Part shown: positions 1-64,000 of the stretch, one piece after another | Layout: each line of letters opens with the position of its first letter | Numbering within the stretch: the stretch's first letter is position 1 | Source of the DNA: an uncultured Verrucomicrobiae bacterium | GTDB taxonomy: Bacteria; Verrucomicrobiota; Verrucomicrobiia; Chthoniobacterales; Terrimicrobiaceae | Reading direction: 5' to 3' | Length of the DNA: 64,000 nt | NCBI GenBank assembly: GCA_963706955.1 | Contig: CAVPOC010000014.1 | Coordinates: 1-64,000, forward strand | The notes under the pieces: generated by a model | What the model was told of the DNA's origin: nothing | Databases searched by the model: none | The model's input: the letters and a program-made list of their open reading frames with translations, nothing else | Program-made: the position numbers and the translations under genes

Positions 1-86
1 TTGCCTGTTCGTTTTTGAGCTCCGTCCGCAAACACCGCGGGAGCAAATTCTCGTCGCTGCCGAACGCTGAAAAAGCTATTCGGGCC

Positions 87-1117
87 ATGAAGCGCATCTT
101 CTTAACCGCTTTACAGGTTGGGATCACCGCCTTCCTGCTCTGGTGGATCTTTCGCGATCCGGCGAAGCGAACACAGATGATCGAAGCGCTGCAAACTGCG
201 GACTACCTTTGGCTGATTCCAGGGGTGGTGAGCCTGGGCTGCGCTTTCCTGCTGCAGACAGAACGCTGGCGTCGCTTGCTCAGTGTGCAGAAGATTAACC
301 TCGGGTGGTGGAGAACCTTTCGCGTCTACCTAATCGGCGCCTTCTTCGGCCTCTTTTTTCCCCGCGCCACGGGTGGAGATATCGTTAAGATCTACTATGC
401 GATGCGGGAGACCGCTTCTAAAAAGAGTGCCGCGCTGCTCAGTGTGATCGTCGATCGGATGGTCGGCATGATTGGCCGGTAGCGATAACGGTTGTTCTTT
501 GTTCTCTTCTACTCGACCTCCTGTTGGTCCCATCCGCTAACTCGCGCGCTGTTGACGGGCCTCGTCTTCATCATGCTCGCCTCGCTGGCGCTCATCGCCG
601 CTCGGCGTTTTCGTAGAACATTTTCATCTCGCGCACAAACTACCAGCACCGGATGCCCATGCGGGTAACCATCCTCGAACTGTCCGCCGCTTTCTCCACC
701 TATGCGCGTGATCCTCGACCCTCGCGATCACCTTCGGCCTTTCTATCGTGGCCCATTTCTGCATCTTTCTCTCCTTCTACTTCAGCGCGCGGGCCTTTGG
801 CCAATTCGCCGGCCTGAGTGGCATGATCGAGATCCTTGCCGTGCTCCCCGGTGATCCTGACCATCGCGTCCCTTCCAATCAGCCTGTCCGGAGTCGGGGT
901 TCGCGAGGGATTGTTCCAGAAAGTGCTCTCGATTCTTTATGGAACCCCCGAAAGCCTCGCCGTGATGATTTCGATCACCGGCTTTCTCATGGTCGTTTTT
1001 TGGGGCCTTGTCGGTGGTTGCGTGTATCTGGTTTATCGTCCCACTGGCGGGCTGCGTCTTGACGAGGTCCAGGACGAAGTTCAGGCCATTGAAGGGTCCC
1101 TCGAAGACAAAGTGTGA
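87..1117 (+). CDS. Lysylphosphatidylglycerol synthase TM/flippase-like (UPF0104) membrane protein, frameshifted
   Basis: Motifs ERWRRLL, YLIGAFF..GGDIVKIYY, SVIVDRMVG in ORF 15..482 and LPISLSGVGVRE in ORF 836..1117; pieces lie in different frames. Confidence 0.75.
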
Positions 1118-1799
1118 TCAAGGCAACCAAGCGGCCACGCGTAATCGCGAACTTCGCTCTCACGGCGGATGGAAAGGTTTCGACTCGCAATCTCACACCG
1201 ACGGGTTTTACCAGCAAGACCGACAAACACGGCTTCTAGAGATCCGGTCTCTGGGCGATGCTGTGCTAGCGGGCGCCAGGACGGTCGAAACAGATCGAAT
1301 GAGCATGCGGATCACAGCCGAAGATTTGCGCAAGCGGCGTTCCTCGCTCGGCAAAGCGCCTGAACCTCTTCGAGTAATCGTCACCAACAGCGGCAGAGAT
1401 CGACATTTCTTGGAAGGTCTTTCAGACGGCCGGAGCCGCGATTCTGGTTTTCTCCGGCGCACGGATGTCGGAGGCTGCGCGCGCGTCAATCGCCCAACGG
1501 GCCGATCTTTGGGTCTTCGATACTCCCGAGGTCGATCTCGCGGCAACACTCAGATCTTGCGCAGCGACTACCAAGTTAGAACACTTGTTTGCGAGGGCGG
1601 ACCGAGACTGTTTCGAAACCTTCTCGAGATCGGCGCAGTCGATGAGCTGCATCTCACCTGGACTCCGCTCATCTTCGGCGGGTTAAAAGCGCCGACCCTC
1701 ATCGGAGTTTCCGACGAATTCCTGCGTGCAACAATCCGGGGGCGCCTCAAAGAGATGCGCGTCCTAGGCGACGAGTGTTTTCTGACCTACTCCCTCTGA
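1114..1799 (+). CDS. RibD C-terminal/dihydrofolate reductase family protein, frameshifted
   Basis: GTG at 1114 overlaps the upstream stop and reads RPRVIANFALTADGKVST; later DAVLAGARTV, PLRVIVTNSG, LVCEGGPRL, VDELHLTWTP. Confidence 0.8.
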
Positions 1800-1801
1800 A
1801 G

Positions 1802-3008
1802 TCATCTATTATCCAGTTGGACAGCGTGGTTGAACGCCTGGAGGAAATCGGGTAACGCAGAGTCGACCCGGTTCCAGTTTGGAATCATCGGATTTCCCAA
1901 AGGATCACTGAGGTAATCACGCCCCGCGGTGCGGATGCTGCCCAAAATGTCGCCACGGCCAACTCCTCCTCATGCCGGTCATACTTGAGTCCGTTAATCT
2001 CAGCGTCGGCAGCGTAGAAACGCATCTATCTTCTGCTTTGCGCACATAGGCGCTCAGGAGGGTGTCGAAGATTCCCCGGTCTAGCTTGACGCCGATTCCC
2101 GCCAAGGTCAGGAAGAGACTTTTCACGATATCGACCGCCATCTTGTTGAGGCCTTTGCTGATGTCACGGGAGGAGAGCTCCTGATGCTTGTGATCATAGC
2201 GCTCGGAGATATCCACCCGGAAAATGCTTTTCGGGGAAGAAACGCGGAAAACCTCTGCCAGAATTCCGACTTCGATACCCCAGTCGGAGGGGATCCGTGC
2301 TCGTCGAATGATATCGTGATCGAGGCTCATTTCGCCGCTCAGCGGATACCGGAAGGTGTCCAGATAGACGAGGAAGTCGTTTACGCCGATGATGCTTTGA
2401 AGGGAGCGAATCAGCGGGGTCATCAGGAGGCGCATGACACGGCCGTTCAGTTTGTCGGTAAAGCGCGCACTGTAACCTTTGCAGAAATCGAAGCCAAGGT
2501 TGGGATGCGCCACGGGATAGCAAAGCCTGGCAAGCAAGTCACGGTTGTATGTAAGAATGTCACAGTCGTGCACAGCCACCATGTGGGATTTGCCGCTCGC
2601 CAGCACGTAACCAAAGCACAACCAAAGATTGCGACCCTTGCCCGTGGGACCGGGGTCGAGGTCGGACTCGATCAATTGCTCCAGCAGACGACGCACACGC
2701 GGGCCATCATTCCAAATCAGGACAGGTTTTTGGGGAAGCTGGCTAAACATTTTCCTCGCGCGTTGCCAATTGGCAGCGTTGGCCCCATCGATGCCGACGA
2801 CAATCTGCTTGATGTATTGGATCGACTTCAATTCCTTTATGATTCCGCGCAGCGCTGAGGTGCCCAACTCTTTGACGTGACAGGGAAGCGTCAGGGCTAT
2901 GGGCGTCTGGGCCGAAAATTCAAGAAGCTCCTGCTCGAGATGTTCCAGGTTGGGTTTGCCCAGCCGATGCAAGGTGGCCATCGATCCGTCCTGATAGAAA
3001 TCCGCCAT
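1802..3008 (-). CDS. Glucosyl-3-phosphoglycerate synthase-like glycosyltransferase (GpgS/MpgS family), C-terminal frameshifts
   Basis: MADFYQDG start, GKGRNLWLCFGY, HDCDI, FCKGYSAR, YPLSGEM, DWGIEVGILAEV, YDHKHQ; the tail PMIPNWNRVDSALP...DNR* continues in another frame to 1802. Confidence 0.8.
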
Positions 3009-3066
3009 GAAGGCCAATAATCCGTTGACCGATCCAATTGAGCAACCCAAGAAATCTGCTAGTCTC

Positions 3067-4653
3067 ATGGGCTTGCCGACGCCCGCTCCGATTTATCGTA
3101 ACCTTGTCGTTGTCCACTATCATCTGCGTCCCGGGGGCGTCCGACGAATCATCGAACTCGCCCTGCGGCATATCGCGTTGGCCACTCCCAATCCCCTCGC
3201 CGCGATTGTTCTGGCCACGGGCGAGAAGCCGGAGCCCACTTGGCGCGAAATCCTGACGCGAAGCCTGCCTGGGACGCCGGTGCACTTCTTTTGGGAGCCC
3301 GCTTTTCGCTATTTGTCGGAGCAGCGATCATCCCACGAGGTGATTCGCGGAAAAGTACGTTCGGCTCTCGACAAGTTGGCGCGAACCTTCTCACCCGCCG
3401 AGACACTCTTTTGGGCGCAAAATCTGGGAGTCGGGCGCAATTTGATTCTTTCCGATGAACTCGCCAAGTTTTCGGCGCGGACGGGCCTGGCGCTTCTCTC
3501 GCATCATCACGACCTATGGTTCGAAAATCGGTGGGCGCGTTGGAGCGAAATGCGCTCGTGCGGATTTCGTTCGCTCGCTGCGGTCGCAAGGGCCTCCTTT
3601 GCGGCGAGGGCGCGCGTCTGCCATGTTACTATTAACAAGCTCGACCATGCCGTCTTGAGCAAACATCTCGGTGGACAGGCGAGATACCTGCCGAATCTTT
3701 CCGAACGCTTCGGACGACCATCTCGCACGCGGATTCGCGCCGCGCGCGGTTGGTTGAAATCTCACCTGGGGAATGATTGCCCGATTTGGATTTTTCCGAC
3801 GCGATTTCTGCGGAGGAAAAACCTGGCGGAGGCAGTCTTGTTGGCGCGATGGCTTCGTCCGGAGGGATGGTTCGTTACCACCGCCGGGGTCAGTTCACGC
3901 GAAGAGCAAAACTATGCGCAGCGACTCGAGAGCATGGCGCTGCGCGAAAAATGGAAAACTCGGTTCCGCGTCCTTGATTCGAAGAACTCCGGGCCACCGA
4001 TTGAAGATGTCGTCATGGCCTCAGAAGTCATGTTGCTAACATCCGCCCAGGAAGGATTCGGCCTTCCTTACTTGGAGGCGGCTGCTTTCGAAAAGCCGCT
4101 CATCGCTCGTCACCTCCCGAACGTTGTTCCCGATCTATTAGAGTTGGGGTTCTCATTTCCGCACCTCTACGAGGAAATCTTGATTGCTCCGGATCTTTTG
4201 GATCTGAAGAGGGAGCGCAGCCGCCAGCAAACGCTGTGGCGTGAATGGAAGGCGGCGATGCCGTCGCTGTGCCGCCGCCTTGCCAGGCGCCCTGTCCTCC
4301 TGAATCTTGCGCCGGGCGAACCAATCCCGTTCAGCCGTCTAACCCTGACGGGTCAGCTCGAGGTGCTGGCGATCGCGCCCGAGCAATCGTGGGAAGCATG
4401 CGTGCTGGCAAACCCATTCCTGCGCGACTGGCGCGCTCGCGGCGAGACGAAGCGACTGGAGGCGATGCGATGGCCCAGAGATGCCGAAAAACAGGTGGGT
4501 GGCCGCGCCTACGCCTCCCGCTTTTGGGATGCCGTCGCCAGCATCCCGCAGCGGCCGGTAAGAGCGCGCGCCGTGGAACGGGCACAACACGATTCAATCG
4601 CGCAGCGGCTGAAAACGAATTTCCTCTACCCCATCCTTTTCGGCGAGGAATGA
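3067..4653 (+). CDS. GT-B (GT4-like) glycosyltransferase
   Basis: HYHLRPGGVRRIIE, HHHD, PTRFLRRKNLAEA, SAQEGFGLPYLEA. Confidence 0.75.
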   Translation: MGLPTPAPIYRNLVVVHYHLRPGGVRRIIELALRHIALATPNPLAAIVLATGEKPEPTWREILTRSLPGTPVHFFWEPAFRYLSEQRSSHEVIRGKVRSALDKLARTFSPAETLFWAQNLGVGRNLILSDELAKFSARTGLALLSHHHDLWFENRWARWSEMRSCGFRSLAAVARASFAARARVCHVTINKLDHAVLSKHLGGQARYLPNLSERFGRPSRTRIRAARGWLKSHLGNDCPIWIFPTRFLRRKNLAEAVLLARWLRPEGWFVTTAGVSSREEQNYAQRLESMALREKWKTRFRVLDSKNSGPPIEDVVMASEVMLLTSAQEGFGLPYLEAAAFEKPLIARHLPNVVPDLLELGFSFPHLYEEILIAPDLLDLKRERSRQQTLWREWKAAMPSLCRRLARRPVLLNLAPGEPIPFSRLTLTGQLEVLAIAPEQSWEACVLANPFLRDWRARGETKRLEAMRWPRDAEKQVGGRAYASRFWDAVASIPQRPVRARAVERAQHDSIAQRLKTNFLYPILFGEE

Positions 4654-5387
4654 ACCCTGTTCGCGCTATCATCTTAGACGTCTATAAGACCATTCTGAAC
4701 GTGGCCGAGGCACCCTTGGATGCCGAGAAGCGCTGGGGCAATCTCCTTATGCAGACGTTCGGAAGCCCCCTCGACGTCGGCCTCGACGAGCTCGCCAAGC
4801 GATGCGCAGGCATCGTCGACGAAGATCACAGTGAAGCTCGCCGGCGCGGAATCGATCATCCGGAGGTCAATTGGCCGACGGTGATGAAGCGGGCATTGCC
4901 TATCCTCGATTCTTTGTCTGAAGCCAAGCTGGCGAACTTTATCTTTCAGCACGCGCAGCTTTCCCGAACTCTCACGCTGACGCCTTCATGCGGCTCGCTT
5001 CTTCGTCGGTGCGTAGAAAGTGGGATTCTGCTGGGTATCGCTTCAAATGCCCAGGCCTATACGCTCCGCGAGCTGCAGGTCGCCTTGAAAAAGGCGCGTC
5101 TCGATCTGGCGATCTTCCAAGCAGATCTGACATTTTGGTCGTTCCAGCATGGTTTCAGCAAACCGGATCCCTATGTTTTTCAGACTCTTCGTGCTCGCTT
5201 GCTAAATCGCCGAATCGCGAGCGCGGAAACGCTCATGGTCGGTGACCGGGAAGACAACGACCTCTTGCCGGCTGAGACCGTAGGTTGGCGAATATGGCAA
5301 TTCTCACAGCACTCAGAAAACGCCAACCGTGGAAATTGGGAAGCTCTGGCCCGCTTCCTCTTCGAGGCAAAGGCGTCGACCAAATGA
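4650..5387 (+). CDS. HAD-family hydrolase (phosphatase)
   Basis: ATGA overlap with the upstream gene; LDVYKT motif I, SNAQ, KPDP, MVGDREDND. Confidence 0.8.
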   Translation: MNPVRAIILDVYKTILNVAEAPLDAEKRWGNLLMQTFGSPLDVGLDELAKRCAGIVDEDHSEARRRGIDHPEVNWPTVMKRALPILDSLSEAKLANFIFQHAQLSRTLTLTPSCGSLLRRCVESGILLGIASNAQAYTLRELQVALKKARLDLAIFQADLTFWSFQHGFSKPDPYVFQTLRARLLNRRIASAETLMVGDREDNDLLPAETVGWRIWQFSQHSENANRGNWEALARFLFEAKASTK

Positions 5388-5410
5388 GCTCCTCTAAAAA
5401 GTCGATTTGC

Positions 5411-7117
5411 TCAGGAATTCTGAAACCAGGCCACACCGTAGGGAGGCAGAAACACCTGCTTGTCGGCTGAAGATTCAGCGGATCCAGTAAGCGGCTTCCA
5501 GCCTGAACTATCCGCCGGCAACGGAAAGGAAATGGCGCTGGGTGTCACATTCGTTGCACAAATCACCCGGGCTCCGTTGGCTGCTTTTCTGGTGATCAAG
5601 AAGAGGTCAGGCGGGGCATCGGGGATCTCCTGCTCTGCAAAAGGATTAAAGGCGGGATGCGAGGCGCGAGCCTTCAGCATGCCTTGCATTCCTGCGAATA
5701 CCTGAGCGCGCAGACTGTCAGCCTGATCGAGCTCAGCGTCGAGCGCACCGACTTCTAGCTTCTTTCGATTGATCCGGCGTGGAATTCCACTCTCCTCGGC
5801 TCCTTTGCGATCCCCTCGAGATCCGAAGAGCGAATGGAAGTATATCCCTGGAAGTCCCCGTAGCGCCAAGACGATTGAGTGCGCGGCGAGAAAACGAGCG
5901 GCCTGCGTGTGCAGAGATTCCCCGGCAGTCGGAGTCGAAAGTGCGTCGAAAAAGCTAATATTAAGCTCGTACGGGCTCTTCGTCCCATCGGGATTGTTTT
6001 TGTAGGAGACGAAGCCGTTGTGATCAACGGCCGTCTGCACCAAAGCATCGATCTCTCCTGGATCGAGGATCCCGCGCGCGGGGTTCAATCCGATCCCGTC
6101 ATGCGAAGCGAGGAAATTGAAGAAGGTGACACGCTCTGAAGGAAGCACGAGGGCTTGCGCCCATCGACGAAGCCGCGTGGCATCCCCAGTCCGCATGGTG
6201 TGAAAGACCAAAGGGGGCAGGGCGAAATTGTAGACCAACTGGGCCTCATTTGATCCGTCGCCGAAGTAGGAGACATTATCGGAGTGCGGGACATTCGTCT
6301 CTGTGATCAGCTGGACTTCCGGAGCGGCTTCATCGAGCACGGCTCGCATCAGCTGAATCGCGCGATGCGTCTGTTCCAAGTGGATACACGAGGTCCCTGG
6401 GATCTTCCAAAGAAATGCGATCGCATCCAGTCTGATGTAGCGGGCACCCTTGCTGACATAAAAGAGCAGCACCTCGAGAATCCGAAGCAGCATGCGCGGA
6501 TCCGAAAAATCAATGTCTGCCTGGTCGGCACTAAATGTCGTCCAGACTCGTTTCCTGCCGGCAGCCGTTTCAAATTCCGTCAGCAGCGGGAGAGTTCGCG
6601 GACGCACCACCTTGGAAAGGTCGGGCTCGCCGGAAACCGTAAAGAAGGCCGACTCCCAGCCTGCCTCCTGCCTCAGGAATTTCTGAAACCATAAGCCTTG
6701 GGCAGAGGCGTGATTAAAGACGGCGTCAAACATCATGTCGAAGTTGCGGCCGAGCGACTCAATATCACCCCACGTCCCCAAAGCTGGATCGATCGAATAG
6801 TAATCCATTACGGAAAATCCGTCGTCCGACGAACTGGGGTAGAAAGGCAGAATGTGGACGGCGCTTATCGTCCTGGCGACGCGCTTGGAGAGAAAATTCG
6901 TCAACGTGGCCAATGGAGGTTCGCCAGTTGCCCGCACCTGATCACCGTAGGTGATCAACATGCAGTCGGCTTCGGTCAGCTCGTTTTTCTTGGCGGCCAC
7001 CGCCGAAGAACGGTTTTGGCGCGATTTTCTGGCCAGCATCTCGATCGCCTCCTCGAGCTCAGGTGCTGCCGCTTCTCCATAGAGGAAGGCCAGATGGTGC
7101 TTTACAGTTTCCTTCAT
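5411..7117 (-). CDS. ycjM: GH13_18 sugar phosphorylase, glucosylglycerate phosphorylase (YcjM)-like
   Basis: ITYGD, HILPFYPSSSDDGFSV, RLDAIAFLWK, TETNVPH, ASHDGIG; loop YKNNPDGTKSPYELN resembles YcjM. Confidence 0.8.
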   Translation of the reverse strand: MKETVKHHLAFLYGEAAAPELEEAIEMLARKSRQNRSSAVAAKKNELTEADCMLITYGDQVRATGEPPLATLTNFLSKRVARTISAVHILPFYPSSSDDGFSVMDYYSIDPALGTWGDIESLGRNFDMMFDAVFNHASAQGLWFQKFLRQEAGWESAFFTVSGEPDLSKVVRPRTLPLLTEFETAAGRKRVWTTFSADQADIDFSDPRMLLRILEVLLFYVSKGARYIRLDAIAFLWKIPGTSCIHLEQTHRAIQLMRAVLDEAAPEVQLITETNVPHSDNVSYFGDGSNEAQLVYNFALPPLVFHTMRTGDATRLRRWAQALVLPSERVTFFNFLASHDGIGLNPARGILDPGEIDALVQTAVDHNGFVSYKNNPDGTKSPYELNISFFDALSTPTAGESLHTQAARFLAAHSIVLALRGLPGIYFHSLFGSRGDRKGAEESGIPRRINRKKLEVGALDAELDQADSLRAQVFAGMQGMLKARASHPAFNPFAEQEIPDAPPDLFLITRKAANGARVICATNVTPSAISFPLPADSSGWKPLTGSAESSADKQVFLPPYGVAWFQNS

Positions 7118-7153
7118 CGACACATTTTACTCACAAACCAATCGAAAAAGTCC

Positions 7154-8440
7154 ATGAAGTTACGTTCGTCACTTGCTCATTTTCCCAAGCGGATCGGATT
7201 TATCTCGACGCGTTTTCACGGTACCGACGGCGTGACCTTGGAAGCGGCCAAATGGGCGCATATCCTGGAATCGGAGGGCGCCGATTGCTTCTGGATGGCC
7301 GGACTGCTCGACAAGCCCGAGTCGGTGAGCTACCTCGATCCGCTCGCCTTCTTCAATCATCCAGCCATTCTCGATGTGCAAGGCTATCTCTTCGGGAAGA
7401 CAACCCGGCCGCGCAATATCTCCGATCGTGTGCACGAACTGAAGACCGGACTAAAAACGTCCATTTACCAATTCATCGAACGCTTCGATCTCGAGCTTCT
7501 CATCCCTCAAAATATCCTGGCGATTCCAATGCATGTCCCCCTGGGGCTGGCAATGACCGAAGTGATGGCCGAAACAGGACTTGCTTCGATCGCGCACCAT
7601 CATGACTTCACGTGGGAACGCGAGCGATTCACGATTACCGCCGGTGCGGATTATCTGGCGGCCGCATTCCCTCCCACGCTGCCGTCGCTGGTGCATGTGG
7701 TGATCAATTCCATGCAGCAAAAGGACCTGGCGCGTCGATATGGACAAGCTTCCACGATTATCCCGAACGTTATCGATTTCGAAACGCCGCCGCCCCAGCT
7801 GGATGAATACTCGCGAGATTTTCGCCAGGAGATCGGACTTCGCGATGACGATATTCTCGTCCTCCAGCCAACCCGCATCGTCCCGCGAAAGGGGATCGAG
7901 CACGCCATCGAGCTCCTCCGCCGCTTGAAGGAGCCGAAAATCAAGCTGGTGCTTTCACATCCAAGCGGTGACGAAGGCGATTCCTATGCCAGGCTGTTGC
8001 ACGACCGCATCGCGGATGCCGGCATTGACGCGCTCTTTGTGGCGGACCGGATTGGGGAGACCAGAGGTTTTAACGCCGCAGGCCAGAAGGTCTACACTCT
8101 CTTTGACATCTACCCTCACGCTGATCTTGTCACCTATCCGAGCTACTACGAAGGCTTCGGAAATGCCTTCCTCGAAGCGGTCTATTTTCGAAAGCCAGTC
8201 GTCGTCAATACCTACGCCGTCTATGCTCGAGACATCGATCCGCTCGGATTCAAGACAATCGAGATGTCGATGCTCGTCACCAACGAAGTCGTTGAGCAGA
8301 CCCACGAGATTCTGCATAACCCTTCGTTGCGCGAAGCCTGGGGGACCATCAATTACGACTTGGGGATGAAGTTTTTCTCTTATTCGGTGGCACGTCGCAA
8401 ACTGTCCGGGCGCATTGCCAAGCTCTTCGGCGAAGCCTAG
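7154..8440 (+). CDS. GT4 glycosyltransferase, mannosylglucosylglycerate synthase-like
   Basis: IGFISTRFHGTDGVTLEAAKW, HHHDFTWER, QPTRIVPRKGIE, YPSYYEGFGNAFLEA. Confidence 0.7.
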   Translation: MKLRSSLAHFPKRIGFISTRFHGTDGVTLEAAKWAHILESEGADCFWMAGLLDKPESVSYLDPLAFFNHPAILDVQGYLFGKTTRPRNISDRVHELKTGLKTSIYQFIERFDLELLIPQNILAIPMHVPLGLAMTEVMAETGLASIAHHHDFTWERERFTITAGADYLAAAFPPTLPSLVHVVINSMQQKDLARRYGQASTIIPNVIDFETPPPQLDEYSRDFRQEIGLRDDDILVLQPTRIVPRKGIEHAIELLRRLKEPKIKLVLSHPSGDEGDSYARLLHDRIADAGIDALFVADRIGETRGFNAAGQKVYTLFDIYPHADLVTYPSYYEGFGNAFLEAVYFRKPVVVNTYAVYARDIDPLGFKTIEMSMLVTNEVVEQTHEILHNPSLREAWGTINYDLGMKFFSYSVARRKLSGRIAKLFGEA

Positions 8441-9522
8441 TCGAGTGGTCCTAGAAGATCGGACCGGAGAGCGTCCTCTAGCAACTTCTTCACCTTCTCG
8501 ATTCCGTCCCCACTGACGGCGCTGACTGGCACGACGCTGATCTTGCTAAATTTCATGTTGAAGCGACGTAGATTCGCAGCGGCTTCCGGCAGGTCCATCT
8601 TGTTGGCAACGACGGCAAACCGCCTCGCCGTCAGGCGTGGGTCATACAATTTCAGCTCTTTTCGCAACGTTCGAAAATCTTCAATCGGATCGCGGCCTTC
8701 GCTGCCGGCCATATCGAGAAGGAAGAGTAGGAGCTTACAGCGAGCGATATGCCGCAGGAACTCATGCCCAAGTCCCTTGTTTTCATGCGCTCCTTCGATC
8801 AGGCCGGGAATATCCGCGACTGTCGCACGTAGATAACCGTCCAATTCAACGACGCCAACGATCGGATTGAGCGTGGTGAAGGGATAAGGGGCCACCTTTG
8901 GATGCGCGGCGGAGAGCTTACCCAGCAGGGTACTCTTTCCCGCGTTCGGATAACCTACCAGACCCGCATCGGCTATTGTTCGGAGTTCCAAGGCAAACCA
9001 GCCCTCCTCTCCGACGATCCCATCGGTCGTCTGACGGGGCACCCTATTCCTCGAGCTCTTGAAGTGAGTGTTTCCTTTGCCACCGCGCCCGCCCTGGCAG
9101 AGAACGAACTCGATACTAGGCTCAACAAGGTCAGCGAGAGGCTCGAGTTCGCGCAAGTCCAGCGGGGCCCTGCTCGGAGCTTCGTCGCCCTCCGGGTCCG
9201 CCATGTGCGGATGAAATTCCTCCGGCAGCCGAAAAACCATCGTTCCAACGGGCACCTTCACAATCAAGGATTCTCCATTGCGTCCGTGTTTGTCCTTGCC
9301 TTGTCCATGACTGCCGCGTTTGCCACGGAGGTTCGGCTCGTAGTAAAGCGACACGAGATTGTCGGTGTTTGGGTCGGCTTTGAGAATGATGCTGCCGCCA
9401 TCGCCGCCATCACCACCGTCCGGTCCGCCGCGAGGAACGAACTTTTCCCGTCGAAAGCTGCAGCAACCGTTGCCGCCATCTCCAGCCTTTGCATGGATAC
9501 GAACATGATCGACGAATTTCAT
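8437..9522 (-). CDS. obgE: GTPase ObgE/CgtA
   Basis: MKFVD..GDGGNG..FRREKFVPRGGPDGGDGG; GYPNAGKST; DIPG; NKMD. Confidence 0.97.
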   Translation of the reverse strand: MKFVDHVRIHAKAGDGGNGCCSFRREKFVPRGGPDGGDGGDGGSIILKADPNTDNLVSLYYEPNLRGKRGSHGQGKDKHGRNGESLIVKVPVGTMVFRLPEEFHPHMADPEGDEAPSRAPLDLRELEPLADLVEPSIEFVLCQGGRGGKGNTHFKSSRNRVPRQTTDGIVGEEGWFALELRTIADAGLVGYPNAGKSTLLGKLSAAHPKVAPYPFTTLNPIVGVVELDGYLRATVADIPGLIEGAHENKGLGHEFLRHIARCKLLLFLLDMAGSEGRDPIEDFRTLRKELKLYDPRLTARRFAVVANKMDLPEAAANLRRFNMKFSKISVVPVSAVSGDGIEKVKKLLEDALRSDLLGPLD

Positions 9523-9586
9523 TTCGCCAGCCGGGCTCTGGAACTCGCAGGAGGCCGCTTTCGGACGTTGCGTCCGCTGCCGGCGA

Positions 9587-10795
9587 TCACTTCTTTTTGA
9601 TCAAAGATTCGTAGAGCTTTGCGGTTTGCTGCGCAATCGCCGGCCAGCCAAAAATCTCCTCGGCGCGACGCCGCCCGGCTTCACCGAAGGCTTTGCGCTT
9701 GGCGGGATCCGCCATGAGCTCATTGATGCGCGCAGCCAGATCGCGTGAGAACCGCTCCGGAGCGACCGGCTCAAATGGACTCTCCTGCATCTGATCAATT
9801 GAAACCAGATAACCTGTTTCGCCATGGACAACGACTTCCTTGATACCGCCCACCGCGGTTGCCACGACCGGCGTGGCGCAGGCCATCGCCTCGAGATTGA
9901 TGATTCCAAAGGGTTCGTAGATCGAGGGGCAAACGAAGACGGCGGCATTGCTATAGAGCTCGATCTTCGTCTTGGTGTCGACCATTTCTTCGATCCAAAC
10001 TACTCCCGAATGCTTGCGTTGGGCCGCGGCGACGGCCGCCTTCATTTCCGCACCAATTTCGGGCGTATCGGGAGCACCCGCGCAGAGTACGATTTGAAAA
10101 CCCTCGTTCAGATGCTTGATCGCATTGACGAGGTGAATGATGCCTTTCTGGCGCGTGATGCGCCCTACAAAGAGGACGTACGGCTCGACCGGGTTTATTC
10201 CAAAGCGCTTCAGCGCCGCCTTGGACTCGACGTGCTTGTATTCCTCGAGATCGATACCGTTGTAAATGACGTGCACCCTCTCCGGCCGAACAGCAAAGAG
10301 CCGCTCGATGTCTGCTCTCGTCTCCCGTGAAACGGCAATAACCGCATCAGCCATTTCGATCGCCGTCTTTTCAAGCCAGCAGGTAAAGTCGTAGCCTCCG
10401 CCCAATTGCTCGCGTTTCCACGGTCGCAACGGCTCCAGCGAATGCACCGTAACGACCAGCGGAATGCCGTAATTCAGCTTCGCGAGAATACCGCCCCAAT
10501 GAACATACCAGGTGTGGCAATGCACCAGGTCGCCTTTAAATTCGAGTGTGTTGAAGTCCAGCGAACGCTGGAGTGCGCCGAAAACGGATCTGAGCGGCTT
10601 TGGGCAGGTATACTTGTCCGAGTTCAGGCTGAAGCCGAGCGCGGAAAGATTGCCCGAGGTGACATTCTGATCACCGAAGCAGCGCACGTGAATCGACATG
10701 AGCTTGGCGAGCTCGCGGCTGAGGTATTGAACGTGGATGCCAGCGCCACCGTAAATATGCGGAGGGAATTCATTTGTGAGGAAGAGTACATTCAT
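9587..10795 (-). CDS. glgA: Actinobacterial-type GlgA (alpha-maltose-1-phosphate synthase/glycogen synthase, GT4)
   Basis: TNEFPPHIYGGAGIHV, HTWY, HSLEPLRPWKREQLGGGY, GRITRQKG, CPSIYEPFGIINLEAMAC. Confidence 0.88.
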   Translation of the reverse strand: MNVLFLTNEFPPHIYGGAGIHVQYLSRELAKLMSIHVRCFGDQNVTSGNLSALGFSLNSDKYTCPKPLRSVFGALQRSLDFNTLEFKGDLVHCHTWYVHWGGILAKLNYGIPLVVTVHSLEPLRPWKREQLGGGYDFTCWLEKTAIEMADAVIAVSRETRADIERLFAVRPERVHVIYNGIDLEEYKHVESKAALKRFGINPVEPYVLFVGRITRQKGIIHLVNAIKHLNEGFQIVLCAGAPDTPEIGAEMKAAVAAAQRKHSGVVWIEEMVDTKTKIELYSNAAVFVCPSIYEPFGIINLEAMACATPVVATAVGGIKEVVVHGETGYLVSIDQMQESPFEPVAPERFSRDLAARINELMADPAKRKAFGEAGRRRAEEIFGWPAIAQQTAKLYESLIKKK

Positions 10796-11472
10796 GTTCC
10801 AAGAAGCCAGGTGAGGTTGCCTTCCGTCGGGCGGACCGCCGCACACGGATAGTTCGACTTTCCACTAAAAACCTCGGCAAGAATGGCGTCCTTGCCTTTG
10901 CTGTTGACGAGAAAGCAGACATGCCGCGCGGCGTTGATAATCGGATAGGTGAGCGTGACGCGGTAGGTGTTGAACTTAGGGACGAAGTTCGCCACCACCC
11001 ATTTGCTGTTCTCCTTGAGGGCGTCTGTTCCGGGGAAGAGGGAAGCGGTGTGACCATCCTCGCCCATTCCCAAGAGGAGAAGGTCATGCCGGTAAAAGCT
11101 GTGACCAGCGGCGTGCTTTCGCAGCTCCTCTTCATATTCCTGGGCAGCAACCGAAGGATCTTTCTCGCCCCGAATCCGAAGAATGTTTTCCGCGGGAATT
11201 GGGGCAGGATCGAAGAGCGCTTCCTTGGCCATCCGGTAGTTGCTCTGATCGCTGTCGGGCGGAACACAGCGTTCATCGCCGAAACTGAAAATCCACTCGT
11301 GCCAGGCATCCCGGTGGCCGGCGAGATCGCGAAACACCGGCCGTGGGGTGTTCCCCCCACTCAAGCCAAGATGAAATTCTCCGCGTTCGAAAATAGCAAT
11401 GTCGGCTTCTCGTTCAATGAGCGCAACGGCGTCCGCGACGAAGTTTGATGAGTGAATGATCTCCGGGGTCAT
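10792..11472 (-). CDS. pgl: 6-phosphogluconolactonase
   Basis: LSGGNTP, GDERCVPP..SNY, LLGMGEDGHTASLFP, RVTLT. Confidence 0.93.
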   Translation of the reverse strand: MTPEIIHSSNFVADAVALIEREADIAIFERGEFHLGLSGGNTPRPVFRDLAGHRDAWHEWIFSFGDERCVPPDSDQSNYRMAKEALFDPAPIPAENILRIRGEKDPSVAAQEYEEELRKHAAGHSFYRHDLLLLGMGEDGHTASLFPGTDALKENSKWVVANFVPKFNTYRVTLTYPIINAARHVCFLVNSKGKDAILAEVFSGKSNYPCAAVRPTEGNLTWLLGT

Positions 11473-11478
11473 AAATTC

Positions 11479-11949
11479 TTACATCAGCCTGGCCGGGACC
11501 AGAAAATGCAACTGGCCTTGGCCGACCTGAAAATCCAGCAATTCGATGCCGGTCAGCGCCGCCTTGCGAACCTTGATCGCCCCGGAATCCTTGACTCCCA
11601 ACATTGCGGCGATCGTCTCACTAAAGTCCGGTTCGTGGCCAACCAGCAGGACCGATGCTGATCCCTGGAGCGCCTTCAATTCCATCAAACAGGTCTCGGG
11701 AGTCATCCCGCACGCCAGCCAGTCGACCTCAGTGACCTCGCCGTTGCCCAGTGCGTCGGCGACAATCTTCGCGGTCTGCCGGGCCCGCACAAGGGGACTC
11801 GTCAGAATAATCTCCGGCAACAATCCGCACCGGACGACGAACTTTCCCACCTTCTCGGCTTGCTCCCGGCCCTTGGCGGTCAACTTGCGGTCATGATCGC
11901 TGTTAGCGCGAGGCTCAGCGTCGGCGTGGCGGAGAAAGTAGGCAACCAT
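11479..11949 (-). CDS. sixA: Phosphohistidine phosphatase SixA
   Basis: LRHADA, DHDRKLT, TSPLVRARQTA, LVGHEP. Confidence 0.9.
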   Translation of the reverse strand: MVAYFLRHADAEPRANSDHDRKLTAKGREQAEKVGKFVVRCGLLPEIILTSPLVRARQTAKIVADALGNGEVTEVDWLACGMTPETCLMELKALQGSASVLLVGHEPDFSETIAAMLGVKDSGAIKVRKAALTGIELLDFQVGQGQLHFLVPARLM

Positions 11950-12141
11950 GAGGTCCGAGGCGGGAGCCCTATTGTGCGTGTTGGTTCGAAAGAGTCAAAC
12001 TTCATCGAAATGCTCCCGTTGATGGTTTTCGCCACACCACGGCGGGATTTGCTCCCAAAGCACAATTTGCCGCCAAGGCAGAGCAATTTACCGCTAACAA
12101 ATAGCTGGCGCAGACTCTCGTTTTTTCGTCAATAATTGGCT

Positions 12142-15025
12142 ATGACTGATACACTGCGCACCTTTGATGCCGGCAAAGGGAAAACCGGCTTGTACTACTC
12201 GTTGCCAGCCCTGGAAGAAAAAGGGCTCGGCAAGATCTCGCGACTGCCCGTCAGTATCCGAATCGTCCTGGAATCGGTTCTGCGCAATTGCGACGGAAAG
12301 AAAGTCACCGACAGGGACGTCGCCATGCTGGCGGCTTGGAATGCGAAATCCCCTGCGCCGGAGGAGATTCCCTTCGTCGTCGCCCGAATTGTGCTCCAGG
12401 ATTTTACCGGCGTGCCGCTGTTAGTGGACCTAGCCGCGATGCGGACGGCGGTCGCCAATTTGAAGAAAAATCCCAAAATTATCGAACCCTTGGTTCCCGT
12501 GGATCTCGTGGTGGACCACTCGGTGCAGGTGGACTTCTTTGGGTCGGCAGATGCTTTGCGACTGAACCTCGAGATGGAGTTCAAGCGCAATCGCGAGAGA
12601 TACAGGTTCCTGAAATGGGGTCAGCAGGCTTTTGAGACCTTCGGAGTCGTCCCGCCTGGGATCGGCATCGTCCATCAGGTGAATCTCGAGTTCCTGGCCA
12701 AGGGCGTCCTCAGTCGAATCGCCGAAGGGCACCATCTATTTTCCCGATACGTTGGTCGGCACCGATTCGCACACCACCATGATCAATGGTCTCGGCGTCG
12801 TCGGATGGGGTGTGGGCGGAATCGAAGCCGAAGCCGGAATGCTCGGCCAACCGGTCTACTTTCTTACGCCTGAGGTTGTCGGCGTCCACCTCACTGGCAC
12901 CCTGAAGGAAGGTGTCACTGCGACCGATCTGGTTCTCCGGGTCACGGAAATGCTCCGCAAGCAGAAAGTTGTCGGGAAATTCGTTGAATTCTTTGGTGAA
13001 GGGGCCGCGGCGCTCTCAGTTACCGATCGAGCCACCATCGGGAACATGGCCCCCGAATATGGCGCCACCATGGGTTTCTTCGGCGTAGACGAGGAAACTG
13101 TCGCTTACTTGCGCGGCACCGGGCGGAGCGAGGCGCTCTGCGCGGCTTTCGAAAACTACTACAAGGCGCAGAGACTCTGGGGAATCCCGCGTAAGGGTGA
13201 GGTCGATTACACTGTGGAACTCGAGCTGGATCTCGGTTCGATCGTGCCCGGTGTGGCCGGTCCGAAGCGACCCCAGGACCGAATCAATCTTCCGGAGCTC
13301 AAACAGACCTTTGAGGCACTTTTCGAGAAACCGCTCTCCGACGGCGGCTATGGCAAGAAGTTTGCCGATCTATCGTTGAGGGTCCCCGTGCGCCTCAACG
13401 GTTCTCGCCCCGCTGTCGAAGCTCAGATGCCCTCCACGGATGCGAGTTCCAACCACGCTGAAGAGGGGTTGCCTCGCAACGAGTCGGAGCTCATTACTAA
13501 TCGTCCAACGCCAGACAGAACGACGTCTCAAACGTCTCCCTACCAGCAAGCGGAAACGGAGATTGGCCACGGAAGCGTTCTTATTGCAGCCATCACAAGC
13601 TGCACGAATACGAGCAACCCGAGCGTCATGCTCGGCGCGGCGCTGCTTGCTAAGAAGGCTGTTGAACGGGGATTGAAGGTGAACCCAGCCGTCAAGACAT
13701 CCCTGGGCCCGGGCTCACGTGTCGTGACTGACTACCTGGAGAAGACCGGTCTTCAGCCCTACTTCGACAAGCTCGGGTTTCAAACCGTCGGGTACGGGTG
13801 TACAACCTGCATCGGAAACTCAGGCCCGTTGCACCCAGCACTTGAGGAGGCGATTGCTAAGAATGATCTGGTTGCGGCCAGTGTCCTGTCCGGCAATCGT
13901 AACTTTGAGGCCCGTGTGCACCAAAATATTCGTGCCAATTTCCTGATGTCCCCACCGCTCGTCGTCGCTTTCGCGCTGGCTGGCACCGTCGATATCGACC
14001 TGATCTCCCAGCCTCTTGGAAAGGACAAAGATGGCCGGGACGTTTACTTGAAGGAGATATGGCCGACGCTGGAGGAGATTCGCTCAGCCATGGCGTCCGC
14101 CCTCAAGCCGGAGGTCTACCGCAAACTCTATTCCGATTTTGCCGAGCAAAATCCAAAATGGAACGAGATACCTTCGTCGACCGGAGAAGTTTATCAATGG
14201 GATCCCAAGAGCACCTACATCCAAGAGCCGCCATTCTTCGTTGGATTTGGGATGGAGCCAGGTCATATCAGCGAAATCAAGGGGGCTCGCGCGCTTGGCA
14301 TCTTCGGCGATTCCGTCACGACCGATCACATCAGCCCGGCAGGCGCCATCAAGAAGACCAGTCCAGCGGGCAAATTTCTTCTCGAACATGGCGTGCCCGT
14401 GGAGGATTTCAATAGCTACGGCTCACGCCGCGGAAACGATCGGATCATGACACGCGGCACGTTCGCCAATGTGCGGATCAAGAACCTGATGGTTCCAGGC
14501 GTAGAAGGTGGCTATACTCTCTACCTCGGCCAACGCGAGGTGGCTGCTCCTGACAAGGAAATCTCCGCCACAAAGGCGGGAAAGCCGACGTTCATTTACG
14601 ATGCCTGCATGGCCTACAAAGAAGATGGAGTTCCGCTCATCATCTTCGCCGGACAGGAGTACGGCACCGGTTCCAGCCGCGATTGGGCTGCCAAGGGAAC
14701 GAAACTCCTCGGAGTGAAAGCGGTCGTGGCCCAGAGTTTCGAGCGTATCCATCGCTCCAACCTTGTAGGAATGGGTGTTCTTCCCCTCCAATTCCCCGAT
14801 GGCGTGACCGCTCAAAGCCTCGGTCTCGACGGAACAGAAATCTCCGATGTTCTCGGCCTTTCGAATGAAATCTCTCCCCGGCAGGACGTCACACTGCGGA
14901 TTACGCGCAGGGATGGTTCGGTAATCGAACAACCTGTCAAGCTGCGCATCGACACGCCGATCGAAGTTGACTACTACCGCCACGGAGGCATCCTGCCATT
15001 CGTCCTTAGACAACTCCTAAGCTAA
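12142..15025 (+). CDS. acnA: Aconitate hydratase A, one frameshift near 12730
   Basis: [70 protein letters not shown]. Confidence 0.95.
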
Positions 15026-15129
15026 GGCATAAAATTATTGCAGGGGGTTACACTGCCCTGACACTCGGCGCCTCGGCTTTGTGCCTTGTAGCGGCCGCCT
15101 CAACACGGCCCGCTGCGGAGACGGCCGAA

Positions 15130-15447
15130 TCACTTGCTGTAGATATTTCTTCCGCCCGACAGTGCCATCTTAACCAGCAAAGGCCGCGGAATCCTCGTAA
15201 TGGCGGAGAGGGGAAAAACAAAGATGTCGATGCCGCTCCAATCAGCCCGCTTGCGAATCAAATCCTCAATATCTGCGGAAATGAGGTGGGGTTCGGACCC
15301 TTCGGTGACAATCACGATCAGGTTGACCGATTTGTCCAAGTGACATTCTTTCGCCCTGGCAGGCTCGAGAAGCCAGATATCCTCGATTGGGAAACCGGCA
15401 ACCAAGGCGGCAACGCACTCGTCTACGTTAGCCTGGGTCACACTCAT
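15130..15447 (-). CDS. Small hypothetical protein, degenerate minimal-nucleotidyltransferase-like fold
   Basis: Pattern IWLL...VNLIVIV...IDIFVFP...G+xIY resembles MNT domains but lacks the GS..DxD residues. Confidence 0.45.
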   Translation of the reverse strand: MSVTQANVDECVAALVAGFPIEDIWLLEPARAKECHLDKSVNLIVIVTEGSEPHLISADIEDLIRKRADWSGIDIFVFPLSAITRIPRPLLVKMALSGGRNIYSK

Positions 15448-15540
15448 GGGCTGCGCCGCAGAGCCTACCAAGACAGCGCCCCAAGGTCAACGAGGTGTCG
15501 CCAAGACCACACCCGCGGAGTGAGTCTCTTCGAACAATCC

Positions 15541-15812
15541 TCACTTCCTGCTAGGATCGTCGTTCGAGGAGAAGAACGCGTCGATCGCTTGGATCGCCTC
15601 ACGTTCGTCGGGCCCGGAGGCCTCGATCTCGAGCGTCGCGCCAAGCCCCGCGCAAAGAATGAGTATGCTGATAATGCTTCTGGCGTCCGCAACCTTTCCC
15701 TCCAATCGGCAAAGAATGCTCGATCGGAACCGTGCGGCCAGTTGGCAATGCTACCCGCCCTGCGAAGATGAATGCCATCTTCCCATTGAACAGTTACGAC
15801 TGTGGTCTTCAT
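15541..15812 (-). CDS. HPr-family phosphocarrier protein, frameshifted
   Basis: EDGIHLR (His15 site); second frame gives VADARSIISILILCAGLGATLEIEASGPDEREAIQAI. Confidence 0.85.
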
Positions 15813-16038
15813 TGATTTGCCCCCTTGTACGCCATGATTCCCACGCGTGCCTGGAAAAACTTCCGTGCGCGCAAAAGAGCTTGACGCCGAGGTGTTCAGC
15901 CAAATCGGCTGCAGTTTTGTCGCCTCACCTCTGCATGTGCGTTAGGAGTGCGCTCGCAGGCTCGATTCTGCTCGACTATCGCCGCCTCCGCCCTGATGGG
16001 TTTACCCCCTGTTCGACAACTTCGCTCTTCGAAGTTTG

Positions 16039-16488
16039 TCAAGGCTTGCCGCCGTAGCTGACGTAGTCGTCAAGATCGAGAAGGTCGGCCCATGTTTGGA
16101 TGTCTTCCCGCTTTGACCCAAGTTTCGCGATCTCTTCATTGAAGAATTCCCTCGACTCCACGTCTCCGGGGGCCCGCTGCTCCATGTAGGTCGACCATTG
16201 GGCAATCTGCCATTCGCTGGGCTTCGTCGCGGAGTTCGCATTAACCCACTCCAGGATCTCGCTATCGCCCTTCCCGAGCGCGAGTTGTTCCCGAAGCTGC
16301 TCTGGATCAATGCCAGCAAAGCTAAGGAAGCGTTGATCGAGCGGGCACGCATACTTATAGGGTCCATGGGTGCCGGCCAGAGTGGCGCGACCTTTGTCGA
16401 GCATTCGCGGAAGGAGAACATAGCCCCCGAGCCGCACCCGCGGACTGCGCGGTGCGCGCTGTGTCAGATCAGGTACATTGCTAGGCAT
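16039..16488 (-). CDS. DUF5069 domain protein
   Basis: PDLTQRAPRSPRVRLGGYVLLPRMLDKGRA..YKYACPLD..DLLDLDD. Confidence 0.8.
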   Translation of the reverse strand: MPSNVPDLTQRAPRSPRVRLGGYVLLPRMLDKGRATLAGTHGPYKYACPLDQRFLSFAGIDPEQLREQLALGKGDSEILEWVNANSATKPSEWQIAQWSTYMEQRAPGDVESREFFNEEIAKLGSKREDIQTWADLLDLDDYVSYGGKP

Positions 16489-16731
16489 AGTGAGAAGTTT
16501 TTTATGGAGTTGTCGGAGCCAAGCTACCGAGAGCGATCGTCACGAGTGCAAAGGTCTATAGCCGCACGATCACTCCATCGGTTCGATGGACTTCGAACTG
16601 TATGAATGCCGATTGCTCCGTCAATCCTCTTCGATGCTCACGATCCCGGGTATGGTTTCACCGGACTGCAACGCGCCACAGGCATGGCCGCCCTGCGTCC
16701 CGACAAACTGAACCTCCGCTCCGAGGAATTC

Positions 16732-18906
16732 TCAAGCTGGTGGCGAGTCTTGACTGACGCGATCCGGAAGCAAGTCGATGATCATTGCCGTCAGTTCCGT
16801 CGAACCACGGCCAAGCTGAGTAAAGACCCATGCACCGCTGTCGCTCTCGGCGCTTGATCGGTCAAAGTCGAGCGATTCGAGCTGGTTTAAAGCCGATTCG
16901 AGCGCCTTCTCGTCCAAATCGTCCCAACTGACCGCGAGGACGTCTAAGGCATGGCACGCAGCATTCTCCCAACCGGAGAGCTCGGGATCGGAGACGGGCG
17001 CGGGGCGGTTGGTCAGATGGAGAAGCAGCAAGTTCAGCACACGGGTCAGCCGCAAGTTTCCATTGGCCATGGCCGCCGCATCCTGAAGAATGTCAGCGCG
17101 GTTTTTCGGCTCGCCATACATTCGTCGGAGGGAAGCAAAGACTTCGCTGTTGGCGGTTTCGAGTCGCCGCTTTGCCGGAATCAGCTCCGGTCCCCGGCCG
17201 GTCCCTTCCCGCAACCTGCGACAAAGCAGCTTGATGTAACCACAGCTGGCCAGCAGAGCTTCGCTCATGAGCGGCTGGAAGCGATCCTTTTCCCACGACG
17301 GCCAGAAGAAATGGGCCGCTAGCAAAGCCAGGCCGCCTCCAGCAAGCGTGCAAGCCAGACGCTCAATAGTCAACCTCCAGTCGACGGGACCGCCGATTTC
17401 GGTGAGGAGCACAACCATCAATGTCAAGAACACGACGGCCACGTCGTAGCGGCGCTTCAGAAACAGGGCGAAAAGGAACGAGTTGACTGCAGCCGCACCG
17501 AGAAGCACAGCATGCGGCAACTTGAGGAACAAGAGGGTGCTCGCGAGCACACTTCCGAGAAGCGTGCCGAAAACGCGCTCGGCGGCACGCTGTCTCGTCG
17601 ATCCGTAATCCGGCTGCATGACGACAACAAGGGTCAACCCAAGCCAATAGCCGTGCGGGATCCCCAGCCACGCGTGCAGCAGGACGCTCGGGACAAGCAG
17701 GGATGCCAAGCGCAGAATGTAGCGCATCAACGAACGGTCCACCCGTGGACTCAGGTTGAGGGCAGCCCGCAACGTTCCGAGTCTCCAGGTATGCAAGTCA
17801 AGCAACTCGAGCGAAAAAGCCCCGCGCTCACTGGCTCGATCGATGGTCTCGCGAACCGCTGCCTTCAGCTCGGGGACGAGCCGCTCGATCTGCCCGAGGA
17901 TATCCACCAAGCTCATCCCGTGGGGAAGGCTTTTCCTGCGAGCACTGACCCTAGCGCTGGCTGCCCTGACGAGGTTTGTTACTCGTCGGAGCCGCACCTC
18001 GAGCGACGCCAGATGGGAGGGCTGCCGAGAAACGACAGTCAACGCCACCGAGCGCGCGACATTCTCGAGCGACTGGAAGACGGGTTGAAACGCTTCGGCC
18101 GTATCCGCTAAACCACTTTCAAGCTCTCGGGTCCCCAATGCGGTATCCAGCGCCAAGACCTGGGTTGCAAATCGCGCAGACAAGAGGTGAAGCTTTTCCA
18201 GCCGTGCGACCAGAGGGCGCGTGCGTTTCGACGTCGCGGCATTCAGAGTAACTAGCATTCGGTCGAGCGTTCCCCGAAGTTGCGTCTGCTGGGTCGCGAC
18301 CGCCTCACTCTTCTCTGATTTTGGCTGATCACTGTTGAAAATGCTGACGAGATTCGCTGCTTCCTGCCAACACTCTGCAGTCGCGCTGCGCAGCGGATGC
18401 TGAGGCCGAAACGGCCAGAGAGCCATTTGCAAGACAATCCCCAACGCGCTACCGGCCCACGTCGAAACCGCGTGCGAGACGACGTCCGCCTGACCAGGAA
18501 GAGCCGCCGAAGCCATCAAGAAAATGAAAACCGTCGGCACTGCCAGTGGCGCTCCATAGTCGGAGCTCAGGTGCCTCAAAAGCCCGGCGATCACCGCCAT
18601 CACGCCCGCAAACAGCAACGCCATCCAGAGGTGTTCGGAACTCATAGAGCCAAGCGCCGCGGCGATGCCAAGCAGCATCCCGCCCGAGGAGAGAATCGCC
18701 AGTCTCAACGAGTACGAGCCGCGAACGTCTGCCATGGCCATGTTCTGCGCGGCGATCGCCGCAAAGATCAGGTACAAGGGAATCGCGCCTGTTTCCGCCA
18801 GGACCAATGGCAGCATCAGGCCTGCACTCGCCCTGGTGGCGCGGGCCAAATCCGGATGCCATTTCGTTGCGAGCGCAAGAATGGCTGACTGGCGGCTGAC
18901 AAGCAT
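16732..18906 (-). CDS. FUSC family (YccS/YhfK-like) membrane protein
   Basis: Two hydrophobic blocks; HGYWLGLTLVVVMQPDYGSTRQRAAERVFGT. Confidence 0.85.
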   Translation of the reverse strand: MLVSRQSAILALATKWHPDLARATRASAGLMLPLVLAETGAIPLYLIFAAIAAQNMAMADVRGSYSLRLAILSSGGMLLGIAAALGSMSSEHLWMALLFAGVMAVIAGLLRHLSSDYGAPLAVPTVFIFLMASAALPGQADVVSHAVSTWAGSALGIVLQMALWPFRPQHPLRSATAECWQEAANLVSIFNSDQPKSEKSEAVATQQTQLRGTLDRMLVTLNAATSKRTRPLVARLEKLHLLSARFATQVLALDTALGTRELESGLADTAEAFQPVFQSLENVARSVALTVVSRQPSHLASLEVRLRRVTNLVRAASARVSARRKSLPHGMSLVDILGQIERLVPELKAAVRETIDRASERGAFSLELLDLHTWRLGTLRAALNLSPRVDRSLMRYILRLASLLVPSVLLHAWLGIPHGYWLGLTLVVVMQPDYGSTRQRAAERVFGTLLGSVLASTLLFLKLPHAVLLGAAAVNSFLFALFLKRRYDVAVVFLTLMVVLLTEIGGPVDWRLTIERLACTLAGGGLALLAAHFFWPSWEKDRFQPLMSEALLASCGYIKLLCRRLREGTGRGPELIPAKRRLETANSEVFASLRRMYGEPKNRADILQDAAAMANGNLRLTRVLNLLLLHLTNRPAPVSDPELSGWENAACHALDVLAVSWDDLDEKALESALNQLESLDFDRSSAESDSGAWVFTQLGRGSTELTAMIIDLLPDRVSQDSPPA

Positions 18907-18961
18907 ATGCCCGTCCGCTAACCTTGGAGCGGCAAAGAATCAATCGCAGTCAATGCGAACG

Positions 18962-19936
18962 CTACATGATTCGATCCCGTAACGGCATGTCCGCCAGAAA
19001 GCGCCCGAAGTTTTCCAAAAAATGCCTCACGAGCGTTGCGGATTCGTTTCGGTGACCGCCCGCCGTGTGCGGGGTGATGTGGCAATTGGGAATCTTCCAG
19101 AGAGGGTGGTCGTCCGGCAGAGGTTCGGGATCGGTGACATCGAGCCATGCGGCGCCAAGATGCCCCGATTGCAGAGAGTCGGCGAGCGCCTGCTGATCCA
19201 CCGTGGTGCCGCGGCCGATGTTGTAGAAAACCACTCCAGTCTTCATCCATCCGAGGCGCTCAGCCGAGATGAACCCTACGGACTCGCCATTCTCGGGCAG
19301 AATGTTGATCACGTGATCAGCGACGGCGAGTGCCTCGCGGAGATTCTCCGGTCTGACAATAGCCACCTTTTCATCTCCCCGGGGCTTTCGTCGCATGGCA
19401 ACTACCTCCATCTCAAAGGGAGAAAGCAGTTGCAAAAGTCTCGCCCCGATCGCTCCGAAGCCCAAGATAACAGCCGATTGACCCTGCAAGGGCCCGCAAC
19501 TCTCTCTCAGTTTGGTCCACTCCGGGGATCCACTCTCGTAACGGAGGCCGAGGCTTTGCGGCAGCAGCCGTGACTGCGCCAGCATGAAGGCGAAGACGTG
19601 CTCCGCACAAGCCTCCGCAAAGACGCCTGAGCTGTTGGTGACAATGACTCCCCGCGCTTCGGCCCACGATCGAAAGTGCGCTGTATCGTAGCGCGTGTAG
19701 CCTGCACTCGTCAGCTGAAGCCAGCGCAGTCGTTCGGACTCCATGACGTTGGCAATGTCGGGTTGGCCAAACGCGATATCGGCTCTTTTCAGTGCCGAAT
19801 CAGGCTCCGTGCGCGTGAGAACCGATCCGGCTGCGCGTTTGGGAAAGACCAACTCGTGCGCCGCGACACCCTGCATGAGAAGTTGCAGCGCGGAGTTGCT
19901 CAGGGGAGCGTCACAGAAAATACAGAGTTCAGACAT
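18962..19936 (-). CDS. D-2-hydroxyacid dehydrogenase
   Basis: ILGFGAIG, YNIGRG, LDVTDPEPLP, ITPHTAG. Confidence 0.9.
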   Translation of the reverse strand: MSELCIFCDAPLSNSALQLLMQGVAAHELVFPKRAAGSVLTRTEPDSALKRADIAFGQPDIANVMESERLRWLQLTSAGYTRYDTAHFRSWAEARGVIVTNSSGVFAEACAEHVFAFMLAQSRLLPQSLGLRYESGSPEWTKLRESCGPLQGQSAVILGFGAIGARLLQLLSPFEMEVVAMRRKPRGDEKVAIVRPENLREALAVADHVINILPENGESVGFISAERLGWMKTGVVFYNIGRGTTVDQQALADSLQSGHLGAAWLDVTDPEPLPDDHPLWKIPNCHITPHTAGGHRNESATLVRHFLENFGRFLADMPLRDRIM

Positions 19937-19959
19937 TGCGAGCATCGCCGACCTTTTCT

Positions 19960-20283
19960 TTATGGAGATTTTTTTGCTGGGTTGGCAAGCTTGTCCCTAA
20001 TCAGCGGATACAAGTCGTAGGTGGGATAAAATTCCGTGCGAAAGGCTTTCCAAGCAGTCTTTTCCAACGCGACATTCACGTCCCGCAATTTCGAAGCCGG
20101 AACTTCCAGAGTGACAACCTGGCCGATACCCATCATCACGGTATCAGCTTACCACCGTGGTCCCTCCGGGAGGGAATGCTTTCCAGAAGCCTTGCTCCTC
20201 CTGCAGCTTCTGAATCTCTGTCAAATTTGCGATTGATCGTGCTTGAGAAAAACCGTGAGCAGAATGGCCTCCGCGAACTCCAA
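19960..20283 (-). pseudogene. Conserved hypothetical protein, disrupted (two frameshifts and a TGA)
   Basis: Joined frames read ILLTVFLKHDQS-NLTEIQKLQEEQGFWKAFPPGGTTVVS*Y-VMMGIGQVVTLEVPASKLRDVNVALEKTAWKAFRTEFYPTYDLYP. Confidence 0.6.
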
Positions 20284-20401
20284 GCGGACTTCTAAGGCGG
20301 AACCTGACTTTCAGCCGCATGCTCAACGCGACACCTGATCGCTGGCCAAAATCCGCCTCCAGCGAAGCGGCTGCGCCACTGCTCTTGAGGCTCGCAGGAC
20401 G

Positions 20402-22105
20402 CTAAGAATCGTTCCTTCCCGGCGGGGGAGCGCTTGGTGAATTGGCGGGACGCACGAGCCTCTCTCGCGCTGGGGATCGCGCGTGCAGCTTGAGGATCCG
20501 GCGCACCTCCTCGATGGCTTGGCGGTTTTGATGCGCGCTGTGGTTAGATGGCACGATAAGTTCGCTCTGCGCCTCCTCGAGATGCGAGCTCCAGTATGGG
20601 ACCACCCCGTCGCTTGAGTTCGGCGTGTCGCCGCGGCCACGATCGCCCATGATCGAATGATAGGGAATTCCCTTTGTTACTGGGATCGTGTTGATCGCCC
20701 TAACAAAGCGGTTTGAAGGTGCGAGTGTGTCGATGCTGTTCGGTATCCGCCTTAACGGGAGGTCACCGGCGGACATAGTCATGATCTTGATGGCGTCTCC
20801 GCCAGCCCTCAAGAGCGTGATTGGCAATCTCACCAGGCTGGCGCCCAACCGCCCGATGCGGTGAGCTGCCATGTCGCTTCCTCGAAGCGGAGCGGAAATG
20901 AAAATTACGCGGCCAACTTCCGGCCGATGACGGAAGACGAGGGCTTCTACGAATAGCTCCTTACTTTCCGGCTTGAGATTCACGTCTTGCACCGGCTTGC
21001 GGAAGAGCTGCATCCAGAGCTTTTCGTCGGCATCGGTAATCAATAGCCGACTGATGCAGCCTCCCATGCTATGCCCCATGACGACCATGCGCTTGCGCAA
21101 GGGGAACTTCTTCTCGATGGCATCGAGCTCTCGCCGCAGGATCATTGCCGAATAGGGATAGGGATAACCGCTCGGATAGCTAAAGAACCAGAACTGGTAA
21201 TTGCGGCGGATCTCTTCGTCGCCGCGCAATGTGTTGATCATTGGCGTCCACGTGGCTGGCGTATCCATAAGACCATGCACCACGAGCACGACAAACTTAT
21301 TGGGATCGTACGGCTGGAGTCGGGCGATGCGCGCGGTGTCGGCGTATTTCTCCGGGCGCAACAAACGTGTCAGTTCAAATTTCTTCGGATTGTTCTGCGC
21401 AAGCAGCACAGCGACTGGCACCGTAAAATCGGCGGCCAGCGGAAAAGTGTCTCCATTCAAGCGAACGGTTTCCACCGCCAGAGGATCCTCAAAGGAAAGG
21501 ACGCAACGTTTGCCCTCAAACCGGGCAATCGCGGTGACGCCGTAATATATGCGCGGAAGAGTAAACTCTGTCCGCGCGTCCTTGTATTCGTCACGCCCGA
21601 TGGCCACCAGCGGTGCCCCGACACCATTGCGGATTGTGCGCTCGCTTACATATTTGCCATGCACGTCAAACTGATCCGTGGGCGTAAATTCATACAGCGC
21701 TGGATTCCGCTGCGGACGCGGATCGCGGCGGTGAGTCAGAACAAAGCCGCCGTCCGGGCCGGGCACGGTCAGCGGCCGCGTCCATGGATCAAGCTGGGCG
21801 TTGCGAATCGTTGTGAAGACGCGCGCCAGGGCGAAGTTGTAATCGCGCGTCGCATCCGCGTCCTTCGGATTTCGGGCAAGTTCCCGGGTGGCCGCCTCCA
21901 GGGCGGTAAGGTAACCCTCCAGGGCAACCAACGGCCTTCGTCGTTCTCGAAGGGCCTTTAGGATCGTCGACTCCCTACTGGTAGGAGCGCTCGAACTCGA
22001 AACTGCACGAAATAAAGGTCGCTTTTCCTTGACGGTGGAGTACGAGCCGCAACCCGCAACAGTGATGCCAACAATGGCGACCAGGAAAAAACGGGCGGCT
22101 TTCAC
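20402..22105 (-). CDS. Alpha/beta hydrolase lipoprotein (lipase/esterase-like)
   Basis: Lipobox VAGC; VHGL, GHSMGG, DGVVPY, NHSAH. Confidence 0.85.
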   Translation of the reverse strand: MKAARFFLVAIVGITVAGCGSYSTVKEKRPLFRAVSSSSAPTSRESTILKALRERRRPLVALEGYLTALEAATRELARNPKDADATRDYNFALARVFTTIRNAQLDPWTRPLTVPGPDGGFVLTHRRDPRPQRNPALYEFTPTDQFDVHGKYVSERTIRNGVGAPLVAIGRDEYKDARTEFTLPRIYYGVTAIARFEGKRCVLSFEDPLAVETVRLNGDTFPLAADFTVPVAVLLAQNNPKKFELTRLLRPEKYADTARIARLQPYDPNKFVVLVVHGLMDTPATWTPMINTLRGDEEIRRNYQFWFFSYPSGYPYPYSAMILRRELDAIEKKFPLRKRMVVMGHSMGGCISRLLITDADEKLWMQLFRKPVQDVNLKPESKELFVEALVFRHRPEVGRVIFISAPLRGSDMAAHRIGRLGASLVRLPITLLRAGGDAIKIMTMSAGDLPLRRIPNSIDTLAPSNRFVRAINTIPVTKGIPYHSIMGDRGRGDTPNSSDGVVPYWSSHLEEAQSELIVPSNHSAHQNRQAIEEVRRILKLHARSPARERLVRPANSPSAPPPGRNDS

Positions 22106-22126
22106 ACGAGTAAAAAAAGGAACCCG

Positions 22127-23540
22127 CTAGGTCTTCGATTTCGTTGATCGGCGAACGCCCGCCGTCCGATCAGTGCGATTGCTCCCCCTGGCCGCGGTGT
22201 CGGACTCATAATAGTCCAGGCCTGAGTGATCGAGCACCTCTTCGCCCATCAGGATCCGAAGGGTATTCTGGAGCTTGAGATGTTGAACGAAGAGGTCGTG
22301 TTCCGGCTTCAAGTCGGGCCGCGACAACGGCGATTTGAAGTAAAACGACAACCATTCCTGGATGCCACCCATCCCCGCGCGCTGCGCCAGATCCAGGAAA
22401 AGCGCTAAATCCAGGACGATGGGCGCAGCCAAGACCGAGTCCCGACAAAGGAAGTTTATCTTGATCTGCATGGGCATGCCACACCATCCGAAGATGTCGA
22501 TGTTGTCCCATCCTTCCTTTTCGTCACCGCGCGGCGGATAGTACTCGATGCGGACCTTGTGGAAGATTTCACTATAAAGTTCTGGATAAAGCGAGGGCTG
22601 CAACAGCGTATCCAAAACGCTCGCCTTGCTGACCTCCTTGGTTCGAAAGGAGTCGGGGTCATCCAGAACTTCGCCGTCTCGATTCCCGAGTATGTTCGTC
22701 GAAAACCAACCCTTCACGCCGAGCATCCGTGCCTTTAGGCCTGGTGCGATCACTGTCTTCATCAACGTTTGGCCCGTCTTGAAATCCTTTCCAGTGATCG
22801 GAACTTTGTTCTTCTCAGCTAATTGGATCAGGGCTGGGATGTCGACGGAGAGGTTCGGTGCGCCATTTGCATAAGCGGTGCCAGTCTGAAGCGCTGCATA
22901 GGCGTAGATCATCGACGACGATATGTCCGGCGAATTCTCCCGCAGGGCTCTCTCGAAGGCTTCCAACGAAGCGTGGACACGCTTCGGCTCCATATAGGTC
23001 TCAGTGGACCCGCACCAAACCATCACGGCGCGCTTCAGGCGGTGCTTTCGTTTGAAACTTTCGATATCGCGAATGATCGCCTGCGCCAGTTCCATCTTGT
23101 CGCTGGCCTGTTTTACATGCGTACCTTCCAACCTGCGCACATAGCGACGGTCAAAGGCAGCCCGGAAGGGCCGAATCTCGCTCAACTCTTTGCGGACCGG
23201 CTCAAGAACATGAGGAGAAAGCACACCCGAGCGAATCGCCGTGCGATAGCAATCCTCCCCGGAAACATCCCACCCGCCAAAAACGAGGTCCTGCAGATCC
23301 GCCAGTGGAACGAATTCTTTGATCAATGGGTAGCGGGCGTTCGTCCGTTTTCCCAAACGAATTCGTTGTAGTTGCGTAATCGAACCAAACGGCTGGGCCA
23401 GGCCTTTACGCACGAGAAGGACTCCCGCGATGAAGGTTGTTGCGACTGCGCCCAGGCCGGGAAGCAAGACCCCCAGCCGTCCGTCGGCAGGTTGGATTTC
23501 CTTGGCGAGCTCTGGATAGTACGATGTTTCGGGTACTCAT
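22127..23540 (-). CDS. ino1: Myo-inositol-1-phosphate synthase (1-bp frameshift near the start)
   Basis: LPGLGAVATT, FGGWD, VWCGSTE, ANGAPN, GKDFKTGQT, STNILGNRDG, FLCRDSVLAAP; ATG at 23540 overlaps the upstream TGA. Confidence 0.93.
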
Positions 23541-24715
23541 GGGATAAGTTTCTGAGAGATAATGGGGTGACTTCCCGCGGACGAATTCTTCAAGCTTAGG
23601 GCGGCCAACACCAGAAAATACAAGGGGGCACCGACAGCAGCCATATACAAGAACCATTTGACCTTTCCGGCGACAGCCAAGACGCCGACCAGGTAGATGA
23701 AATCGCGTCGCGCCAATTGGTCCGCGATTCTGGCAATGGAATCGGAATTATTCCTCCCAGGTGCGGGTGCATGGACGACCGAGGTAAAAAGCGGGCCGTT
23801 CGAGGCGTTTTCCTTCATCGTCGTCCAATAGACCAGCGCGGCGGACAGCAGCGTCCCCGCGACTGCCGAGGCGGCGAGACGAAATGGTCCAGGTCCTGGT
23901 GTCTCGGCATGCAGGTTCACGGCAATCGCCGAGAAGACTGCCGAGTGGACGACATTATCACCCCAAAAGTCGATCAAGCCACCCCAACGCGATTCCGCGA
24001 ATTTCAGGCGCGCCAGCTCGCCATCGCAGCCGTCTAAAACCGAATGGAGCCAAAAAAGAGTCGCGCCGAGCAGATGCTGGGCCGGCCTTGGACCAGCGAA
24101 GAAGAGAGCCCCAATCAAGCCAACCCCGATACTGATCAGCGTCATCTCGTTCGGAGTAATCCTCGTGTCTACGAGCCGTCTGGTCACCGCGAGAGAAATG
24201 TTGCGTTCCACATGGCGCGACATGAAACCCTCCGACTCCTTTATCAGTCCGTGAAGAAGCCATCGCTCGACCTGTTCGCGATCAGCGTCGCTCTGCAACC
24301 GTACCCACTCCTGCTCTCCGAGGCTGATGCACTTACATCCCAGGCGTTCTTTCAATTTGGCAACGAGAGCTGGGTAGCTTTCACATGTTTCAAACGTCGA
24401 AGAAAGAAATTGTCGATCACTGCACCGCACAGCGGCGAGCGAATCCGTTCCGCCAACCATGGTGAGGGTTTCCGGCTCAGGCTGGAGAGCGCTCAGCCGC
24501 TTCCAGCCCGCGTCACTGAGCAGAACGTCCGGGAACAGCACGAGAAAGCCTTCGGGCAACTCGGCAGCTTCGCGCAGCCTGAGACGCGTGATTACTTGCT
24601 TAAACCCCAATTTTTGCGCCTGCAACGCGACACGATCCTCGAAGTCCAATCCCAGCAGACGAACATGAGCCGAAGGGCATGCGCCCCAGAAAGGAATGAC
24701 CAACGCCTCGATCAT
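23537..24715 (-). CDS. CDP-alcohol phosphotransferase (DIPP-synthase-like) with degenerate N-terminal NTP-transferase-like domain
   Basis: ITPNEMT and LDGCDGELARLKFAESRWGGLIDFWGD (CDP-alcohol phosphotransferase signature); several TM helices. Confidence 0.88.
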   Translation of the reverse strand: MIEALVIPFWGACPSAHVRLLGLDFEDRVALQAQKLGFKQVITRLRLREAAELPEGFLVLFPDVLLSDAGWKRLSALQPEPETLTMVGGTDSLAAVRCSDRQFLSSTFETCESYPALVAKLKERLGCKCISLGEQEWVRLQSDADREQVERWLLHGLIKESEGFMSRHVERNISLAVTRRLVDTRITPNEMTLISIGVGLIGALFFAGPRPAQHLLGATLFWLHSVLDGCDGELARLKFAESRWGGLIDFWGDNVVHSAVFSAIAVNLHAETPGPGPFRLAASAVAGTLLSAALVYWTTMKENASNGPLFTSVVHAPAPGRNNSDSIARIADQLARRDFIYLVGVLAVAGKVKWFLYMAAVGAPLYFLVLAALSLKNSSAGSHPIISQKLIP

Positions 24716-24719
24716 GAGA

Positions 24720-25733
24720 TCATAGTGGTAAATACTCCTGCGCGCGGCTGGAAGCTTTGGATTGTTCAACCAAACGCAGGCAAAGCTCCGCGATCCTAAG
24801 ATTGCTGCCCGGACGAGACGAACCCTCCAACTCTCCGGCGAATTCTTCCGCGACGCACCTGAACCACTCTGGATGATGTGATCCGCTCGAGAGCTCTGTC
24901 TCGAAGTGAAACCTCTCCTCGCCTCCATCGTTCCGCACCAGCTTCAGCCAATCGTCCGCGATCGTTAATCGGGCCAGCGTTCCCTGGATCGTTCCCAAAT
25001 TGCGACGCTGCGGCGACGCCCAGGTAAGGAAGATCTTCGCGGTGCCGCCCTGCCTATTGATGCTGTCAAATCTGATCGTCACTACCGCGGTATCCTCTAC
25101 GGCGAGGTCGAGATGACTGCGGTTTTCCAGTGAAGCCTGCACCGCCGACGGATCGGCTCCCATCCAGTCGATCACCAGATAGAAGGCGTGCCAGCCATGA
25201 TCAACGAGGATACCACCCCCAGCTTTGTCGGGATCCAGCCGCCAGTTGTCCGCCTCCGTCGCGATTGAGGGTCCGGTGCGGAGCACCTGCCAGTCGCAAT
25301 GATGGATCTGACCCAGTGCACCGCTCGAAATTAGCTCGGTGATCTTCCGGCAAATCGGCGCGAACTTCCAGTTGTGGACGGTGAAAACGAGTTTCTCCCT
25401 TTCTTTTGCAAGCTGGACGATCTGATCAAGTTGCCAGGTCGCAAGGACCAGCGGCTTTTCGCAGAGAACGTTCCACCCTCGTCCAAGTGCTTCCATGACC
25501 ATGTTGAAATGGGTGTGCGGCGGGGTGCAAATGTCGACGAAGTCCAGATCTTGGGGCAATTGCGCGAGGCTATCCGTGCAGAGCGCCTCCGGCAATGCTC
25601 TCGAGAACAAGTTGCGCCGTTCGGAGTGAGAATCTACGCCTGCCACGATTCGAAATTCCGACTTGCTCTTCCAACCCGGCAGATGCCCGTTCAAGGCGAC
25701 GTTCCCCAATCCAATGATCGCGCCTTTATACAT
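24720..25733 (-). CDS. Gfo/Idh/MocA family oxidoreductase
   Basis: IIGLGNVA, ICTPPHTH, VLCEKPL, GGGILVDHGWH. Confidence 0.9.
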   Translation of the reverse strand: MYKGAIIGLGNVALNGHLPGWKSKSEFRIVAGVDSHSERRNLFSRALPEALCTDSLAQLPQDLDFVDICTPPHTHFNMVMEALGRGWNVLCEKPLVLATWQLDQIVQLAKEREKLVFTVHNWKFAPICRKITELISSGALGQIHHCDWQVLRTGPSIATEADNWRLDPDKAGGGILVDHGWHAFYLVIDWMGADPSAVQASLENRSHLDLAVEDTAVVTIRFDSINRQGGTAKIFLTWASPQRRNLGTIQGTLARLTIADDWLKLVRNDGGEERFHFETELSSGSHHPEWFRCVAEEFAGELEGSSRPGSNLRIAELCLRLVEQSKASSRAQEYLPL

Positions 25734-25808
25734 GGGAGAATGCAATGTGAACAACCCGAGCGTCAATTTCTTGCTGTCACTCTCCACCGCGGATCCCGGT
25801 GAATCGCG

Positions 25809-27176
25809 CTACATCCTGTATGTGCCATCTTGTTGCACCTCCGCAAAAACCTCTTCGAGAATTTCTGCCGCCTGGAGAGCGGACCTCTCGGAAATCGTCA
25901 AAGGCGGAATAATGCGAATCGGATTGGTATAGGTCATGGACAGTAGTCCGCGATCCATACAACGCTCGAATATCCGACGGCTAACTGCCTTGTTTACGCG
26001 CTCTTTAGACTTCTTGTTCTTCACCAACTCGATTCCGAGCATCAGGCCGCGGCCTCGCGCATCCCCTACGAATTCGAAGCGCTCGACGAATGCCTGAAAT
26101 CGCTTGAGGAGAACATCACCGATCTTTCGGGAGTTCTCAGCGAGCTTCTCATCCAGAATAATCTCCAGAGTGGCCAAGCCGGCTGCGGCCGCGAGTGGAT
26201 TGCCTCCATAGCTTGACGAACTTCCCGAAGGGAGCGCATACGGTTTCGCCCGACTATGCTCATCGGTCGAGATGACTGCGCTCAACGGAAACCCTCCGCC
26301 AATTCCTTTGCCGACCGTCAAGATGTCAGGCGCAAGCTGGTCGTGCAAAAACCCCCACATCGCTCCGGCTCTCCCGAAAGCCGTCTGCATCTCATCAGCA
26401 ATGAGGAGAGCGCCAAACTCCTTCGCGATCGACTGGACGGCGGGTAGAAACTCCGGTGGCGGAACGACATTTCCCGCCGTCCCCTGAATCGGCTCCACAA
26501 TGATGGCGGCAATCTGCTGTTGGGTTTGCAGTTTGATGACCTGGCGGAGATGTTCTGCACAAGCAATCCCGCAGGCGGGATAGCGGAGCTTCAACGGGCA
26601 CCTGTAGCAATACGCAAACGGAGAGAGATAGAGTCCGGGCATAAAGGGGCCGTAGTCCTTCTTGAATTCGTCGCCCAGCAGGCCAAGGACCCCACCGGTC
26701 TTGCCATGAAATCCGCCCCAAAAACCGACAAACTCGAATTTCTTGGTCACCGATTTTGCCAATCTGAAAGCAGCCTCGACAGCTTCGGCACCGCCCGAAA
26801 AAAGTTGAATGCGGGTCAGCGGCGGGGGCAAGAGAGAGGCCAACAGGCGAAAGAACTTCGTGCGCACCTCGGTCGTGAAGCTTCCAAAGGTCAGCTCCTC
26901 AAGCTGCCTCTTCAGCGCTCTCACATAGTATGGGTGGCAGTGACCCACGCTGCCAACGCCGATTCCTGACACGAAGTCGATATACTGCTTGCCATCCTCG
27001 TCGGTAACGACTTCGTTGCGTCCGCGCGCCAAGGCAACGCCCGCATGAAGCGCAATCCCTTGAAAACCGGGCGAGATGTAGTTTTGCTCCTCGGCAAAGA
27101 TCTTGGCTGCTCTCGAGGTGCCGCCCGCCTGCTGAGGCGAATGAACTCTGCGCGCCCCAAACTCCGTCTTCTTCAT
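25809..27176 (-). CDS. Class III PLP aminotransferase
   Basis: SGGAEAVE, FHGKT, EPIQG, IADEMQTAFGR, DILTVGKGIGGG. Confidence 0.9.
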   Translation of the reverse strand: MKKTEFGARRVHSPQQAGGTSRAAKIFAEEQNYISPGFQGIALHAGVALARGRNEVVTDEDGKQYIDFVSGIGVGSVGHCHPYYVRALKRQLEELTFGSFTTEVRTKFFRLLASLLPPPLTRIQLFSGGAEAVEAAFRLAKSVTKKFEFVGFWGGFHGKTGGVLGLLGDEFKKDYGPFMPGLYLSPFAYCYRCPLKLRYPACGIACAEHLRQVIKLQTQQQIAAIIVEPIQGTAGNVVPPPEFLPAVQSIAKEFGALLIADEMQTAFGRAGAMWGFLHDQLAPDILTVGKGIGGGFPLSAVISTDEHSRAKPYALPSGSSSSYGGNPLAAAAGLATLEIILDEKLAENSRKIGDVLLKRFQAFVERFEFVGDARGRGLMLGIELVKNKKSKERVNKAVSRRIFERCMDRGLLSMTYTNPIRIIPPLTISERSALQAAEILEEVFAEVQQDGTYRM

Positions 27177-27183
27177 TTCGGTC

Positions 27184-28044
27184 TTAGGCCACCGGATGGG
27201 AAGTTTTCGTGAGGATATGACGGGCAATCGCCGCGGAAGCTTCGCCTCGAAATAGTGCAAAGCTCGGCCACGCGTTGATGTCGATGAGATACACTGAACC
27301 GTCGGAAGCAACCACGGCGTCTCCTCCGAAAATTTCTAGCCTGAGCGCTCTCGCTGCGGAGAAGAAGGCCTCTTTCAAATCACTTTCGGAGAAGGGATGG
27401 CCCTTTAATTCCTGGTCTTCGTGGTAGAACCATTTGAACCAGACTTCGCCCGACTCGCCGACTCCGTAGAGCTTTACCAAATCTCCCTCGATGTGCTCCT
27501 GCCACACCGACCTCGTCACATCGCGTGATCGGAAAGCCCGGACGAGCGCCCAAGCCTCTTCGGCCGATCGGGCCAGCGACACATCTCCTTCCTGGGTGTT
27601 ATGAACGTCGCCGCGCTTGATCCAGAGTGAACGTGTGCCTGCATGTCGAAAGTGCGACCGCAAACGATCTTCCAGATCCGGCGAACGGGTCGCGACAAGC
27701 TCGCTTTTTGGGAAGGGCACCCCCGTGCTAAACAAGAGCGGGATCATCCGATGCCGGTAAGTATTCCGAATGGCGCTGACGCAATTGATCAGCGTGGCTC
27801 CCTGTCGTTCCCAAGCGCCTAAACGCTCCAGCATCCGCTCCTGCTCACACATCACAAACGCTGTCTCTGGACGAGCACGCTTCCACCACCCCGGTGAGAT
27901 TTGCTCCGGCCGGACAAGTTCAACCTCGACGCCGTCAGCTTCAAGAGCCTCTGCGGTCAAGCGCAGGATCTCAAAATCATCGAAGACGCGATCAGGTGAG
28001 TGAAGGGTCTCTCTAAAAATTCCAATCAGTGGACGCGCTCTCAA
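27184..28044 (-). CDS. ATP-grasp protein (ITPK1-like motifs)
   Basis: WIKRGD, WQEHIEGDLVKLYGVG, IFGGDAVV, YLIDINAWPSF. Confidence 0.75.
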   Translation of the reverse strand: MRARPLIGIFRETLHSPDRVFDDFEILRLTAEALEADGVEVELVRPEQISPGWWKRARPETAFVMCEQERMLERLGAWERQGATLINCVSAIRNTYRHRMIPLLFSTGVPFPKSELVATRSPDLEDRLRSHFRHAGTRSLWIKRGDVHNTQEGDVSLARSAEEAWALVRAFRSRDVTRSVWQEHIEGDLVKLYGVGESGEVWFKWFYHEDQELKGHPFSESDLKEAFFSAARALRLEIFGGDAVVASDGSVYLIDINAWPSFALFRGEASAAIARHILTKTSHPVA

Positions 28045-28742
28045 ACGTCACCTCTTATCCGCGATAGGAAACGTTCGGCAAGATTAATGTCTTCAACGGT
28101 ATCCACATCGATGACATCGCCAAGCGGCACGGCCCGAAAGGGAAATCCCTCCCGCAGGAGTTGTCCCAGGAATGCGCGCAACGACGAAATCCCATCCTCC
28201 CACTCTCGCTCGAAAATAGCAGCGGTGACTCCATAGATCCCGGCCGTCGCGAATTTTCCACCGGAAGCGCCCAGGTTCACGATTTCTAAACTCCCCGGTT
28301 TCGTGGCGACCCAAAGTGGTTTCTCGTCGTGGACAAATGAAGTGACCGCCAGCAGGACCTCACGGTCCGAGTCTGCCGGAGAAGCAAGCATCGTCTGCCA
28401 ATCCTGCGGCGAACAGATCGAATCGACGGTACAAATCAGGTGCCTCCCGGGCCCGAGGGCGCGTCCTACTCGCCAGAAACTCTCAGAGGACGAGCGTGTC
28501 GTCTTCACAAGGATCTTTAGCTCGAGAGCTGCGAAATGAGCGCGCACCCAATCGGCGCACTCCTGTTGCGTTTCGTTGAAGATAATTGCCACACGCTCGA
28601 CTCCGAGCTCGAGAAACTGGCGAAGAGTGTGCCCAATCAAGGGAGTGCCGGCGATGGGAATAAGCGGTTTGCTGAAGGTGAGGCCATCCATTTTCAGCCG
28701 GCGACCCTCGCCTGCCGCGATGATACCTGCGGAGCTTATCAT
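28041..28742 (-). CDS. NTP transferase (sugar/inositol-phosphate nucleotidyltransferase)
   Basis: IIAAGEGRRL..KPLIPIAG, TVD, DVDTVEDI. Confidence 0.88.
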   Translation of the reverse strand: MISSAGIIAAGEGRRLKMDGLTFSKPLIPIAGTPLIGHTLRQFLELGVERVAIIFNETQQECADWVRAHFAALELKILVKTTRSSSESFWRVGRALGPGRHLICTVDSICSPQDWQTMLASPADSDREVLLAVTSFVHDEKPLWVATKPGSLEIVNLGASGGKFATAGIYGVTAAIFEREWEDGISSLRAFLGQLLREGFPFRAVPLGDVIDVDTVEDINLAERFLSRIRGDV

Positions 28743-29422
28743 CGCAGAATCTCACGCAGGTCCAGCAACGATCGAATCACATGATCGTCTCGGCAGCATG
28801 CCGGTCGCTCTGGATGCAGTGTATTCAACCAGACGTGCGGCATGGCCAGTGCCTTGGCAGGCGCCATGTCCCGGAGTGGGTTGTCACCCACAAACATCAC
28901 CTGCTCGGGTAGACAACCGATCTTTTCGACGGCGGCCTGAAAGATTGCCGGCTGCGGCTTTGACACACCCACGCGTGCCGAGTCGATGACCGTGTCGAAG
29001 AATTGGCGGTAGCCAATCTCCTCACAAAGGAATTCGAGGTTGCCGTAAAAGTTTGAGACAATTCCCAGGCGGTAACGCGCGGAAAGTTCTTCGAGCAGCG
29101 CCCTGTTCCGCTCAAGGCAACGCAAGGAGTCCACATGGAAGCGTTCGGCGATGCGGCGCGCCAAACGATGATCCTGTCGATCTCCCCACCGGAGGACCCT
29201 GCTCACCTGCTCTAGGAGCGTTCCCGCGTAGTCCACCTCGTGCAATTTCTCTTCGTTGAGGGAATCATCCGATGCGCAAAAAAGCCGCGCAAATGTGTGA
29301 AAATCCCAGTCTATTCCCTCCTCGCGATAGATGGGATAAAATCGCTCTTTCCACGGAATCCCGTCAGCATCGAGAGTGCCGCCGAAGTCAAAGAGGATGG
29401 CTCTGGGAGCATTGAAATTCAT
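28739..29422 (-). CDS. HAD-family hydrolase (phosphatase)
   Basis: LFDFGGTLD, VSNFYGN, KPQPAIF, VGDNPLRDM. Confidence 0.88.
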   Translation of the reverse strand: MNFNAPRAILFDFGGTLDADGIPWKERFYPIYREEGIDWDFHTFARLFCASDDSLNEEKLHEVDYAGTLLEQVSRVLRWGDRQDHRLARRIAERFHVDSLRCLERNRALLEELSARYRLGIVSNFYGNLEFLCEEIGYRQFFDTVIDSARVGVSKPQPAIFQAAVEKIGCLPEQVMFVGDNPLRDMAPAKALAMPHVWLNTLHPERPACCRDDHVIRSLLDLREILR

Positions 29423-29554
29423 TTCGCTACGGATAGCTCTCCCTATTCCCTCCTGCCGCGCAAGGCTACCATTTTTCTCTTCACCTCTGTAAGGCGCATC
29501 GTGCCGCCCAAATTCTTCGGCTATATTGTGTCGCGTCCTAGGGGGCTGCAACAG

Positions 29555-32488
29555 ATGGACGAAGAGATACAATCTGAGGTTGAAGCGATTGGTCGCGAGA
29601 TTTTTGCCCGCATTGCCGGAGCGAAACCGAAGCTCTTTTCCCACTCAAACCTCACGGGACAACTTCTGGAGTGGTCGATGCAGAAGGAGGCTTTGAAGAT
29701 GCAGCTCTTCCGATTGGTCGATGTTCTGCCGGTGCTCGAATCCAACAAGGAGGTTGCGCGCCACGTTGCCGAATATCTTGGCGACAGTTCCGACGCATTG
29801 CCCCCGGCTATGCAAAGGGTGCTGGGGTTGGCCCGCCAAGTCCCTTTTCTCACCGCACCGCCGACGCGACAGGTTGTCCGAAGAATCGCGCGGTCCTTCA
29901 TTCTTGCACGAGATCCGACGGAGGCGGTTTCGCGTCTGCGAGCAATGCGCGATCGTTCGACAGCTTTTACCGTTGATCTGCTGGGCGAAACGGTGTTGAG
30001 CGAGCGCGAAGCGGAGGAATTCGCGGCCCGTTACCTCGACTTAGTGAACGTTCTCGCCAGTGCTGCCGCGGCGTGGCCGATCAGTCCAACGTTAGATCGC
30101 GACGACCGCGGAGCTATCCCGGCGGTCAACATCTCGGTAAAGGTCTCCGCGCTATTTTCGCAGATCAAGCCTGAGGCGCCTGATTACAGCATCAAGCACT
30201 TGGCCGAACGGCTGCGTCCACTCCTGCGCTTAGCAATGGCGCGTCACGTCTTCGTTAACCTCGATATGGAGATGCATTCTCTCAAGGAGCTGACCTTGCG
30301 CTTGTTCATGTCACTTCTGCATGAGAAGGAATTCCGGCACTATCCCCATTTTGGCATTGCGATGCAGGCCTACCTGCGCGAAACACCCGAAGATCTGGAC
30401 CGCTTGATCGAATGGTCCGCACAAAGAGGGACGCGCGTAACAGTCCGCCTGGTCAAAGGAGCCTACTGGGATACCGAGACGATCAGAGCGCGCCAGCAGA
30501 ATTGGCCGTCTCCGGTCTACGAAGGCAAAGAAGAGACCGACGCGGCTTACGAACGTCTGGCGCTCCGCCTTCTTAAGCGTTCGGATGTCATCGATGCCGC
30601 CTTTGGCACACATAACGTGCGCACGATTGCCGCATGTATCGCCAACGCACGGCGGGTCGGACTGCCGTCGTCGCGTTTAGAATTCCAGATGCTCTACGGC
30701 ATGGCGGAGCCGATCAAAGAGGCGTTAATCGAGCTCGGCTATCGCGTTCGCGAATACTGCCCGCTCGGCGAGATGCTTTCCGGGATGGCGTATCTGGTGC
30801 GTCGCCTTCTTGAGAATACTTCCAATGAAGGGTTTCTGCGCGCGACATTTAGCCAAGGAGCCTCCCCGGAGATCCTGCTCGGCGATCCTGCCACCTTACA
30901 CCATACCCCGTCCGAGTGGCGCCATCCGGAATTTATAAACGAACCACTCGCCGATTTCTCACGCGGTGAACTTCGCGAGCAGATGAGAAAAGGACTTCGC
31001 GAAGCCGCAAAGATGTTTGGAAATTTGCACGCCCTCCGCCTCGGCCGGGCCGGAACCCGATCTCGGGAAGTGATCATCTCACGAAATCCTGCGAAGCCAG
31101 CCGAAATCGTCGGGCAGGTCGAGGCCGCCTATAAGGAAGACGTCGACACTGCGGTGGCCATGGCAGCCTCGGCAGCTCCGACTTGGTCGAATACTTCAAG
31201 CGAGGCGCGAGCAAAAATCCTGCAGCGTGCTGGCGAGCTGCTCAGACACCGCCGCTTTGAACTCGCGGCTCTCGAAGTCTTCGAGACTGGCAAGACATGG
31301 TCCGAGGCGGATGCCGACGTTTGCGAAGCGATCGACTTCTGCCACTACTATGCAGGAGAAATGCTTCGGCTCTCGAAGAGCCGGCTTAGCATTCCCGGGG
31401 AGGACATCCGCAACGAATACACTGCGCGTGGAGTGACCGCCGTGATCGCACCATGGAACTTCCCTCTCGCCATTCTTTGCGGAATGACGGCGGCGGCCCT
31501 CGTCGCTGGGAACCCCGTTGTCATGAAGCCATCTGGGCAGTCCGCGGTCATTGCGACAGTCTTTGCGCGCGTTCTTTACGAGGCGGGCGTGCCAGCCGAG
31601 GCCCTTCACTGCTTGCCAGGCTCCGGCGCAGAGGTCGGAGCAGCCCTGGTGGAGCACCCTGAAGTTACCCTAATCGCATTTACCGGCTCGCGCGAAGTCG
31701 GGTTGAGGATCTGGGAGGCTGCCGGTCGCACACAGCCTCACCAGCCACAACTCAAGAAGGTGGTCTGCGAGATGGGCGGAAAGAATGCCATCATCGTGGA
31801 TGATGACGCCGATCTTGACGAGGCCGTTCCTGCCATCGTCGCCTCCGCCTTCGGCTATCAAGGACAAAAATGTTCCGCGCTTTCCCGGCTTATTGTCCTT
31901 CCAGGCATCCGTGACCGCCTGATTCGGCGGACCATCGAAGCAACCGAAAGTCTTCGCATGGGGGATCCAATCGATCCTGCGGTAACAATCGGCCCGTTGA
32001 TTGACGAATCGGCTCAAAAGCGCGTGCGAGAATATGTCGGGCTAGGACACCGCGAGGCGACCCTCGCATTTGAGATGCCGGTCGCCGAGAGCACGGGGTG
32101 GTTTGTTGGACCGGCGATTTTTGCGAACGTTTCCCCCGAGTCGAGATTAGCCCAGGAGGAGATCTTTGGTCCGGTCCTCTCAGTGATCGATGCCCACGAT
32201 CTCGATGAGGCGCTCGAGATTGCGAATAGCACGGCATACGCGCTGACCGGCGGCTTTTTCTCCCGCAGCCCTCGTCGAATCGAACGGGTCAAATCTGAAT
32301 TTCATGTCGGCAATCTCTACATCAACCGCAAAATCACCGGCGCAATTGTGGCGCGCCACCCCTTTGGAGGATTTGGGATGTCGGGCGGAGGAACGAAGGC
32401 TGGTGGACCCGACTATCTTCTCAATTTTCTTCTCCCAAAGGTCATCGCTGAAAACGTTGTCCGCCGCGGCTCGGCTCCGCAATCGTAG
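29555..32488 (+). CDS. putA: Bifunctional proline dehydrogenase/P5C dehydrogenase
   Basis: DLLGE, RLVKGAYWD, EFQMLYGM, YLVRRLLEN, APWNFPLAI, EMGGKN, QGQKCSA, EEIFGP. Confidence 0.95.
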   Translation: MDEEIQSEVEAIGREIFARIAGAKPKLFSHSNLTGQLLEWSMQKEALKMQLFRLVDVLPVLESNKEVARHVAEYLGDSSDALPPAMQRVLGLARQVPFLTAPPTRQVVRRIARSFILARDPTEAVSRLRAMRDRSTAFTVDLLGETVLSEREAEEFAARYLDLVNVLASAAAAWPISPTLDRDDRGAIPAVNISVKVSALFSQIKPEAPDYSIKHLAERLRPLLRLAMARHVFVNLDMEMHSLKELTLRLFMSLLHEKEFRHYPHFGIAMQAYLRETPEDLDRLIEWSAQRGTRVTVRLVKGAYWDTETIRARQQNWPSPVYEGKEETDAAYERLALRLLKRSDVIDAAFGTHNVRTIAACIANARRVGLPSSRLEFQMLYGMAEPIKEALIELGYRVREYCPLGEMLSGMAYLVRRLLENTSNEGFLRATFSQGASPEILLGDPATLHHTPSEWRHPEFINEPLADFSRGELREQMRKGLREAAKMFGNLHALRLGRAGTRSREVIISRNPAKPAEIVGQVEAAYKEDVDTAVAMAASAAPTWSNTSSEARAKILQRAGELLRHRRFELAALEVFETGKTWSEADADVCEAIDFCHYYAGEMLRLSKSRLSIPGEDIRNEYTARGVTAVIAPWNFPLAILCGMTAAALVAGNPVVMKPSGQSAVIATVFARVLYEAGVPAEALHCLPGSGAEVGAALVEHPEVTLIAFTGSREVGLRIWEAAGRTQPHQPQLKKVVCEMGGKNAIIVDDDADLDEAVPAIVASAFGYQGQKCSALSRLIVLPGIRDRLIRRTIEATESLRMGDPIDPAVTIGPLIDESAQKRVREYVGLGHREATLAFEMPVAESTGWFVGPAIFANVSPESRLAQEEIFGPVLSVIDAHDLDEALEIANSTAYALTGGFFSRSPRRIERVKSEFHVGNLYINRKITGAIVARHPFGGFGMSGGGTKAGGPDYLLNFLLPKVIAENVVRRGSAPQS

Positions 32489-32673
32489 CGCCCGGTGTTT
32501 CAGCGGGCGCAATTATCCCGGCTCGAAATTACCGCATCCGGTCTTTTGACCTATCCAGCCAGCTGGGACATCGTTTTAACGGTGAGATTTCGAATCCCAT
32601 TTCCTTCTTCACGGGCATGCGCCTTCCTGGGGAAAAGATGCAATATTTTGGAACCAACAGTCACGACAACATC

Positions 32674-33087
32674 ATGAGCAGAAATATTTCGCAATCTGAA
32701 CCTAAATACATGCTGCTGTTTCGCGGCACGGGCTGGCATAACGGGCTTTCTTCCGAAACGGTGCAAACTGTGATGAACCAATGGTACGATTGGTTCGAGC
32801 GGCTGGTTGAGCAAGGCAGGGCGACCTCGGGACATCCACTTGCCTACGAGGGCAAGATCGTGTCGGGGAACAAGGGCCACACAGTCATCGATGGCCCATT
32901 TGTCGAATCCAAGGAGGCCATCGGCGGCTATTTTCTGCTACATGTCGAAAATGAAGAGGAGGCTATCGAGATCGCCAGACATTGCCCGGGACTTGAACAC
33001 GGCGTTCAGGTGGAAGTTCGACCTGTCGTGGAGTTCTGCCCTTCCGGCGAGCTGGCCAGTCAGTTCGTCGAGCAATTGAGGGGGTAA
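32674..33087 (+). CDS. YciI family protein
   Basis: YMLLFRG, DGPFVESKEAIGGYF, VEVRPV. Confidence 0.88.
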   Translation: MSRNISQSEPKYMLLFRGTGWHNGLSSETVQTVMNQWYDWFERLVEQGRATSGHPLAYEGKIVSGNKGHTVIDGPFVESKEAIGGYFLLHVENEEEAIEIARHCPGLEHGVQVEVRPVVEFCPSGELASQFVEQLRG

Positions 33088-33233
33088 CCAACGGACAGAA
33101 AAGCAAATTCGAAAGCCGAGATCGGCAGGTTGTAGGGCGCTTCTACAAGTTCTCGATTTTTCTCCACCGACAGGCTGGCCGGCTTGGACGCCTCCGAGCG
33201 ATGAGATTATCAGCGCAGCCGCCCTCCGAATGA

Positions 33234-34505
33234 TCAGTCGCAAAATTCCTTAACGATGAGGCTGACATTGTGCCCTCCAAAGCCAAACGAATTGCTCATG
33301 GCGACGCGCACCTTTTTTTCACGAGCGGTCCGCGGAACATAATCTAGATCACACTCTGGGTCGGGACTTTCGAGATTGATGGTCGGTGGAATTATCCCGT
33401 TCTTGATGGCGAGTGCACAAACGCCCAACTCGACGCTTCCGGCTGCGCCCAAGAGATGGCCGGTCATCGACTTCGTTGAGCTGATCGCTACGTTGAAAGC
33501 GTCGCGTCCCAGAGCGAGTTTAATTGCTCGTGTCTCGAAGATGTCACCGATGGGTGTCGAAGTCGCATGGGCGTTGATGTAGTCGAGGTCGCCGCTATCA
33601 ACCTTCGCGTGATTCATGGCCATTCGCATAGCGCGCGCGACCTCTCGTCCTTCGGGATGCGGTTGGGTCATATGATGGGCGTCCGCAGTGCACCCGTAGC
33701 CGACGAGTTCACAATAGATCGACGCCGAGCGGTCCCTGGCATGCTGGAGCTCCTCGAGAACCAGGACTCCCCCACCCTCGCCCATGACAAACCCGTCGCG
33801 GTTCTTATCGAATGGGCGGCTCGCTTTCTCCGGTTCGTCATTCCGCAAGCTTAAAGCTTTCATGGCCGCGAAGCCGGCTACCCCGAATGGCGTAATGGTT
33901 GCCTCGCAGCCTCCCCCAAGAAAGATGTCTGCGTCACCGAATTTAATAGCCCGCCAAGCCTCTCCCACCGAGTTCGCTCCCGTGGCACAGGCTGAGACAA
34001 TGCAGATATTCGGGCCCCGCAAGCCAAATTCCTGGGAGACATTCGCGCTCGCGGCATTGCCCATCATTCCGGTGATGGCGAATGGAGAAATACGGGCCGC
34101 CCCTTTTTCGACCAAACGATGCCCTGATCTTTCCATGCTTTCGAGTCCGCCGATGCCAGTGCCAACTGAGATTCCGAATCGATCTCGATCGATGCGTTCA
34201 AGATCGATGTTGGCGTCTTCCAAAGCCATTTTCGAAGCAGCCACCGCGAATTGCCCGAACCGTTCTGAGCGTTTGACCGACTTCGTTTCCCGAAAATAAA
34301 GCGCCGGCTCGAAACCAACCACCTCTCCGGCTATTTTGCACGGATAGTCACTGGCATCGAAGGCCGAAAATCGGCGGATGCCACTGACACCATTCACGGT
34401 ATTGCGCCAAAATTCTGAGACGCTTAGCCCGTTAGGAGCTACGATGCCGATGCCGGTAATCACCACTCGGCGCTGCGCCGTGTTCTGTGCGATACTCGAT
34501 GACAT
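33234..34505 (-). CDS. fabF: Beta-ketoacyl-ACP synthase II
   Basis: RRVVITGIG, SACATG, NAHATST, KSMTGHLLGAAG, SNSFGFGGHN. Confidence 0.95.
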   Translation of the reverse strand: MSSSIAQNTAQRRVVITGIGIVAPNGLSVSEFWRNTVNGVSGIRRFSAFDASDYPCKIAGEVVGFEPALYFRETKSVKRSERFGQFAVAASKMALEDANIDLERIDRDRFGISVGTGIGGLESMERSGHRLVEKGAARISPFAITGMMGNAASANVSQEFGLRGPNICIVSACATGANSVGEAWRAIKFGDADIFLGGGCEATITPFGVAGFAAMKALSLRNDEPEKASRPFDKNRDGFVMGEGGGVLVLEELQHARDRSASIYCELVGYGCTADAHHMTQPHPEGREVARAMRMAMNHAKVDSGDLDYINAHATSTPIGDIFETRAIKLALGRDAFNVAISSTKSMTGHLLGAAGSVELGVCALAIKNGIIPPTINLESPDPECDLDYVPRTAREKKVRVAMSNSFGFGGHNVSLIVKEFCD

Positions 34506-34716
34506 GGAGTTGTAAGGAGTTTTTACATCTTATGCCGGAATTCGAGGCGACCGCTAGCAAATCGCCGTCCCAGCGGTTAGTGACCGCTAAACAGCTCACG
34601 CATTTTCATCTTGATAGCTCGGCCTGGCACGGCTTTTCACTGAACAAGTCAAAACGGCGGGTCGGACATTGAACGGGCTTCGCTCGTCACTTTCCTGAGC
34701 AAGTGTGTGTGTCCAG

Positions 34717-34926
34717 CTATTCAACAGCGATCATGACACTCGAGGCCTTGATAATGGCGAAAGCATCGCGACCCACGGCAAGCTCGAGAGACTGAACCGA
34801 GGTCCTGGTAATAATCGCGACAACTTCTACTTTCGGTGCAACTTCAAGGGTTACCTCACAGTTCACTGCCCCATCGACAATCTTCGTGATCCGTCCCTTC
34901 AGCATGTTCCGTGCGCTAAGCTTCAT
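34717..34926 (-). CDS. TOBE/Mop molybdate-binding protein
   Basis: MKLSARNMLKG..GAVNCEV..AIIT..AIIKASSVMI. Confidence 0.9.
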   Translation of the reverse strand: MKLSARNMLKGRITKIVDGAVNCEVTLEVAPKVEVVAIITRTSVQSLELAVGRDAFAIIKASSVMIAVE

Positions 34927-35047
34927 TCAATGGTTCAATCAGAAAGCCGCGCGCCAGACAACCGTTCGTAACCGCGATCTGCCAGCCCGATGGCGGACGA
35001 TGCTTGCGGGGTAAGGCGCACTTTCTTGCGCCAAGGCAGGTGTGGGC

Positions 35048-35479
35048 TCAACGCCTCCACGAACCCGAGCGACCACCGGCGCCGTGCCACGAGCCCGATC
35101 CGCCGCCCCAGTTCGCCGAGCCTCCCCGATATCCGCTGATGTGACCCGAGCCATGATCCCACGAAGCCGTGCTGCCGCGCCAACCGGTTGCGCTTCCGGA
35201 CCCATCATTCCAGTGGGCGGAGCCGCCTCGCGCACCGTAGGCGCTCCCTGAACCGTCATGCCAATAGGCAGAGCCCCCATACCGATTTCGGTAGTAGCCG
35301 GTATTCCCATAGTAGGCGCCGTGATAGAATCCTGCGCCGCCGTAGTAGCCACCCCAATAGGGACTATACGCGGGCCCCGGGTCTGACGTAACCACGTACC
35401 CTCCAGTGCAGCCAGTTTGCGAAACTGAAAACATGACCGCGAGCGTCGCTACCGCGCTGAGTGATAAAATTTTTTTCAT
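35048..35479 (-). CDS. Secreted Gly/Tyr/Trp-rich repeat protein (possible lipoprotein)
   Basis: Signal peptide ending TGC; 17-aa repeats of the form RGGSAxWxxGSGSxxGx. Confidence 0.7.
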   Translation of the reverse strand: MKKILSLSAVATLAVMFSVSQTGCTGGYVVTSDPGPAYSPYWGGYYGGAGFYHGAYYGNTGYYRNRYGGSAYWHDGSGSAYGARGGSAHWNDGSGSATGWRGSTASWDHGSGHISGYRGGSANWGGGSGSWHGAGGRSGSWRR

Positions 35480-35498
35480 CGAAGTCTGATTGTTCCTG

Positions 35499-36281
35499 TC
35501 AGCGAGACCGCGGCTGGATCACGGCGACGAATGGGATTTCCCGTCCTCCAGCTGGTTTGGAAAAGACAAAGTCACGAGCGTTCAGCCATGGATGAAGGTT
35601 CCACCGCGTGAATTCGACCAAGGTCCGTGGAAAATTCGCTCGATCGGTGAAAGTCACCGCCAGGCGCCAAGGCAGAGCGCGCTTTCCCGCCTCGATCCAA
35701 ATTTCCCAATTCACGCCAGGCGATCGAAACGCCAAATGATAACAGGCAATTCGATTGACGCTGGCACTCCCGACCACAACGCCACTGATCAACCTTCGTG
35801 TCAGCACTTCGTAGGGATCGCTGAAAAGCAACGGTGCCGAAACAAATCGAATGCCGGTTTCCTGCTGCAATTCAGGGAGCATCGCGTCGACGGTCGCCGG
35901 AGCTTTTGTCGTTGAATAGACCTTGTCTTTCGGAGCGAACGCAGAGGCGGTGGTCCCGTCAAAATAGAAGTCGAAATGAGGCGCCTCTCCCCTGAGTCGT
36001 GCGCGAAGCTTGTCGGGCCTCTTGAGAGATACCTCCGCCGAAGACAACAGGGTGATGAACTGCCCGGTCCTGATTGGAACTTCCATGACAATTCTCGAAT
36101 GAAAGGTAAAAGCTTTGGCTGCGCCAAGAGTCGTGCTCATGCGCTTGAGAATTTCAAGCGCCTGGGGATCAATGCGTCCCAAGCTGCTACGGGAGGATTC
36201 CTCCGTGCGGCTTTCGGACAATGCCGGCGTGATCAGCCAGCAGACAAGTAGGGATATAGTAAGATATTGGACCAGTTTCAT
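35499..36281 (-). CDS. DUF2092 family periplasmic protein
   Basis: Signal peptide; LKRPDKLRA, FYFDG, CYHLAFR, WEIWI..G..LP. Confidence 0.8.
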   Translation of the reverse strand: MKLVQYLTISLLVCWLITPALSESRTEESSRSSLGRIDPQALEILKRMSTTLGAAKAFTFHSRIVMEVPIRTGQFITLLSSAEVSLKRPDKLRARLRGEAPHFDFYFDGTTASAFAPKDKVYSTTKAPATVDAMLPELQQETGIRFVSAPLLFSDPYEVLTRRLISGVVVGSASVNRIACYHLAFRSPGVNWEIWIEAGKRALPWRLAVTFTDRANFPRTLVEFTRWNLHPWLNARDFVFSKPAGGREIPFVAVIQPRSR

Positions 36282-36609
36282 CGCTGAGAAGGTTCCTAGC
36301 GCCAGAGAACCGCCCAAATCTTTAGCAAGACCCGTCAAATCAAGCAAGATGATATGGCGCTAGACACACGAGCGCGGATTTTGAGACAAGACTGCGCCGA
36401 GACTTGATGGTTGAATTTCTCCTGGCGCACTTTCAAGATCTGCCGATGTCCTCTTACGGATCTTGCGCTTCGCCTGTCGGGGGAGGTAACGCCTCACGAT
36501 ATCTTCCAGATGAGCTCGCTGCGCCCGTTCGGTGGATGGTAGGGCCCGCCCCAATGGTCGAAAACCGAGGCATCGGCGATCGCCTCGAACTCAACTGATC
36601 AAAGGAGGC

Positions 36610-38421
36610 GTGGCTGGACCGGTCTTCATCCTGGCTAGCGAAATCGAGCCGGGAGCCACTTGTTGGACGAAGGCTGAGGAGCAGGCCTCGAGCCTGGCCG
36701 CATTTGCAACTCGTCTTCTCGGGTTTGGGGCACGTGCGACGCTCGCCGTGCTACCAACGCACCGAACCGATGATCAGCATCATCTCGTTCAGGTAATCGA
36801 GCGCGAGATTTCTAATGGCGCGTCGGAACTCATCCTTCTGCCTTTGCCTTTCGAGCTCAACATTTGGCAGCGGGCGCTCCTCGGACAGACATTGAGCGAG
36901 ATTCGGCGCCTTCATCCAGCCGTTTCGATTCATCACGACGATATCAATCCAAGCCACCCCCTCCTGGTTGATTGCCTCGCCGACAAGATTTTGCAGACAC
37001 TGGTTGAGCAAGGCATTCCTCCGCGGAACGCCGGGCTTTTGCTCGTAGCCAACGGACAAGGTGATCCAGGAAGCCGGGCTGACTCCTATCGGCTGATGCG
37101 CCTGCTTTGGGAACAAACGGGCGTGGGTCTCGGCGAGGTTGGATTCGTGCGTCATGAACAGCCGTTCTTATCGGCGGCTCTGCAGCGATGCCTACGTGAA
37201 CCTCTCAACTGGATTCTGCTCCCACAGTGCCAATGGGACGGCGAAATGTATCAGCATGCCAAATTAATACTCGCAGACCACCAACGGGCGAATCCCACCG
37301 CATACCCTTCGCTTTTTGTTGAGCCGGTTGGTGATCATCCAATGATCCTTGCGTGGCTCGAGCACCGCCTTCGCGATCTCTGGCAGCAAAAGCGCGCTCG
37401 CCAGGTCGCGCGGATGCCTTCGCGGATTCGCCAAAAGCACTCCTGCTCCCCTGAGGTGTGGCACAACGGGAGCTGGGGTTCACCGCGAGCCGCAGACTCG
37501 AAACCCTGCTCGGTCTTTCTTGCCCGGGCGCGTAGCCCGGATGCTTTGGCCGAAATCTTCTCGCGAGTTCTTCCACCTGCAGATCGCTACTTGATAAAGG
37601 TCACCTGGCATGGCTATGCCACAGGAACATACACCGACGCCCTCGCTTTGGACTTGTTGTTGCGTGCACTCCCTGGGAAGGCGATTCTGCTCGAGGGCCA
37701 TACCAGTAGCCGAAACTTGGGCGGCGCGAACTGGGACTGGGAGAGTCAGGCCAAGACGCACCGCAGGTGGATCCAGCAGCAGGAGCTTGAATTCCTCAGG
37801 CGGACCGGGTTGGCCCAGGTTATTGCGCAACATGGCGCCCAGTATCTGAACATCACCGAAGCGTGGTGGGATGGCGCCTGCGCGCGGGAAGAGGAGATTC
37901 GCGCGGCGCTCGGGGACGTCACACTCCGTCATCCCGAACTCGTGGGCTTTATCCCCTCAGTGCTACTCGCCCATCGCGGAATTCCGTTTCTCAGCTTCGC
38001 GCGCTTCAAAGGCCCAACTCGACTCGGGATCTCGAACCTTTTTGGTTTGCTTCCGCAGCCCTTGCGAAGCGCGTGGCACGGTCCGAACATCACCTACTTT
38101 GCATCGGTCTGCTGCGATCTGGCCCGCCTTTATGGATGCCTATTCCCGTTGTTCGGTCTCATCGAGGCCTTTGCCTGGGCGGTGCGTTGGGATCGCAAAG
38201 GGCTCTATCGCAGCCGGTGGGGGAATTACGATTTGGTTCCCGGCGATGGCATCTTCACGTTCAGCGAAGGGCTCGTCGGTGCCGACCTATTGGCTAGCCG
38301 GCTGCAAGGACAGGATGTGCAACGAAGCGGTTTCTACGATGTGGTGCGGGATCGCCTCGGCTGGTCGCAATTAGCCGCCGAAATCCCGCTTCCGGTTGAT
38401 CTTCAAGCAAGCCTCCGGTGA
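36610..38421 (+). CDS. CbiX/SirB-like domain fused to a DUF362-like domain (start uncertain)
   Basis: N-half: HPLLV, LLLVANGQGDP, EVGFV..P, PVGDHP; C-half: YLIKV, LLEG, ISNLFGLLP..WHG, DLLASRLQG. Confidence 0.55.
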   Translation: MAGPVFILASEIEPGATCWTKAEEQASSLAAFATRLLGFGARATLAVLPTHRTDDQHHLVQVIEREISNGASELILLPLPFELNIWQRALLGQTLSEIRRLHPAVSIHHDDINPSHPLLVDCLADKILQTLVEQGIPPRNAGLLLVANGQGDPGSRADSYRLMRLLWEQTGVGLGEVGFVRHEQPFLSAALQRCLREPLNWILLPQCQWDGEMYQHAKLILADHQRANPTAYPSLFVEPVGDHPMILAWLEHRLRDLWQQKRARQVARMPSRIRQKHSCSPEVWHNGSWGSPRAADSKPCSVFLARARSPDALAEIFSRVLPPADRYLIKVTWHGYATGTYTDALALDLLLRALPGKAILLEGHTSSRNLGGANWDWESQAKTHRRWIQQQELEFLRRTGLAQVIAQHGAQYLNITEAWWDGACAREEEIRAALGDVTLRHPELVGFIPSVLLAHRGIPFLSFARFKGPTRLGISNLFGLLPQPLRSAWHGPNITYFASVCCDLARLYGCLFPLFGLIEAFAWAVRWDRKGLYRSRWGNYDLVPGDGIFTFSEGLVGADLLASRLQGQDVQRSGFYDVVRDRLGWSQLAAEIPLPVDLQASLR

Positions 38422-38665
38422 TCACTCACGCTTCCCGCTCGTTTGCAGAAGCAGCAGCAATACGAAAGGAGCGCCAACTCATAGTGACTTTAACGTTATA
38501 TTCGCCATGACGCCGCCGGCAAATCGGACGAACATGGCTGAGCAATCGTCTCGATTTCCACGCCCACCAACAACGTGAAAGCAAGGCGGTCGTGAGCGCG
38601 AAACCTCCTCATACCCGAGCGCGGATGCCGTTGCAGGCATTCCGGCACCGCTCCTCCGCTCCAGG

Positions 38666-39877
38666 CTATTGCGATTTCTGCGCCAGTATCCGGATAATGC
38701 AAAGCTGCAAGACAATCATCACGGCAACACCCAGCAATGGCACGAAGATCCCCACGCGCAGATCTCCAAATCCTTGCGAAACAAATCCGACCAGCCACGG
38801 AAGCAGCGCTCCGCCGAGAGCGCCAATCACGAAAAAGGAACCGGTCATTTGGGACGCACCGTCCGCGAAAAAGCGAGCGAAGATCGCGAATGTCGTCGGG
38901 AAGACCGAGGCGAGTCCCAAGCCAGTCAAACCGCCGCCACATGTGACGCTGACGAGGTCATTACTCACGAGGATGAGGAGCAGACCAAGGCCCGCCAGAA
39001 GTAAGCCGAGCAAGATGAGAGCCGCATCGTTGACGCGAGTCAAGATCCCGGCTGCGGCGGCTCTTCCTATCAGCAATCCCGCCCAGAATGCTGATGGCGT
39101 CAGCGTCTCGAACCCGTTTGTGGACTCGCCAAGACGTAGGGCATAGGTGGCAATCCATCCACTGATGGCCGTCTCCGTTCCCACGTAAATGAAAATCAGC
39201 ATGCCGGTGAAGAGCGCGTACGGACTCAACCAGCCGCGCAGAACAGATGCTTCAAAGCGCGCGCGATCATTTTCGCCCTGCACTAGATGATTTTGTCCAA
39301 CGGCGGAATTGCTAACAATCAGTTGCGCGGTCAGGAAGGCCACCGCCCCAAGCAGCACGGCCAAGCCAACCAACGCCTGAGCCAGTTGCCCGTCCCGACC
39401 GAGAAATGCAATCGTCGGCGGGCCCGCGACGGCGCCGAGCGCCCAGGCGAAGTTCAAGATATTCACCGCCGCGGCCGGACGCTCCGGATTCATCTTCGCA
39501 ATGAGGAGATTGGTCGCCGGAGCGGTCAAGCCAAGCGCCAAACCCGCAACGGAAACTGATAGTAAACCGATCAACCAGGAATTGATGCCAAGACAAACAA
39601 CTGCCCCCGCCGTCGCGGCATACCCGCAAACCATGAGGCGCAGTAGGCCGGCTCGAACGATCACCCAGCTCGACAGAGCGCAGCCAATGATTGCCCCGGT
39701 AAACTGAGCCATGAAAAATAACCCAAGCTCTCCATCATCGAGAGACCACTTGGTCGCCAACATCGGCAGGATCGGTCCAAGTAAAGTCGTTACAACGCCA
39801 ATCAAGAGAAAGCCGACGTGCAAGACGACCACAAGCTCTCTCGCCCGGGGCCACGACGAAACCGTGGAGTCTCCCAT
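38666..39877 (-). CDS. MFS transporter (fucose-permease-like)
   Basis: About 12 TM helices; LNFAWALGAVAGP, IYVGTE, SVFPT. Confidence 0.85.
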   Translation of the reverse strand: MGDSTVSSWPRARELVVVLHVGFLLIGVVTTLLGPILPMLATKWSLDDGELGLFFMAQFTGAIIGCALSSWVIVRAGLLRLMVCGYAATAGAVVCLGINSWLIGLLSVSVAGLALGLTAPATNLLIAKMNPERPAAAVNILNFAWALGAVAGPPTIAFLGRDGQLAQALVGLAVLLGAVAFLTAQLIVSNSAVGQNHLVQGENDRARFEASVLRGWLSPYALFTGMLIFIYVGTETAISGWIATYALRLGESTNGFETLTPSAFWAGLLIGRAAAAGILTRVNDAALILLGLLLAGLGLLLILVSNDLVSVTCGGGLTGLGLASVFPTTFAIFARFFADGASQMTGSFFVIGALGGALLPWLVGFVSQGFGDLRVGIFVPLLGVAVMIVLQLCIIRILAQKSQ

Positions 39878-40103
39878 TTAAATTAGATGGTGCTCACCCA
39901 TTGGGTCTTCGCAATCGCTGCAGCATGCAGGAAAGTCAACTCAGGCGGCGCGGATATCCTGCGAAAACCGGTGGCGAGGATCTATTGCCGGGCCTCCGCA
40001 TGCAAAGCGACCGGGCCGCTCCGAGGTCATCGCGGTCTGGCCGACGATCGATAGCAGCAGGGTGGCGTCGACGCGCTTCCTAAGTGATCGCAGCCGGTCA
40101 ATT

Positions 40104-40955
40104 CTAGGAGGAGACGACCTGCACAGAAACTTCCATCCGGTGGAAAGCATCATGCGGGCCGTCCCATGTGCCCGAGAGGGGGGAGGCCTTGACATGCTCG
40201 GCTGACACAGCGACGGAGACATGCTCGAAACCGACCAGCTTGTTGTTGGTCGGGTCGAAACCTCGCCACCCGGATCCAGGCAGGTAAATCTCCGTCCAGG
40301 CATGGGTGGCGCCGTGCTGCCCCTCGCCCATCTGAATATATCCGGTCACAAATCGCGCGCCAAAGCCCAAATGTCTGGCAGCTTCCATCATCAGCACAGC
40401 ATAGTCACGACAGGATCCACTTCTCGATGCGAGCGTCTGGCAAGGAAGCTGGACGCCCGCTTCTTCGCGACGCGCGTATTGGCACGAATCGTAAATGCGC
40501 GTATTTAACTTGTTCAAAAGCTCGAACGTGCCGATCAGCTGGCCAGGTCGATACAGCTCCAAAAGCCAGCTTTGCAACGCCGGACCATCATAAGGATAAC
40601 TAGGAAGGCGATAGAGAACAAGTTCGACCTGTTCCGTTGACGGGTATTGAAAGGGGTACTGCGAGGCGCTCGGCTCAATATCAAAATTGAGCGGATTGTC
40701 GTCGTAATGATCGACGTTCACCTCGCTAAAAACCCTTAGCTTTTGGCTTTGCTGAGCGAAGTTGAAAATGGCGATGGAATTCCCGTAAATATCGCGCAAC
40801 CACCGTATGTCAGCCTTGGGCTCCACTTCGAGAACCGCGCTGTCGATATGCACATCGTGGCCTTCGCGTGGACGTAGCAAGGCGCGGTGCGGCCCGAAGG
40901 CGACCGGCGTGTGGTAGTGATACTCGGTGTTGTGGACAATACGTATGCGCTTCAT
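40104..40955 (-). CDS. Transglutaminase family protein
   Basis: IVHNTEYHY, GSCRDYA, ARFVTGY, HAWTEIYLPGSGWRGFDPTN. Confidence 0.92.
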   Translation of the reverse strand: MKRIRIVHNTEYHYHTPVAFGPHRALLRPREGHDVHIDSAVLEVEPKADIRWLRDIYGNSIAIFNFAQQSQKLRVFSEVNVDHYDDNPLNFDIEPSASQYPFQYPSTEQVELVLYRLPSYPYDGPALQSWLLELYRPGQLIGTFELLNKLNTRIYDSCQYARREEAGVQLPCQTLASRSGSCRDYAVLMMEAARHLGFGARFVTGYIQMGEGQHGATHAWTEIYLPGSGWRGFDPTNNKLVGFEHVSVAVSAEHVKASPLSGTWDGPHDAFHRMEVSVQVVSS

Positions 40956-41379
40956 TAGGTCTCCTAAACTGAGATGACGCAGTTAACCCGTGTCATCAAG
41001 CCCATTCGGGCTGAGATGCTGGAAATCGCGACAGTTCGGCGGTTTGCTCAGGTCAACTGGGTGGAGGGCGAGGGCGACGCGCTGGTTTCCAGAAGAATGG
41101 GACTGCTCTCCATCGGAAATAGTCGACGAATAATTCCGGCGGGAACAGAAGCGAAGAGAAACGACCTTGACTTTATCCGCAACGTCCAGATTTTCAGCCG
41201 GGTGGCCGCACGATTTTATTCCGCTAAGCAGGTCGTATCTAACTTACGGTCGACCCTCAGGATCCCGAAATCATGCATGAGAGCCGCGAATCCATCACTG
41301 CTCACGCGACTCCGACGGAGGGCCTAACGCGCGCGTTACTTGAAGCCATGAACATCCCGGCCTGGAATCTGCACAGCGA

Positions 41380-42432
41380 GTGTTAACCTCAAGGCAGACA
41401 CCGATTCCAGCCTTGGTGCGCGTCAAGCCGGGAGCATTGGAGCGAGTGGGAATCTACGCGGAGCGCTCTGGCTTTAAGCGCGTGCTCCTGCTCTTCAGCG
41501 ATGGTCTTGATCTCGAGCTCATGGAGCGCTTGAGAACCTCGCTCCTCTCACGAGAGGTCCACGTGCTCCAGGAGTTGCCGATAAGCTCGATTGGTTTCGA
41601 ACAAGCAACAGAAACGTTTCAGCAGTCGCCGCCGAATGCAGACGCAGTTATCGGGTTCGGTGGCGGCAAGGCGCTGGATGTCGCCAAGTACATCGCCTAT
41701 CTGTCCCGAATTCCTTACTTTTCGGTCCCGACGTCGCTTTCGAACGATGGCTTTTGCAGTCCGCAATCGAGTCTCACGATAGCGAATCAGCGCCGGCCAG
41801 TTCCTTCGGGAATGCCGTTCGGCGTCGTGATCGATACCGCCGTTTGTTTGCACGCGCCCGAGCTTCTCTGGCACTCTGGTGTGGGAGATCTTGTCTCCAA
41901 GTTCACCGCAGTGACCGACTGGAAGCTGGCTTTTCATGCTGTTTCCGAAAACGTGGACGATTTTGCCGCCCTTCTTTCGGATGCAAGCGTCTACCAGTTT
42001 CTGGCCCGACCAACCCGGGACTTGGAAGGAATGCGATTGCTCGGCATGGCCCTGCTCTTGAATGGCATTTCGATGTCGATCTGCGGTTCTTCCCGTCCGG
42101 CCAGCGGCAGCGAACATCTCATTTCGCATGCTCTCGATAGTCTCAGCAAGCGCCCGCGGCTTCATGGCCTTCAAGTTGGTGTAGCGACATATCTGGTCAG
42201 CCACCTCCAACGCCAGAACTCCCGCCGTATCGCCGATCTCTTCACAACAACCGGGTTTTGGCAGGTCATCGCGAACGATCCCTTTAATCGCGCCGAATGG
42301 CTCGACGCCGTCCGGATGGCCCCCTCAATTAAATCGGACTTCTACACCGTCCTTTCCTCACGTGACTGTCTCCCCGAAGTTGCAACCGCGCTTCACTCCG
42401 ATCCTCTCCTCAGACCGTGCTTCCTGGATTGA
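41380..42432 (+). CDS. Glycerol-1-phosphate dehydrogenase-like (DHQS/Fe-ADH superfamily)
   Basis: GFGGGKALDVAK, VPTSLSNDGFCSP, GVGDLVSK, SRPASGSEHLISHALD, LHGLQVG. Confidence 0.8.
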   Translation: MLTSRQTPIPALVRVKPGALERVGIYAERSGFKRVLLLFSDGLDLELMERLRTSLLSREVHVLQELPISSIGFEQATETFQQSPPNADAVIGFGGGKALDVAKYIAYLSRIPYFSVPTSLSNDGFCSPQSSLTIANQRRPVPSGMPFGVVIDTAVCLHAPELLWHSGVGDLVSKFTAVTDWKLAFHAVSENVDDFAALLSDASVYQFLARPTRDLEGMRLLGMALLLNGISMSICGSSRPASGSEHLISHALDSLSKRPRLHGLQVGVATYLVSHLQRQNSRRIADLFTTTGFWQVIANDPFNRAEWLDAVRMAPSIKSDFYTVLSSRDCLPEVATALHSDPLLRPCFLD

Positions 42433-42627
42433 GCGTTTCCTACGCCCTGTCGTCGCCCTCTGGCAATGCGCGAAGGTCAACGTCACTTTACACGTCCCAT
42501 CGACACTGAATGTCTCATCCCCGAGCAATTCGCTGAGAAGCGAGCCCGTAGAATCTCAGCTAACCCGGACAAATAAGACAATCCAGTTACTTACAGTCGA
42601 ATCTTCGCTAAGACAACGTGTAGGATT

Positions 42628-43191
42628 CTAAGCGGTTCTGGACTTTGGCGCCGCCAGGCCAAGCATAAGGAGGGACATTCCGTTAAACAGCAAATTGATC
42701 CCGAAGAAAAGTCCCAGCACCCAGGCTGAATCGGACGGCCATCTCGAGTAGACCATGATCCCGAGAATAAGCGCCGCAATCCCATTGATCAGAGTCCAGC
42801 TCCAGCCACTGTGCTTGCGCAGGCGGAAAGCTCCTCCGATAAGGAAGATCCCCTCCACAATTAAGAAGACCGCAAAGATCAGGGTGATGACGGCGATACT
42901 CGAAGCAACGCACACTAATAGGGTCAGACCCGCTGCGATGCGGATAAGCGCAAAGAGAGCTTCAAGGGCGCGGTGAGTAACCTCCTTTCCGAAAAGTGCC
43001 AGGAACAGAGCAATAGCGCCGCTGACCAAGGCAAATGCGCCAAGAAATTGGGCGATTACCACCGAAAAGAAGAGAGGAGAACTCATCGCCATGAGTCCTA
43101 CGATAATAGAAAGAACGCCACCAGTGATCAGCCAACCGCGACTCATCGACAGGGCCTCGCGTGCGGTCGTAGGAGTAACATTTGTCGTCAT
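42628..43191 (-). CDS. HdeD family acid-resistance membrane protein
   Basis: Six TM helices; GWSWTLINGI, WPSDSAWVLGLFFGINL. Confidence 0.85.
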   Translation of the reverse strand: MTTNVTPTTAREALSMSRGWLITGGVLSIIVGLMAMSSPLFFSVVIAQFLGAFALVSGAIALFLALFGKEVTHRALEALFALIRIAAGLTLLVCVASSIAVITLIFAVFLIVEGIFLIGGAFRLRKHSGWSWTLINGIAALILGIMVYSRWPSDSAWVLGLFFGINLLFNGMSLLMLGLAAPKSRTA

Positions 43192-43634
43192 ACAAAAGCC
43201 CTTCAAGCGATTCGAGCCTCGAAAAGCTAGCAGTTTTTTTCTGCACGATTCGCAATGAGTCGCTAAAGTTCGCTGCCAGAGGCGCCACCCTCTCATAGGA
43301 TTGGAGCCGGCCCGCGAACCGCATGCGTCCTCGACTTTGAATAAAATGGCGAGGTTTGTAATCGTAACCAACTGCCAAGGGAGCGTTCCGTCGCGTGGCG
43401 GTTTTGTTTAGCGATGGTAATTTCACGCCGCATTACACTCCGGCGCTCCCAGGGTCCAACTCGCCCTCATCACTTCGATGCTAAGAGCGGGGATAGCTCC
43501 CGCAATTAAACACTTGGATAGAACGATGCGGGAACTCATTGTCCCGGCCCGCACACTTGATTGGAGCCACCCTTACTCTCAGGAGATCAGCGAACTCGAA
43601 ATCACAAAAACACCCACCCGTCAGCGAAAACCCC

Positions 43635-44828
43635 ATGCAGCTCGAAAGCTTTACGACATTCAATCTCGCAATCCTCGTCCTTGCCCTGGGCAGCTGGCTG
43701 AATAGCAGAATTGGAATCCTGCGGGACTTCAATATCCCTGAGCCTGTAACCAGCGGCCTGCTCGTTTGTGTTGTCACCGCGTTGCTGTATTGGTTTGTTG
43801 GGCTCGAAATCTCGTTTAGCCTCGCCACTCGCGACTTCCTGCTTCTCTATTTCTTCGCCTCGATCGGCTTAAACTCGGACATCAAGACCCTTTGGGCAGG
43901 CGGTATCCCCCTCTTGATTCTTGTGGCGGTGACTATTGGATTCATGCTTCTGCAAAATCTCACGGGCATAGCCGTGGCCACATCCTTGGGGCTGGACGCC
44001 TTGGTCGGCTTGCTCGGAGGCTCCGTTTCGTTGCTCGGAGGCCACGGTACCAGCATCGCGTGGGCTCCGACATTTGCGGAAAAACACGGAATCCCCAACG
44101 CGACCGAGATTGGTATCGCCTGCGCGACGCTCGGCTTGGTGATCTCTTCTCTGATCGGAGGTCCGATCGCGCGGTTCCTGATCACTCGGCATGGCTTGGA
44201 GCCAAAGGTCATCCATCAGCCGGACGTTGGCGTCACCTATGACGCGAAGATAGAGGAGATCGGATATTACAAGATGCTTAGCACGCTCTTCTGGCTCAAC
44301 ATGAGCCTTGCGCTCGGCAGCCTTCTGCAAACAGGGCTGCGTTATATCGGCGCTAACCTTCCTCTCTTTGTTTGCTCGCTCTTCGCGGCGATTATCCTGA
44401 CGAACACGGTCCCGCAAATCTTAAAGACGCCATGGCCTGCGGGAACCCGGTCGCTGGCGCTGGTATCGGATGTTTCCCTGGGGGTATTTCTAGCAATGTC
44501 CCTAATGAGTTTGCAGCTATGGACCATCGTTGATGTCGCCGGACCCATTCTCGCGATCCTGACCGCGCAGACGATCCTCGCTGTGTTCTTTGCACTGTTT
44601 GTCATCTTTCGTGTTATGGGCCGCGACTACGAAGCGGCCGTCATCTGCTCGGGCTTCGCCGGCATTTCGCTCGGCGCGACCCCCACCGCCATGGCTAACA
44701 TGACAGCCGTTGCCAAAAAGTACGGCCAGGCGCACCGCGCGTTCATTATCGTGCCGCTCGTCTCGGGGTTCTTCGTGGACATTGCAAATGCCATCGTCAT
44801 CTCCCGCTTCCTGGCTTGGTTCGGCTAG
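43635..44828 (+). CDS. gltS: Sodium/glutamate symporter
   Basis: FNIPEPVT, GGHGT, GGPIA, LMSLQLW, LGATPTAMANM, AFIIVPLV. Confidence 0.93.
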   Translation: MQLESFTTFNLAILVLALGSWLNSRIGILRDFNIPEPVTSGLLVCVVTALLYWFVGLEISFSLATRDFLLLYFFASIGLNSDIKTLWAGGIPLLILVAVTIGFMLLQNLTGIAVATSLGLDALVGLLGGSVSLLGGHGTSIAWAPTFAEKHGIPNATEIGIACATLGLVISSLIGGPIARFLITRHGLEPKVIHQPDVGVTYDAKIEEIGYYKMLSTLFWLNMSLALGSLLQTGLRYIGANLPLFVCSLFAAIILTNTVPQILKTPWPAGTRSLALVSDVSLGVFLAMSLMSLQLWTIVDVAGPILAILTAQTILAVFFALFVIFRVMGRDYEAAVICSGFAGISLGATPTAMANMTAVAKKYGQAHRAFIIVPLVSGFFVDIANAIVISRFLAWFG

Positions 44829-44871
44829 CACCTTCAGAAAACCTCGTGCCAGTTCTTAGACCTGAGACGCC

Positions 44872-45882
44872 TCAGCGTCTGCTTGTCTCAGGGAGGAGGT
44901 CGCGGTCGTTTGGTCGGGAGGCAAACAGATTCAAACCGAGTCGCTCAGAAAGAAACCTGGCCACTAGCTGACCCTTGACACTATTGCCGGCAGCGTCGAG
45001 TCGCGGGGCAAAAACGCCGAGTCCACCTTTGCCCGGAGACACGGCGACCATTCCGCCGCTGACACCGCTCTTGCCAGGCAGCCCAGTGTCATACAACCAA
45101 TCGCCCGAATTCTCGTAGAGTCCTGCCGTCACCATCACTGCCAGGACGTGTTGGCAATGAATCGCGTCGATGACACGGTGGCTGGTGACAGGATTGATGC
45201 CCCCGTTGGCCAAAGTGGCAGCCATGACTGCGAGATCCCTTGTCGTGACGCTCAGCGAGCATTGTTTGGTGTAAACTTCCGTCGACCCTGCCGGATCAAA
45301 ATAGATCCGACCATATGTCTGAAGCAATTTAGCGATGCCTTGGTTCCGTTGGTTGGCGGCCGCCTCAGAATGATAGACCTCGCTATTAAGTCTAAGGTTC
45401 CGTCCGGCGAATGCGGATAGACCGTCGCGGATGAATTGCCACTTGCTGTCTGCGGTTGCCCCGGGCGCTAGGCTGGCTGCGGCGATCGCTCCGGCATTAA
45501 CCATCGGATTTGTGGTTCCCTCGTCAGTTCGCTCGATGGCGATGACCGAATTAAATGGCAGCCCGGTACTATTTACCCCGAGCTTTTCCCGCGCCTCGTC
45601 CTCACCAATCGCCTGACAAACCAAAGCAAAAACGAACGGTTTGGAAACGCTTTGAATGGAGAACTCATAGTTCGTGTCCCCCATTGCGTGAACGACGCCG
45701 TTGACCCCGGTCACACCCACTCCGAACAGATCGCTCGGAACTTCGGCGAGCGCGGGAATGTAGTCGGCATTCTGGCCGTCATTCACTCCACGAAAGCGCT
45801 CATAGGCTTCGGCCACCAGGGCCGCCACGCGTTCAGACGACGGCAGGTGACCTGTCGATACGGACGAAGGATTGGTCAACAT
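44872..45882 (-). CDS. glsA: Glutaminase A
   Basis: ADYIPALA, FSIQSVSKPF, NPMVNAGAI, YTKQCS, GLPGKSGVSGG. Confidence 0.93.
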   Translation of the reverse strand: MLTNPSSVSTGHLPSSERVAALVAEAYERFRGVNDGQNADYIPALAEVPSDLFGVGVTGVNGVVHAMGDTNYEFSIQSVSKPFVFALVCQAIGEDEAREKLGVNSTGLPFNSVIAIERTDEGTTNPMVNAGAIAAASLAPGATADSKWQFIRDGLSAFAGRNLRLNSEVYHSEAAANQRNQGIAKLLQTYGRIYFDPAGSTEVYTKQCSLSVTTRDLAVMAATLANGGINPVTSHRVIDAIHCQHVLAVMVTAGLYENSGDWLYDTGLPGKSGVSGGMVAVSPGKGGLGVFAPRLDAAGNSVKGQLVARFLSERLGLNLFASRPNDRDLLPETSRR

Positions 45883-46012
45883 CACGGTGAGACTATGCGC
45901 AGCGTTCTCGACGCAACAATCGGTCAGTGCAAGACGATCGGCCGCCATTGAGTCTCTGAACTCCAATTCCCAGATACAACGCGAGATTCGCCTTGTCGAC
46001 ACGATCGAAAGG

Positions 46013-46528
46013 ATGAGGATGCGCGGCATGTTCTCATGGAGCGCTCACGGGATCCGAGATCTCTTGCTTTACCAGGCGATTCGGTTTTTCCGACTGCGAG
46101 GAACTCGTGAGAAGGCCGCCCGAGGTTTTGCCATCGGGCTGGCCTGCAATTTTTATCCGACCTTTGGTTTGGGTGGTATCTTGGGAGGGTTCCTCGCGCG
46201 CTTGTCCGGCGGAAGCCTGGTCGCCGGATTTATCGGAGGAACCACCCTCGCGTTTATCTGGCCGATCGTCTTCTACATCAATATCCGCACCGGGGCCCTC
46301 TTCCTTAGACCGGCCATCGTCATCGACGACCTCGAGGACGTAACCGAGAGAACAATGAGTGCGCTGCTTTGGGGAAAGACCTTTGCTATCGGTGCAATCG
46401 TCAACAGCCTTGTTGCGATTCTTATATCCTATCTACTATTTCTTTTGATGTTCGAGAAAGTCCGAACGCCTGCATTGAAGTGGCTGCGAGAGCGCGTCCG
46501 CCGTCGCAAAGTCTCGAGCGGGCGTTAA
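46013..46528 (+). CDS. DUF2062 family membrane protein
   Basis: LRGTREKAARGFAIGL..PTFG; hydrophobic helices. Confidence 0.75.
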   Translation: MRMRGMFSWSAHGIRDLLLYQAIRFFRLRGTREKAARGFAIGLACNFYPTFGLGGILGGFLARLSGGSLVAGFIGGTTLAFIWPIVFYINIRTGALFLRPAIVIDDLEDVTERTMSALLWGKTFAIGAIVNSLVAILISYLLFLLMFEKVRTPALKWLRERVRRRKVSSGR

Positions 46529-46529
46529 C

Positions 46530-48023
46530 CTACGGCGGCTGCTGGAGCGGCCCGGTGTCAACTGGGAGCGGCGGGAGAACGAGTTCCTCGATACGCCCGA
46601 GCAAATAAGGAAAGAAGGGATTTGATGACTCGCGAAAGAGCATGTCGAGGCTCACGATGAGAGTTCCCCGCTCTCCCCTTCCGGCGATCGCCCCCAAGTT
46701 GACTCCGAAGCTCTCGTTGGGATCGGGTTCCGATCCATACAACGAATCCGTAGTCGGAAATGGAAGGGCGATGTGCGAGAGCGAATACGTATCGGCCGGA
46801 TAGGCCAACCCCAGATCTTTGAGCTTTTCCGTCGTCTCTCCCGCCTCGGTTGAACGTTCCACGACATTGCTGCTGTCCGGAGTGGCATTGGTCACAATCG
46901 CCGTCCGGAAGTTTCGTGGCGCCTTCGGCAGCAGTCGATCGAGGATCGTCTCCAACTCGGGACGTACCAGTGGTCCGAACTTCGTATTTCGATTTAAATC
47001 GAACAGGACAAGCTCGCTCCCATTCTTAGGGAGGCGATTATAAAATGTTGAGATGACGGCACTCGTGCTGACGGTGGAATCTATCACCGATTGAAAGGTG
47101 ACTACCGGTGGCAATTCGTCTAGTCGAGCTTCACGGGCGTAACGGACGATCCTCCTTTGCATTGCATCAGTAAGAAGAAACGATTGCCGCGCTGCGTTGA
47201 CGGGAAACGAATTATACTTGAATGGGTTGAACTCCGGCAACACGCTTAACCAAGCGGCCTTGGCGAAGGCGGGAAAGATCGCAGGAAGACCGGCCAGCCC
47301 AGCGAAACGCGCAAAGGCGGTAATTCCAATCATCGGCGAAATTAGTATGAGTCGGTCTGGCCGCGCCAGATCCCTATCCCCCAGGGCGTCGAGAGCGTAG
47401 ATCAAGGCTAACGCCCCGCCATTCGAATAACCAACCAGGTGCAGGGGAACTGAGGGACCAGCACGCCGTCTGGCCTCCCGCACCGCCAAGCGGGTGGCCG
47501 CCAGCCACTCTTCCCACTCCACGTCCGCTAGTGCTCCCGGCACGGTCCCGTGGCCGGGTAGCCTGATGACTACGGCAAGGTAGCCATGATCGCGATAGCT
47601 TTGAGCGATGTGGCGCAGACTGTAAGGGGAATCTGTCAAGCCGTGAAGAAGCACAGCGGCACCGACCACCGGTCCATTCGGTTCCAGAAGAAATGAACGA
47701 TTCCAATCCTGCGAAAAATGGCCGGGATAGACCGGACTCCCTTCAAAATAACGATTGGCTGGAACACGGTCCTCGGGAGCAAGCTTCTCGGTAACGTTTT
47801 CTCGGACTGTCTCGAAGACCGAATCTTCGGACTTCATATATTCATTCCAGTCCGCTTGATTGAGCTCCTTGATGCTTAGCTCGCGAGGCATGGACGTATG
47901 CCAGGGACGCAGTGGCGGACCTCGCTGAGTGTCATAAATACGGACGACAAGAAAAGTTGTCAGGATCACCAGGAGGAAAAGCGCTCCGCTTTTCAGAATC
48001 CTTAACAACCAGGAAAGCATCAC
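46530..48023 (-). CDS. Alpha/beta hydrolase, membrane-anchored
   Basis: LLHGLTDSPYS, GHGT, GYSNGG, SLSH. Confidence 0.85.
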   Translation of the reverse strand: MMLSWLLRILKSGALFLLVILTTFLVVRIYDTQRGPPLRPWHTSMPRELSIKELNQADWNEYMKSEDSVFETVRENVTEKLAPEDRVPANRYFEGSPVYPGHFSQDWNRSFLLEPNGPVVGAAVLLHGLTDSPYSLRHIAQSYRDHGYLAVVIRLPGHGTVPGALADVEWEEWLAATRLAVREARRRAGPSVPLHLVGYSNGGALALIYALDALGDRDLARPDRLILISPMIGITAFARFAGLAGLPAIFPAFAKAAWLSVLPEFNPFKYNSFPVNAARQSFLLTDAMQRRIVRYAREARLDELPPVVTFQSVIDSTVSTSAVISTFYNRLPKNGSELVLFDLNRNTKFGPLVRPELETILDRLLPKAPRNFRTAIVTNATPDSSNVVERSTEAGETTEKLKDLGLAYPADTYSLSHIALPFPTTDSLYGSEPDPNESFGVNLGAIAGRGERGTLIVSLDMLFRESSNPFFPYLLGRIEELVLPPLPVDTGPLQQPP

Positions 48024-48392
48024 GCTGGCCGTTCGGGCTCGATGGAAGAATCGCGCAGAGCGACACTTTCAAGCGCTTCCAATCTGGTTTGGTGAAGCGC
48101 TAGAGCGGCAACTGACGAGAGGTCGAAGCCTGAGCGCTTTTGCTGCGCCAACCAGTCACCGGCCATATTGTCAAAAACGTATCACCAAAAGTTTAAAGGG
48201 GCTTTCTGATCCATGAGGACCGCTATCAGAGATGCCCACGAGAGACAATATAGTTGCTAGTTGCTAACAAACCCGTTGGCATGCGAGCGGGTTCCTGCCA
48301 CATCGAAACCCTTGACGCGTGCTCGTCTGCCGATAATCCAGATGCAAACACCATACCGGAATATGCCTTTTGCACCTGAGATTGCTCGGAAA

Positions 48393-49577
48393 ATGAGACG
48401 GATGCTTTTGTTTGCAGTGTTGATAATCGTTTCCTCAGGCCATGCTTTGGCGTGGAAAGATGGCGAGCTTTTGATCTGGATCAGCGACAATCGCGGCTAT
48501 CGCGCGCTCGTCGAACTCGGTCAGAAATTTGAAAAAGAGTTTGGCGTCTCGGTGGAGGTGCAGACCCAGGATGATATCACCAACAAATTTCAGGCTGCCG
48601 CTCAGGCCCTGAAAGGTCCGGACATCTTTTTTTGGGCCAACGATCGAATCGGTGAATGGGCCGATGCCGGCTTACTGAGGCCGCTAAAAATTCGGTCGAA
48701 GTTCAAGGGGGCGTTCGTTCCCATGGCGTGGGACGCGGTCACACACAAAAATCAGATCTGGGGATACCCTCTCGCCCTCGAATGTGTCTCACTGATCTAC
48801 AACAAGAGGCTTGTTCCGGAAAAGCCACCGGATCAACTCTCGGAGTTCGCCGCCTTCGACAAACAATTGAAGGCGCAACATCCGGGAGCAACGGCCATCA
48901 TGTGGGAGTATGCCTCACCCTATTTTAGTTTTCCGTTTCTCGCGAGCGCCGGGGCTTATCCGTTCAAGAGAACTGCCAGCGGTTACGATCTCGAAGACAT
49001 CGGCGTCAACAATGCCGGAGCGATCGCCGGTCTCACGGCAATCATTGACCTCATCAACGCGGGGGTGCTCCCGAAAGGTTCGACGCAGAGCATTTCCGAA
49101 CAAAAAATGAGCAGCGGCCTGCTTGCGACGATGGTCAACGGCCCGTGGATATGGACGGATCTTCGCAAGAGCGGGATCGACTTCGCATTGGCACCGCTTC
49201 CCGGAGTTGGCGGCAATCCGGGCAAGCCGTTTGTGGGAGTTCTCGCCGCGCTTATAAACCGTTCGAGTCCGAATGCCGACTTTGCTGTCGAGTTTCTTGA
49301 GAAATATGTCTGCACCAAGAAAGGCCTCACCGCCATCGATACCGAGGCTCCCCTGGGCGTGCCCGCACTTAAGGCTCTCGCCGAGGAGATGAGTGCCACA
49401 AATCCTCTGATAAAGGGCACCTACGAAAATGTCCGAAACGGAATGGTGATGCCCAACATTCCCCAGATGGGAAAGTTCTGGAGTTCGATGAAAGCGGCTT
49501 TCGAGCTTGCGACCAGCGGTCGAGCCAGTCCCGAGGCCGCCTTGAAAGCCGCCCGGAAGAGCATGAAGAGCAAGTAA
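48393..49577 (+). CDS. malE: Maltose/maltodextrin ABC transporter substrate-binding protein
   Basis: GELLIWI..RGY..LGQKFEKE, GPDIFFWANDR, KPFVGVL, MPNIPQM..FW, closely tracking E. coli MalE. Confidence 0.85.
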   Translation: MRRMLLFAVLIIVSSGHALAWKDGELLIWISDNRGYRALVELGQKFEKEFGVSVEVQTQDDITNKFQAAAQALKGPDIFFWANDRIGEWADAGLLRPLKIRSKFKGAFVPMAWDAVTHKNQIWGYPLALECVSLIYNKRLVPEKPPDQLSEFAAFDKQLKAQHPGATAIMWEYASPYFSFPFLASAGAYPFKRTASGYDLEDIGVNNAGAIAGLTAIIDLINAGVLPKGSTQSISEQKMSSGLLATMVNGPWIWTDLRKSGIDFALAPLPGVGGNPGKPFVGVLAALINRSSPNADFAVEFLEKYVCTKKGLTAIDTEAPLGVPALKALAEEMSATNPLIKGTYENVRNGMVMPNIPQMGKFWSSMKAAFELATSGRASPEAALKAARKSMKSK

Positions 49578-49819
49578 AATCACCCGGGGAGAGATGTTCT
49601 CGCGCATCGAATCACGGAGCCAGTCGAGTCGCAGTTCGGCTTGACCCAATCGACCAAGCCCACGGAAGCAGAAATTACCGAGGATCCTGGCTCGTCCTGC
49701 GAGACATTCTTCGTGACATCAAGAACCCGAATAATTGCGCTTCCAAAGTCACGCTGTTTGGCTCAGCCAAAGGCGAGAATCGATGCCATCCTTTCCTCGC
49801 CGCCAGGCGTATCGTCTGC

Positions 49820-51242
49820 ATGAGAGTGTTATTAACTGGTGCAAACGGCTATATCGGCCTTCGCTTACTCCCAGAGTTGCTCGCGGCAGGACACGATGTT
49901 TTTGCGGCTGTCAGGGATCCGCGGAGGTTGCCGGTGGCGGAATTCGAGAAGATGCCCGGCCGGCTCCAGACCGTCGAATTGGATTTGTTGGAAGGTCCGC
50001 TGTCGTTCCCGAAAGATGTCGACGTTGCTTATTACCTCGTTCACTCGATGGGAAGTGGAGGTGATTTCGCGAAACGCGAGGAAGACGTTGCTCGGAATTT
50101 TGCGGCCGCTATCGAGAGAACGGATTGTCGGCAGGTCATATTCCTTGGCGGGCTGCTGCCGGAAGGAGGCCACCTTTCGCCGCACCTACGATCTCGACAG
50201 CGAGTAGGAGAACTGCTCTCCCGCTCAGCAGTCCCTCTAACCACGTTGCGCGCCTCGATCATCGTCGGCAGTGGGAGCGCGTCATTCGAGATTGTCCGCG
50301 ATTTAGTCGAGAAGCTGCCAGTAATGCTAACCCCACGCTGGACTCGCAATCTCTGCCAACCGATCGCCATCCGGAACGTGATCCGCTACCTATTGGGCGT
50401 GGCCTTAGTGCGGCAAACCTTCGGTCGTGTCTTTGAAATTGGCGGACCGGAAAGTCTTTCTTACGAAACTCTCCTCAAACAATACGCGCAAATGCGCGGT
50501 CTCCATCGCACGATTATTTCAGTGCCTTTCTTGACCCTTCGGCTCTCCTCGCTTTGGTTATTCTTCGTTACAAATACGAGCTTTCCTATCGCTCGTGCCC
50601 TTGTCGATAGCTTGACCCATGAGACGGTTTGCCGTGAAAGCGCTATTACCGAGATTGTCCCGCAGGTGCTGTTAACTTACCGGGAGGCGATCGAAAAGGC
50701 CTTTGCGCGAATCGCTCAAAATCGCGTCCCGTCCTCTTGGTGCGACGCCTTGGTCTCGGGGCGATTATCGCCTCAGCTCTGGAGATCGATTCACGTCCCC
50801 GAGCACGGTGTCCTGCGCGATCAGCAAAAGCAACCGCTGTCGCGAGGGAGGGAAGCGGCCCTCGATGCGATTTGGACGCTTGGAGGTCAGGCGGGGTGGC
50901 CATCAATGAATTGGGCTTGGAGACTGCGAGGCGCAATCGATCGGCTTTTCGGAGGGACTGGGTTACGACGTGGACGCCGCCATCCTAGTCTATTGAATCC
51001 AGGAGATGTCCTCGATTTCTGGAGAGTGTTGCTCGCCGATCGTGCGGCCGGACGTTTGATCCTCTATGGAGAGATGAGATTGCCGGGCGAAGCATGGTTG
51101 GAATTTGAAGTATCGGAGCGTGAACTGGTGCAAACCGCGACGTTTCGACCCCGCGGACTATACGGACGAGCGGTACTGGTATCTTTGCTTTCCCTTTCAC
51201 GCCTTCCTGTTTCCGCGAATGGCCCGGCAATTGGTATGCTAG
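49820..51242 (+). CDS. YbjT-like SDR oxidoreductase with C-terminal DUF2867, frameshift near the end
   Basis: TGANGYIG, YYLVHSM, GSGSASFE, DFWRV, EMRLPGEAWLEF; true tail YWYLCFPFHAFLF..* lies in another frame. Confidence 0.85.
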
Positions 51243-51665
51243 AAGCACGTTGTCCGACCGACGTGTCATCTTTTCACTAATTGGCGGAATGACCGGATCG
51301 GACAGGTACCTTTTGGGCGAACCGACATTCTGGCGCGAGATGACCTCGCCAACGACGGGGCGAGAGCTGGATGAATACTCATCTTCAGCGCAGCATGCCC
51401 GCGAGTTAGTCACAGCCGATATGATCCGGTCTCAATGCTGCGAGCAAGCCGTTGCGCTTTGGCAGCCGACTTCACCTGCCGTGCTTTTGAGTGACTTTCG
51501 CCATAGCCAATAGAGCGGTGATCATTGGCCGTGAATCGCTTTGAATCCCATCGTGCATTTTTCAGATGCGTTCTTGTCAGTCGGTCGAGAAGGAGACGAT
51601 GTAGACAGACCGAAGACTTGGCTGGACGCGCTCTGGAACGAAAGAGCCACTGACATCGATTCGCT

Positions 51666-52406
51666 ATGAAAAACCCACTCTCAAAAATCGCCATCGTCAC
51701 CGGCGCTTCACGCGGCATCGGCGCCGCCATATCCCGTCGCCTGGCGGCCGACGGGTTTTGCGTAATCGTCAACTATGCCGGGTCAGCCGATGCTGCCGAG
51801 TCGCTGGCGTCCGAGATCGAGAAAGCCGGAAGCCGCGCACTTGCGGTCAGGGCGGATGTTAGTGATCCGATCGCCGTCAAAACGATGTTCGACATTGCGG
51901 AGAAAGAGTTTGGCGGAGCGGATGTGCTGGTGAACAACGCCGGTATCATGCTGCTCTCGCCGATCGCGGAGACGACCGATGAATTGTTCGATCGACAGAT
52001 CGCCATCAACTTGAAAGGCGTATTCAACGGCATGCACGAGGCCGCCCAGCGCCTACGAAGTGGCGGACGGATCATCAGCTTCTCCTCCAGCGTCGTCGGC
52101 CTTTATCAGCCGACGTATGCCGTCTATGCGGCCGCAAAGGCGGGTGTCGAAGCCCTGACTCATGTGCTCTCGAAAGAACTGCGAGGCCGGAACATCACTG
52201 TTAACGCGGTTGCTCCTGGCCCGACGGCGACCGAGCTGTTCCTCAAGGGCAAGCCGCAGGAGGTCATTGATCATCTCTCAAAACTACCCCCCCTGGAGCG
52301 CTTAGGTCAGCCGGAAGACATCGCAAACGCGGTCGCCTTCTTAGCCGGACCCGACGGCGCATGGGTCAACGGCCAAGTGCTCCGCGTCAATGGCGGAATC
52401 ATTTGA
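51666..52406 (+). CDS. SDR family oxidoreductase
   Basis: TGASRGIG, NNAG, YAAAK, VAPGP. Confidence 0.92.
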   Translation: MKNPLSKIAIVTGASRGIGAAISRRLAADGFCVIVNYAGSADAAESLASEIEKAGSRALAVRADVSDPIAVKTMFDIAEKEFGGADVLVNNAGIMLLSPIAETTDELFDRQIAINLKGVFNGMHEAAQRLRSGGRIISFSSSVVGLYQPTYAVYAAAKAGVEALTHVLSKELRGRNITVNAVAPGPTATELFLKGKPQEVIDHLSKLPPLERLGQPEDIANAVAFLAGPDGAWVNGQVLRVNGGII

Positions 52407-52437
52407 AAGCTTCCACCGAGACCGTGTTGCCATGAAA

Positions 52438-52504
52438 TAGGACTGACTCGGCTGCCTCGGCCTGCGGGCTACTTTTCGTGAGTCTGCAAGCTGTTGGCTC
52501 CTGA
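52438..52504 (-). repeat. Decayed copy of the tRNA-Asn-linked repeat / att-like site
   Basis: taggactgactcggctgc..cctgcgggct..agtctg and aagctgttggctcctga match the 147-bp unit at 59192. Confidence 0.7.
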
Positions 52505-52544
52505 CGACGATTCAAGGGCCTACGGAACTCTTCCACTGTTGGGA

Positions 52545-52574
52545 TTGACCAGCCTGGCAATCCTCAACCATAAT
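52545..52574 (+). promoter_or_regulatory. Candidate sigma70 promoter for the DUF4157 gene
   Basis: TTGACC-18nt-CATAAT about 70 bp upstream of ATG 52645. Confidence 0.35.
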
Positions 52575-52644
52575 TTACCTGTGAGCGCGCTTCCTCAGGC
52601 GGGTCTCGGAAAAACAGAGCCGCAAAGTAGTATGACCCGGTAAT

Positions 52645-55593
52645 ATGGGCGCCAGCGCCAAAGCACTCACAACCCGTGAGTCAAAGACACGGAATTTTTC
52701 TTCTCAGGAAAATAAGCCTGAGCTTTCTTCAGCGACAAACTCATCCGCCGAGCAGATTTTTTTCCTTCAGAGAACGGTTGGAAATCGCGAAGTGGAGCGA
52801 TTGTTGAGATCAGGGGTCCTCCACGCGAAGCCCGCTAGCGGAGCCTCGATCGCCAGGTCAGGCTCTCAGCCATCCGTCACCGCGCTAGAGTTGCGCCCCA
52901 ACCAGCGCGGGATACTGCAGCGCAAGTGCATCTGCGGTGGCGCAGCGGGCCTGTCGGGGGAATGTGATGAGTGCCGAACGAAGAAGCGGTCAGGCCTGCA
53001 AACCAAACTTAAGGTCAGCACGCCGGAAGATATCTACGAACAGGAGGCGGACCGCGTCGCTAATTCCGTGCTAAGCAAACCGGGAAAACCTTGCCTCAGC
53101 GAGGCTTCTCCGCGAATTCAGCGCTTCGCCGCTAATGCCTCTGTCGAGACGAATGCCGCTTCTGCCAGCGTCAGCGCTGCGCTGACAAGTTCCGCCAGCC
53201 CGCTGAATCCCACCTTACGGCAGGACATGGAGCAGCGCTTCGGACACGACTTTTCTCATGTGCGAGTCCATACCGGCGCCATTGCCGGCCATTCTGCAGA
53301 CGACGTGAACGCCCTCGCCTATACCGTGGGACGCAACATCGTTTTTGGTGCTGGCAGGTTCGCGCCAGAGACGCAGGAGGGACGGCGATTGTTGGCGCAC
53401 GAACTCACTCATGTCGTTCAACAAGGGCCTCCTACCGCGCAGAGGTCTCCGATCGCTGGGGACATTCACCATCTTTCGGCGGGCGTATTGCAGCGCGACC
53501 GGAAAGATGAAGGCAAAGACCCGTGGGATAACTTGGACCCGGCAGATCGACAAGAGGTCGCGGAGCTCTACGAAGACTGCCAAAACCTGATTGGCTGGCT
53601 CGCTCGCGCGCAGCAAGGCCACTCAAGTGGCCGCAGGAGCGATTGGCTGAAAGGACTTAACAGAACACTTAACAGGATCGGAGAACTAGATAGCGACGCG
53701 GATATCGACGAAGTCGCGCACTCCTTCAACAGCTATCGGAGGTTTATTGAGCGCAACGTCACCACTTATGCTAATGAATGGGCCAAGGTCAAAAAGCGCT
53801 ATGGGGATGAACGCCAGTGGCTGCTTTCCCGCGCGGCGAGATCAACCGATACCATAGAGGCAGCCAACTACCTGGACGAATTATACAAGCAGGTCATCGA
53901 GTGGCTGGATAAGGGCGCAGCGCTTTGTATAACGGATGAAGAATATCTTACTCTTAAGCAGACGCTAGATCAGGAAAAGCATTTGTGGGTCGGCTCGATC
54001 CGCGGAGCACGCATCCGGGCAAAGCAACTTCGGGACATGATGGACGTGGTGACAGAGCTGCGTCAAAGCGGCGAAGATGCTGAGAAGTTTGTGCCTAACT
54101 GGATGGGCCAGGTGGAAACGGAAACCTCCTATCTCCAAGCCGCGACCACCCGTGCCACCGAAAGCGGCACCTCTGCGGCGCAGTTCTATCCTCAAGAGTT
54201 CTCCGGCTTGAGGCAGGATCTGGAGAGAAGGAAACAGTTGACTTTGGAAGCTCATCCGCGCGAGGTCTCGACGTTGGAAAAGGGCGCGAGCTTCGTGAAA
54301 GGAGGCGTGGGAGCCATCGTCGGCATCTTCGTCGAGGCGGCGAAGCAAGTGGTCGACCTCGTTCAAATACTGCTTCACTTCGTCACGCTGAAGAAATACC
54401 AGCCGCGGTTCGTCAGCGACATGGCCGAGGCTGCGAAACAAGGTAAAACCACGGGTGACCTGTTGAAAGGAATGGTCACTGGCCTGATTGAAACACCGGG
54501 ACGTTTTCTCAAGGCATGCCGCGAGGGAGACTGGGAAGGTATCGGGCGCGAAGCGGTCAATATCTATTTGTTAGCTAAGACAATTAAGGAAGTGCCGGAG
54601 ATGGTCCAAAAGATGCCTGCCTTGGTGGAAAGGACCGCGGCCAGCCTAAGGATCTTGCGCGCGAGAAAGGTCGCGCTCGAATTGCAAAGTGAGGCGCGGA
54701 TGCTACCTAAGCCGCAAGCGCCACCTCAGGCCGGCGTAACGCCGAAGCGACCGATCGGATTTGAGCTGCCACATAATGCGCCGGTCAAACCCGCGCCTGC
54801 CCCGGGGCCCGAGCCGCAAGTCCTCACGACAATCACACCTAGCCGGCCCGTCGCCGGCTTTGGCAGAAAACTTGCACCCAAACCAGAACCGGTCCCGTTG
54901 ACGCCTGGCCAGACTGTCTTCACGGAAATGCCGCGCGTGCGATCGGTGCAGGGGAACCAACCGACCTATGGCAGTGTAACTCCGGCGCTGAAAGGCGAGC
55001 GGCTCGGCGCGCCTACAGCAACGACCAAAAAAGGACCGCCAAGCGGCGAGCCGCCCGTGAATGTCCCCGCGAAACAAGCGGTCCAACCTCCGAAGGACGT
55101 TCCCCAGACAGGCCAGGTGAAATATGAGGTAGGCAATCCGCGGCGGTACGCGGTGAAAGAGTATTTCGAAGGCGAGGCGGGCGTGGGTGGCCACCCGCAA
55201 GCGCGTTATTACGTCGATATGAAGATCGGCAGCGATGGGATCATGCACGGTGACTTCATGTTGCGCGGAGGCGGCTACCGGTCGGGTTCGCTTTTTGGGA
55301 AAGAGCAATTCATGAAAGCCAAAGCCTACTTCGAGCGGAAACTCGGCCGCGACTCCGTGAAGGGCATGAGGAGCGACTGGGGCGCGGGCGACAACCTCCA
55401 GCTCTTCAATGAACAGTTTAAGATTTCCAAAGGCAAGAGACTCGGCGACGAAGCCGCGATGCGCGAGGCGGCGCAAAAGACGAAAACCGGCGAATGGGCC
55501 CAGGAAGCCGGATTTCGCAGAGTGACGATCGAAAGCTCGCAGCGCGGTGCCGGTGGCGAGTTCACGGAGGTAAAAGTTCGTTTCGAGAAATAG
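52645..55593 (+). CDS. DUF4157 (eCIS core domain) protein with putative C-terminal effector domain
   Basis: LQRTVGN, LQRKCICGG, YEQEADRVA, RFGHDFSHVRVH, ALAYTVG, LLAHELTHVVQQ; Pro-rich linker; distinct C-terminal domain of about 155 aa. Confidence 0.85.
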   Translation: MGASAKALTTRESKTRNFSSQENKPELSSATNSSAEQIFFLQRTVGNREVERLLRSGVLHAKPASGASIARSGSQPSVTALELRPNQRGILQRKCICGGAAGLSGECDECRTKKRSGLQTKLKVSTPEDIYEQEADRVANSVLSKPGKPCLSEASPRIQRFAANASVETNAASASVSAALTSSASPLNPTLRQDMEQRFGHDFSHVRVHTGAIAGHSADDVNALAYTVGRNIVFGAGRFAPETQEGRRLLAHELTHVVQQGPPTAQRSPIAGDIHHLSAGVLQRDRKDEGKDPWDNLDPADRQEVAELYEDCQNLIGWLARAQQGHSSGRRSDWLKGLNRTLNRIGELDSDADIDEVAHSFNSYRRFIERNVTTYANEWAKVKKRYGDERQWLLSRAARSTDTIEAANYLDELYKQVIEWLDKGAALCITDEEYLTLKQTLDQEKHLWVGSIRGARIRAKQLRDMMDVVTELRQSGEDAEKFVPNWMGQVETETSYLQAATTRATESGTSAAQFYPQEFSGLRQDLERRKQLTLEAHPREVSTLEKGASFVKGGVGAIVGIFVEAAKQVVDLVQILLHFVTLKKYQPRFVSDMAEAAKQGKTTGDLLKGMVTGLIETPGRFLKACREGDWEGIGREAVNIYLLAKTIKEVPEMVQKMPALVERTAASLRILRARKVALELQSEARMLPKPQAPPQAGVTPKRPIGFELPHNAPVKPAPAPGPEPQVLTTITPSRPVAGFGRKLAPKPEPVPLTPGQTVFTEMPRVRSVQGNQPTYGSVTPALKGERLGAPTATTKKGPPSGEPPVNVPAKQAVQPPKDVPQTGQVKYEVGNPRRYAVKEYFEGEAGVGGHPQARYYVDMKIGSDGIMHGDFMLRGGGYRSGSLFGKEQFMKAKAYFERKLGRDSVKGMRSDWGAGDNLQLFNEQFKISKGKRLGDEAAMREAAQKTKTGEWAQEAGFRRVTIESSQRGAGGEFTEVKVRFEK

Positions 55594-56508
55594 AAACTGC
55601 GAAGCCACGCTCGCCGACCATGACCAACTTGTCCCCTCGGATCTCTTTTATGGTCCGCCGGTCATGGAGCAAGCCACAGCCACGAGACATCGTTACACTT
55701 GCAGGCCTCGGATCCGGAAGAAACTTTGGAAATCGTCCGCGGTGCGCGCTTTGAGCACCATATTCTTGGCCGCGCAATTTTGATGTGCGGCTCGCGCGGT
55801 AGAGCAGTGGAGGTTTCACCGTTGATAGCGGTCCCTATGATTTTGCCGTTCGCGTTATCGGGAGGTTTCCCGAAAAGCGGCTCTGTGTTGGTCATATGCG
55901 AAGCCTGACGGAACCGGCCTTAGCACGGGACGCTTTTTGTCCACCACCCGCCGGTTCGCTTCGTTCTTGACCATGTCGTGCCGATCCCGTTCGCTTGGTC
56001 GAGCACGACGTGTCACGTGGATTCCTTAACGCCGCGAAAGCCGATGTGCTCTGTTCTGGTCGGTCATCCCTGTGGCTGAGCTTCCGGCCAGCCTGCCTCG
56101 CACGACCCGCGTTCTTATCCTACCTAATCGCAAACAAGACGTGAATCCCAGCTCGGCGTTGCTTTACCGCGACAAGCACGTGAGCCAACGCCATCGCCAG
56201 GAGATGCCTCCGCCACCGTTTACCAGATTACCGCAGCCCAGTTCATGAGCCGGTCGGATATAATGCTGCGAACGAACAGCACCTGCATTTAGAGAATTGG
56301 CAGAAAAACTAGTTGGGTCGATGTGCTGCAGCCTGTGTTGGCTCGCCAAAATACAAGAGCTTAAACTGATGCAACGGGACGACTAGGACCAAAGTCCAAT
56401 AGCCATCGCTATCCCGTTTGCTGCAAAAGACGGGCGTATGCACGAGGAGCAGCCCGCGCATTCACAATCAACAGACAACGTAAAGAGCAACCAAACCATA
56501 CAAGTCCT

Positions 56509-56859
56509 ATGATGATTCGAGGAAACATCCAGCGTGTGCTTACAGTGGGCCTCGGGTGTGTCGTGCTCGGCTTCACTCACGATCCAATTCACGCCAAGGA
56601 AAACGGCTTCGAGGCGGTTTCCGATGCCATAGACGCCTACGTCTACGGCTACCCGCTCGTGACCATGGAAATGACCCGGCGTGTGATGACCAACGTCCGT
56701 AAACCCGACGGCGCGCGCGCGCCGATGGGGCAATTCCTTCGGATGCGCCACTATCCCGATGCCAACTATCGCGACGTGACAGCGCCCAACGCTGACACGC
56801 TCTACACCACGGCTTGGATTGACGTCGGCAAGGAGCCGCGAGGGCAAACTCGCCGTTGA
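56509..56859 (+). pseudogene. Truncated DUF1254 family protein
   Basis: Signal peptide, AYVYGYPLVTM, APNADTLYTTAWID..EP, then a stop; the rest of the domain is absent. Confidence 0.8.
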
Positions 56860-56977
56860 ATTCTTCGGCGTATTCGCGGGACTTTGGACTAAAGTCCTGA
56901 GCCTTTGACCCGGAGCTTGGCCCTTTTCTAGGTTTTCATCGGCTCACGAGTAGGTAAGCAACAACAATTACAACATT

Positions 56978-56994
56978 GCTCCTGAGGTAGGATT
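56978..56994 (-). mobile_element. att-like duplicate of the tRNA-Asn 3' end
   Basis: gctcctgaggtaggatt is identical to 59668-59684. Confidence 0.65.
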
Positions 56995-57071
56995 TGTAGG
57001 CGTCTCTCGTTGTTTTCAAGGTTGCACGCTCGGGCCGCGCGCATCCCGATCGCGGACAGCAAACGACAAAG

Positions 57072-57150
57072 TCCGATTCGAACGAAGCATTGGCGAAGAT
57101 GGCGCAGAATCCGGTGGCCAACCTGATCAGCGTGCCCGTCCAATGGAACA
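57072..57150 (+). pseudogene. Fragment of a conserved secreted/outer-membrane hypothetical protein
   Basis: SDSNEALAKMAQNPVANLISVPVQWN is a recognisable family N-terminus; no intact ORF. Confidence 0.5.
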
Positions 57151-57293
57151 GGGACCTTTGAGCGGCTCGATGACATCGCTAATTGTTTACCGCGTCTTGG
57201 CATCAAAGGCGATCAGGCTGCCTTCTTTTTTGGTGCGGCTGCGAGTGTAAGCCCTTGAAACCTATTACTAATTTTATAATCAAACACCCATCG

Positions 57294-58694
57294 ATGAAAT
57301 CGTTTCCCCTCTTGCCCAGAATCTTCACGCCCCTTGCAATCACCATCGTCCTATCCGGGTGCGTGAACCCGATCAACCCGCTCGGACGTTTCGATCCCGC
57401 CCCGAAAGTCCCCGGCACCCGGCCCGCGCCGAAGGCCTCCGAGAAATTTGCTTGGGGCATCTCGACCGCGAGCTATCAATACGAAGACCCCGCTGTGAAG
57501 CCTGGGCAACCAAATTATTTTTCGACCGACTGGGACGTCCTCGTCTCGAAGCGCAAGGCTCCGCCGCGCGGGAACGCGCTCTATAGTTGGTCGAATTTCG
57601 AGAAGGACCTCGACGCGCTGAAAAAAATCCGTCCCACGCACTATCGCTTCAGCATCGAATGGGCGCGCGTTGAACCGAAGCCGGGGGTCTACAACGAGAA
57701 GGCTGTGCGCGGATACGTCGAGATGGCGCGCAGGCTCAAGGCCCTCGGCATTGAGCCCGTCGTCTGCCTCTGGCACTTTACCTTCCCCGAATGGCTCTAT
57801 GACAAAGAGCATCCCGGCCAATCCAACTGGCTCCATCCCCAGGTGCGCGAACGGTGGAATGTCTACGTCGAGAAAATGGTGCGCGCCACCTCACCCTACG
57901 TGAAGTATTACGCTCCGCAGAACGAGCCCAACGGCCAGATCACCACCGCCTACCTCGTCGGCCAATGGCCACCCGCCATGACCCTCGCGGTGGACCATTA
58001 CTGGAAGGCGATCGAGGCCAGCACGGGCATGTTCCGTGACGCGGCGGCGCGCATCAAGTCGATTAAACCCTCCGCAAAGGTCGTAAGCGTCGAGGCGCTG
58101 CCGTGGTGGCAGCGCGCGCCGCTCGACCCGGGAGGGCTCATCTACAACACGATGATTCACGGCAACACCGATCACCTCGACCGGGTGTATGATGTCTGCG
58201 ACATTCTCGGCATCAATTATTACTACTCGCAGGCCCCCGGCCCGATCTCGCTTTTGGCGGGACCATCCATCCGCGGCCGACATTTCACCATGATGGGTTG
58301 GCGGATCGATCCTGGCGGTCTTTACAAGGAAATCCAGCGCGTCGCCACCCGCTATGGCAAGCCCATGATGATCACCGAGAATGGCATCGCCACGTCCAAC
58401 GACTCGAAGCGCGAATGGTACATGCAAAACCACCTCGCCGCCATCGGGCGCGCCATCCACGACGGCTACGACGTGCGCGGCTACTTCGCATGGTCGCTGG
58501 CCGACAACTACGAGTGGCACTACGGATACAAGGCGACCTTCGGCCTTGCGAAAATGGACCCCGCCACGAAGGACCGCCTCCTCAAGCCCTCCGCTGACAA
58601 ATTCGCGCAAATCATTCGATCGCATCCTACGGTGGGCTCGGTCGCAGGCATTCAGCCCCAACGAGAATACCAACTCGCTCCCACGCAACATTGA
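57294..58694 (+). CDS. Glycoside hydrolase family 1, predicted lipoprotein
   Basis: Lipobox LSGC; YRFSIEWAR, NEP, ITENG, WSLADNYEW. Confidence 0.9.
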   Translation: MKSFPLLPRIFTPLAITIVLSGCVNPINPLGRFDPAPKVPGTRPAPKASEKFAWGISTASYQYEDPAVKPGQPNYFSTDWDVLVSKRKAPPRGNALYSWSNFEKDLDALKKIRPTHYRFSIEWARVEPKPGVYNEKAVRGYVEMARRLKALGIEPVVCLWHFTFPEWLYDKEHPGQSNWLHPQVRERWNVYVEKMVRATSPYVKYYAPQNEPNGQITTAYLVGQWPPAMTLAVDHYWKAIEASTGMFRDAAARIKSIKPSAKVVSVEALPWWQRAPLDPGGLIYNTMIHGNTDHLDRVYDVCDILGINYYYSQAPGPISLLAGPSIRGRHFTMMGWRIDPGGLYKEIQRVATRYGKPMMITENGIATSNDSKREWYMQNHLAAIGRAIHDGYDVRGYFAWSLADNYEWHYGYKATFGLAKMDPATKDRLLKPSADKFAQIIRSHPTVGSVAGIQPQREYQLAPTQH

Positions 58695-59191
58695 ATGGGA
58701 ACGAAGTAGCTTTAGTTGCGGGGTCCTTTGACGAAACTAGGCGGGCGACCATCGGAGTTGTGTCGCGCAGAACAGCTCGCAGAATCAGTGAGTGTGAACT
58801 TCCGACATCTGAGACGACGCTTGCCAACGGGCGTGAAAGACCCCGGAGGGTGTTACCGCTCTATCTCTATCTTCATCGCCGTCTGATCCAACTGTGAATG
58901 GCTTCGGCAATGCCGCCATGCAAAGCCGAATGCGGGACATCTGCGCGTCGGGTTTGACTGGGGAACGGCAGGTAGTTGTCATTGGGCATAGGCTTCAACG
59001 CCTCTCATCCCGCACGTTTCTCTCTACTCTCCCGGATTCAGAGAACTCCTCTCTTATAGTGAGATCATAACAGACTAGTATTCGGAACCTCACCCAAATC
59101 CCGAAAACAATCCGAAGGACTTCATCCTATTGAGAAGGTTGTCATTGTCGTAGTCCACGGACATAGAGAGGGGTTCGAATCTCAATCGACG

Positions 59192-59684
59192 GGCGCTAGC
59201 GCGCCTCGCCAACGATAAAGCTGTTGGCTCCTGAGGTAGGATTGATTCGGCTGCGCCTCACCCCTGCGGGGCTAACCTGCCGGTCAGTCTGTCTCGCTGC
59301 GCTCGGCTCGAACCCAAGGCTTCGAATCCCAAACAATTGGCGCTAGCGCGCCTCGCCAACGATAAAGCTGTTGGCTCCTGAGGTAGGATTGATTCGGCTG
59401 CGCCTCACCCCTGCGGGGCTAACCTGCCGGTCAGTCTGTCTCGCTGCGCTCGGCTCGAACCCAAGGCTTCGAATCCCAAACAATTGGCGCTAGCGCGCCT
59501 CGCCAACGATAAAGCTGTTGGCTCCTGAGGTAGGATTGATTCGGCTGCGCCTCACCCCTGCGGGGCTAACCTGCCGGTCAGTCTGTCTCGCTGCGCTCGG
59601 CTCGAACCCAAGGCTTCGAATCCCAAACAATTGGCGCTAGCGCGCCTCGCCAACGATAAAGCTGTTGGCTCCTGAGGTAGGATT
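59192..59684 (-). repeat. tRNA-linked tandem repeat, 147-bp unit, three full copies plus a partial fourth
   Basis: Units start at 59192, 59339, 59486 and 59633; each carries the last 19 nt of tRNA-Asn (AATCCTACCTCAGGAGCCA on the minus strand). Confidence 0.95.
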
Positions 59685-59740
59685 CGAACCTACGACCAAT
59701 CGGTTAACAGCCGACCGCTCTACCACTGAGCTACTCAGGA
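59666..59740 (-). tRNA. tRNA-Asn(GTT)
   Basis: TCCTGAGTAGCTCAGTGGTAGAGCGGTCGGCTGTTAACCGATTGGTCGTAGGTTCGAATCCTACCTCAGGAGCCA: full cloverleaf with encoded CCA. Confidence 0.97.
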
Positions 59741-59756
59741 TTACGGAAGGATCAAG

Positions 59757-59791
59757 TCGGCTAGCAAAAGCGCAAACCGCTACCTTGTCAA
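59757..59791 (-). promoter_or_regulatory. Candidate tRNA-Asn promoter
   Basis: TTGACA at 59791-59786; the region is conserved upstream of both pseudo-tRNA copies (TTGACA 60203-60198, TTAACA 62746-62741); -10 box unclear. Confidence 0.5.
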
Positions 59792-60076
59792 GGAGGTGGC
59801 GCTTGTTTGGCGAGCCACGTCGCCAAGTTCCCTTTAACCCATTCTCGACCCTTTCCAGTTTTCAAGAAACGTTCTCTTCTCATTGCTTCAGCGCGGGAAC
59901 GTGCGCTTCCGAATAAGCAAGCAGCCACGGACCACGCCGCCGCTTGGTATGAAAACTCCGGCGATTATCTGGATCGTTGTGCTCCACGATTCGCCGGCGC
60001 ACGTCTTCGGTTTGCCCAAGTATGTTTCGCCCGTTGGCTCACTGATGATCGCATACGTAAAGAATCGATCGCTCAC
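59788..60076 (-). pseudogene. GIY-YIG nuclease (YhbQ/UPF0213-like), two frameshifts
   Basis: Joined frames: MSDRFFTYAIISEPTGETYxGQTEDVRRRIVEHN..HTKRRRGPWLLAYSE..SRAEAMRRERFLKTGKGREWV. Confidence 0.85.
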
Positions 60077-60080
60077 ACCC

Positions 60081-60151
60081 TCAAACCTACGATTCGCCGC
60101 GGCGAATTAACAGCCGACCGCTCTATTCGCCGCGGCGAAAGCTACTCAGGA
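60081..60151 (-). pseudogene. Pseudo-tRNA-Asn (5' part) with two palindrome substitutions
   Basis: TCCTGAGTAGCT-TTCGCCGCGGCGAA-TAGAGCGGTCGGCTGTTAA-TTCGCCGCGGCGAA-TCGTAGGTTTGA; 3' end missing. Confidence 0.9.
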
Positions 60152-60382
60152 TCCCGGAAGGTGGAGGTCGGCTAGCAACTAGCGCAAACCGCTTTGTTGT
60201 CAAGGGAACCTGCACGCGACTTGCGTCCTGCTTGAGGCAGATTCGCTACGAGCGCGGCGACTACTTACGGGAAGGTTAATACCAAGAGAGATTGCAAATT
60301 CGCAACTTCGCAAAGAGATTCGGGGGACACTCGGAGAGCAGCACCCTGAGTCGATCGGCGCGAACAGGCAGTCGCCTCTGCC

Positions 60383-61471
60383 ATGAATGCACAGACCCCC
60401 ATCGATAAATTACCAAGAGCGAGTTTAATCCTGCGCTTGGCCACGATCGGCATGGTGATCGCGGGAATTGCTGGTTTGTTCGCATACGCGGGCGGCTGGC
60501 TGACAGCGAACAGACTCACGCCAAAGTCAATGATCGACACCTTCGAAAAAGTGAATGGGCCGCATCCCGGGTTTCGGCGCAATCACGCCAAGGGCGTCTG
60601 TGTGAGCGGTTATTTCGAAAGCAATGGGCGAGGCGCTGCGCTGTCCAAAGCTGCTGTCTTTCGCGCCGGTCGTGTGCCGGTGATTGGACGCTTTGCCCTC
60701 GCGGGCGGGCAGCCCTACGCCGCGGATGTTCCACAAACGGTACGCAGCATGGCGCTGCTTTTCAAGCTCCCCGACGGCGAGGAGTGGCGCACGGGAATGA
60801 ACAACATTCCCGTCTTTCCCGTCAAAACCCCTCAGGCATTTCACGATCAGTTGTTGGCCTCGGCGCCGGACCCGGCAACTGGCAGACCGGACCCGGCGAA
60901 AATGAAAGCCTTCGTGGCCAGTTATCCGGAAACCGCAAAGGCAATGCCTTTGATTGGCAATCGTCCGATCTCGTCCGGGTTCGACAACAGCACTTACAAC
61001 AGCTTGAACGCCTTCCGTTTCATCAATACCAGCGGCGCTGTGGTCCCGGTCCGTTGGTCGATGGTGTCTGTTCAGCCGTTCGAGCCAACCAGCACGGCAG
61101 ACCCCGGAAAGACCGGCAAGAATTACCTTTTTGATGCATTGATCGCGAGCATTCACAGCCACCCGCTGCAATGGCGTTTGGTCGTCACGGTGGGCGAACC
61201 GGGGGATCCCACCGATGATGCGACGATTCCCTGGCCGCCGGATCGGCAGCAGGTTGAAGTGGGAACGTTGACGATCGACCACGTCGAGAGCGAGGAGACC
61301 AGTCCCGCGCGCGACATCAACTTCGATCCGTTGATCCTACCCGACGGCATTGCCGGTTCCGACGATCCGCTCCTTAGTGCCCGATCAGCGACCTATTCGC
61401 AGTCGTTCACGCGCCGTGAAGGCGAGCGCAAACAACCCAGCGCGGTCTCGATCCCCGAAACTGAAAAATGA
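60383..61471 (+). CDS. Catalase-related peroxidase (SrpA-like)
   Basis: GFRRNHAKG, GRFALAGG, MNNIPVF, INFDPLILPDGI..SDDPLLSARS..YS; N-terminal TM segment. Confidence 0.9.
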   Translation: MNAQTPIDKLPRASLILRLATIGMVIAGIAGLFAYAGGWLTANRLTPKSMIDTFEKVNGPHPGFRRNHAKGVCVSGYFESNGRGAALSKAAVFRAGRVPVIGRFALAGGQPYAADVPQTVRSMALLFKLPDGEEWRTGMNNIPVFPVKTPQAFHDQLLASAPDPATGRPDPAKMKAFVASYPETAKAMPLIGNRPISSGFDNSTYNSLNAFRFINTSGAVVPVRWSMVSVQPFEPTSTADPGKTGKNYLFDALIASIHSHPLQWRLVVTVGEPGDPTDDATIPWPPDRQQVEVGTLTIDHVESEETSPARDINFDPLILPDGIAGSDDPLLSARSATYSQSFTRREGERKQPSAVSIPETEK

Positions 61472-62037
61472 ATACGCCAAAACCCCGCACGCAATTCGCC
61501 CTCCAGTCGCGCATCCTCCATTGGATGATGGCCGTGCTGCTTCTGGCCATGCTGTTCATCGGAGTGTCGATGGTCGCCTCGTTGGGAGACTACCATACGC
61601 TCGTCGCGATCCATCGTCCACTGGGCATCATGATCCTGATTCTAGCGGCCATACGGCTAGCAAACCGGATATGCACGACGCTGCCCCCATTCCCGCCTAC
61701 CATGTCCCGTCTGGAACGATTCATGGCTTCGTCATCCGAGAAGTTACTTTACGCTTTGATGTTCGCCCTGCCGCTCGTGGGTTGGGGCATGTTGTCGGCG
61801 GGCCACTATCCAATCGTGATGTTCGGGTCGATTCATCTGCCGCCGATTCTTCCGGCTAATCCGATGCTCTACGCGGTCTTGCGCCAGTTGCACACGATCC
61901 TGGCGTATCTGTTGTTCGCGACATTTCTCGCCCATCTCAGCGCGGTGCTGTTCCACACGCTGATCGTTCGTGACCGGCTTCTGGAGCGCATGGCTCTGTG
62001 GCCACTCCGATCACGAAAAAACAAAAGTCAAAGTTGA
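61468..62037 (+). CDS. Cytochrome b561 family protein
   Basis: RILHWMMA, HRPLG, LPLVGW, LHTILAY..AHL..LFH; ATGA overlap with the catalase gene. Confidence 0.9.
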   Translation: MNTPKPRTQFALQSRILHWMMAVLLLAMLFIGVSMVASLGDYHTLVAIHRPLGIMILILAAIRLANRICTTLPPFPPTMSRLERFMASSSEKLLYALMFALPLVGWGMLSAGHYPIVMFGSIHLPPILPANPMLYAVLRQLHTILAYLLFATFLAHLSAVLFHTLIVRDRLLERMALWPLRSRKNKSQS

Positions 62038-62544
62038 TTGCCGAACTTCTGGTTTCCGATGCCCCGAATTGTGCCATTGTCTCTTCCACCGAATCCGGAA
62101 GAAACAAGTGCGAATACCCCGTGCAATACGCCAAGGCTTCGCTTCTTCGATCGCTTTTTGAATTAGACGATCCTCACCGCAGAAACGGCTTTCATAAATG
62201 CTTTTGAGTCGAACTCTCAATTGTCCAGCGCGACGACCAAGCGGTTGCGAGACACGTCGAGGAAATCGGGTCCGGTCGAACTCGTTGTCACCTACTGTTG
62301 CCTTGAATCCGTTTTGCTCCCCTGCAATTCGACCTTGGCATTCAGTGATATTGGTAGCCGACGATCGCCACAAACGTGCCGCACGAGAGCGAGACTGGTC
62401 GGACTCGTCAACTTGGCCGATCGAAGTTACTTAATCACACGATTTTCGGGTTTTCCTGAGCAGCCGTCCAATTTGGAAGGCCGGAACACGAATCTCCGGC
62501 AAAGAACGAACTCAGACCGCTGTGGCTGGCCGCTGCTCAGGCAA

Positions 62545-62622
62545 TGAACTTTTCGATTGCACAAGTCGCTTCGACGCAGAGTTTGCGCCGAAGGGATTCT
62601 CTGCCATGGCGTCAAATGCTCA
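62545..62622 (+). repeat. Duplicate of the corA leader and first codons
   Basis: Similar to 63281-63359 and includes ATGGCGTCAAATGCTCA. Confidence 0.85.
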
Positions 62623-62626
62623 TACC

Positions 62627-62698
62627 TTCGAACCTACGATTCGCCGCGGCGAATTAACAGCCGACCGCTCTGTTCGCCGCGGCGAAAGCTACTCAGGA
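62627..62698 (-). pseudogene. Second pseudo-tRNA-Asn (5' part) with the same two palindrome substitutions
   Basis: Palindromes at 62640-62653 and 62673-62686; ends at GGTTCGAA. Confidence 0.9.
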
Positions 62699-62888
62699 AC
62701 TTGGGATTCCGAGTCGGCTAGCAAAAGCGCAACCGCTTCTTGTTAAGGAAGCGAAGTTGCGCGTGACTCGCGTCTTCTTTTGAACAGATTCGCTACGGCC
62801 GCGCCCCACTTCTTAGGGGAATGTTAACACCGAGATAGATTGTAAATTTGCAGCAGAAGAGTAAGCGTGCGGGCGCTTCAAATCTGCA

Positions 62889-63215
62889 ATGTCCGAGTCT
62901 CTCATCGTCTACGTCTCCCTCGTGCTCTGCGGAATGGCATTGAGCTGGTTCTTGCTTTACCGGTCTATCGTGCGGCGGCTGAGTGTGCGTCATCGGAAGA
63001 AGTATTTGGCCATGCGGACGATCTCGGGAGTTCCAAAAAACAGCATCGATTGGCTGTTTTCTTTTCTGCGGTATCTTTGCTTGGGAGAACACCGTGAGCT
63101 TCGAGATTCAACGATGTCCGGTTTGTGCCTGCTGCTTAAGGGATGCACTCTCGCGATATTTCTTCTTTTCGTGTTCTTGATGTTCAGTCCGATGTTTCTG
63201 CCAGGCGGCCACTAG
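62889..63215 (+). CDS. Small two-TM membrane protein, UspB-like
   Basis: TM-RRL..RH..Y-LRYL..EHR...D....C-TM layout, 108 aa. Confidence 0.5.
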   Translation: MSESLIVYVSLVLCGMALSWFLLYRSIVRRLSVRHRKKYLAMRTISGVPKNSIDWLFSFLRYLCLGEHRELRDSTMSGLCLLLKGCTLAIFLLFVFLMFSPMFLPGGH

Positions 63216-63342
63216 ACCTATCAACTCCCCGCTAACTTCAAACAGATCCTGCGCAGCCGAGTTGGCCAATGGCCACTCAGTGAACTTTTCGATTGCATAA
63301 GCCACTTCGACGGCAGAGTTTGCCCCCAAAGGATTCTCTGCC

Positions 63343-64000
63343 ATGGCGTCAAATGCTCACAGCGCGACCGAGGAAGCACCGAGCCTAGAGGGTCGGGCGC
63401 CGGAGATTGTTTCGGTCGAGGAGAATAATGCGAGCGTTCGGAGCTTTTTCCGCTTGGTCGGCGGCCATCTGATCCCCTGCGAGCCGAACGCGGCCGAGAT
63501 CATCGCCTACACGTCGCCAACCATGGACGACGAGGCTGAATTGCAGGAGCAATACAAGATCGATTACCACACACTTCAGTCCTCTCTCGATCCGGACGAA
63601 CTCTCGCGCCTGGAGATCGAGCACGGTCATATATCCATCATTTTCAAGCGGCCGAAGAGTTTCTGTGCCGGCGACAATTTCCTGATGAAGCTGACCTCGA
63701 CCGGCGTCTTTGTTTACGAAAACTATTTGGTCATCGTGATGGCAGACGACTCGCCCATCTTCGAAGGTCGAGTTCCCTTTGGCGTGCATTCAATCCATGA
63801 TGTCATCCTGCGCCTGCTCTATCAGGCCACAATGCATTTCGAAGGACATCTCAAGGCGATCAACATGCTGGCGGACTCTCTCGAGCGGCGGATCAATACC
63901 TCACTCGAGAATAAATATCTCCTCAACATGTTCTCGCTCGAGAAGAGCCTCGTGTTTATTCTGAACTCCATCAGCTCGAACGGTTCGCTGCTGGAAAGGA
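63343..64000 (+). CDS. corA: CorA family magnesium transporter (runs off the window)
   Basis: Open frame from ATG 63343: IDYHTLQSSLDPDELSRLEIE..IIFKRP..HLKAIN..LE..NKYLLNMFSLEKSLVF. Confidence 0.8.
   Translation, partial: MASNAHSATEEAPSLEGRAPEIVSVEENNASVRSFFRLVGGHLIPCEPNAAEIIAYTSPTMDDEAELQEQYKIDYHTLQSSLDPDELSRLEIEHGHISIIFKRPKSFCAGDNFLMKLTSTGVFVYENYLVIVMADDSPIFEGRVPFGVHSIHDVILRLLYQATMHFEGHLKAINMLADSLERRINTSLENKYLLNMFSLEKSLVFILNSISSNGSLLER

Follow-up and report, generated by a model that had tools for sequence, protein, structure and literature searches.

In the CDP-inositol pathways of hyperthermophiles (IPCT/DIPPS) and of Rhodothermus marinus (MIPS-IPCT-BEPIS; Jorge et al. 2015), a cytidylyltransferase activates an inositol phosphate and a CDP-alcohol transferase transfers it (PMC4587543, PMC9246714). 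For the CDP-inositol type of cluster in gut Bacteroidota, the sole published scheme that we found is that of Heaver et al. 2022 (PMC9246714), who described a proposed "alternative inositol lipid cluster" of Bacteroides (Phocaeicola) vulgatus and Prevotella, unconfirmed by their own account, in which genes for MIPS (myo-inositol-1-phosphate synthase), an NTP-transferase, a CDP-alcohol phosphatidyltransferase and a HAD hydrolase lie together. The pathway proposed there needs no kinase and gives the HAD protein a speculative synthase role. A conserved ATP-grasp gene of this cluster is left out of the main text, which contains 0 mentions of ATP-grasp; judging from the spacing of the locus tags, this gene would be BVU_RS13100. 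Our literature searches returned no paper that gives the ATP-grasp gene a function. A candidate for an inositol kinase was reportedly not found in Tannerella by Megson et al. in 2015; Tannerella forsythia has no MIPS and incorporates inositol from outside.

Inositol phosphate kinases of the ATP-grasp superfamily provide a second point of comparison. According to a published report, ITPK1 phosphorylates Ins(3)P that comes from MIPS, which makes the MIPS product an ITPK1 substrate (PMC6900528), and this inositol-phosphate context is shared by the family described here. The plant enzyme ITPK4 (AtITPK4) carries an N-terminal HAD-like domain (PMC7614388).

The operon around the ATP-grasp gene

We analysed a 64,000-nt stretch of DNA from an uncultured Verrucomicrobiae bacterium (the window), for which the original prediction had placed an ATP-grasp protein with ITPK1-like motifs inside an ino1 operon. 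The minus-strand translation of 27184-28044 yields a protein of 286 aa that contains all three motifs quoted in that prediction, QEHIEGDLVKLYGVG at residues 182-196, LEIFGGDAVV at 236-245 and YLIDINAWPSF at 252-262. There is an overlap of 4 nt between the TTG start and the stop of the nucleotidyltransferase gene upstream, and the starts of homologues coincide with that TTG. The MIPS gene follows on the same strand, four genes downstream, and the distances between genes range from -4 to 69 nt, so that the operon was found as predicted and its context bears out the proposed link to inositol metabolism. The genes of the co-directional run are as follows.

28739..29422, minus strand: HAD-IA phosphatase, about 227 aa from the ATG at 29422 (PF00702, E = 5.1e-17)
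28041..28742, minus strand: MobA-like/IspD-like nucleotidyltransferase, 233 aa (PF12804, E = 1.2e-10), proposed CTP:cyclitol-phosphate cytidylyltransferase
27184..28044, minus strand: ATP-grasp enzyme (P0001), 286 aa, TTG start, unnamed family, proposed cyclitol or cyclitol-phosphate kinase
25809..27176, minus strand: class III (omega) aminotransferase, about 455 aa from the ATG at 27176 (PF00202, E = 3.7e-95)
24720..25787, minus strand: GFO/IDH/MocA oxidoreductase (PF01408 and PF22725)
23537..24715, minus strand: CDP-alcohol phosphotransferase, about 392 aa from the ATG at 24715 (PF01066, E = 2.3e-9)
22127..23467, minus strand: MIPS (PF07994, E = 1.6e-96; PF01658, E = 2.7e-32)
20402..22105, minus strand: alpha/beta-hydrolase, 567 aa (PF12697, E = 9.2e-6), last gene of the run

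The CDP-alcohol transferase consists of a soluble N-terminal region of about 170 aa followed by a membrane domain with the motif D299-G-x2-D-G-x2-A-R...G-x3-D-x3-D, and its best NCBIfam match is IPCT/DIPPS (NF041135, 4.5e-24, below the cut-off), a likeness to the CDP-inositol pathways. The nucleotidyltransferase also gave a weak NCBIfam match to IPCT/DIPPS (2.3e-6), and inositol 2-dehydrogenase is a weak relative of the oxidoreductase (TIGR04380 IolG, 1.3e-15, below the cut-off). The longest open reading frame of the HAD gene extends to 29644. The alpha/beta-hydrolase adjoins the cluster in 3 of 80 loci, two from an uncultured Verrucomicrobiae bacterium (L002, L003) and one from Terrimicrobium sp. 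(L001), and its membership in the pathway is uncertain.

All four genes of the cluster described by Heaver et al. are present both in the window operon and in related loci from gut bacteria. The gut loci have the same set plus the ATP-grasp gene, located between the NTP-transferase and the transferase, and the oxidoreductase and the aminotransferase are additional in the cluster of the window. The IPCT/DIPPS and Rhodothermus systems, in the parts of PMC4587543 cited here, are described without an ATP-grasp protein, a HAD partner or an amination module.

Fold and active-site residues of the ATP-grasp family

The ATP-grasp gene has 804 relatives at E<=0.001 among 8000 candidates scored, and 1231 representatives at 50% identity were obtained at the same threshold, indicating that it is a real gene. 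No membrane segment was seen in the protein. Scans with Pfam and NCBIfam returned no model at its cut-off; TIGR00768 scored 16.7 bits against a cut-off of 143.4, a rimK_fam match (0.0036) was set aside as far under its cut-off, and a Glyco_hydro_42 match (0.008) was taken as a chance match. When the single sequence was searched against the PDB, PsnB alone was returned (0.006); a relative, P0096, which carries a precomputed PF08443 label, gave weak matches to ITPK1 and RimK.

The original prediction had set Ins134_P3_kin (PF05770) against RimK (PF08443) as the family models to check, and membership in the former was not supported. The window protein matches neither model at E<=10. At E<=0.01, PF05770 matches 3 and RimK 4 of 114 family members, and among 24 relatives at E<=1 the RimK model matches 11 (best 4.4e-6) and Ins134_P3_kin 9 (best 2.3e-3). 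Across the 24 and 114 sequences scanned, the curated cut-off of PF05770 was not reached, and no member reached that of PF08443.

The AlphaFold model of the window protein (mean pLDDT 90.0, pTM 0.87) has the ATP-grasp fold, as predicted. The best 500 Foldseek matches all have E<=0.001, and the best 24 listed are all ATP-grasp proteins, led by DcsG, ArgX, PsnB, RimK and Ddl; VIA-align found 75 chains at Z>=8, of which the top 50 are ATP-grasp proteins. The closest overall fold is that of the RimK/LysX-ArgX ligases (4iwx, 5zct, 7qyr, 3vpb), with Z 22.4 at rmsd 3.2 over 256 residues for 4iwx and Z 22.4 at rmsd 2.6 over 252 residues for 3vpb. The window protein shares with these ligases a compact size of about 280-300 aa and a profile alignment over positions 69-272. 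The ITPKs (human ITPK1, 2q7d/2qb5; Entamoeba ITPK1, 1z2n; AtITPK4, 7pup) also share the fold, with Z 17.4-18.5 over about 250 aligned residues at 15-18% identity, but they are not the nearest structures: human ITPK1 has Z 18.5 at rank 17, and the values for StITPK1, PPIP5K2 and AtITPK4 are 18.4, 18.1 and 17.4.

We then compared the residues of the active site. K143, G187, G240, G241, D255 and N257 are invariant in 114 family sequences, and K191, D242, R97 and H184 are conserved in at least 90% of them. K143, D242, D255 and N257 align with the Mg ligands of ITPK1, RimK and PsnB, and the family thus has the ATP-phosphate lysine and the three Mg-ligand residues of the ATP-grasp superfamily. In searches of the PDB with the family profile, PsnB was the best sequence match (2e-8), and RimK (2.6e-5 at best, a weak value) and human ITPK1 (4.4e-4) were also matched. 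PsnB is an ester/amide macrocyclase. AtITPK4 matches the family profile with E 1.2e-6 over positions 178-275, where its K-F-Y strand, G-x-D, D-x-N and P-S-F turn coincide with those of the family. The likeness of the C-terminal motif to ITPK1 that the original prediction had noted was reproduced, since the profile aligns human ITPK1 at about 270-313 (LFGIDIII...VIDINAFPGY) with E values of about 9e-3 and 4.4e-4.

In the profile alignments, the two residues that had been called kinase-like line up as had been proposed. Lys191 corresponds to Lys in AtITPK4 (FKFYVLGE) and to Arg in RimK (DIRCFVVG) and PsnB (DVRVYVID), while Asp255 corresponds to Asp in AtITPK4 and human ITPK1 and to Glu in RimK (MEVN) and PsnB (LELN). 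The family therefore contains the Asp-Asp-Asn metal ligands and the K-x-Y/F strand of ITPKs, in alignment with AtITPK4 and human ITPK1, and not the Arg strand and Glu-x-Asn metal site of RimK. Against the family profile, the RimK substrate loop RSNLHRGG ('gefrsnlhrgg') stands out as an insertion, and the family does not have it. From this pattern we infer that the Asp-Asp-Asn ligands together with the Lys strand may define a kinase chemistry; a Lys/Asp versus Arg/Glu divide between kinases and ligases is an idea drawn from four aligned families and from PPIP5K, rather than an established rule.

The family also differs from the ITPKs. The sequences align over the C-terminal third only, and the N-terminal domain has invariant motifs of its own (R11, S16-P17, D23, M65 and N87). 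A HAD partner, by contrast, is something that the two have in common: a HAD-like domain is fused to the kinase in AtITPK4 (PMC7614388), and a HAD gene travels with the ATP-grasp gene of this family; the AtITPK4 domain was not among the best 60 of 94 PDB matches of the window HAD protein. Unlike ITPKs, the window enzyme is bacterial and embedded in a CDP-activation/transfer operon, and it would therefore probably be a biosynthetic kinase with a single step, not a signalling kinase with many substrates. The operons of the family provide no amino-acid or peptide substrate. In an ESM Atlas feature search, a cluster of Asgard ITPKs took rank 7 (score 0.96) amid RimK-like clusters. In sequence and fold, the family lies between the RimK-type ligases and the ITPK kinases, and its fold is slightly nearer to RimK/ArgX.

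Two clades and their gene neighbourhoods

The family is large and splits into a soil clade, which includes the window protein, and a gut/rumen clade, which includes Phocaeicola vulgatus, with an SH-aLRT support of 97 in a quick IQ-TREE tree that was used for this split only. A gut-clade query retrieved 5234 clusters (90% identity) at E<=1e-20, P. vulgatus among them, and a P. vulgatus protein is 80% identical to the ATP-grasp protein of the gut-clade locus L144. The catalytic core is the same in both clades. In the N-terminal domain, the subgroups with known gene context differ: the soil subgroup has E12, D22 and E67, while the gut subgroup has A/G/S12, N22 (R in 1 of 4) and R67. At position 67, 68% of the 69 rows from the soil clade have Q, the window subgroup has E and the gut-subclade rows have R (34 of 34), and a strict screen of the broad soil clade gave no fully fixed clade difference. 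An aminated substrate in one clade and a plain one in the other would predict such differences, and this charge-switch argument applies only to the subgroups with known context.

In the soil clade, the gene order is HAD, nucleotidyltransferase, ATP-grasp, class III aminotransferase, GFO oxidoreductase, CDP-alcohol transferase and then often MIPS, and this order is kept in Verrucomicrobia, Methylomirabilota, Acidobacteriota, Alphaproteobacteria and others. Among 80 soil-clade loci, we counted the nucleotidyltransferase in 77, the aminotransferase in 77, HAD in 73, the GFO oxidoreductase in 69 and the CDP-alcohol transferase in 61; the nucleotidyltransferase adjoins the ATP-grasp gene in 77 loci, and the aminotransferase is directly downstream of it in 77. 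MIPS was counted in 30 of the 80, which is an underestimate because divergent MIPS genes inside the locus were missed by tblastn in 3 of 5 genomes tested. All 5 of these cluster-bearing genomes encode MIPS, and a search for MIPS-less genomes that would force a salvage kinase therefore does not discriminate.

In the gut clade, the order is nucleotidyltransferase, ATP-grasp, CDP-alcohol transferase, LPG-synthase-TM, HAD and MIPS, a layout that was checked with Pfam on L144. Among 51 gut-clade loci, each of at least 8 kb, the nucleotidyltransferase was found in 45, HAD in 46 and MIPS in 36, and neither the aminotransferase (0/51) nor the GFO oxidoreductase (0/51) was found, indicating that the ATP-grasp gene is independent of the amination module. 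The gut-clade operons gave no clear sign of an amine or a carboxylate that a ligase could use. The ATP-grasp gene is core to the set of cytidylyltransferase, CDP-alcohol transferase, HAD and MIPS, and not to the amination module.

Fusions point to the same partners. The nucleotidyltransferase is fused to the ATP-grasp domain in 9 representative proteins; NTP-transferase and ATP-grasp domains are joined in 8 representatives and in P0377, HAD, NTP-transferase and ATP-grasp domains in P0138, and ATP-grasp and CDP-alcohol transferase domains in P0130. The fused forms tested had no aminotransferase domain. Fusion of a kinase with a nucleotidyltransferase is a common salvage architecture. The HAD phosphatase travels with the ATP-grasp gene, including in a paralogous cluster of Acidobacteriota with the order LPG_synthase_TM, HAD, ATP-grasp and CDP-OH transferase. 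One locus with HAD, ATP-grasp and CDP-OH transferase genes and without the aminotransferase (L065) had been taken as evidence of amination independence; this reading was dropped because the same genomes carry the canonical cluster and the paralogue has soil-clade residues.

Candidate reactions of the ATP-grasp enzyme

Judging from sequence and gene context, we give about an even chance to the proposal that the ATP-grasp protein is an ITPK-like kinase of inositol or amino-inositol (or of the monophosphate) that feeds the CDP activation of a lipid head group. The enzyme would be soluble and, like ITPK and PPIP5K, would pass the gamma-phosphate of ATP straight to a hydroxyl of the cyclitol or cyclitol monophosphate, without an acyl-phosphate intermediate. 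MIPS would provide inositol 3-phosphate, and in the window's operon the GFO oxidoreductase and the class III aminotransferase would turn the C-OH of a single ring carbon into C=O and then into C-NH2. The ATP-grasp kinase would then put on a phosphate, the adjacent nucleotidyltransferase would activate the product to CDP-cyclitol, and the CDP-alcohol transferase would move the phospho-head group to a membrane alcohol. The MIPS-derived phosphate would be taken off by the HAD phosphatase, either before the kinase step or after the transfer. It counts against a kinase that MIPS already yields a phosphorylated inositol, so that one is needed only if the phosphate is moved or a second one is added. 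Kinase and phosphatase together would shift the phosphate from the MIPS position to the linkage position. We infer the kinase chemistry, the substrate, the order of the steps and the lipid product alike.

A ligase that decorates the head group is a possible but rather doubtful alternative. Such an enzyme would turn a carboxylate (of an amino acid or small acid) into an acyl-phosphate and couple it to the amine of amino-inositol in the soil clade or, as an ester, to a hydroxyl of inositol in the gut clade, giving an (amino)acylated inositol lipid that an MprF-like (LPG_synthase_TM) protein could flip. The nearest folds and top sequence matches (RimK/ArgX and PsnB) are ligases, the Pfam RimK model matches slightly more family members than the ITPK model, and the aminotransferase is directly downstream in the soil clade, all of which speak for this reading. 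LPG_synthase_TM genes are present in the Acidobacteriota and gut-clade clusters, and MprF relatives flip aminoacylated lipids. The original prediction had itself named a ligase acylating an inosamine as the outcome that would refute it, and this outcome was weakened by the gut-clade operons: since amination genes are missing from them while the catalytic core is unchanged, an amine cannot be the universal nucleophile. A ligase is still compatible with these amine-free operons because ATP-grasp enzymes can also form esters, as do D-Ala-D-lactate ligase and the microviridin/plesiocin cyclases. Against a ligase stand the Lys and Asp in place of the Arg and Glu of RimK and PsnB, the missing RSNLHRGG loop and the fusion partners, which are the nucleotidyltransferase, HAD and the CDP-alcohol transferase; moreover, no conserved neighbour supplies a carboxylate, and the co-travelling HAD phosphatase would be left without an obvious role.

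The original prediction went further than a kinase and implied inositol polyphosphates or phosphorylated inositol lipids. Its kinase reading stands in part: the ATP-grasp assignment and the ITPK-like residues hold, while the Pfam family, the nearest fold and the polyphosphates or signalling do not. A true ITPK-type kinase that makes soluble InsP2 and higher forms for signalling or phosphate storage, without any tie to the lipid genes, would agree with the C-terminal motifs, with the adjacency of MIPS, with Ins(3)P as a possible starting substrate of ITPK1 (PMC6900528) and with the presence of ITPKs in Asgard archaea (PMC8024741). We consider it very unlikely, since the near-constant coupling, at times fusion, to the nucleotidyltransferase and the CDP-alcohol transferase argues for a committed biosynthetic step rather than signalling; in addition, a second inositol phosphate kinase was not found among the annotated cluster genes, and the window protein has no significant Ins134_P3_kin match. 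Nothing found here indicates polyphosphates or signalling, and the conserved partners, namely the cytidylyltransferase-like enzyme, the CDP-alcohol transferase, HAD and in places an MprF-type flippase domain, suggest a biosynthetic kinase for a lipid head group instead. Another role, as a phosphotransferase on a lipid-linked head group or as a non-catalytic or regulatory subunit of the cytidylyltransferase/transferase pair, is unlikely too. Fusions to both partner enzymes would suit it, and the fold alone does not reveal function, but the residues that bind ATP and Mg do not vary across the 114 diverse sequences (for D242, conservation is at least 90%), favouring catalysis, and the protein has no visible membrane segment.

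We advance a wider form of the kinase proposal more tentatively, at somewhat short of an even chance. The family would consist of bacterial ITPK-related cyclitol(-phosphate) kinases that, together with HAD, re-position the MIPS phosphate for the inositol lipids of gut Bacteroidota and, together with the amination module, serve a soil amino-inositol phospholipid, and it could be a relative of the Asgard and eukaryotic ITPKs. We found no report of amino-inositol phospholipids as a lipid class in the literature. If the enzyme is a kinase, the proposed soil lipid becomes testable, since the head group predicted for it weighs about 1 Da less than the one in phosphatidylinositol. The HAD phosphatase would then gain a clear role, and the family would offer a candidate for the inositol kinase that previous studies of bacteria failed to identify. 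Even a ligase would yield a decorated inositol head group not yet described. The gene belongs to a large, unnamed family that is spread from P. vulgatus, a dominant human gut species, to many uncultured soil phyla, and as a core member of bacterial inositol-lipid clusters in soil and gut it most likely adds a phosphate to inositol or amino-inositol, a step that is missing from the published pathway.

The ATP-grasp gene and its operon

The gene under study lies in an operon of eight minus-strand genes, all in the same direction, with spacings between neighbours that run from -4 (an overlap) to 69 nt. The genes are as follows:

28739-29422 (-), HAD-IA phosphatase (HAD)
28041-28742 (-), MobA/IspD-like nucleotidyltransferase
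27184-28044 (-), ATP-grasp enzyme, the gene under study
25809-27176 (-), class III aminotransferase
24720-25787 (-), GFO/IDH/MocA oxidoreductase
23537-24715 (-), CDP-alcohol phosphotransferase
22127-23467 (-), MIPS, the synthase of myo-inositol 1-phosphate
20402-22105 (-), alpha/beta hydrolase

Translation of the window gave a 286-codon open frame with a TTG start for the ATP-grasp gene; there is a 4-nt overlap between its start and the upstream gene's stop, and an alignment places the start at the same position in the homologues. It is a real, conserved gene, and the motif strings quoted in the original prediction are present at residues 182-196, 236-245 and 252-262 of the product. When 8000 candidates were scored, 804 proteins were related at E ≤ 0.001, and of the 50%-identity representatives 1231 passed the same limit, with 928 reaching ≤ 1e-10. 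By pattern search (at least 600 matches), a relative is encoded in at least 590 species genomes.

The D-G-x2-D-G-x2-A-R...G-x3-D-x3-D motif of the CDP-alcohol transferase is intact, and its top NCBIfam model was IPCT/DIPPS at 4.5e-24, under the cut-off. This protein begins with a soluble stretch of about 170 residues (MIEALVIPFWG at its start), which may be a degenerate cytidylyltransferase-like domain. On both sides of the operon, the annotated genes have housekeeping functions (PutA, ketoacyl synthase, aconitase and Obg among them), and none of the annotated window genes was a hopanoid gene. Two overlapping ORFs at 12136-12873 (+) and 12752-15025 (+) each hit the Pfam Aconitase model, first at profile positions 4-116 and then at 125-463, with Aconitase_C in addition; a frameshift or a mistake in the assembly seems to have broken this gene in two.

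Fold and catalytic residues

Neither Pfam nor NCBIfam recognises the ATP-grasp protein of the window. AlphaFold2 with a 24-sequence alignment produced a confident three-domain model (pLDDT 90.0, pTM 0.87), and the Foldseek top ranks were the ATP-grasp ligases DcsG, ArgX, PsnB, RimK and Ddl, with E values of about 1e-15. When the model was compared exhaustively with 48,161 chains using VIA-align, human ITPK1 (2qb5; Z 18.5, 18% identity) came at rank 17, behind RimK (4iwx; Z 22.4, rmsd 3.2, 256 aligned) and ArgX (3vpb; Z 22.4, rmsd 2.6, 252 aligned). StITPK1 (8oxe), PPIP5K2 (3t54), EhITPK1 (1z2n) and AtITPK4 (7pup) scored Z 18.4, 18.1, 18.1 and 17.4, respectively. A 114-sequence profile searched against the PDB matched PsnB at 2e-8, AtITPK4 at 1.2e-6, RimK at 2.6e-5 and human ITPK1 at 4.4e-4. 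Pfam matches were weak and nearly even between RimK and Ins134_P3_kin, at 11 and 9 of 24 relatives (E ≤ 1) and at 4 and 3 of 114 members (E ≤ 0.01), and a protein-language-model search listed an Asgard ITPK cluster next to RimK-like ones. By these fold, profile, Pfam and language-model results, the family is an unnamed branch of its own, lying between RimK-type ligases and ITPK kinases.

Two positions had been proposed to separate kinases from ligases, Lys191 and Asp255, and residue-level profile-to-PDB alignments bear out both. On the Lys191 strand (family vKFYgv), AtITPK4 has Lys (FKFYVLGE) while RimK (DIRCFVVG) and PsnB (DVRVYVID) have Arg; human ITPK1 was not aligned here. At the Asp255 metal site (family IDlNdWPSF), AtITPK4 (VDLNYLPSF) and human ITPK1 (IDINAFPGY) have Asp, while RimK (MEVNSSPG) and PsnB (LELNASAMF) have Glu. 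The "gefrsnlhrgg" loop of RimK is an insertion without counterpart in the family. Among 114 family sequences, K191, F192 and Y193 are conserved at ≥96%, and D255 and N257 are invariant. PPIP5K presumably also carries Lys and Asp at these positions. The Lys/Asp rule is an empirical one, based on few families. In ZmITPK1, the reacting phosphate is coordinated by a Lys, by a Tyr two residues on and by another Lys, all conserved in AtITPK4 (excerpts of PMC7614388); our guess is that this Lys/Tyr pair may correspond to the K-x-Y of the Lys191 strand.

Neighbourhoods in two clades

The family falls into two clades in a quick tree built from 114 representatives (SH-aLRT 97). For the soil clade, whose operons carry the amination module of aminotransferase and oxidoreductase, we took the 80 genome loci closest to the ATP-grasp protein of the window and searched them by tblastn, using the proteins of the window as queries (E ≤ 1e-8). 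The hosts were Verrucomicrobia, Methylomirabilota/Rokubacteria, Acidobacteriota, Alphaproteobacteria, Nitrospirae, Chloroflexi, Binatia and Thermodesulfobacteriota, and gene order around the ATP-grasp gene was the same across loci. The nucleotidyltransferase and the aminotransferase were each detected in 77/80, HAD in 73, the oxidoreductase in 69 and the CDP-alcohol transferase in 61; many loci are truncated by contig ends. MIPS, at 30/80, is undercounted: all five genomes searched with Pfam have it, three of them inside the locus. Three alphaproteobacterial loci (L036, L047 and L064, at ~6900-7300) have, upstream of HAD, a shorter and divergent MIPS that tblastn with the window MIPS (E ≤ 1e-8) missed and PF01658 detected. 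In the canonical cluster of L093 (G001:C6:104000-122000), the alignments of the aminotransferase, of the transferase and of MIPS are each broken into several pieces that are shifted against one another, which hints at decay or at sequencing errors that introduced frameshifts. The alpha/beta hydrolase (567 aa, after MIPS, with an N-terminal half of ~270 aa without annotation) adjoins the cluster in just 3/80 loci, those nearest to the window's own (L001 from Terrimicrobium sp., L002 and L003 from an uncultured Verrucomicrobiae bacterium), and may be a lineage-specific extra step, for example a lipase or acyltransferase.

The second, gut clade was queried with its larger 34-row subclade plus the protein P0277, a set containing a Muribaculaceae protein. 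This clade is very large (5234 clusters at E ≤ 1e-20). The query returned 80 metagenome loci, several labelled human gut; 29 shorter than 8 kb were dropped and 51 kept. The nucleotidyltransferase was found in 45/51, HAD in 46, MIPS in 36, a detectable CDP-alcohol transferase in 19 and LPG_synthase_TM in 14, and neither the aminotransferase nor the oxidoreductase in any of these 51 loci. By Pfam, one gut-clade locus (L144) has NTP-transferase, ATP-grasp, CDP-OH_P_transf, LPG_synthase_TM and HAD closely packed in this order. Positions 12536-14625, between HAD and MIPS, contain an MFS transporter and, on the opposite strand, a PfkB-family sugar kinase. Since PfkB enzymes include myo-inositol kinases, this gene is an alternative kinase candidate in that locus.

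In composition, gut-clade loci agree with what Heaver et al. describe for Bacteroides vulgatus and Prevotella as a "putative alternative inositol lipid cluster", unconfirmed in their words and comprising an NTP-transferase (BVU_RS13095), a phosphatidyltransferase (BVU_RS13105), HAD (BVU_RS13115) and MIPS (excerpts of PMC9246714). The terms "ATP-grasp" and "RimK" and the intervening locus tags do not occur in the main text of that paper. From tag spacing and gene order, we infer that BVU_RS13100 is the ATP-grasp gene; the ATP-grasp protein of L144 shares 80% identity with an entry named "hypothetical protein, partial [Phocaeicola vulgatus]".

Among the 150 best representatives, 11 were much longer than 300 aa. 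Pfam assigned NTP-transferase plus ATP-grasp to eight, HAD plus NTP-transferase plus ATP-grasp to one (P0138) and ATP-grasp plus CDP-alcohol transferase to another (P0130), with no extra domain call in the last; P0377, of the gut clade, is a further NTP-transferase fusion. Aminotransferase and oxidoreductase domains were absent from all fused forms tested with Pfam. Because fusions track gene adjacency, we take them as moderate evidence only. In the Acidobacteriota sample, 8/401 genomes had a match, including one unpublished genome (G029) that enters into this count alone. Besides the canonical cluster, some Acidobacteriota have a further, paralogous one in which LPG_synthase_TM and HAD are joined by ATP-grasp and CDP-alcohol transferase (L065 7260-12475, L091 8422-12243), followed in L065 by a sphingolipid-type lipid desaturase (PF00487, PF08557). 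Thus, ATP-grasp, HAD and transferase duplicate together. Plant ITPK4 likewise combines its ATP-grasp kinase domain with a fused HAD-like one at the N-terminus (excerpts of PMC7614388), resembling the bacterial co-travel of HAD and ATP-grasp, fused in P0138; this likeness may be a coincidence.

Kinase and ligase readings of the reaction

The catalytic core is unchanged with or without the amination module, so the reaction cannot require an amine. Moreover, the small molecules of gut-type operons (Ins3P, the MIPS product, with CTP, CDP-cyclitol and lipid alcohol) include no obvious carboxylate-amine pair. Both points weigh against a ligase decorating the head group, which is nevertheless a serious rival, because ATP-grasp enzymes can also form esters and LPG_synthase_TM proteins are akin to proteins that flip aminoacylated lipids; ligases are also the closest folds and the top PDB match by sequence. 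We consider such a ligase rather unlikely, and less likely than a kinase. A HAD phosphatase and a phosphate-activating nucleotidyltransferase accompany the ATP-grasp gene in both clades, and these partners, the missing ligase substrate pair and the ITPK-like residues make a phosphotransferase the most economical reading. The kinase originally predicted is partly supported, by its Lys and Asp positions but not by nearest folds or the nearly even Pfam matches, and we give an ITPK-like cyclitol or cyclitol-phosphate kinase about an even chance. Nothing supports inositol polyphosphate signalling.

As a kinase, the enzyme would place a phosphate onto inositol, Ins3P or, in the window, an aminated derivative, and HAD would take off the MIPS-derived phosphate, either before this step or after the transfer. 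As the MIPS product is already phosphorylated, the need for a kinase has to be argued. MIPS phosphorylates the D-3 position and phosphatidylinositol is D-1 linked, and this mismatch might be the reason for removing one phosphate and adding another. A soil-clade subgroup of known context has E12, H15, R19, D22 and E67, and the gut-clade proteins checked have A/G/S12, Y/F15, H/N/S19, N22 (R in 1/4) and R67; differences such as those at E12, D22 and E67 are of the kind that binding of an ammonium group by the soil enzyme would predict.

Excerpts of PMC4587543 describe the three-gene Rhodothermus operon (MIPS, IPCT, BEPIS) and name no ATP-grasp or HAD in it. Tannerella forsythia, lacking MIPS, takes external inositol into lipids with no recognisable inositol kinase, according to excerpts of Megson et al. 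The ATP-grasp proteins described here form a new, very widespread family, core yet overlooked in inositol-lipid operons of the CDP-inositol type.

Follow-up and report, generated by a model that had tools for sequence, protein, structure and literature searches.

The tRNA-Asn locus analyzed in our study is probably best understood as a tRNA gene in which a small GIY-YIG nuclease cassette with an associated hairpin resides, and to which one later segmental duplication was added. The locus belongs to the metagenome-assembled genome (MAG) of an uncultured Verrucomicrobiae bacterium (GCA_963706955.1 CAVPOC010000014.1:1-64000), and the window, meaning the whole stretch of DNA that was analyzed, comprises 64,000 nt of the 98-kb contig C14. 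A previous sequence-only reading had proposed here a tRNA-anchored gene-capture array for stress genes. Its repeats, tRNA-Asn, pseudo-tRNAs and cargo genes proved to be real, as did the serial copies of the tRNA 5' part and promoter, while the strands and one of the two junctions did not hold. A gene-capture system is not supported, and the repeated tRNA pieces would instead represent the nuclease cassette and a single local duplication that took neighboring genes along.

Organization of the tRNA-Asn locus

The intact tRNA-Asn(GUU) gene, the only tRNA-Asn found in the assembly, occupies positions 59666-59740 on the minus strand (ARAGORN; Rfam tRNA model, 74.5 bits). Its upstream region (59741-59796, minus strand) carries the hexamer TTGACA at 59786-59791, and in 13 of 13 genomes tRNA-Asn has retained this hexamer in its upstream region. 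It is on this retention that the label promoter is based, while a consensus promoter scan of the locus returned no sigma-70-like site and no consensus -10 for this region. Read along the minus strand, the cassette consists of a tRNA promoter copy, a pseudo-tRNA, a 95-aa nuclease gene, and the intact promoter and tRNA, with the GIY-YIG gene wedged between the copied promoter and 5' three-quarters of tRNA-Asn on one side and the intact tRNA on the other. As the unit of ~403 bp ends in an intact promoter and tRNA, the working tRNA is preserved. The minus strand holds not only the tRNA but also its promoter copies, both pseudo-tRNAs and the GIY-YIG gene, all of which had been assigned to the plus strand, and only the cargo genes lie on the plus strand. 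Consequently, the promoter copies are directed away from the cargo.

In this genome, the nuclease gene is a pseudogene with a Slx1/UPF0213-like minimal domain (59788-60076, minus strand), read across three frames (PF01541 partial match, 20.2 bits). It starts with GTG AGC at 60076-60071, and the stop codon TGA of the frame sits within the TTGACA hexamer at 59786-59791. In the cassettes generally, the nuclease start codon lies 8-15 nt past the T-arm half of the pseudo-tRNA and the stop lies inside the next TTGACA. Two frameshifts, near 60016-60019 and 59905-59912, break the gene, which is predicted to be dead in this genome. Both frameshifts are found within 0-mismatch short-read contigs from two studies, and a third study has a variant with an extra C at 60019. 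Intact orthologous ORFs of 95-96 aa are present in G018, G012 and G014 (PF01541, E 1e-14) and, by alignment, in G004, G001 and the metagenome contig L061. PF01541 is the sole Pfam family in these ORFs, and the nearest solved structures are the UPF0213 proteins 1ywl and 1zg2, and SLX1. A second GIY gene of this genome follows tRNA-Gly on contig C3.

Two pseudo-tRNAs were located as previously noted, and after each come a copied tRNA upstream region and a shared block. The first (60071-60151, minus strand) extends from tRNA-Asn position 1 to the T-loop and forms the leader of the GIY-YIG gene, while the second lies at 62618-62698 (minus strand). The two are 95% alike, and the 22-mer reported as common to both left edges is real. 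Both copies lack the D-loop and the anticodon-stem 3' strand as well as the terminal 19 nt on the 3' side, and neither was called by ARAGORN or by the Rfam tRNA model, which recognized only 59666-59740. The 14-nt palindrome TTCGCCGCGGCGAA occurs twice in each of them (60093-60106 and 60126-60139 in the first, 62640-62653 and 62673-62686 in the second) and supplants the D-loop as well as the 3' strand of the anticodon stem together with the variable loop. The hairpin over the anticodon-stem 3' strand is found in the cassettes, and the second hairpin, in the D-loop, in some genomes only. According to sequence comparison, promoter copy P1 (60152-60205, minus strand) has TTGACA at 60198-60203, and promoter copy P2 (62699-62750, minus strand) is decayed, with TTAACA at 62741-62746 and a shorter spacer.

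Downstream of the tRNA, RtT-like tandem units form an array of 3.5 copies with a period of 147 bp and 98% matches (59174-59684, minus strand; TRF, Rfam RF00391). Each unit has a terminator-like hairpin and is terminated by the last 19 nt of tRNA-Asn. Each of three units scores 42.6 bits (E 6e-6) with RtT RNA (RF00391), under the gathering score of 45 bits, and two orthologous units in G001 reach 45.5 bits. The 3' end of the tRNA is thus also duplicated, and the earlier claim that the 5' part was duplicated and not the 3' end is right for the 5' part and promoter but wrong for the last 19 nt. The breakpoints of both kinds of partial copies, 5' and 3', fall in the T-loop (59683/59684). The tRNA T-loop is a classical crossover region. 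The array lies just outside the interval described in the sequence-only reading, on the opposite side of the tRNA.

The second unit and its junction

Within shared block 1 (60206-60310, pairwise alignment), inspection of the sequence revealed the near-palindrome TGCAAATTCGCA (60293-60304), which precedes the catalase start by ~84 nt. The block is succeeded on the plus strand by a catalase-family gene (60383-61471; Pfam PF00199, 5.8e-27) and a cytochrome b561 gene (61468-62037; Pfam PF01292, 2.9e-19), which constitute a conserved two-gene operon, as orthologous pairs were found in six relatives in unrelated contexts. A spacer without a recognized gene (62038-62526; no Pfam match for its ORFs) separates the operon from a copy of the corA leader with codons 1-6 (62527-62622, plus strand; ATG at 62606), which is 86% identical to 63263-63359 and ends at junction 2. 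Past pseudo-tRNA 2 and P2, shared block 2 (62751-62858, alignment) includes the dyad TGTAAATTTGCA at 62841-62852, ~42 nt upstream of a gene for a 108-aa membrane protein (62889-63215, plus strand; G009 orthologue 91% identical). The array ends with the corA leader and corA itself (63263-64000, plus strand; Pfam CorA), a gene that extends over 63343-64356 on the contig and is cut by the end of the window. The catalase, cytochrome b561, corA leader copy and corA had all been correctly recognized from the sequence. The 108-aa protein had been called UspB-like, yet it has no Pfam match at E<=0.1, and the only lead to UspB is a weak, feature-level one (PF10625 in 11% of the members of one of the nearest Atlas clusters).

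Similarity between the units extends over 60070-60303 and 62617-62851 (80%). Block 2 is 89% identical to the corresponding G009 sequence and 71% to block 1, while block 1 and G009 share 64%. No remnant of the 108-aa gene was detected by blastn or tblastn in unit 1, the spacer 62038-62526 included.

In regard to the junctions, both had been described as joining corA codons to the tRNA. This is true for junction 2, while at the supposed junction 1 the GIY-YIG gene begins (GTG AGC). On the minus strand, nothing but ATG AGC, representing nuclease codons 1-2, separates pseudo-tRNA 2 from antisense corA. The comparison of site A (...GATCGCTCACACCCTC...), site B (...AAATGCTCACAGCGCG...) and junction 2 (...AAATGCTCATACCTTC...) reveals GCTCACA as a microhomology of 7 nt that the nuclease start shares with corA codons 5-7 (63355-63361). 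Only junction 2 fuses corA codons to a pseudo-tRNA, and unit 1 is without corA. A repeated duplication of the interval between tRNA-Asn and corA, as formerly suggested, is therefore correct for unit 2, which ends in corA codon 6, while the first duplication is unrelated to corA. Because the sole corA-type junction is a 7-nt microhomology within a coding sequence, illegitimate rather than site-specific recombination is indicated. The absence of an integrase, reported for the window, extends to the whole 98-kb contig, where no tyrosine recombinase (PF00589) was found; all seven PF00589 matches of the genome are on other contigs, and a Pfam scan of 64-98 kb detected no recombinase.

The cassette in related genomes and in the phylum

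The ~403-bp module, composed of tRNA-Asn, about 330 bp, and then a pseudo-tRNA, is present in at least seven genomes of the same genus (G004, G001, G018, G012, G005, G014 and this genome), with an anchor-to-anchor period of 392-404 bp. Units were counted in 14 tRNA-Asn loci, from 13 genomes and the metagenome contig L061. As anticipated in the sequence-only reading, their number varies, with no unit in six loci (G011, G003, G006, G013, G002, G009), one in five (G004, G001, G018, G012, G005) and two in three (G014, L061 and this genome). In cassette-free loci, similarity stops right past TTGACA. G014 holds one intact and one internally deleted cassette, and in L061 two tandem cassettes 404 bp apart adjoin the same block 1 and catalase as in this genome. 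Between L061 and this genome, identity amounts to 346/357 in the catalase, 169/177 in the block 1 region (60206-60382), 49/53 in P1 and 213/280 in the nuclease gene, with the break at the pseudo-tRNA. Judging from this pattern, the cassette is exchangeable independently of its flanks. In G009, the order is tRNA, nuclease remnant, block 2, 108-aa gene and corA, an arrangement that would fit a deletion corresponding to 60014-62802 between GCCC microhomologies.

Tandem GIY arrays of ~400 bp also occur elsewhere in the phylum, in G233 (three times), G224, G328 and G264. Distant nuclease homologues have a full tRNA at most 115 nt upstream on the same strand in 5 of 6 loci. Likewise, in 301 genomes of the phylum, 18 of the 29 best loci have a same-strand tRNA within 260 nt, upstream in 16 of the 18, nine being tRNA-Asn.

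The pseudo-tRNA core is 93% conserved among five genomes, and 100% among the copies with a double palindrome, while the GIY gene is conserved at 71% and the promoter regions at 58-67%. The hairpin following the anticodon loop CTGTTA reads ATTCGCC-GC-GGCGAAT in this genus, ATTCGCC-AA-GGCGAAT in the three copies of G329, and ATCCGCC-TCA-GGCGGAT in G038. The G038 hairpin shows one compensatory pair change by which pairing is kept, and the loop differs between families both in sequence and in length. Where the nuclease ORF is intact or truncated only by the contig end, the pseudo-tRNA before it has a perfect palindrome in 7 of 7 cases, located 15-20 nt before the start codon. Degenerate palindromes were found in G005 and in the G014 proximal unit, in both of which the nuclease is damaged or deleted. 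Hairpins were seen on the 5' side of the nuclease gene and none on its 3' side. There are five copies of the palindrome in this genome, four of them within the pseudo-tRNAs, and 29 sites across 11 of 41 genomes. It does not behave as a dispersed repeat, as none of the 16 other copies is near a tRNA or a GIY gene, and these copies look like coding sequence.

Discussion

Several steps could have led to the observed structure. The cassette would be old in the genus, and it is present, absent or doubled depending on the species. The nuclease gene would have been placed behind a tRNA-type promoter, whose copy may drive its expression. By analogy with Ssn nucleases, the nuclease may recognize the hairpin, and breaks made by it could have promoted the duplications, as described for phage SegB. 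Unit 2 would have arisen once, either by tandem duplication or by unequal recombination between two diverged alleles, with the duplicated segment reaching from the second codon of the nuclease to corA codon 6 and the join located at GCTCACA. The difference in cargo, catalase and cytochrome b561 versus the 108-aa gene, could have resulted from later replacement of one copy, or the parental sequences might already have been different.

Such a scenario also meets difficulties. A plain duplication predicts equal cargo and a remnant of the 108-aa gene is absent from unit 1, so one has to postulate either a replacement or parental alleles that already differed. Given the outgroup position of block 1 relative to block 2 and G009, the event is either old or unit 1 was imported. 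In addition, pseudo-tRNAs that are 95% alike between flanks that are 71-80% alike require gene conversion or selection. The nuclease predicted to be dead in this genome, the missing match to the published SRM pattern, the lack of dispersal of the palindrome, and the lack of a sigma-70-like site also speak against the explanation that we prefer.

Alternatively, the pseudo-tRNA and promoter copies could be kept for the host as regulatory RNA genes, for example as tRNA-like decoys or as antisense transcripts from P2 back into the catalase operon, with the nuclease being incidental, which we consider unlikely. Conservation of the pseudo-tRNA core greatly exceeds that of its flanks, the core is perfect here in spite of the broken nuclease gene, and its RNA is predicted to fold into a 14-15 bp stem presenting the anticodon-loop sequence (-48.7 kcal/mol, z -2.6). 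One metatranscriptome contig covers the junction of the pseudo-tRNA and nuclease start of a relative, where DNA carry-over is possible. However, the pseudo-tRNA is absent from 6 of 13 same-genus loci, the hexamer of P2 is weakened and its spacer shortened, and across the phylum the hairpin accompanies members of the nuclease family, not any host gene. Moreover, gene conversion from a tRNA 400 bp away can keep tRNA-derived parts identical.

Even less probable is the tRNA-anchored gene-capture array, in which the hairpin pseudo-tRNA would act as an attC-like recombination site for the insertion of circular cassettes, with stress cargo differing by unit. A hairpin-forming pseudo-tRNA indeed opens each unit, the cargo differs between units, and junction 2 is exactly what a circularized segment from the pseudo-tRNA to corA codon 6 would hold. 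The catalase/cytochrome b561 operon appears to be mobile, given its unrelated contexts in relatives, and the genes just past the pseudo-tRNA vary by species (ADH, PutA, MBL, catalase). The tRNA-Asn flank is, however, equally variable in cassette-free species, and homology between the units continues for 235 bp and does not stop at a site. The repeated unit normally carries the nuclease gene or, in relatives, nothing, and neither a third unit nor new cargo flanked by a corA-type junction or placed between two pseudo-tRNAs was found among the relatives examined. Since there are only two units on a contig without a PF00589 match, a single microhomology junction inside the corA coding sequence, no new cargo, and promoters facing away from the cargo, dedicated gene capture is unsupported.

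An assembly artefact, due to chimerism between strains or to mis-joining at the shared pseudo-tRNA, is very unlikely to account for the two-unit arrangement. Short-read contigs break at the core shared by the two pseudo-tRNAs, and no examined public contig crosses this 41-nt common stretch with 31 nt on each side, the contig across junction 2 reaching 29 nt on the left side. The unit order thus depends on the MAG assembly, and the graph also permits a chromosome with tRNA, nuclease, pseudo-tRNA, P2, 108-aa gene and corA, accompanied by a separate 2.55-kb circle or tandem. On the other hand, units that are 80-95% alike are not a collapsed or doubled repeat, and the unique parts of both, including the leader copy fused to the pseudo-tRNA, were recovered, at 0-3 mismatches, from contigs that three independent studies of soil or rhizosphere had produced. 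L061 independently joins the nuclease, pseudo-tRNA, block 1 and catalase, and irrespective of the order, some molecule must contain junction 2.

Finally, it is hardly probable that the partial tRNA copies are scars of integrase-mediated islands entering or leaving tRNA-Asn, as could be suggested by the shared T-loop breakpoints, by tyrosine integrase genes directly adjoining the tRNA-Asn 3' end in G004, G011 and G013, and by about 30 kb of extra DNA between the pseudo-tRNA and the genes found next to it in G018 and G013, because island integration duplicates the tRNA 3' part and not the promoter and 5' part, only one 290-bp nuclease gene lies between the direct repeats on a contig without an integrase, and the same ~403-bp unit recurs across many genomes.

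Comparison with known systems

The nuclease cassette with its local duplication shares features with several known systems. As in integrons, serial units have hairpin-forming boundary repeats and different genes; the differences are that here there is no integrase and no attC-type site at a fixed cassette end, the units are only two, their promoters face away from the cargo, and the junction is inside a coding sequence. Islands that target tRNA genes likewise leave the tRNA intact by partial duplication, and tRNA-Asn is a hot spot for them, with integrases on its 3' side in three relatives, while in this locus the promoter and 5' three-quarters are duplicated and the element measures ~0.4 kb without a recombinase. 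The array behind tRNA-Asn resembles the distal repeats of E. coli tyrT (RtT RNA, RF00391) in its 147-bp tandem units ending with the last 19 nt of the tRNA, albeit in another phylum and with another tRNA.

In Seg-type homing endonucleases, a GIY-YIG catalytic domain is joined to a DNA-binding domain, and SegB is larger, with an extra DNA-binding part. The 95 aa of the present nuclease fit the catalytic domain only; TIGR01453 scores 22.7 bits over 33 residues (cut-off 56), and no PHROG match was found for the nuclease. The presence/absence polymorphism at a fixed site, with 0, 1 or 2 units over the 14 tRNA-Asn loci, is nevertheless similar. SegB is described as a free-standing GIY-YIG homing endonuclease of the tRNA gene cluster of phage T4/T6, through which a tRNA-segB unit is amplified in tandem, with joins at microhomology (PMC13096335). 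[quoted passage not shown] SegB is a phage protein, while the present cassette is chromosomal, bears a hairpin in its pseudo-tRNA and persists across the genus.

The cassette class also resembles the published pairs of Ssn nucleases and hairpins, and we found no paper in the literature describing the tRNA-nested form. Ssn nucleases are described as 94-aa single-domain GIY-YIG proteins of CDD family cd10448, flanked by hairpin motifs that they bind as ssDNA and next to which they cut it, and the motif, SRM, is dispersed in many copies in the genome (Chenal et al., Nat Commun 2025, PMC11893778). The word tRNA does not occur in the main text of that paper, and the SRM pattern given there has no match in 58-64 kb of the window, palindromes included (PMC11893778). 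In the present cassette, the hairpin is embedded in a pseudo-tRNA, is located only 5' of the gene and does not recur as a dispersed genomic motif, and the gene lies within a duplicated tRNA gene, all of which differs from the Ssn systems as described (PMC11893778). On the other hand, both combine a single-domain GIY-YIG protein of ~94-96 aa with a GC-rich ATTC...GAAT hairpin directly beside the gene, and in both the stem is kept while the loop varies, with a C after the palindrome (PMC11893778).

Organization of the tRNA-Asn locus

At this locus a nuclease/hairpin cassette nested in a tRNA gene is well resolved, together with one adjoining segmental duplication. The sole tRNA called in the window, tRNA-Asn(GUU), was identified by ARAGORN and Rfam on the minus strand (59666-59740). 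Two partial copies of the gene (pseudo-tRNA 1 and 2; 95% alike) lie upstream of it, to the right, likewise on the minus strand, at 60071-60151 and 62618-62698. A copy of the tRNA upstream region and then a further shared block come after each of them, and the two resulting units show 80% similarity in the alignment of 60070-60303 with 62617-62851. Pseudo-tRNA 2 is abutted by a copy of the corA leader with the first six corA codons (62527-62622). Genes for a catalase-family protein and a cytochrome b561 sit between the units; beyond unit 2, a gene for a 108-aa membrane protein of no assigned family precedes corA. Contig C14, of which the window is the first 64 kb, is 98 kb long and belongs to a MAG of 15 contigs and 4.16 Mb; the relatives compared are MAGs labelled Verrucomicrobiae/Terrimicrobiaceae.

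In the sequence-only reading, all of these elements had been placed on the plus strand. Their order was given correctly, and the observation is largely right once the strand is corrected: the cargo genes occupy the plus strand, and they face opposite to the minus-strand elements, namely the tRNA, its promoter copies, the GIY-YIG gene and both pseudo-tRNAs. The first of two junctions described as joining corA to the tRNA is actually the start of the nuclease gene (GTG AGC). Duplication of the 5′ part and promoter of the tRNA stands, while the accompanying exclusion of its 3′ end has to be withdrawn, as the last 19 nt of the tRNA end each 147-bp unit downstream of it. Both kinds of partial tRNA copy break at one and the same T-loop point (59683/59684).

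The order of the units rests on the MAG assembly, since public short-read contigs break in the 41-nt core common to both pseudo-tRNAs. Coverage in public runs dips at 62775-63215 (X1) and at 62481-62627 (X6) and no contig bridges the pseudo-tRNA core, which is neutral as evidence. RNA contigs over the catalase gene and over a relative's pseudo-tRNA/nuclease junction may represent DNA carry-over. Sequence near-identical to 59100-63500 (60-90% of sampled words) is present in 14 DNA runs (6 studies) from soil or rhizosphere, and the organism is therefore widespread in soils.

Some further observations concern other parts of the genome. A weak match (76%, E 1e-5) to the promoter and pseudo-tRNA region is present on the plus strand at 51452-51519, upstream of a short-chain dehydrogenase-like gene, and at C9:102403-102484 ARAGORN called a tRNA with an "anticodon" of two bases and no definite type. 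At 92087-93167 of C14 (L060:8087-9167), a DAHP synthase gene is frameshifted into two overlapping ORFs; comparable split genes in G013 (DAHP synthase) and G001 (PIG-L) may, like this one, be real or indel errors of long-read assemblies.

The nuclease cassette

Among 40 relatives searched, a pseudo-tRNA about 400 bp from tRNA-Asn was found in G004, G001, G018, G012, G005 and G014. Between the tRNA and the pseudo-tRNA there is a minus-strand ORF of 95 aa, with GIY-YIG (PF01541) as its sole Pfam family and with UPF0213 proteins and SLX1 as the closest solved structures. The ORF starts 8-15 nt past the pseudo-tRNA's T-arm half and terminates at a stop codon within the TTGACA of the real tRNA's upstream region; therefore, the minus strand carries a module in the order promoter copy, pseudo-tRNA, nuclease gene, promoter, tRNA, with a cassette period of 392-404 bp. 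The promoter copies are putative, as a consensus promoter scan gave 0 sites against 1.8 expected.

In the present genome the nuclease gene has two frameshifts. Both were found in 0-mismatch short-read contigs of two independent studies, and a variant from a third has one more C at 60019, where the first frameshift lies. Because the frameshifts recur in contigs of independent studies, we consider the gene truly broken here. A PHROGs search with the nuclease returned no family (E ≤ 0.001), and the sole NCBIfam match was a sub-threshold, partial one to a group I intron endonuclease model. The palindromes of the pseudo-tRNA are centred on CCGCGG, which is also the site of Cfr42I. No chain of a CCGCGG-cutting GIY-YIG restriction enzyme is among the PDB sequence matches (E ≤ 0.01), so kinship with such enzymes was rejected and the match is held to be a coincidence.

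The hairpin in the pseudo-tRNA

The 14-nt palindrome TTCGCCGCGGCGAA is present twice per pseudo-tRNA, one copy standing in for six bases of the D-arm/D-loop and the other for the 3′ strand of the anticodon stem and the variable loop. Conservation of the pseudo-tRNA core reaches 93% (100% among double-palindrome copies), compared to 71% for the nuclease gene and 58-67% for the promoter regions. Gene conversion from the nearby tRNA could maintain the identity of the tRNA-derived parts, but conservation of the palindromes is outside its reach.

Right after the anticodon loop CTGTTA, this genus has ATTCGCC-GC-GGCGAAT, a genome of another family (G329) has ATTCGCC-AA-GGCGAAT in three copies, and a genome of the same order (G038) has ATCCGCC-TCA-GGCGGAT. 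One compensatory change preserves the stem, whereas the loop differs in sequence and length, a pattern that suits a hairpin more than a double-stranded operator. All 7 nuclease ORFs that are intact or contig-truncated have a perfect palindrome, and both damaged or deleted ORFs a degenerate one, although these counts are small and the genomes related; the exception is the present genome, which combines a dead gene with four perfect palindromes. As a dispersed repeat the palindrome was rejected, given that its 16 copies outside pseudo-tRNAs, in 8 genomes, are without tRNA, GIY gene or common flanks, and resemble coding Phe-Ala-Ala-Ala. The SRM pattern, taken from the paper on the GIY-YIG ssDNA nucleases Ssn, has 26 matches in the genome and none in 58-64 kb.

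Copy number, exchange and distribution

The tRNA-Asn site holds no unit in G011, G003, G006, G013, G002 and G009, one in G004, G001, G018, G012 and G005, and two in G014, in the metagenome contig L061 and in the present genome. One of the units in G014 is an intact cassette and the other has its nuclease gene internally deleted; the two cassettes of L061 are 404 bp apart, with diverged nuclease genes; and G004 retains a fragment of the nuclease C-terminus beyond its pseudo-tRNA. In L061, catalase, block 1, promoter copy, pseudo-tRNA and nuclease gene are joined as in unit 1 here, with identities of 346/357 for catalase, 169/177 for block 1 and 49/53 for the promoter copy, but only 213/280 for the nuclease gene. 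High identity of the flank with low identity of the nuclease indicates that the cassette was swapped without its flank, identity breaking off at the pseudo-tRNA. This contig was the only one obtained when metagenomes were scanned with a shorter pattern; the scan with the double-palindrome core had 0 matches.

A homologue of the nuclease is present in 101 of 301 genomes of the phylum (E ≤ 1e-6), in some as tandem arrays of ~400 bp. Tandem GIY-YIG arrays with periods of ~320-410 bp, several with in-frame stops, were seen in other genomes of the phylum (G233:C1:5450562-5451605, G224:C1:89112-89658, G328:C1:3219122-3219770 and G264:C66:92-642). In the phylum survey, 18 of the best 29 loci have a same-strand tRNA within 260 nt (of these 18, the tRNA is upstream in 16 and is tRNA-Asn in 9), while in homologue loci from other phyla a full tRNA lies ≤115 nt upstream in 5 of 6, and a partial tRNA copy with hairpins inserted in its loops is found 3′ of the gene in 4 of 6. 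The second GIY-YIG gene of this genome (C3:537200-537773) is located ~110 nt downstream of tRNA-Gly(CCC). Its leader contains the hairpin AGCGGGCAGGCCCGCT and is repeated after the gene, which places the hairpin on both sides, and a truncated second gene copy comes after the repeated leader.

The second unit and its cargo

The left end of the duplicated segment is two codons into the nuclease gene, and past pseudo-tRNA 2 the minus strand reads ATG AGC and then antisense corA. GCTCACA is common to the two parental sites, 60071-60077 at the nuclease start and 63355-63361 at corA codons 5-7, and in junction 2 the corA site contributes the left side and the nuclease site the right. A join of this type is characteristic of microhomology-mediated tandem duplication, and just as much of circle re-insertion or unequal recombination of two alleles.

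G009 shares 89% identity with block 2 and 64% with block 1, the two blocks are 71% identical to each other, and the corA leader copies are about as distant from each other as from G009. These identities indicate that the units separated from each other no later than this genome did from G009, or that unit 1 came from a diverged lineage. The simpler arrangement in G009 fits a deletion of 60014-62802 between GCCC microhomologies. Searches of unit 1 for a remnant of the 108-aa gene (blastn word 7, tblastn) gave nothing beyond chance matches, and the catalase/cytochrome b561 operon is in unrelated contexts in 6 relatives; the difference in cargo thus needs later replacement or differing parental alleles. 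As the sequences that flank the operon in 5 relatives are dispersed over this genome, no "empty site" is definable for it. Both shared blocks, as well as G009 and L061, contain the near-palindrome TG[CT]AAATT[CT]GCA (60293-60304 and 62841-62852), 84 nt upstream of the catalase start and 42 nt upstream of the start of the 108-aa gene, which may be an operator common to both cargo operons.

A tRNA-anchored gene-capture array for stress genes, as the sequence-only reading proposed, would be a new kind of integrase-free cassette system, but the evidence lends it no support. Its remark that no integrase is in view was confirmed, with no tyrosine recombinase on C14 nor in the 34 kb past the window, and a variable number of units among related MAGs was indeed found. 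New cargo with each unit was not, since the repeated unit of the relatives holds the nuclease gene or nothing. Moreover, there are two units only, the single cargo junction is illegitimate rather than site-specific, the promoter copies point away from the cargo, and the tRNA-Asn flank varies with or without the cassette. Approximately 30 kb of extra DNA lies between the pseudo-tRNA and the genes that adjoin the pseudo-tRNA in G018 and G013, and the distance from tRNA-Asn to tRNA-His is 35 kb here versus 4.5-5.7 kb in these two genomes.

The 3′ side of tRNA-Asn

Downstream of tRNA-Asn, 59174-59684 comprises 3.5 tandem units of 147 bp, every one closed by the last 19 nt of the tRNA. A unit is built of a trailer hairpin, a T-arm-like half (GGGTTCGA), an insert of ~65 nt and these 19 nt. 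The Rfam RtT model (RF00391) scores 42.6 bits here, compared to its gathering score of 45, and 45.5 bits on the orthologous units of G001, which has ~5 copies; G004, G003, G006 and G013 have none. In two phylum relatives (L102 and L105), GGTTCG, two hairpins and the last ~19 nt of a tRNA are found directly 3′ of the GIY gene, and this shared build hints that the RtT-like units may be nuclease-less pieces of cassettes. The RtT model had no match on six distant GIY loci (E ≤ 0.1), so the RtT-model test does not support a link to the 3′ pseudo-tRNA pieces of cassettes.

Tyrosine integrase genes adjoin the 3′ end of tRNA-Asn in G004 (L024:1179-2285), G011 (L031:1579-2649) and G013 (L034:8235-9335). 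The tRNA-Asn trailer is ATGTTGTAA in G004, G013, G012, G003 and G006, as opposed to the RtT-type ACAGCTTTATCG, and different again in G011. These integrases and trailer differences indicate that tRNA-Asn is also an island attachment site in this genus.

Proposed mechanism and significance

In regard to the way in which the cassette works, we infer that it probably supplies a second promoter and 5′ part, by which the tRNA would stay functional, while the displaced tRNA copy would serve as the promoter and leader of the cassette itself. By analogy with the Ssn family, the hairpin would be the recognition element of the nuclease, and, by analogy with the phage nuclease SegB, breaks at or near the tRNA would lead to copying of the cassette and to microhomology-joined duplications. 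The palindromes interrupt the tRNA homology of 57 nt, leaving no run longer than 19 nt, which could hinder loss of the cassette through direct-repeat recombination.

It is also conceivable, though in our estimation rather unlikely, that the pseudo-tRNA and the GIY-YIG gene form an active, hairpin-recognising selfish element that nests in tRNA genes and drives cassette copying as well as duplication and exchange of neighbouring genes. The nuclease would then recognise the hairpin in single-stranded DNA, and perhaps also the similar anticodon or T arm in a tRNA-Asn gene that is still naive, and repair of the break would copy the cassette. Breaks would also result in microhomology-joined segmental duplication and in exchange of catalase/cytochrome b561 and corA, and the RtT-like units, with their T-arm half, hairpin insert and last 19 nt, would belong to the same system as pieces that lack the nuclease. 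If so, amplification driven by SegB would have a counterpart on chromosomes, and tRNA flanks would be integrase-free hot spots of gene shuffling.

The interest of the locus is narrower than that of a capture array, and lies in its genus-wide presence with 0-2 units, in cassette exchange at the pseudo-tRNA and in the compensatory hairpin change. A minimal nuclease gene persists within an essential tRNA gene by duplicating the promoter and 5′ part of the tRNA, and a cassette with a conserved hairpin in its pseudo-tRNA and species-variable copy number is located exactly at the duplication of a host-gene segment. The instability of tRNA flanks is well known, and, if the nuclease cuts, it would offer a testable cause for it.

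Comparison with known systems

Seg-type homing enzymes have an extra domain, and the present nuclease is without it. It agrees with Ssn nucleases in size and domain, whereas the cassette palindrome is not dispersed like the Ssn repeats. SRM motifs flank Ssn genes on two sides; in the cassette a hairpin was seen 5′ of the gene and none 3′ of it. Ssn is a GIY-YIG protein of 94 aa that binds the hairpin beside its gene in single-stranded form and cleaves immediately upstream (PMC11893778). In phage T6, SegB has been shown experimentally to promote microhomology-joined duplications of the tRNA-segB unit (PMC13096335). No GIY-YIG/hairpin cassette nested in a duplicated tRNA gene was found in the literature searched on GIY-YIG proteins with tRNA genes, and none nested in a tRNA gene in passages of the GIY-YIG phylogenomics paper and the Ssn paper. 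The present locus connects the recently described nuclease/hairpin pairs of Ssn and the SegB-type amplification of phages with tRNA loci of bacterial chromosomes.

Follow-up and report, generated by a model that had tools for sequence, protein, structure and literature searches.

Paired palindromes in partial tRNA-Asn copies of an uncultured Verrucomicrobiae bacterium are best explained as copies of one conserved hairpin module, part of a small cassette lodged in tRNA genes (tRNA-Asn in this case). Three parts make up the cassette: a single-domain GIY-YIG nuclease gene (84–96 residues), a hairpin, and a partial tRNA copy that carries the hairpin within an arm. This three-part architecture recurs across phyla, the stem of the hairpin is conserved, and hairpin type is linked to nuclease clade. 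The module has a foot of the form T[CT]C...G[AG]A, a GC-rich stem and a free loop, and it replaces part or all of a tRNA arm. By analogy with the Ssn nucleases, the hairpin is probably the cis site of an Ssn-like single-stranded DNA (ssDNA) nuclease, encoded in a selfish cassette that duplicates parts of tRNAs. In the host genome the nuclease gene is dead, with two frameshifts, and the hairpin-bearing leader has been copied at least twice more, so that the perfect palindromes would be either relics or still-selected parts of the cassette.

The tRNA-Asn locus and its hairpin-bearing copies

The features of the window, that is, the whole 64,000-nucleotide stretch that was analyzed, are listed in Table 1. 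The tRNA-Asn(GTT) gene is the only one for this amino acid found in the genome by ARAGORN, and the order of elements around it is promoter copy, pseudo-tRNA with two hairpins (P1 and P2), GIY-YIG frame, true promoter and true tRNA. The leader of the true tRNA is a putative promoter on the basis of its consensus; it contains TTGACA at 59791-59786, and the TGA within this box also terminates the GIY-YIG frame. Relatives share this layout, their intact ORF beginning about 10 nt past the pseudo-tRNA and ending inside the -35 box that belongs to the true tRNA.

Table 1. Features of the tRNA-Asn locus and related copies in the window
Feature	Positions	Strand	Basis
Copy C, decayed pseudo-tRNA with remnants of both hairpins	51440..51545	+	blastn, 76% over 71 bp; alignment
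About 3.3 tandem 147-bp repeats, directly 3' of tRNA-Asn	59171..59665	-	blastn self-matches
tRNA-Asn(GTT), intact	59666..59740	-	ARAGORN; Rfam tRNA, 74.5 bits
Promoter-like leader of the true tRNA	59741..59791	-	sequence; same layout in relatives
Small single-domain GIY-YIG gene, about 95 codons, two frameshifts	59788..60076	-	tblastn
Copy A, pseudo-tRNA-Asn (nt 1 to about 57) forming the GIY-YIG leader	60081..60151	-	alignment to true tRNA
Hairpin P2 of copy A, 16 nt, replaces 3' anticodon-stem strand	60092..60107	.	sequence; order-wide conservation
Hairpin P1 of copy A, replaces D-loop	60126..60139	.	sequence, shuffles
Duplicated tRNA promoter and upstream block, copy A	60152..60304	-	homology to copy B and true promoter
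64-bp copy of the 5' end of a CorA-like gene	62560..62622	+	89% identity to 63296-63359
Pseudo-tRNA-Asn copy B	62627..62698	-	alignment
Hairpin P2 of copy B, 16-nt palindrome	62639..62654	.	sequence, shuffles
Hairpin P1 of copy B	62673..62686	.	sequence, shuffles
Promoter-like and upstream block, copy B	62699..62852	-	80% identity to copy A over 239 bp

The initial annotation had described one 14-bp palindrome that replaces the same two tRNA segments in both copies, and this description holds: the exact 14-mer TTCGCCGCGGCGAA occurs at 60093-60106, 60126-60139, 62640-62653 and 62673-62686, and no exact match was obtained in 100 dinucleotide-preserving shuffles. Copies A and B are truncated versions (nt 1 to about 57-59) of the neighboring tRNA-Asn, and alignment to the true tRNA indicates that the D-loop segment CAGTGG and the segment CCGATTGG (3' strand of the anticodon stem and start of the variable region) have each been exchanged for a palindrome, with no target duplication at either place, as had been claimed. 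The reported length is right for the shared 14-mer and too short for P2, which is a perfect palindrome of 16 nt. Each copy has two identical sites, with centers 33 bp apart. Copies A and B are paralogs: they share a 239-bp block that takes in the tRNA promoter (80% identity by blastn; TTGACA of the copy A promoter at 60203-60198) and therefore represent two hairpin positions rather than four independent events. The contrast noted earlier between identical palindromes and diverged flanks is borne out by the counts, 28/28 palindrome positions against 117/160 in the upstream flank. The motif had gone unseen elsewhere in the window; the decayed copy C carries remnants of both palindromes, and the motif family is therefore present there as well. 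No GIY-YIG remnant was detected behind copy B by tblastn, and the nearby copy of the CorA-like 5' end may be the junction left by a tandem duplication through which copy B arose or changed place.

The adjacent GIY-YIG gene of the initial annotation is present and not intact, being split into three reading frames: a 95-aa intact relative aligned to the window in three pieces lying in three frames (61%, 63%, and 59% identity, tblastn). The Pfam domain PF01541 scored 20.2 bits in the window gene versus 53.7-63.5 bits in the intact relatives L004, L020, and L028; a weaker overlapping T5orf172 match was obtained for L004 and L020 (17.9 and 26.8 bits), and L028 matched PF01541 only. Sequencing run X4 contains a variant with one extra base behind 60019. 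Intact relatives have 83–96 aa and consist of the GIY-YIG domain alone, and the nearest relatives of solved structure are members of UPF0213 (E 1.2e-10 and 5.3e-07) and SLX1. No second intact copy of this nuclease was found in the host genome, which encodes one other small GIY-YIG protein (contig C3, behind tRNA-Gly; 30% identical, with different hairpins). That the nuclease is frameshifted and yet four hairpins are perfect requires recent death of the gene, gene conversion among the copies, or a function independent of the nuclease.

In the 4.16-Mb host genome TTCGCCGCGGCGAA has five exact and seven one-mismatch sites, the only exact copy besides those in copies A and B being C9:104675. It is extremely improbable that the palindromes stem from faulty assembly or belong to a generic palindromic repeat, spread through the genome, that came to lie here by chance. 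Short-read contigs do end at the palindromes, as an artefact might predict, but contigs assembled from public runs of separate studies reproduce the sequence with no other letter at 59695-60113 (X1), 59676-60113 (X2), and 59676-60146 (X3), the last crossing both palindromes of copy A. At copy B, record 15 of X2 (62642-63064; one other letter and one gap) spans one palindrome and reaches the other except for its first two bases. A joint of 59742 to 62627 also occurs in X1, with 29 letters on one side, which is under the reliability mark, and RNA runs X15-X20 contain 0.06-0.17 of the sampled words. Against a generic repeat, REP- or MITE-like elements would have many dispersed copies, target duplication and no link to a nuclease, whereas only five exact copies exist here; in G060 the hairpin variant of that genome is confined to the tRNA-Asn copy, apart from one single-mismatch site elsewhere. 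The motif is thus neither a REP family nor a product of assembly, two explanations that the initial annotation had set against its own.

Recurrence of hairpin and nuclease across the order and other phyla

Within the genus of the host the cassette is present or absent at one and the same site: G001, G004, and G018 share identical P1 and P2, G012 has P2 alone, and G011 and G002 have empty sites; decayed forms occur in G005 and G014. In G018 an intact 95-aa form of the nuclease lies next to these hairpins. In this genus both hairpins also show a compensated change from C:G to T:A. Among 401 genomes of the order, the pattern CTGTTAA followed by TYCGCC-N2-3-GGCGRA was found at 22 sites in 17 genomes, and its reversed control gave no match. 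A search with a free insert, CTGTTAA-N15-21-RTAGGTTCRA, which covers the Asn tRNA from anticodon loop to T-arm, returned 18 sites in 14 of the 401 genomes (control, four matches), and the insert was T[CT]CGCC-loop-GGCG[AG]A in all 18. The stem is fixed while the loops vary (GC, TG, TCA, TGA, GGC, GAT, TTA, TCG).

In a wider comparison, the best 80 loci encoding relatives of the nuclease came from at least 16 phyla. A tRNA-Asn lies at most 400 bp away in 46 of these best 80 loci, the nearest tRNA is on the same strand in 56/57, and a hairpin with a T[CT]C[CG] foot is found within 400 bp in 60; several loci have the hairpin on both sides of the nuclease gene. This foot occurs in 109/211 GC-rich hairpins near the ORF versus 11/118 farther off. 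The stem is near-invariant across families and phyla though identity of the nucleases drops to 41–47%, and arrays devoid of the ORF retain the hairpin. Tandem units are present in G004, G014, G150, G307, and G317. The idea of a selected site tied to the adjacent GIY-YIG gene is supported, as the hairpin goes with the nuclease family from phylum to phylum and has been conserved between diverging flanks.

Hairpin type tracks the clade of the nuclease and not the phylum of the host. Mapped on the nuclease tree, it requires 13 changes compared with a mean of 28.5 over shuffles, and none of 200 shuffles was as low. The genus of the host clusters with Nitrospirota, Brocadiaceae, Armatimonadota and Methylomirabilota, apart from the other Verrucomicrobiota, which have TCCGCC, and TTCGCC is found in 8/10 labelled rows of the group that holds this genus. 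Since hairpin and nuclease are at most 0.4 kb apart, shared descent accounts for the clustering of type and clade, which is no proof of recognition.

The place of the hairpin varies by lineage, several positions within tRNA copies being used; in every placement seen, it replaces the D-loop, a single strand of the anticodon arm or that arm in full. As the same hairpin stands at different positions of tRNA copies, some placement process is needed, which might be the sequence writing or templated repair suggested in the initial annotation. TGTTAA precedes the hairpin (5' side) at 26 of 107 distinct sites, and TTAACC follows it (3' side) at 26. With respect to the ORF, the hairpin is located in the 5' leader (the class of the host) or straight after the stop codon, the order in this downstream class being tRNA, ORF, hairpin and tRNA nt 46-76.

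Possible functions of the hairpins

According to the reading that we favor, the hairpin would form on ssDNA and be the binding and cutting site of the nuclease. Breaks beside it would be repaired by homologous recombination on tRNA-derived homology, giving rise to partial tRNA duplications and tandem arrays, and the same repair would spread the cassette to further tRNA-Asn genes, with one working tRNA left in place. Cutting restricted to the enzyme's own hairpin is not sufficient to account for how a naive tRNA gene is entered, a point against this scheme. An unlikely, more far-reaching version is that the cassette represents a new kind of ssDNA mobile element, driven by a GIY-YIG hydrolase rather than by a transposase of the HUH type and ended by the hairpin. 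Such an element would enter tRNA genes in their arms; in tRNA-Asn, whose anticodon loop contains the palindrome GTTAAC, it would go in either 5' or 3' of the TTAA. By bringing along the missing part of the tRNA it would keep one gene whole. A lone hairpin like P1 in the D-loop would have been placed by the same reaction, which would write hairpins into tRNA arms.

The hairpins might instead act in RNA, in the stability of the leader or 3' end of the nuclease mRNA, in its processing from the tRNA transcript, or in control of translation, although we consider this distinctly unlikely. They lie always on the transcribed strand, oriented as tRNA and ORF (56/57), and their location in the 5' leader or just past the stop codon would suit such a role. 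The predicted P1:P2 folds of the RNA have energies of -39.8 kcal/mol (z -3.7) and -37.1 kcal/mol (z -3.2), in the genus of the host this pairing is modeled as a 15-bp stem around the former anticodon loop, and the switch from C:G to T:A would be eased by a G:U intermediate. A purely structural RNA should, on the other hand, covary freely, which the near-invariant stem does not do at 41–47% nuclease identity; the hairpin is kept in arrays without ORF; and the analogous SsnA does not bind RNA (PMC11893778). Pairing of P1 with P2, though the predicted minimum fold in both RNA and DNA, was rejected as a general rule: only one hairpin is present in G012 and at most other loci, and the two hairpins of G083 have unlike loops.

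It is quite improbable that the hairpins are disabling heterologies, which would block folding of the spare tRNA or its binding by enzymes and shield the cassette from deletion, a crossover 3' of the hairpin between spare and real tRNA leaving an essential tRNA broken. The loss of the D-loop or of anticodon-arm sequence at all placements, a longest unbroken homology to the true tRNA of 19 nt when P1 and P2 are present, and the single tRNA-Asn gene found in the genome are in keeping with this idea. Any sequence would serve such a purpose, however, and the same stem across phyla is left unexplained; in the downstream class, recombination within nt 46-76 restores the tRNA, so that the hairpin gives no protection. 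Double-stranded operators or restriction-like sites of a dimeric protein are very unlikely, even if the palindromes are perfect and occur as two identical sites at the center-to-center spacing given above. The CCGCGG core of the palindrome is the site of known GIY-YIG restriction enzymes. Most variants lack CCGCGG and the center is unconserved: in relatives its length is 0 to 3 nt (up to 5), and the distance between half-sites shifts accordingly; a restriction-type core was ruled out on account of this varying center.

If the hairpin is indeed the ssDNA site of the nuclease, the cassette would be a widespread selfish module of about 0.4 kb, present in at least 16 phyla and able to inhabit essential tRNA genes without breaking them. 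It would provide a natural genomic role for the recently described Ssn-type nucleases outside Neisseria, an origin for the partial copies of tRNAs and the tRNA-linked repeats that have long lacked an explanation, and many natural nuclease/hairpin pairs of differing specificities. Current annotation mislabels or passes over arm-swapped pseudo-tRNAs and short nuclease ORFs next to tRNAs.

Comparison with known systems

Several known systems share part of this architecture. In the tyrT operon of Escherichia coli, tRNA-linked repeats and the RtT RNA consist of tandem repeats, and each repeat finishes with the 3' end of the tRNA. The 59171-59665 repeats resemble them in lying in tandem behind a tRNA, each 147-bp unit closing with a copy of nt 58-76; they carry different hairpins and no nuclease gene. 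The Rfam model RtT (RF00391) matched them three times at 42.6 bits, short of the gathering score of 45, and repeats of the 147-bp type occur in relatives too; their link with the cassette is putative.

IS200/IS605 elements have hairpins that are recognized on ssDNA and use an HUH tyrosine transposase with covalent intermediates; a GIY-YIG hydrolase cannot by itself rejoin DNA. The cassette is like them in its very small size, its hairpin boundary, a presumed recognition on ssDNA and a short fixed sequence beside the hairpin. IS200/IS605 elements are not known to carry a healing copy of a tRNA, unlike the tRNA-Asn cassette. These elements are also discussed by Chenal et al. (2025; PMC11893778).

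The cassette resembles free-standing homing endonucleases of the Seg type in being present at a site in some close relatives and missing from it in others, but relatives of the cassette nuclease have the GIY-YIG domain and no separate DNA-binding domain of the Seg type. SegB itself is larger and includes a DNA-binding part. It is a free-standing GIY-YIG homing endonuclease of the tRNA cluster of phages T4 and T6 (PMC2330249), and its breaks, followed by recombination on short homology, lead to tandem amplification of tRNA-segB units (PMC13096335). As far as the available parts of these two reports go, the likeness consists in a GIY-YIG gene among tRNAs and an amplification that matches the tandem units seen here, whereas the phage protein SegB acts on duplex DNA containing tRNA genes, unlike the proposed ssDNA nuclease, and neither a conserved hairpin module nor arm-substituted tRNA copies are reported for it.

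Literature searches found no paper on a GIY-YIG gene whose hairpin lies within partial copies of tRNAs. The initial annotation knew of no named system of this kind, a statement to be amended: the Ssn system, with its NTS and SRM hairpins, is a close named analogue, although the main text of Chenal et al. (2025) has no mention of tRNA. In 12 of the 14 supplement files, tRNA appears in the gene descriptions of file 9 only, among the matches shown. The tRNA-cassette hairpins differ in that they sit in partial tRNA copies beside an intact tRNA, and their five exact copies in the host genome compare with hundreds of NTS (PMC11893778). The published SRM motif has no match on either strand of the window, the P1, P2, and majority-type contexts all failing to fit it.

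SsnA of Neisseria meningitidis is a 94-aa single-domain GIY-YIG protein that binds the hairpin flanking its gene only as ssDNA and cleaves beside it (Chenal et al., 2025; PMC11893778), and the Ssn family includes numerous nuclease/hairpin pairs of differing specificity, each with a GC-rich hairpin, a free loop and an oriented flank. The cassette relatives likewise are single-domain GIY-YIG proteins of about 90–95 residues whose own gene is flanked by a hairpin. The NTS stem (TTCCCGCG...), as given in that source, resembles the TCCCGN and TTCGCC feet of the tRNA-nested hairpins. The tRNA-cassette nuclease may be regarded as Ssn-like, although its nearest solved relatives are UPF0213 proteins and SLX1, and its membership of the Ssn clade (cd10448) is putative.

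Pseudo-tRNA copies in the window

The window carries one real tRNA-Asn(GTT) gene (ARAGORN and Rfam); no other tRNA-Asn was found in the genome, which is 92.5% complete. Two partial copies, A and B, align to it from nt 1 to approximately nt 57-59, and a third (C) is decayed. The initial annotation held that segments of the tRNA had been replaced by a palindrome and not merely interrupted, and alignment to the true tRNA-Asn bears this out: the D-loop CAGTGG and CCGATTGG (the 3' strand of the anticodon stem and the beginning of the variable region) are swapped for TTCGCCGCGGCGAA, forming a D-loop hairpin (P1) and an anticodon-side hairpin (P2), with no target duplication at the palindromes in either pseudo-tRNA. 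P2 plus the adjoining A and T is a 16-nt perfect palindrome.

Features of the tRNA-Asn locus and of the segments derived from it
Feature	Position	Strand	Remarks
Duplicated tRNA promoter, TTGACA	60203-60198	minus	5'-most part in minus-strand order
Pseudo-tRNA copy A with P1 and P2	60151-60081	minus	between promoter copy and GIY-YIG frame
Small GIY-YIG reading frame	60076 to 59788	minus	between copy A and true tRNA-Asn
TTGACA of true tRNA promoter	59791-59786		GIY-YIG stop codon falls within it
True tRNA-Asn(GTT)	59666-59740	minus	
About 3.3 tandem 147-bp repeats	59171-59665		behind tRNA-Asn; each terminates in a copy of tRNA nt 58-76
Pseudo-tRNA copy B	62698-62627	minus	no nuclease gene behind
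64-bp copy of CorA-like gene start	62560-62622		adjoins copy B; 89% identity to 63296-63359
Copy C, decayed promoter and pseudo-tRNA	~51440-51545		intergenic gap, ~8.6 kb from copy A; remnants of both hairpins
Exact TTCGCCGCGGCGAA sites	60093-60106, 60126-60139, 62640-62653, 62673-62686		

The four palindromes lie where they had been reported and are the only exact sites in the window; none of 100 shuffled sequences held an exact match. The 4.16-Mb genome, in which the window is C14:1-64000, has one further exact site (C9:104675-104688) and seven with one mismatch. The 300 bp read at the C9 site are free of tRNA-like flanks; ARAGORN calls an odd tRNA-like gene ~2.2 kb away (102403-102484).

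Copies A and B belong to a shared block of 239 bp (80% identity) that takes in the promoter and ~150 bp upstream. The reported identity of the palindromes despite diverged flanks holds: the hairpins match at 28/28 letters and the tRNA-derived letters at 41/43, against 117/160 in the upstream flank, and the chance of 28 identical letters at 73% identity is ~1.6e-4. Since this block is paralogous, the four palindromes are two hairpin positions inherited through paralogous copies, not four events.

We infer that the CorA-start copy beside copy B marks where an old tandem duplication was joined. This direct repeat brackets copy B and a 108-codon ORF (62889-63215), and any transcript from the copy-B promoter would be antisense to the CorA-start copy. 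Between copies A and B, at 60383-62037 within the duplicated segment, are genes for a catalase-related protein (PF00199) and cytochrome b561 (PF01292). A related genome (G009, locus L005) has this small ORF with its upstream block immediately beside a truncated GIY-YIG gene and tRNA-Asn, which suggests that the G009 layout is the older one.

The GIY-YIG frame of the window is broken, an intact 95-aa relative aligning to it as three pieces in three frames. The 147-bp repeats score 42.6 bits against Rfam RtT, short of the gathering score of 45, and similar repeats follow tRNA-Asn in five related genomes (G001, G018, G009, G005, and G002). The T-loop (around TTCGAA) is the common endpoint of the 5' pseudo-copies and startpoint of the 3' repeat copies.

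The cassette in the genus and order

The cassette (a small single-domain GIY-YIG gene, hairpin and partial tRNA copy) was compared among 61 genomes of the genus and order; those beyond the window's own are samples of their groups, many incomplete, and kin are not independent. A pseudo-tRNA with identical P1 and P2 occurs ~400 bp upstream of tRNA-Asn in G001, G004, and G018, P2 alone in G012, and decayed forms in G005 and G014; the tRNA-Asn of G011 and G002 is cassette-free. Where the genus genomes are occupied, the ORF is unbroken at 95-96 aa; it begins ~10 nt past the pseudo-tRNA, and its end falls within the true tRNA's -35 box. Partial extra units represent tandem stacking in G004, G012, and G014, and the left end of the whole G014 insert is the hairpin itself.

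Across the order, CTGTTAA followed by TYCGCC-N2-3-GGCGRA occurs at 22 sites in 17 of 401 genomes and five families (reversed control, 0). With the insert left free (CTGTTAA-N15-21-RTAGGTTCRA), all 18 sites, in 14/401 genomes, hold the same hairpin (control, 4 matches). Loops are variable (GC, TG, TCA, TGA, GGC, GAT, TTA, TCG) and the stem is TCCGCC/GGCGGA throughout, except in the window's genus, where both hairpins have TTCGCC/GGCGAA, a compensated change. Two layouts occur: the first, as in the window, runs from promoter and tRNA 5' part with hairpin through an ORF or short spacer to the true tRNA; the second runs from the true tRNA through the ORF, which often terminates in anticodon-loop letters, to the hairpin and tRNA nt 46-76. 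Both are found in G283, and ORF-less units in G307 and G317. Copies with a hairpin at both the D-loop and the anticodon side are also present in family f11 (G060, G083), and f7 has decayed ones (G150).

Nuclease and hairpin across phyla

Species-representative genomes were scanned with an alignment of eight nuclease relatives; the best 80 loci of 307 relatives were kept, the closest being from Verrucomicrobiae, Terrimicrobiaceae, and Chthoniobacterales. Within 400 bp of the ORF, 46 of these 80 loci have an intact tRNA-Asn and 57 any tRNA (the nearest is same-strand for 56 of the 57); at the same range, 60 have a GC-rich, perfectly paired hairpin whose foot is T[CT]C[CG]. This foot accounts for 109/211 GC-rich hairpins in 59.1 kb near the ORFs vs. 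11/118 in 106.7 kb farther off. Stem types include TCCGCC, TTCGCC, TCCCGN, and TCCGTN. Of 107 distinct hairpin sites, 26 come after TGTTAA and 26 before TTAACC, the two sides of TTAA in the Asn anticodon loop. An Omnitrophota locus (L060:1171-1773) shows the whole anticodon arm swapped for a hairpin in a tRNA-Pro array: a GIY-YIG gene and tRNA-Pro(CGG) are followed by four tandem pseudo-tRNAs (~68-71 bp) with TCCGCC hairpins of differing loops.

The three intact relatives scanned (L004, L020, L028) match PF01541 GIY-YIG at 53.7-63.5 bits each, two of them with a weaker overlapping T5orf172 match (Pfam). Invariant alignment columns include Y7, Y18, R28, H32, and E68, known catalytic residues of the superfamily. 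Among solved structures, those of the UPF0213 proteins EF2693 and BH0048 come closest, followed by SLX1. An intact small GIY-YIG gene elsewhere in the window's genome (C3:537200-537780), 30% identical to the tRNA-Asn type, lies directly behind tRNA-Gly(CCC), with ~50-bp direct repeats bearing other GC-rich hairpins on its flanks and a partial second gene copy after it.

The nuclease tree comprises 75 of the 80 proteins (L066, L098, L105, L108, and L110 were excluded for length), 59 rows being hairpin-labelled; it rests on 94 alignment columns, with many forks open. Hairpin type changes 13 times on it vs. a shuffled mean of 28.5, as low in 0/200 shuffles. The TCCCGN clade is uniform (13/13 labelled rows, five phyla; eight with unlabelled rows). 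The window's genus clusters with mostly TTCGCC rows (8/10 labelled) of Nitrospirota, Brocadiaceae, Armatimonadota, and Methylomirabilota, apart from other Verrucomicrobiota (TCCGCC). This clustering shows that hairpin and nuclease gene travel together across phyla; because the two are linked within 0.4 kb, it is not by itself proof of recognition.

Alternative readings, proposed mechanism and known systems

That the palindromes are an artefact is very unlikely. Among the runs listed, 21, drawn from 12 studies and for the most part soil metagenomes, contain the stretch 59600-60400. Contigs of three runs match it with 0 other letters (X1, 59695-60113; X2, 59676-60113; X3, 59676-60146), and further contigs cover copy B; therefore neither the palindromes nor the frameshifted nuclease sequence are errors of this assembly, even if one of these runs may be its source. 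In a fourth run (X4) a variant (depth 5.9 of 14) has an extra base behind 60019, by which the first break is bridged in frame, so that intact and broken nuclease alleles coexist in nature.

The remaining alternatives concern function: the hairpins might have a role in RNA, or be disabling heterology, or the palindromes might form a duplex operator. In Chenal et al. (PMC11893778), SsnA is a 94-aa single-domain GIY-YIG protein whose gene is flanked by NTS/SRM hairpin repeats and which is inactive on duplex DNA and on RNA; it binds the hairpin solely as single-stranded DNA and cuts just upstream, a conserved flank setting orientation, and each Ssn homologue cuts its own hairpin.

By analogy with Ssn, the reading preferred here is that the hairpin would be the single-strand DNA site of the adjoining GIY-YIG nuclease. 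Heavy transcription of tRNA genes, and arms that already form hairpins, would favor hairpin extrusion; breaks beside the hairpin would fall at the edge of tRNA-derived homology, and recombination repair on this homology could yield the observed partial duplications, tandem units and ORF-less units. Recombination between repeats could also free a circle, whose re-entry into any tRNA-Asn gene by a single crossover would reproduce both layouts exactly. The scheme does not account for the opening of a naive tRNA gene or for the differing arm positions of the hairpin.

The hairpin of the window does not match the published SRM search motif. We therefore say that the cassette may work like Ssn and claim no membership. 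The main text of Chenal et al. does not mention tRNA, and the tRNA matches that a term search shows in 12 of 14 supplement files are gene descriptions (PMC11893778). Literature searches returned no paper in which a GIY-YIG gene and its hairpin are described as nested within partial copies of a tRNA. SegB of T-even phages is a GIY-YIG nuclease beside a tRNA gene whose breaks and recombination lead to tandem amplification (PMC13096335). The nearest characterized system is Ssn (PMC11893778), and what is added here is a branch in Verrucomicrobiota with a hairpin test that was order-wide and unbiased (18/18), a doubly substituted leader identical between paralogues otherwise 27% diverged, a dead nuclease allele plus a live-frame variant in nature, and hairpin types coupled to nuclease clades across phyla.
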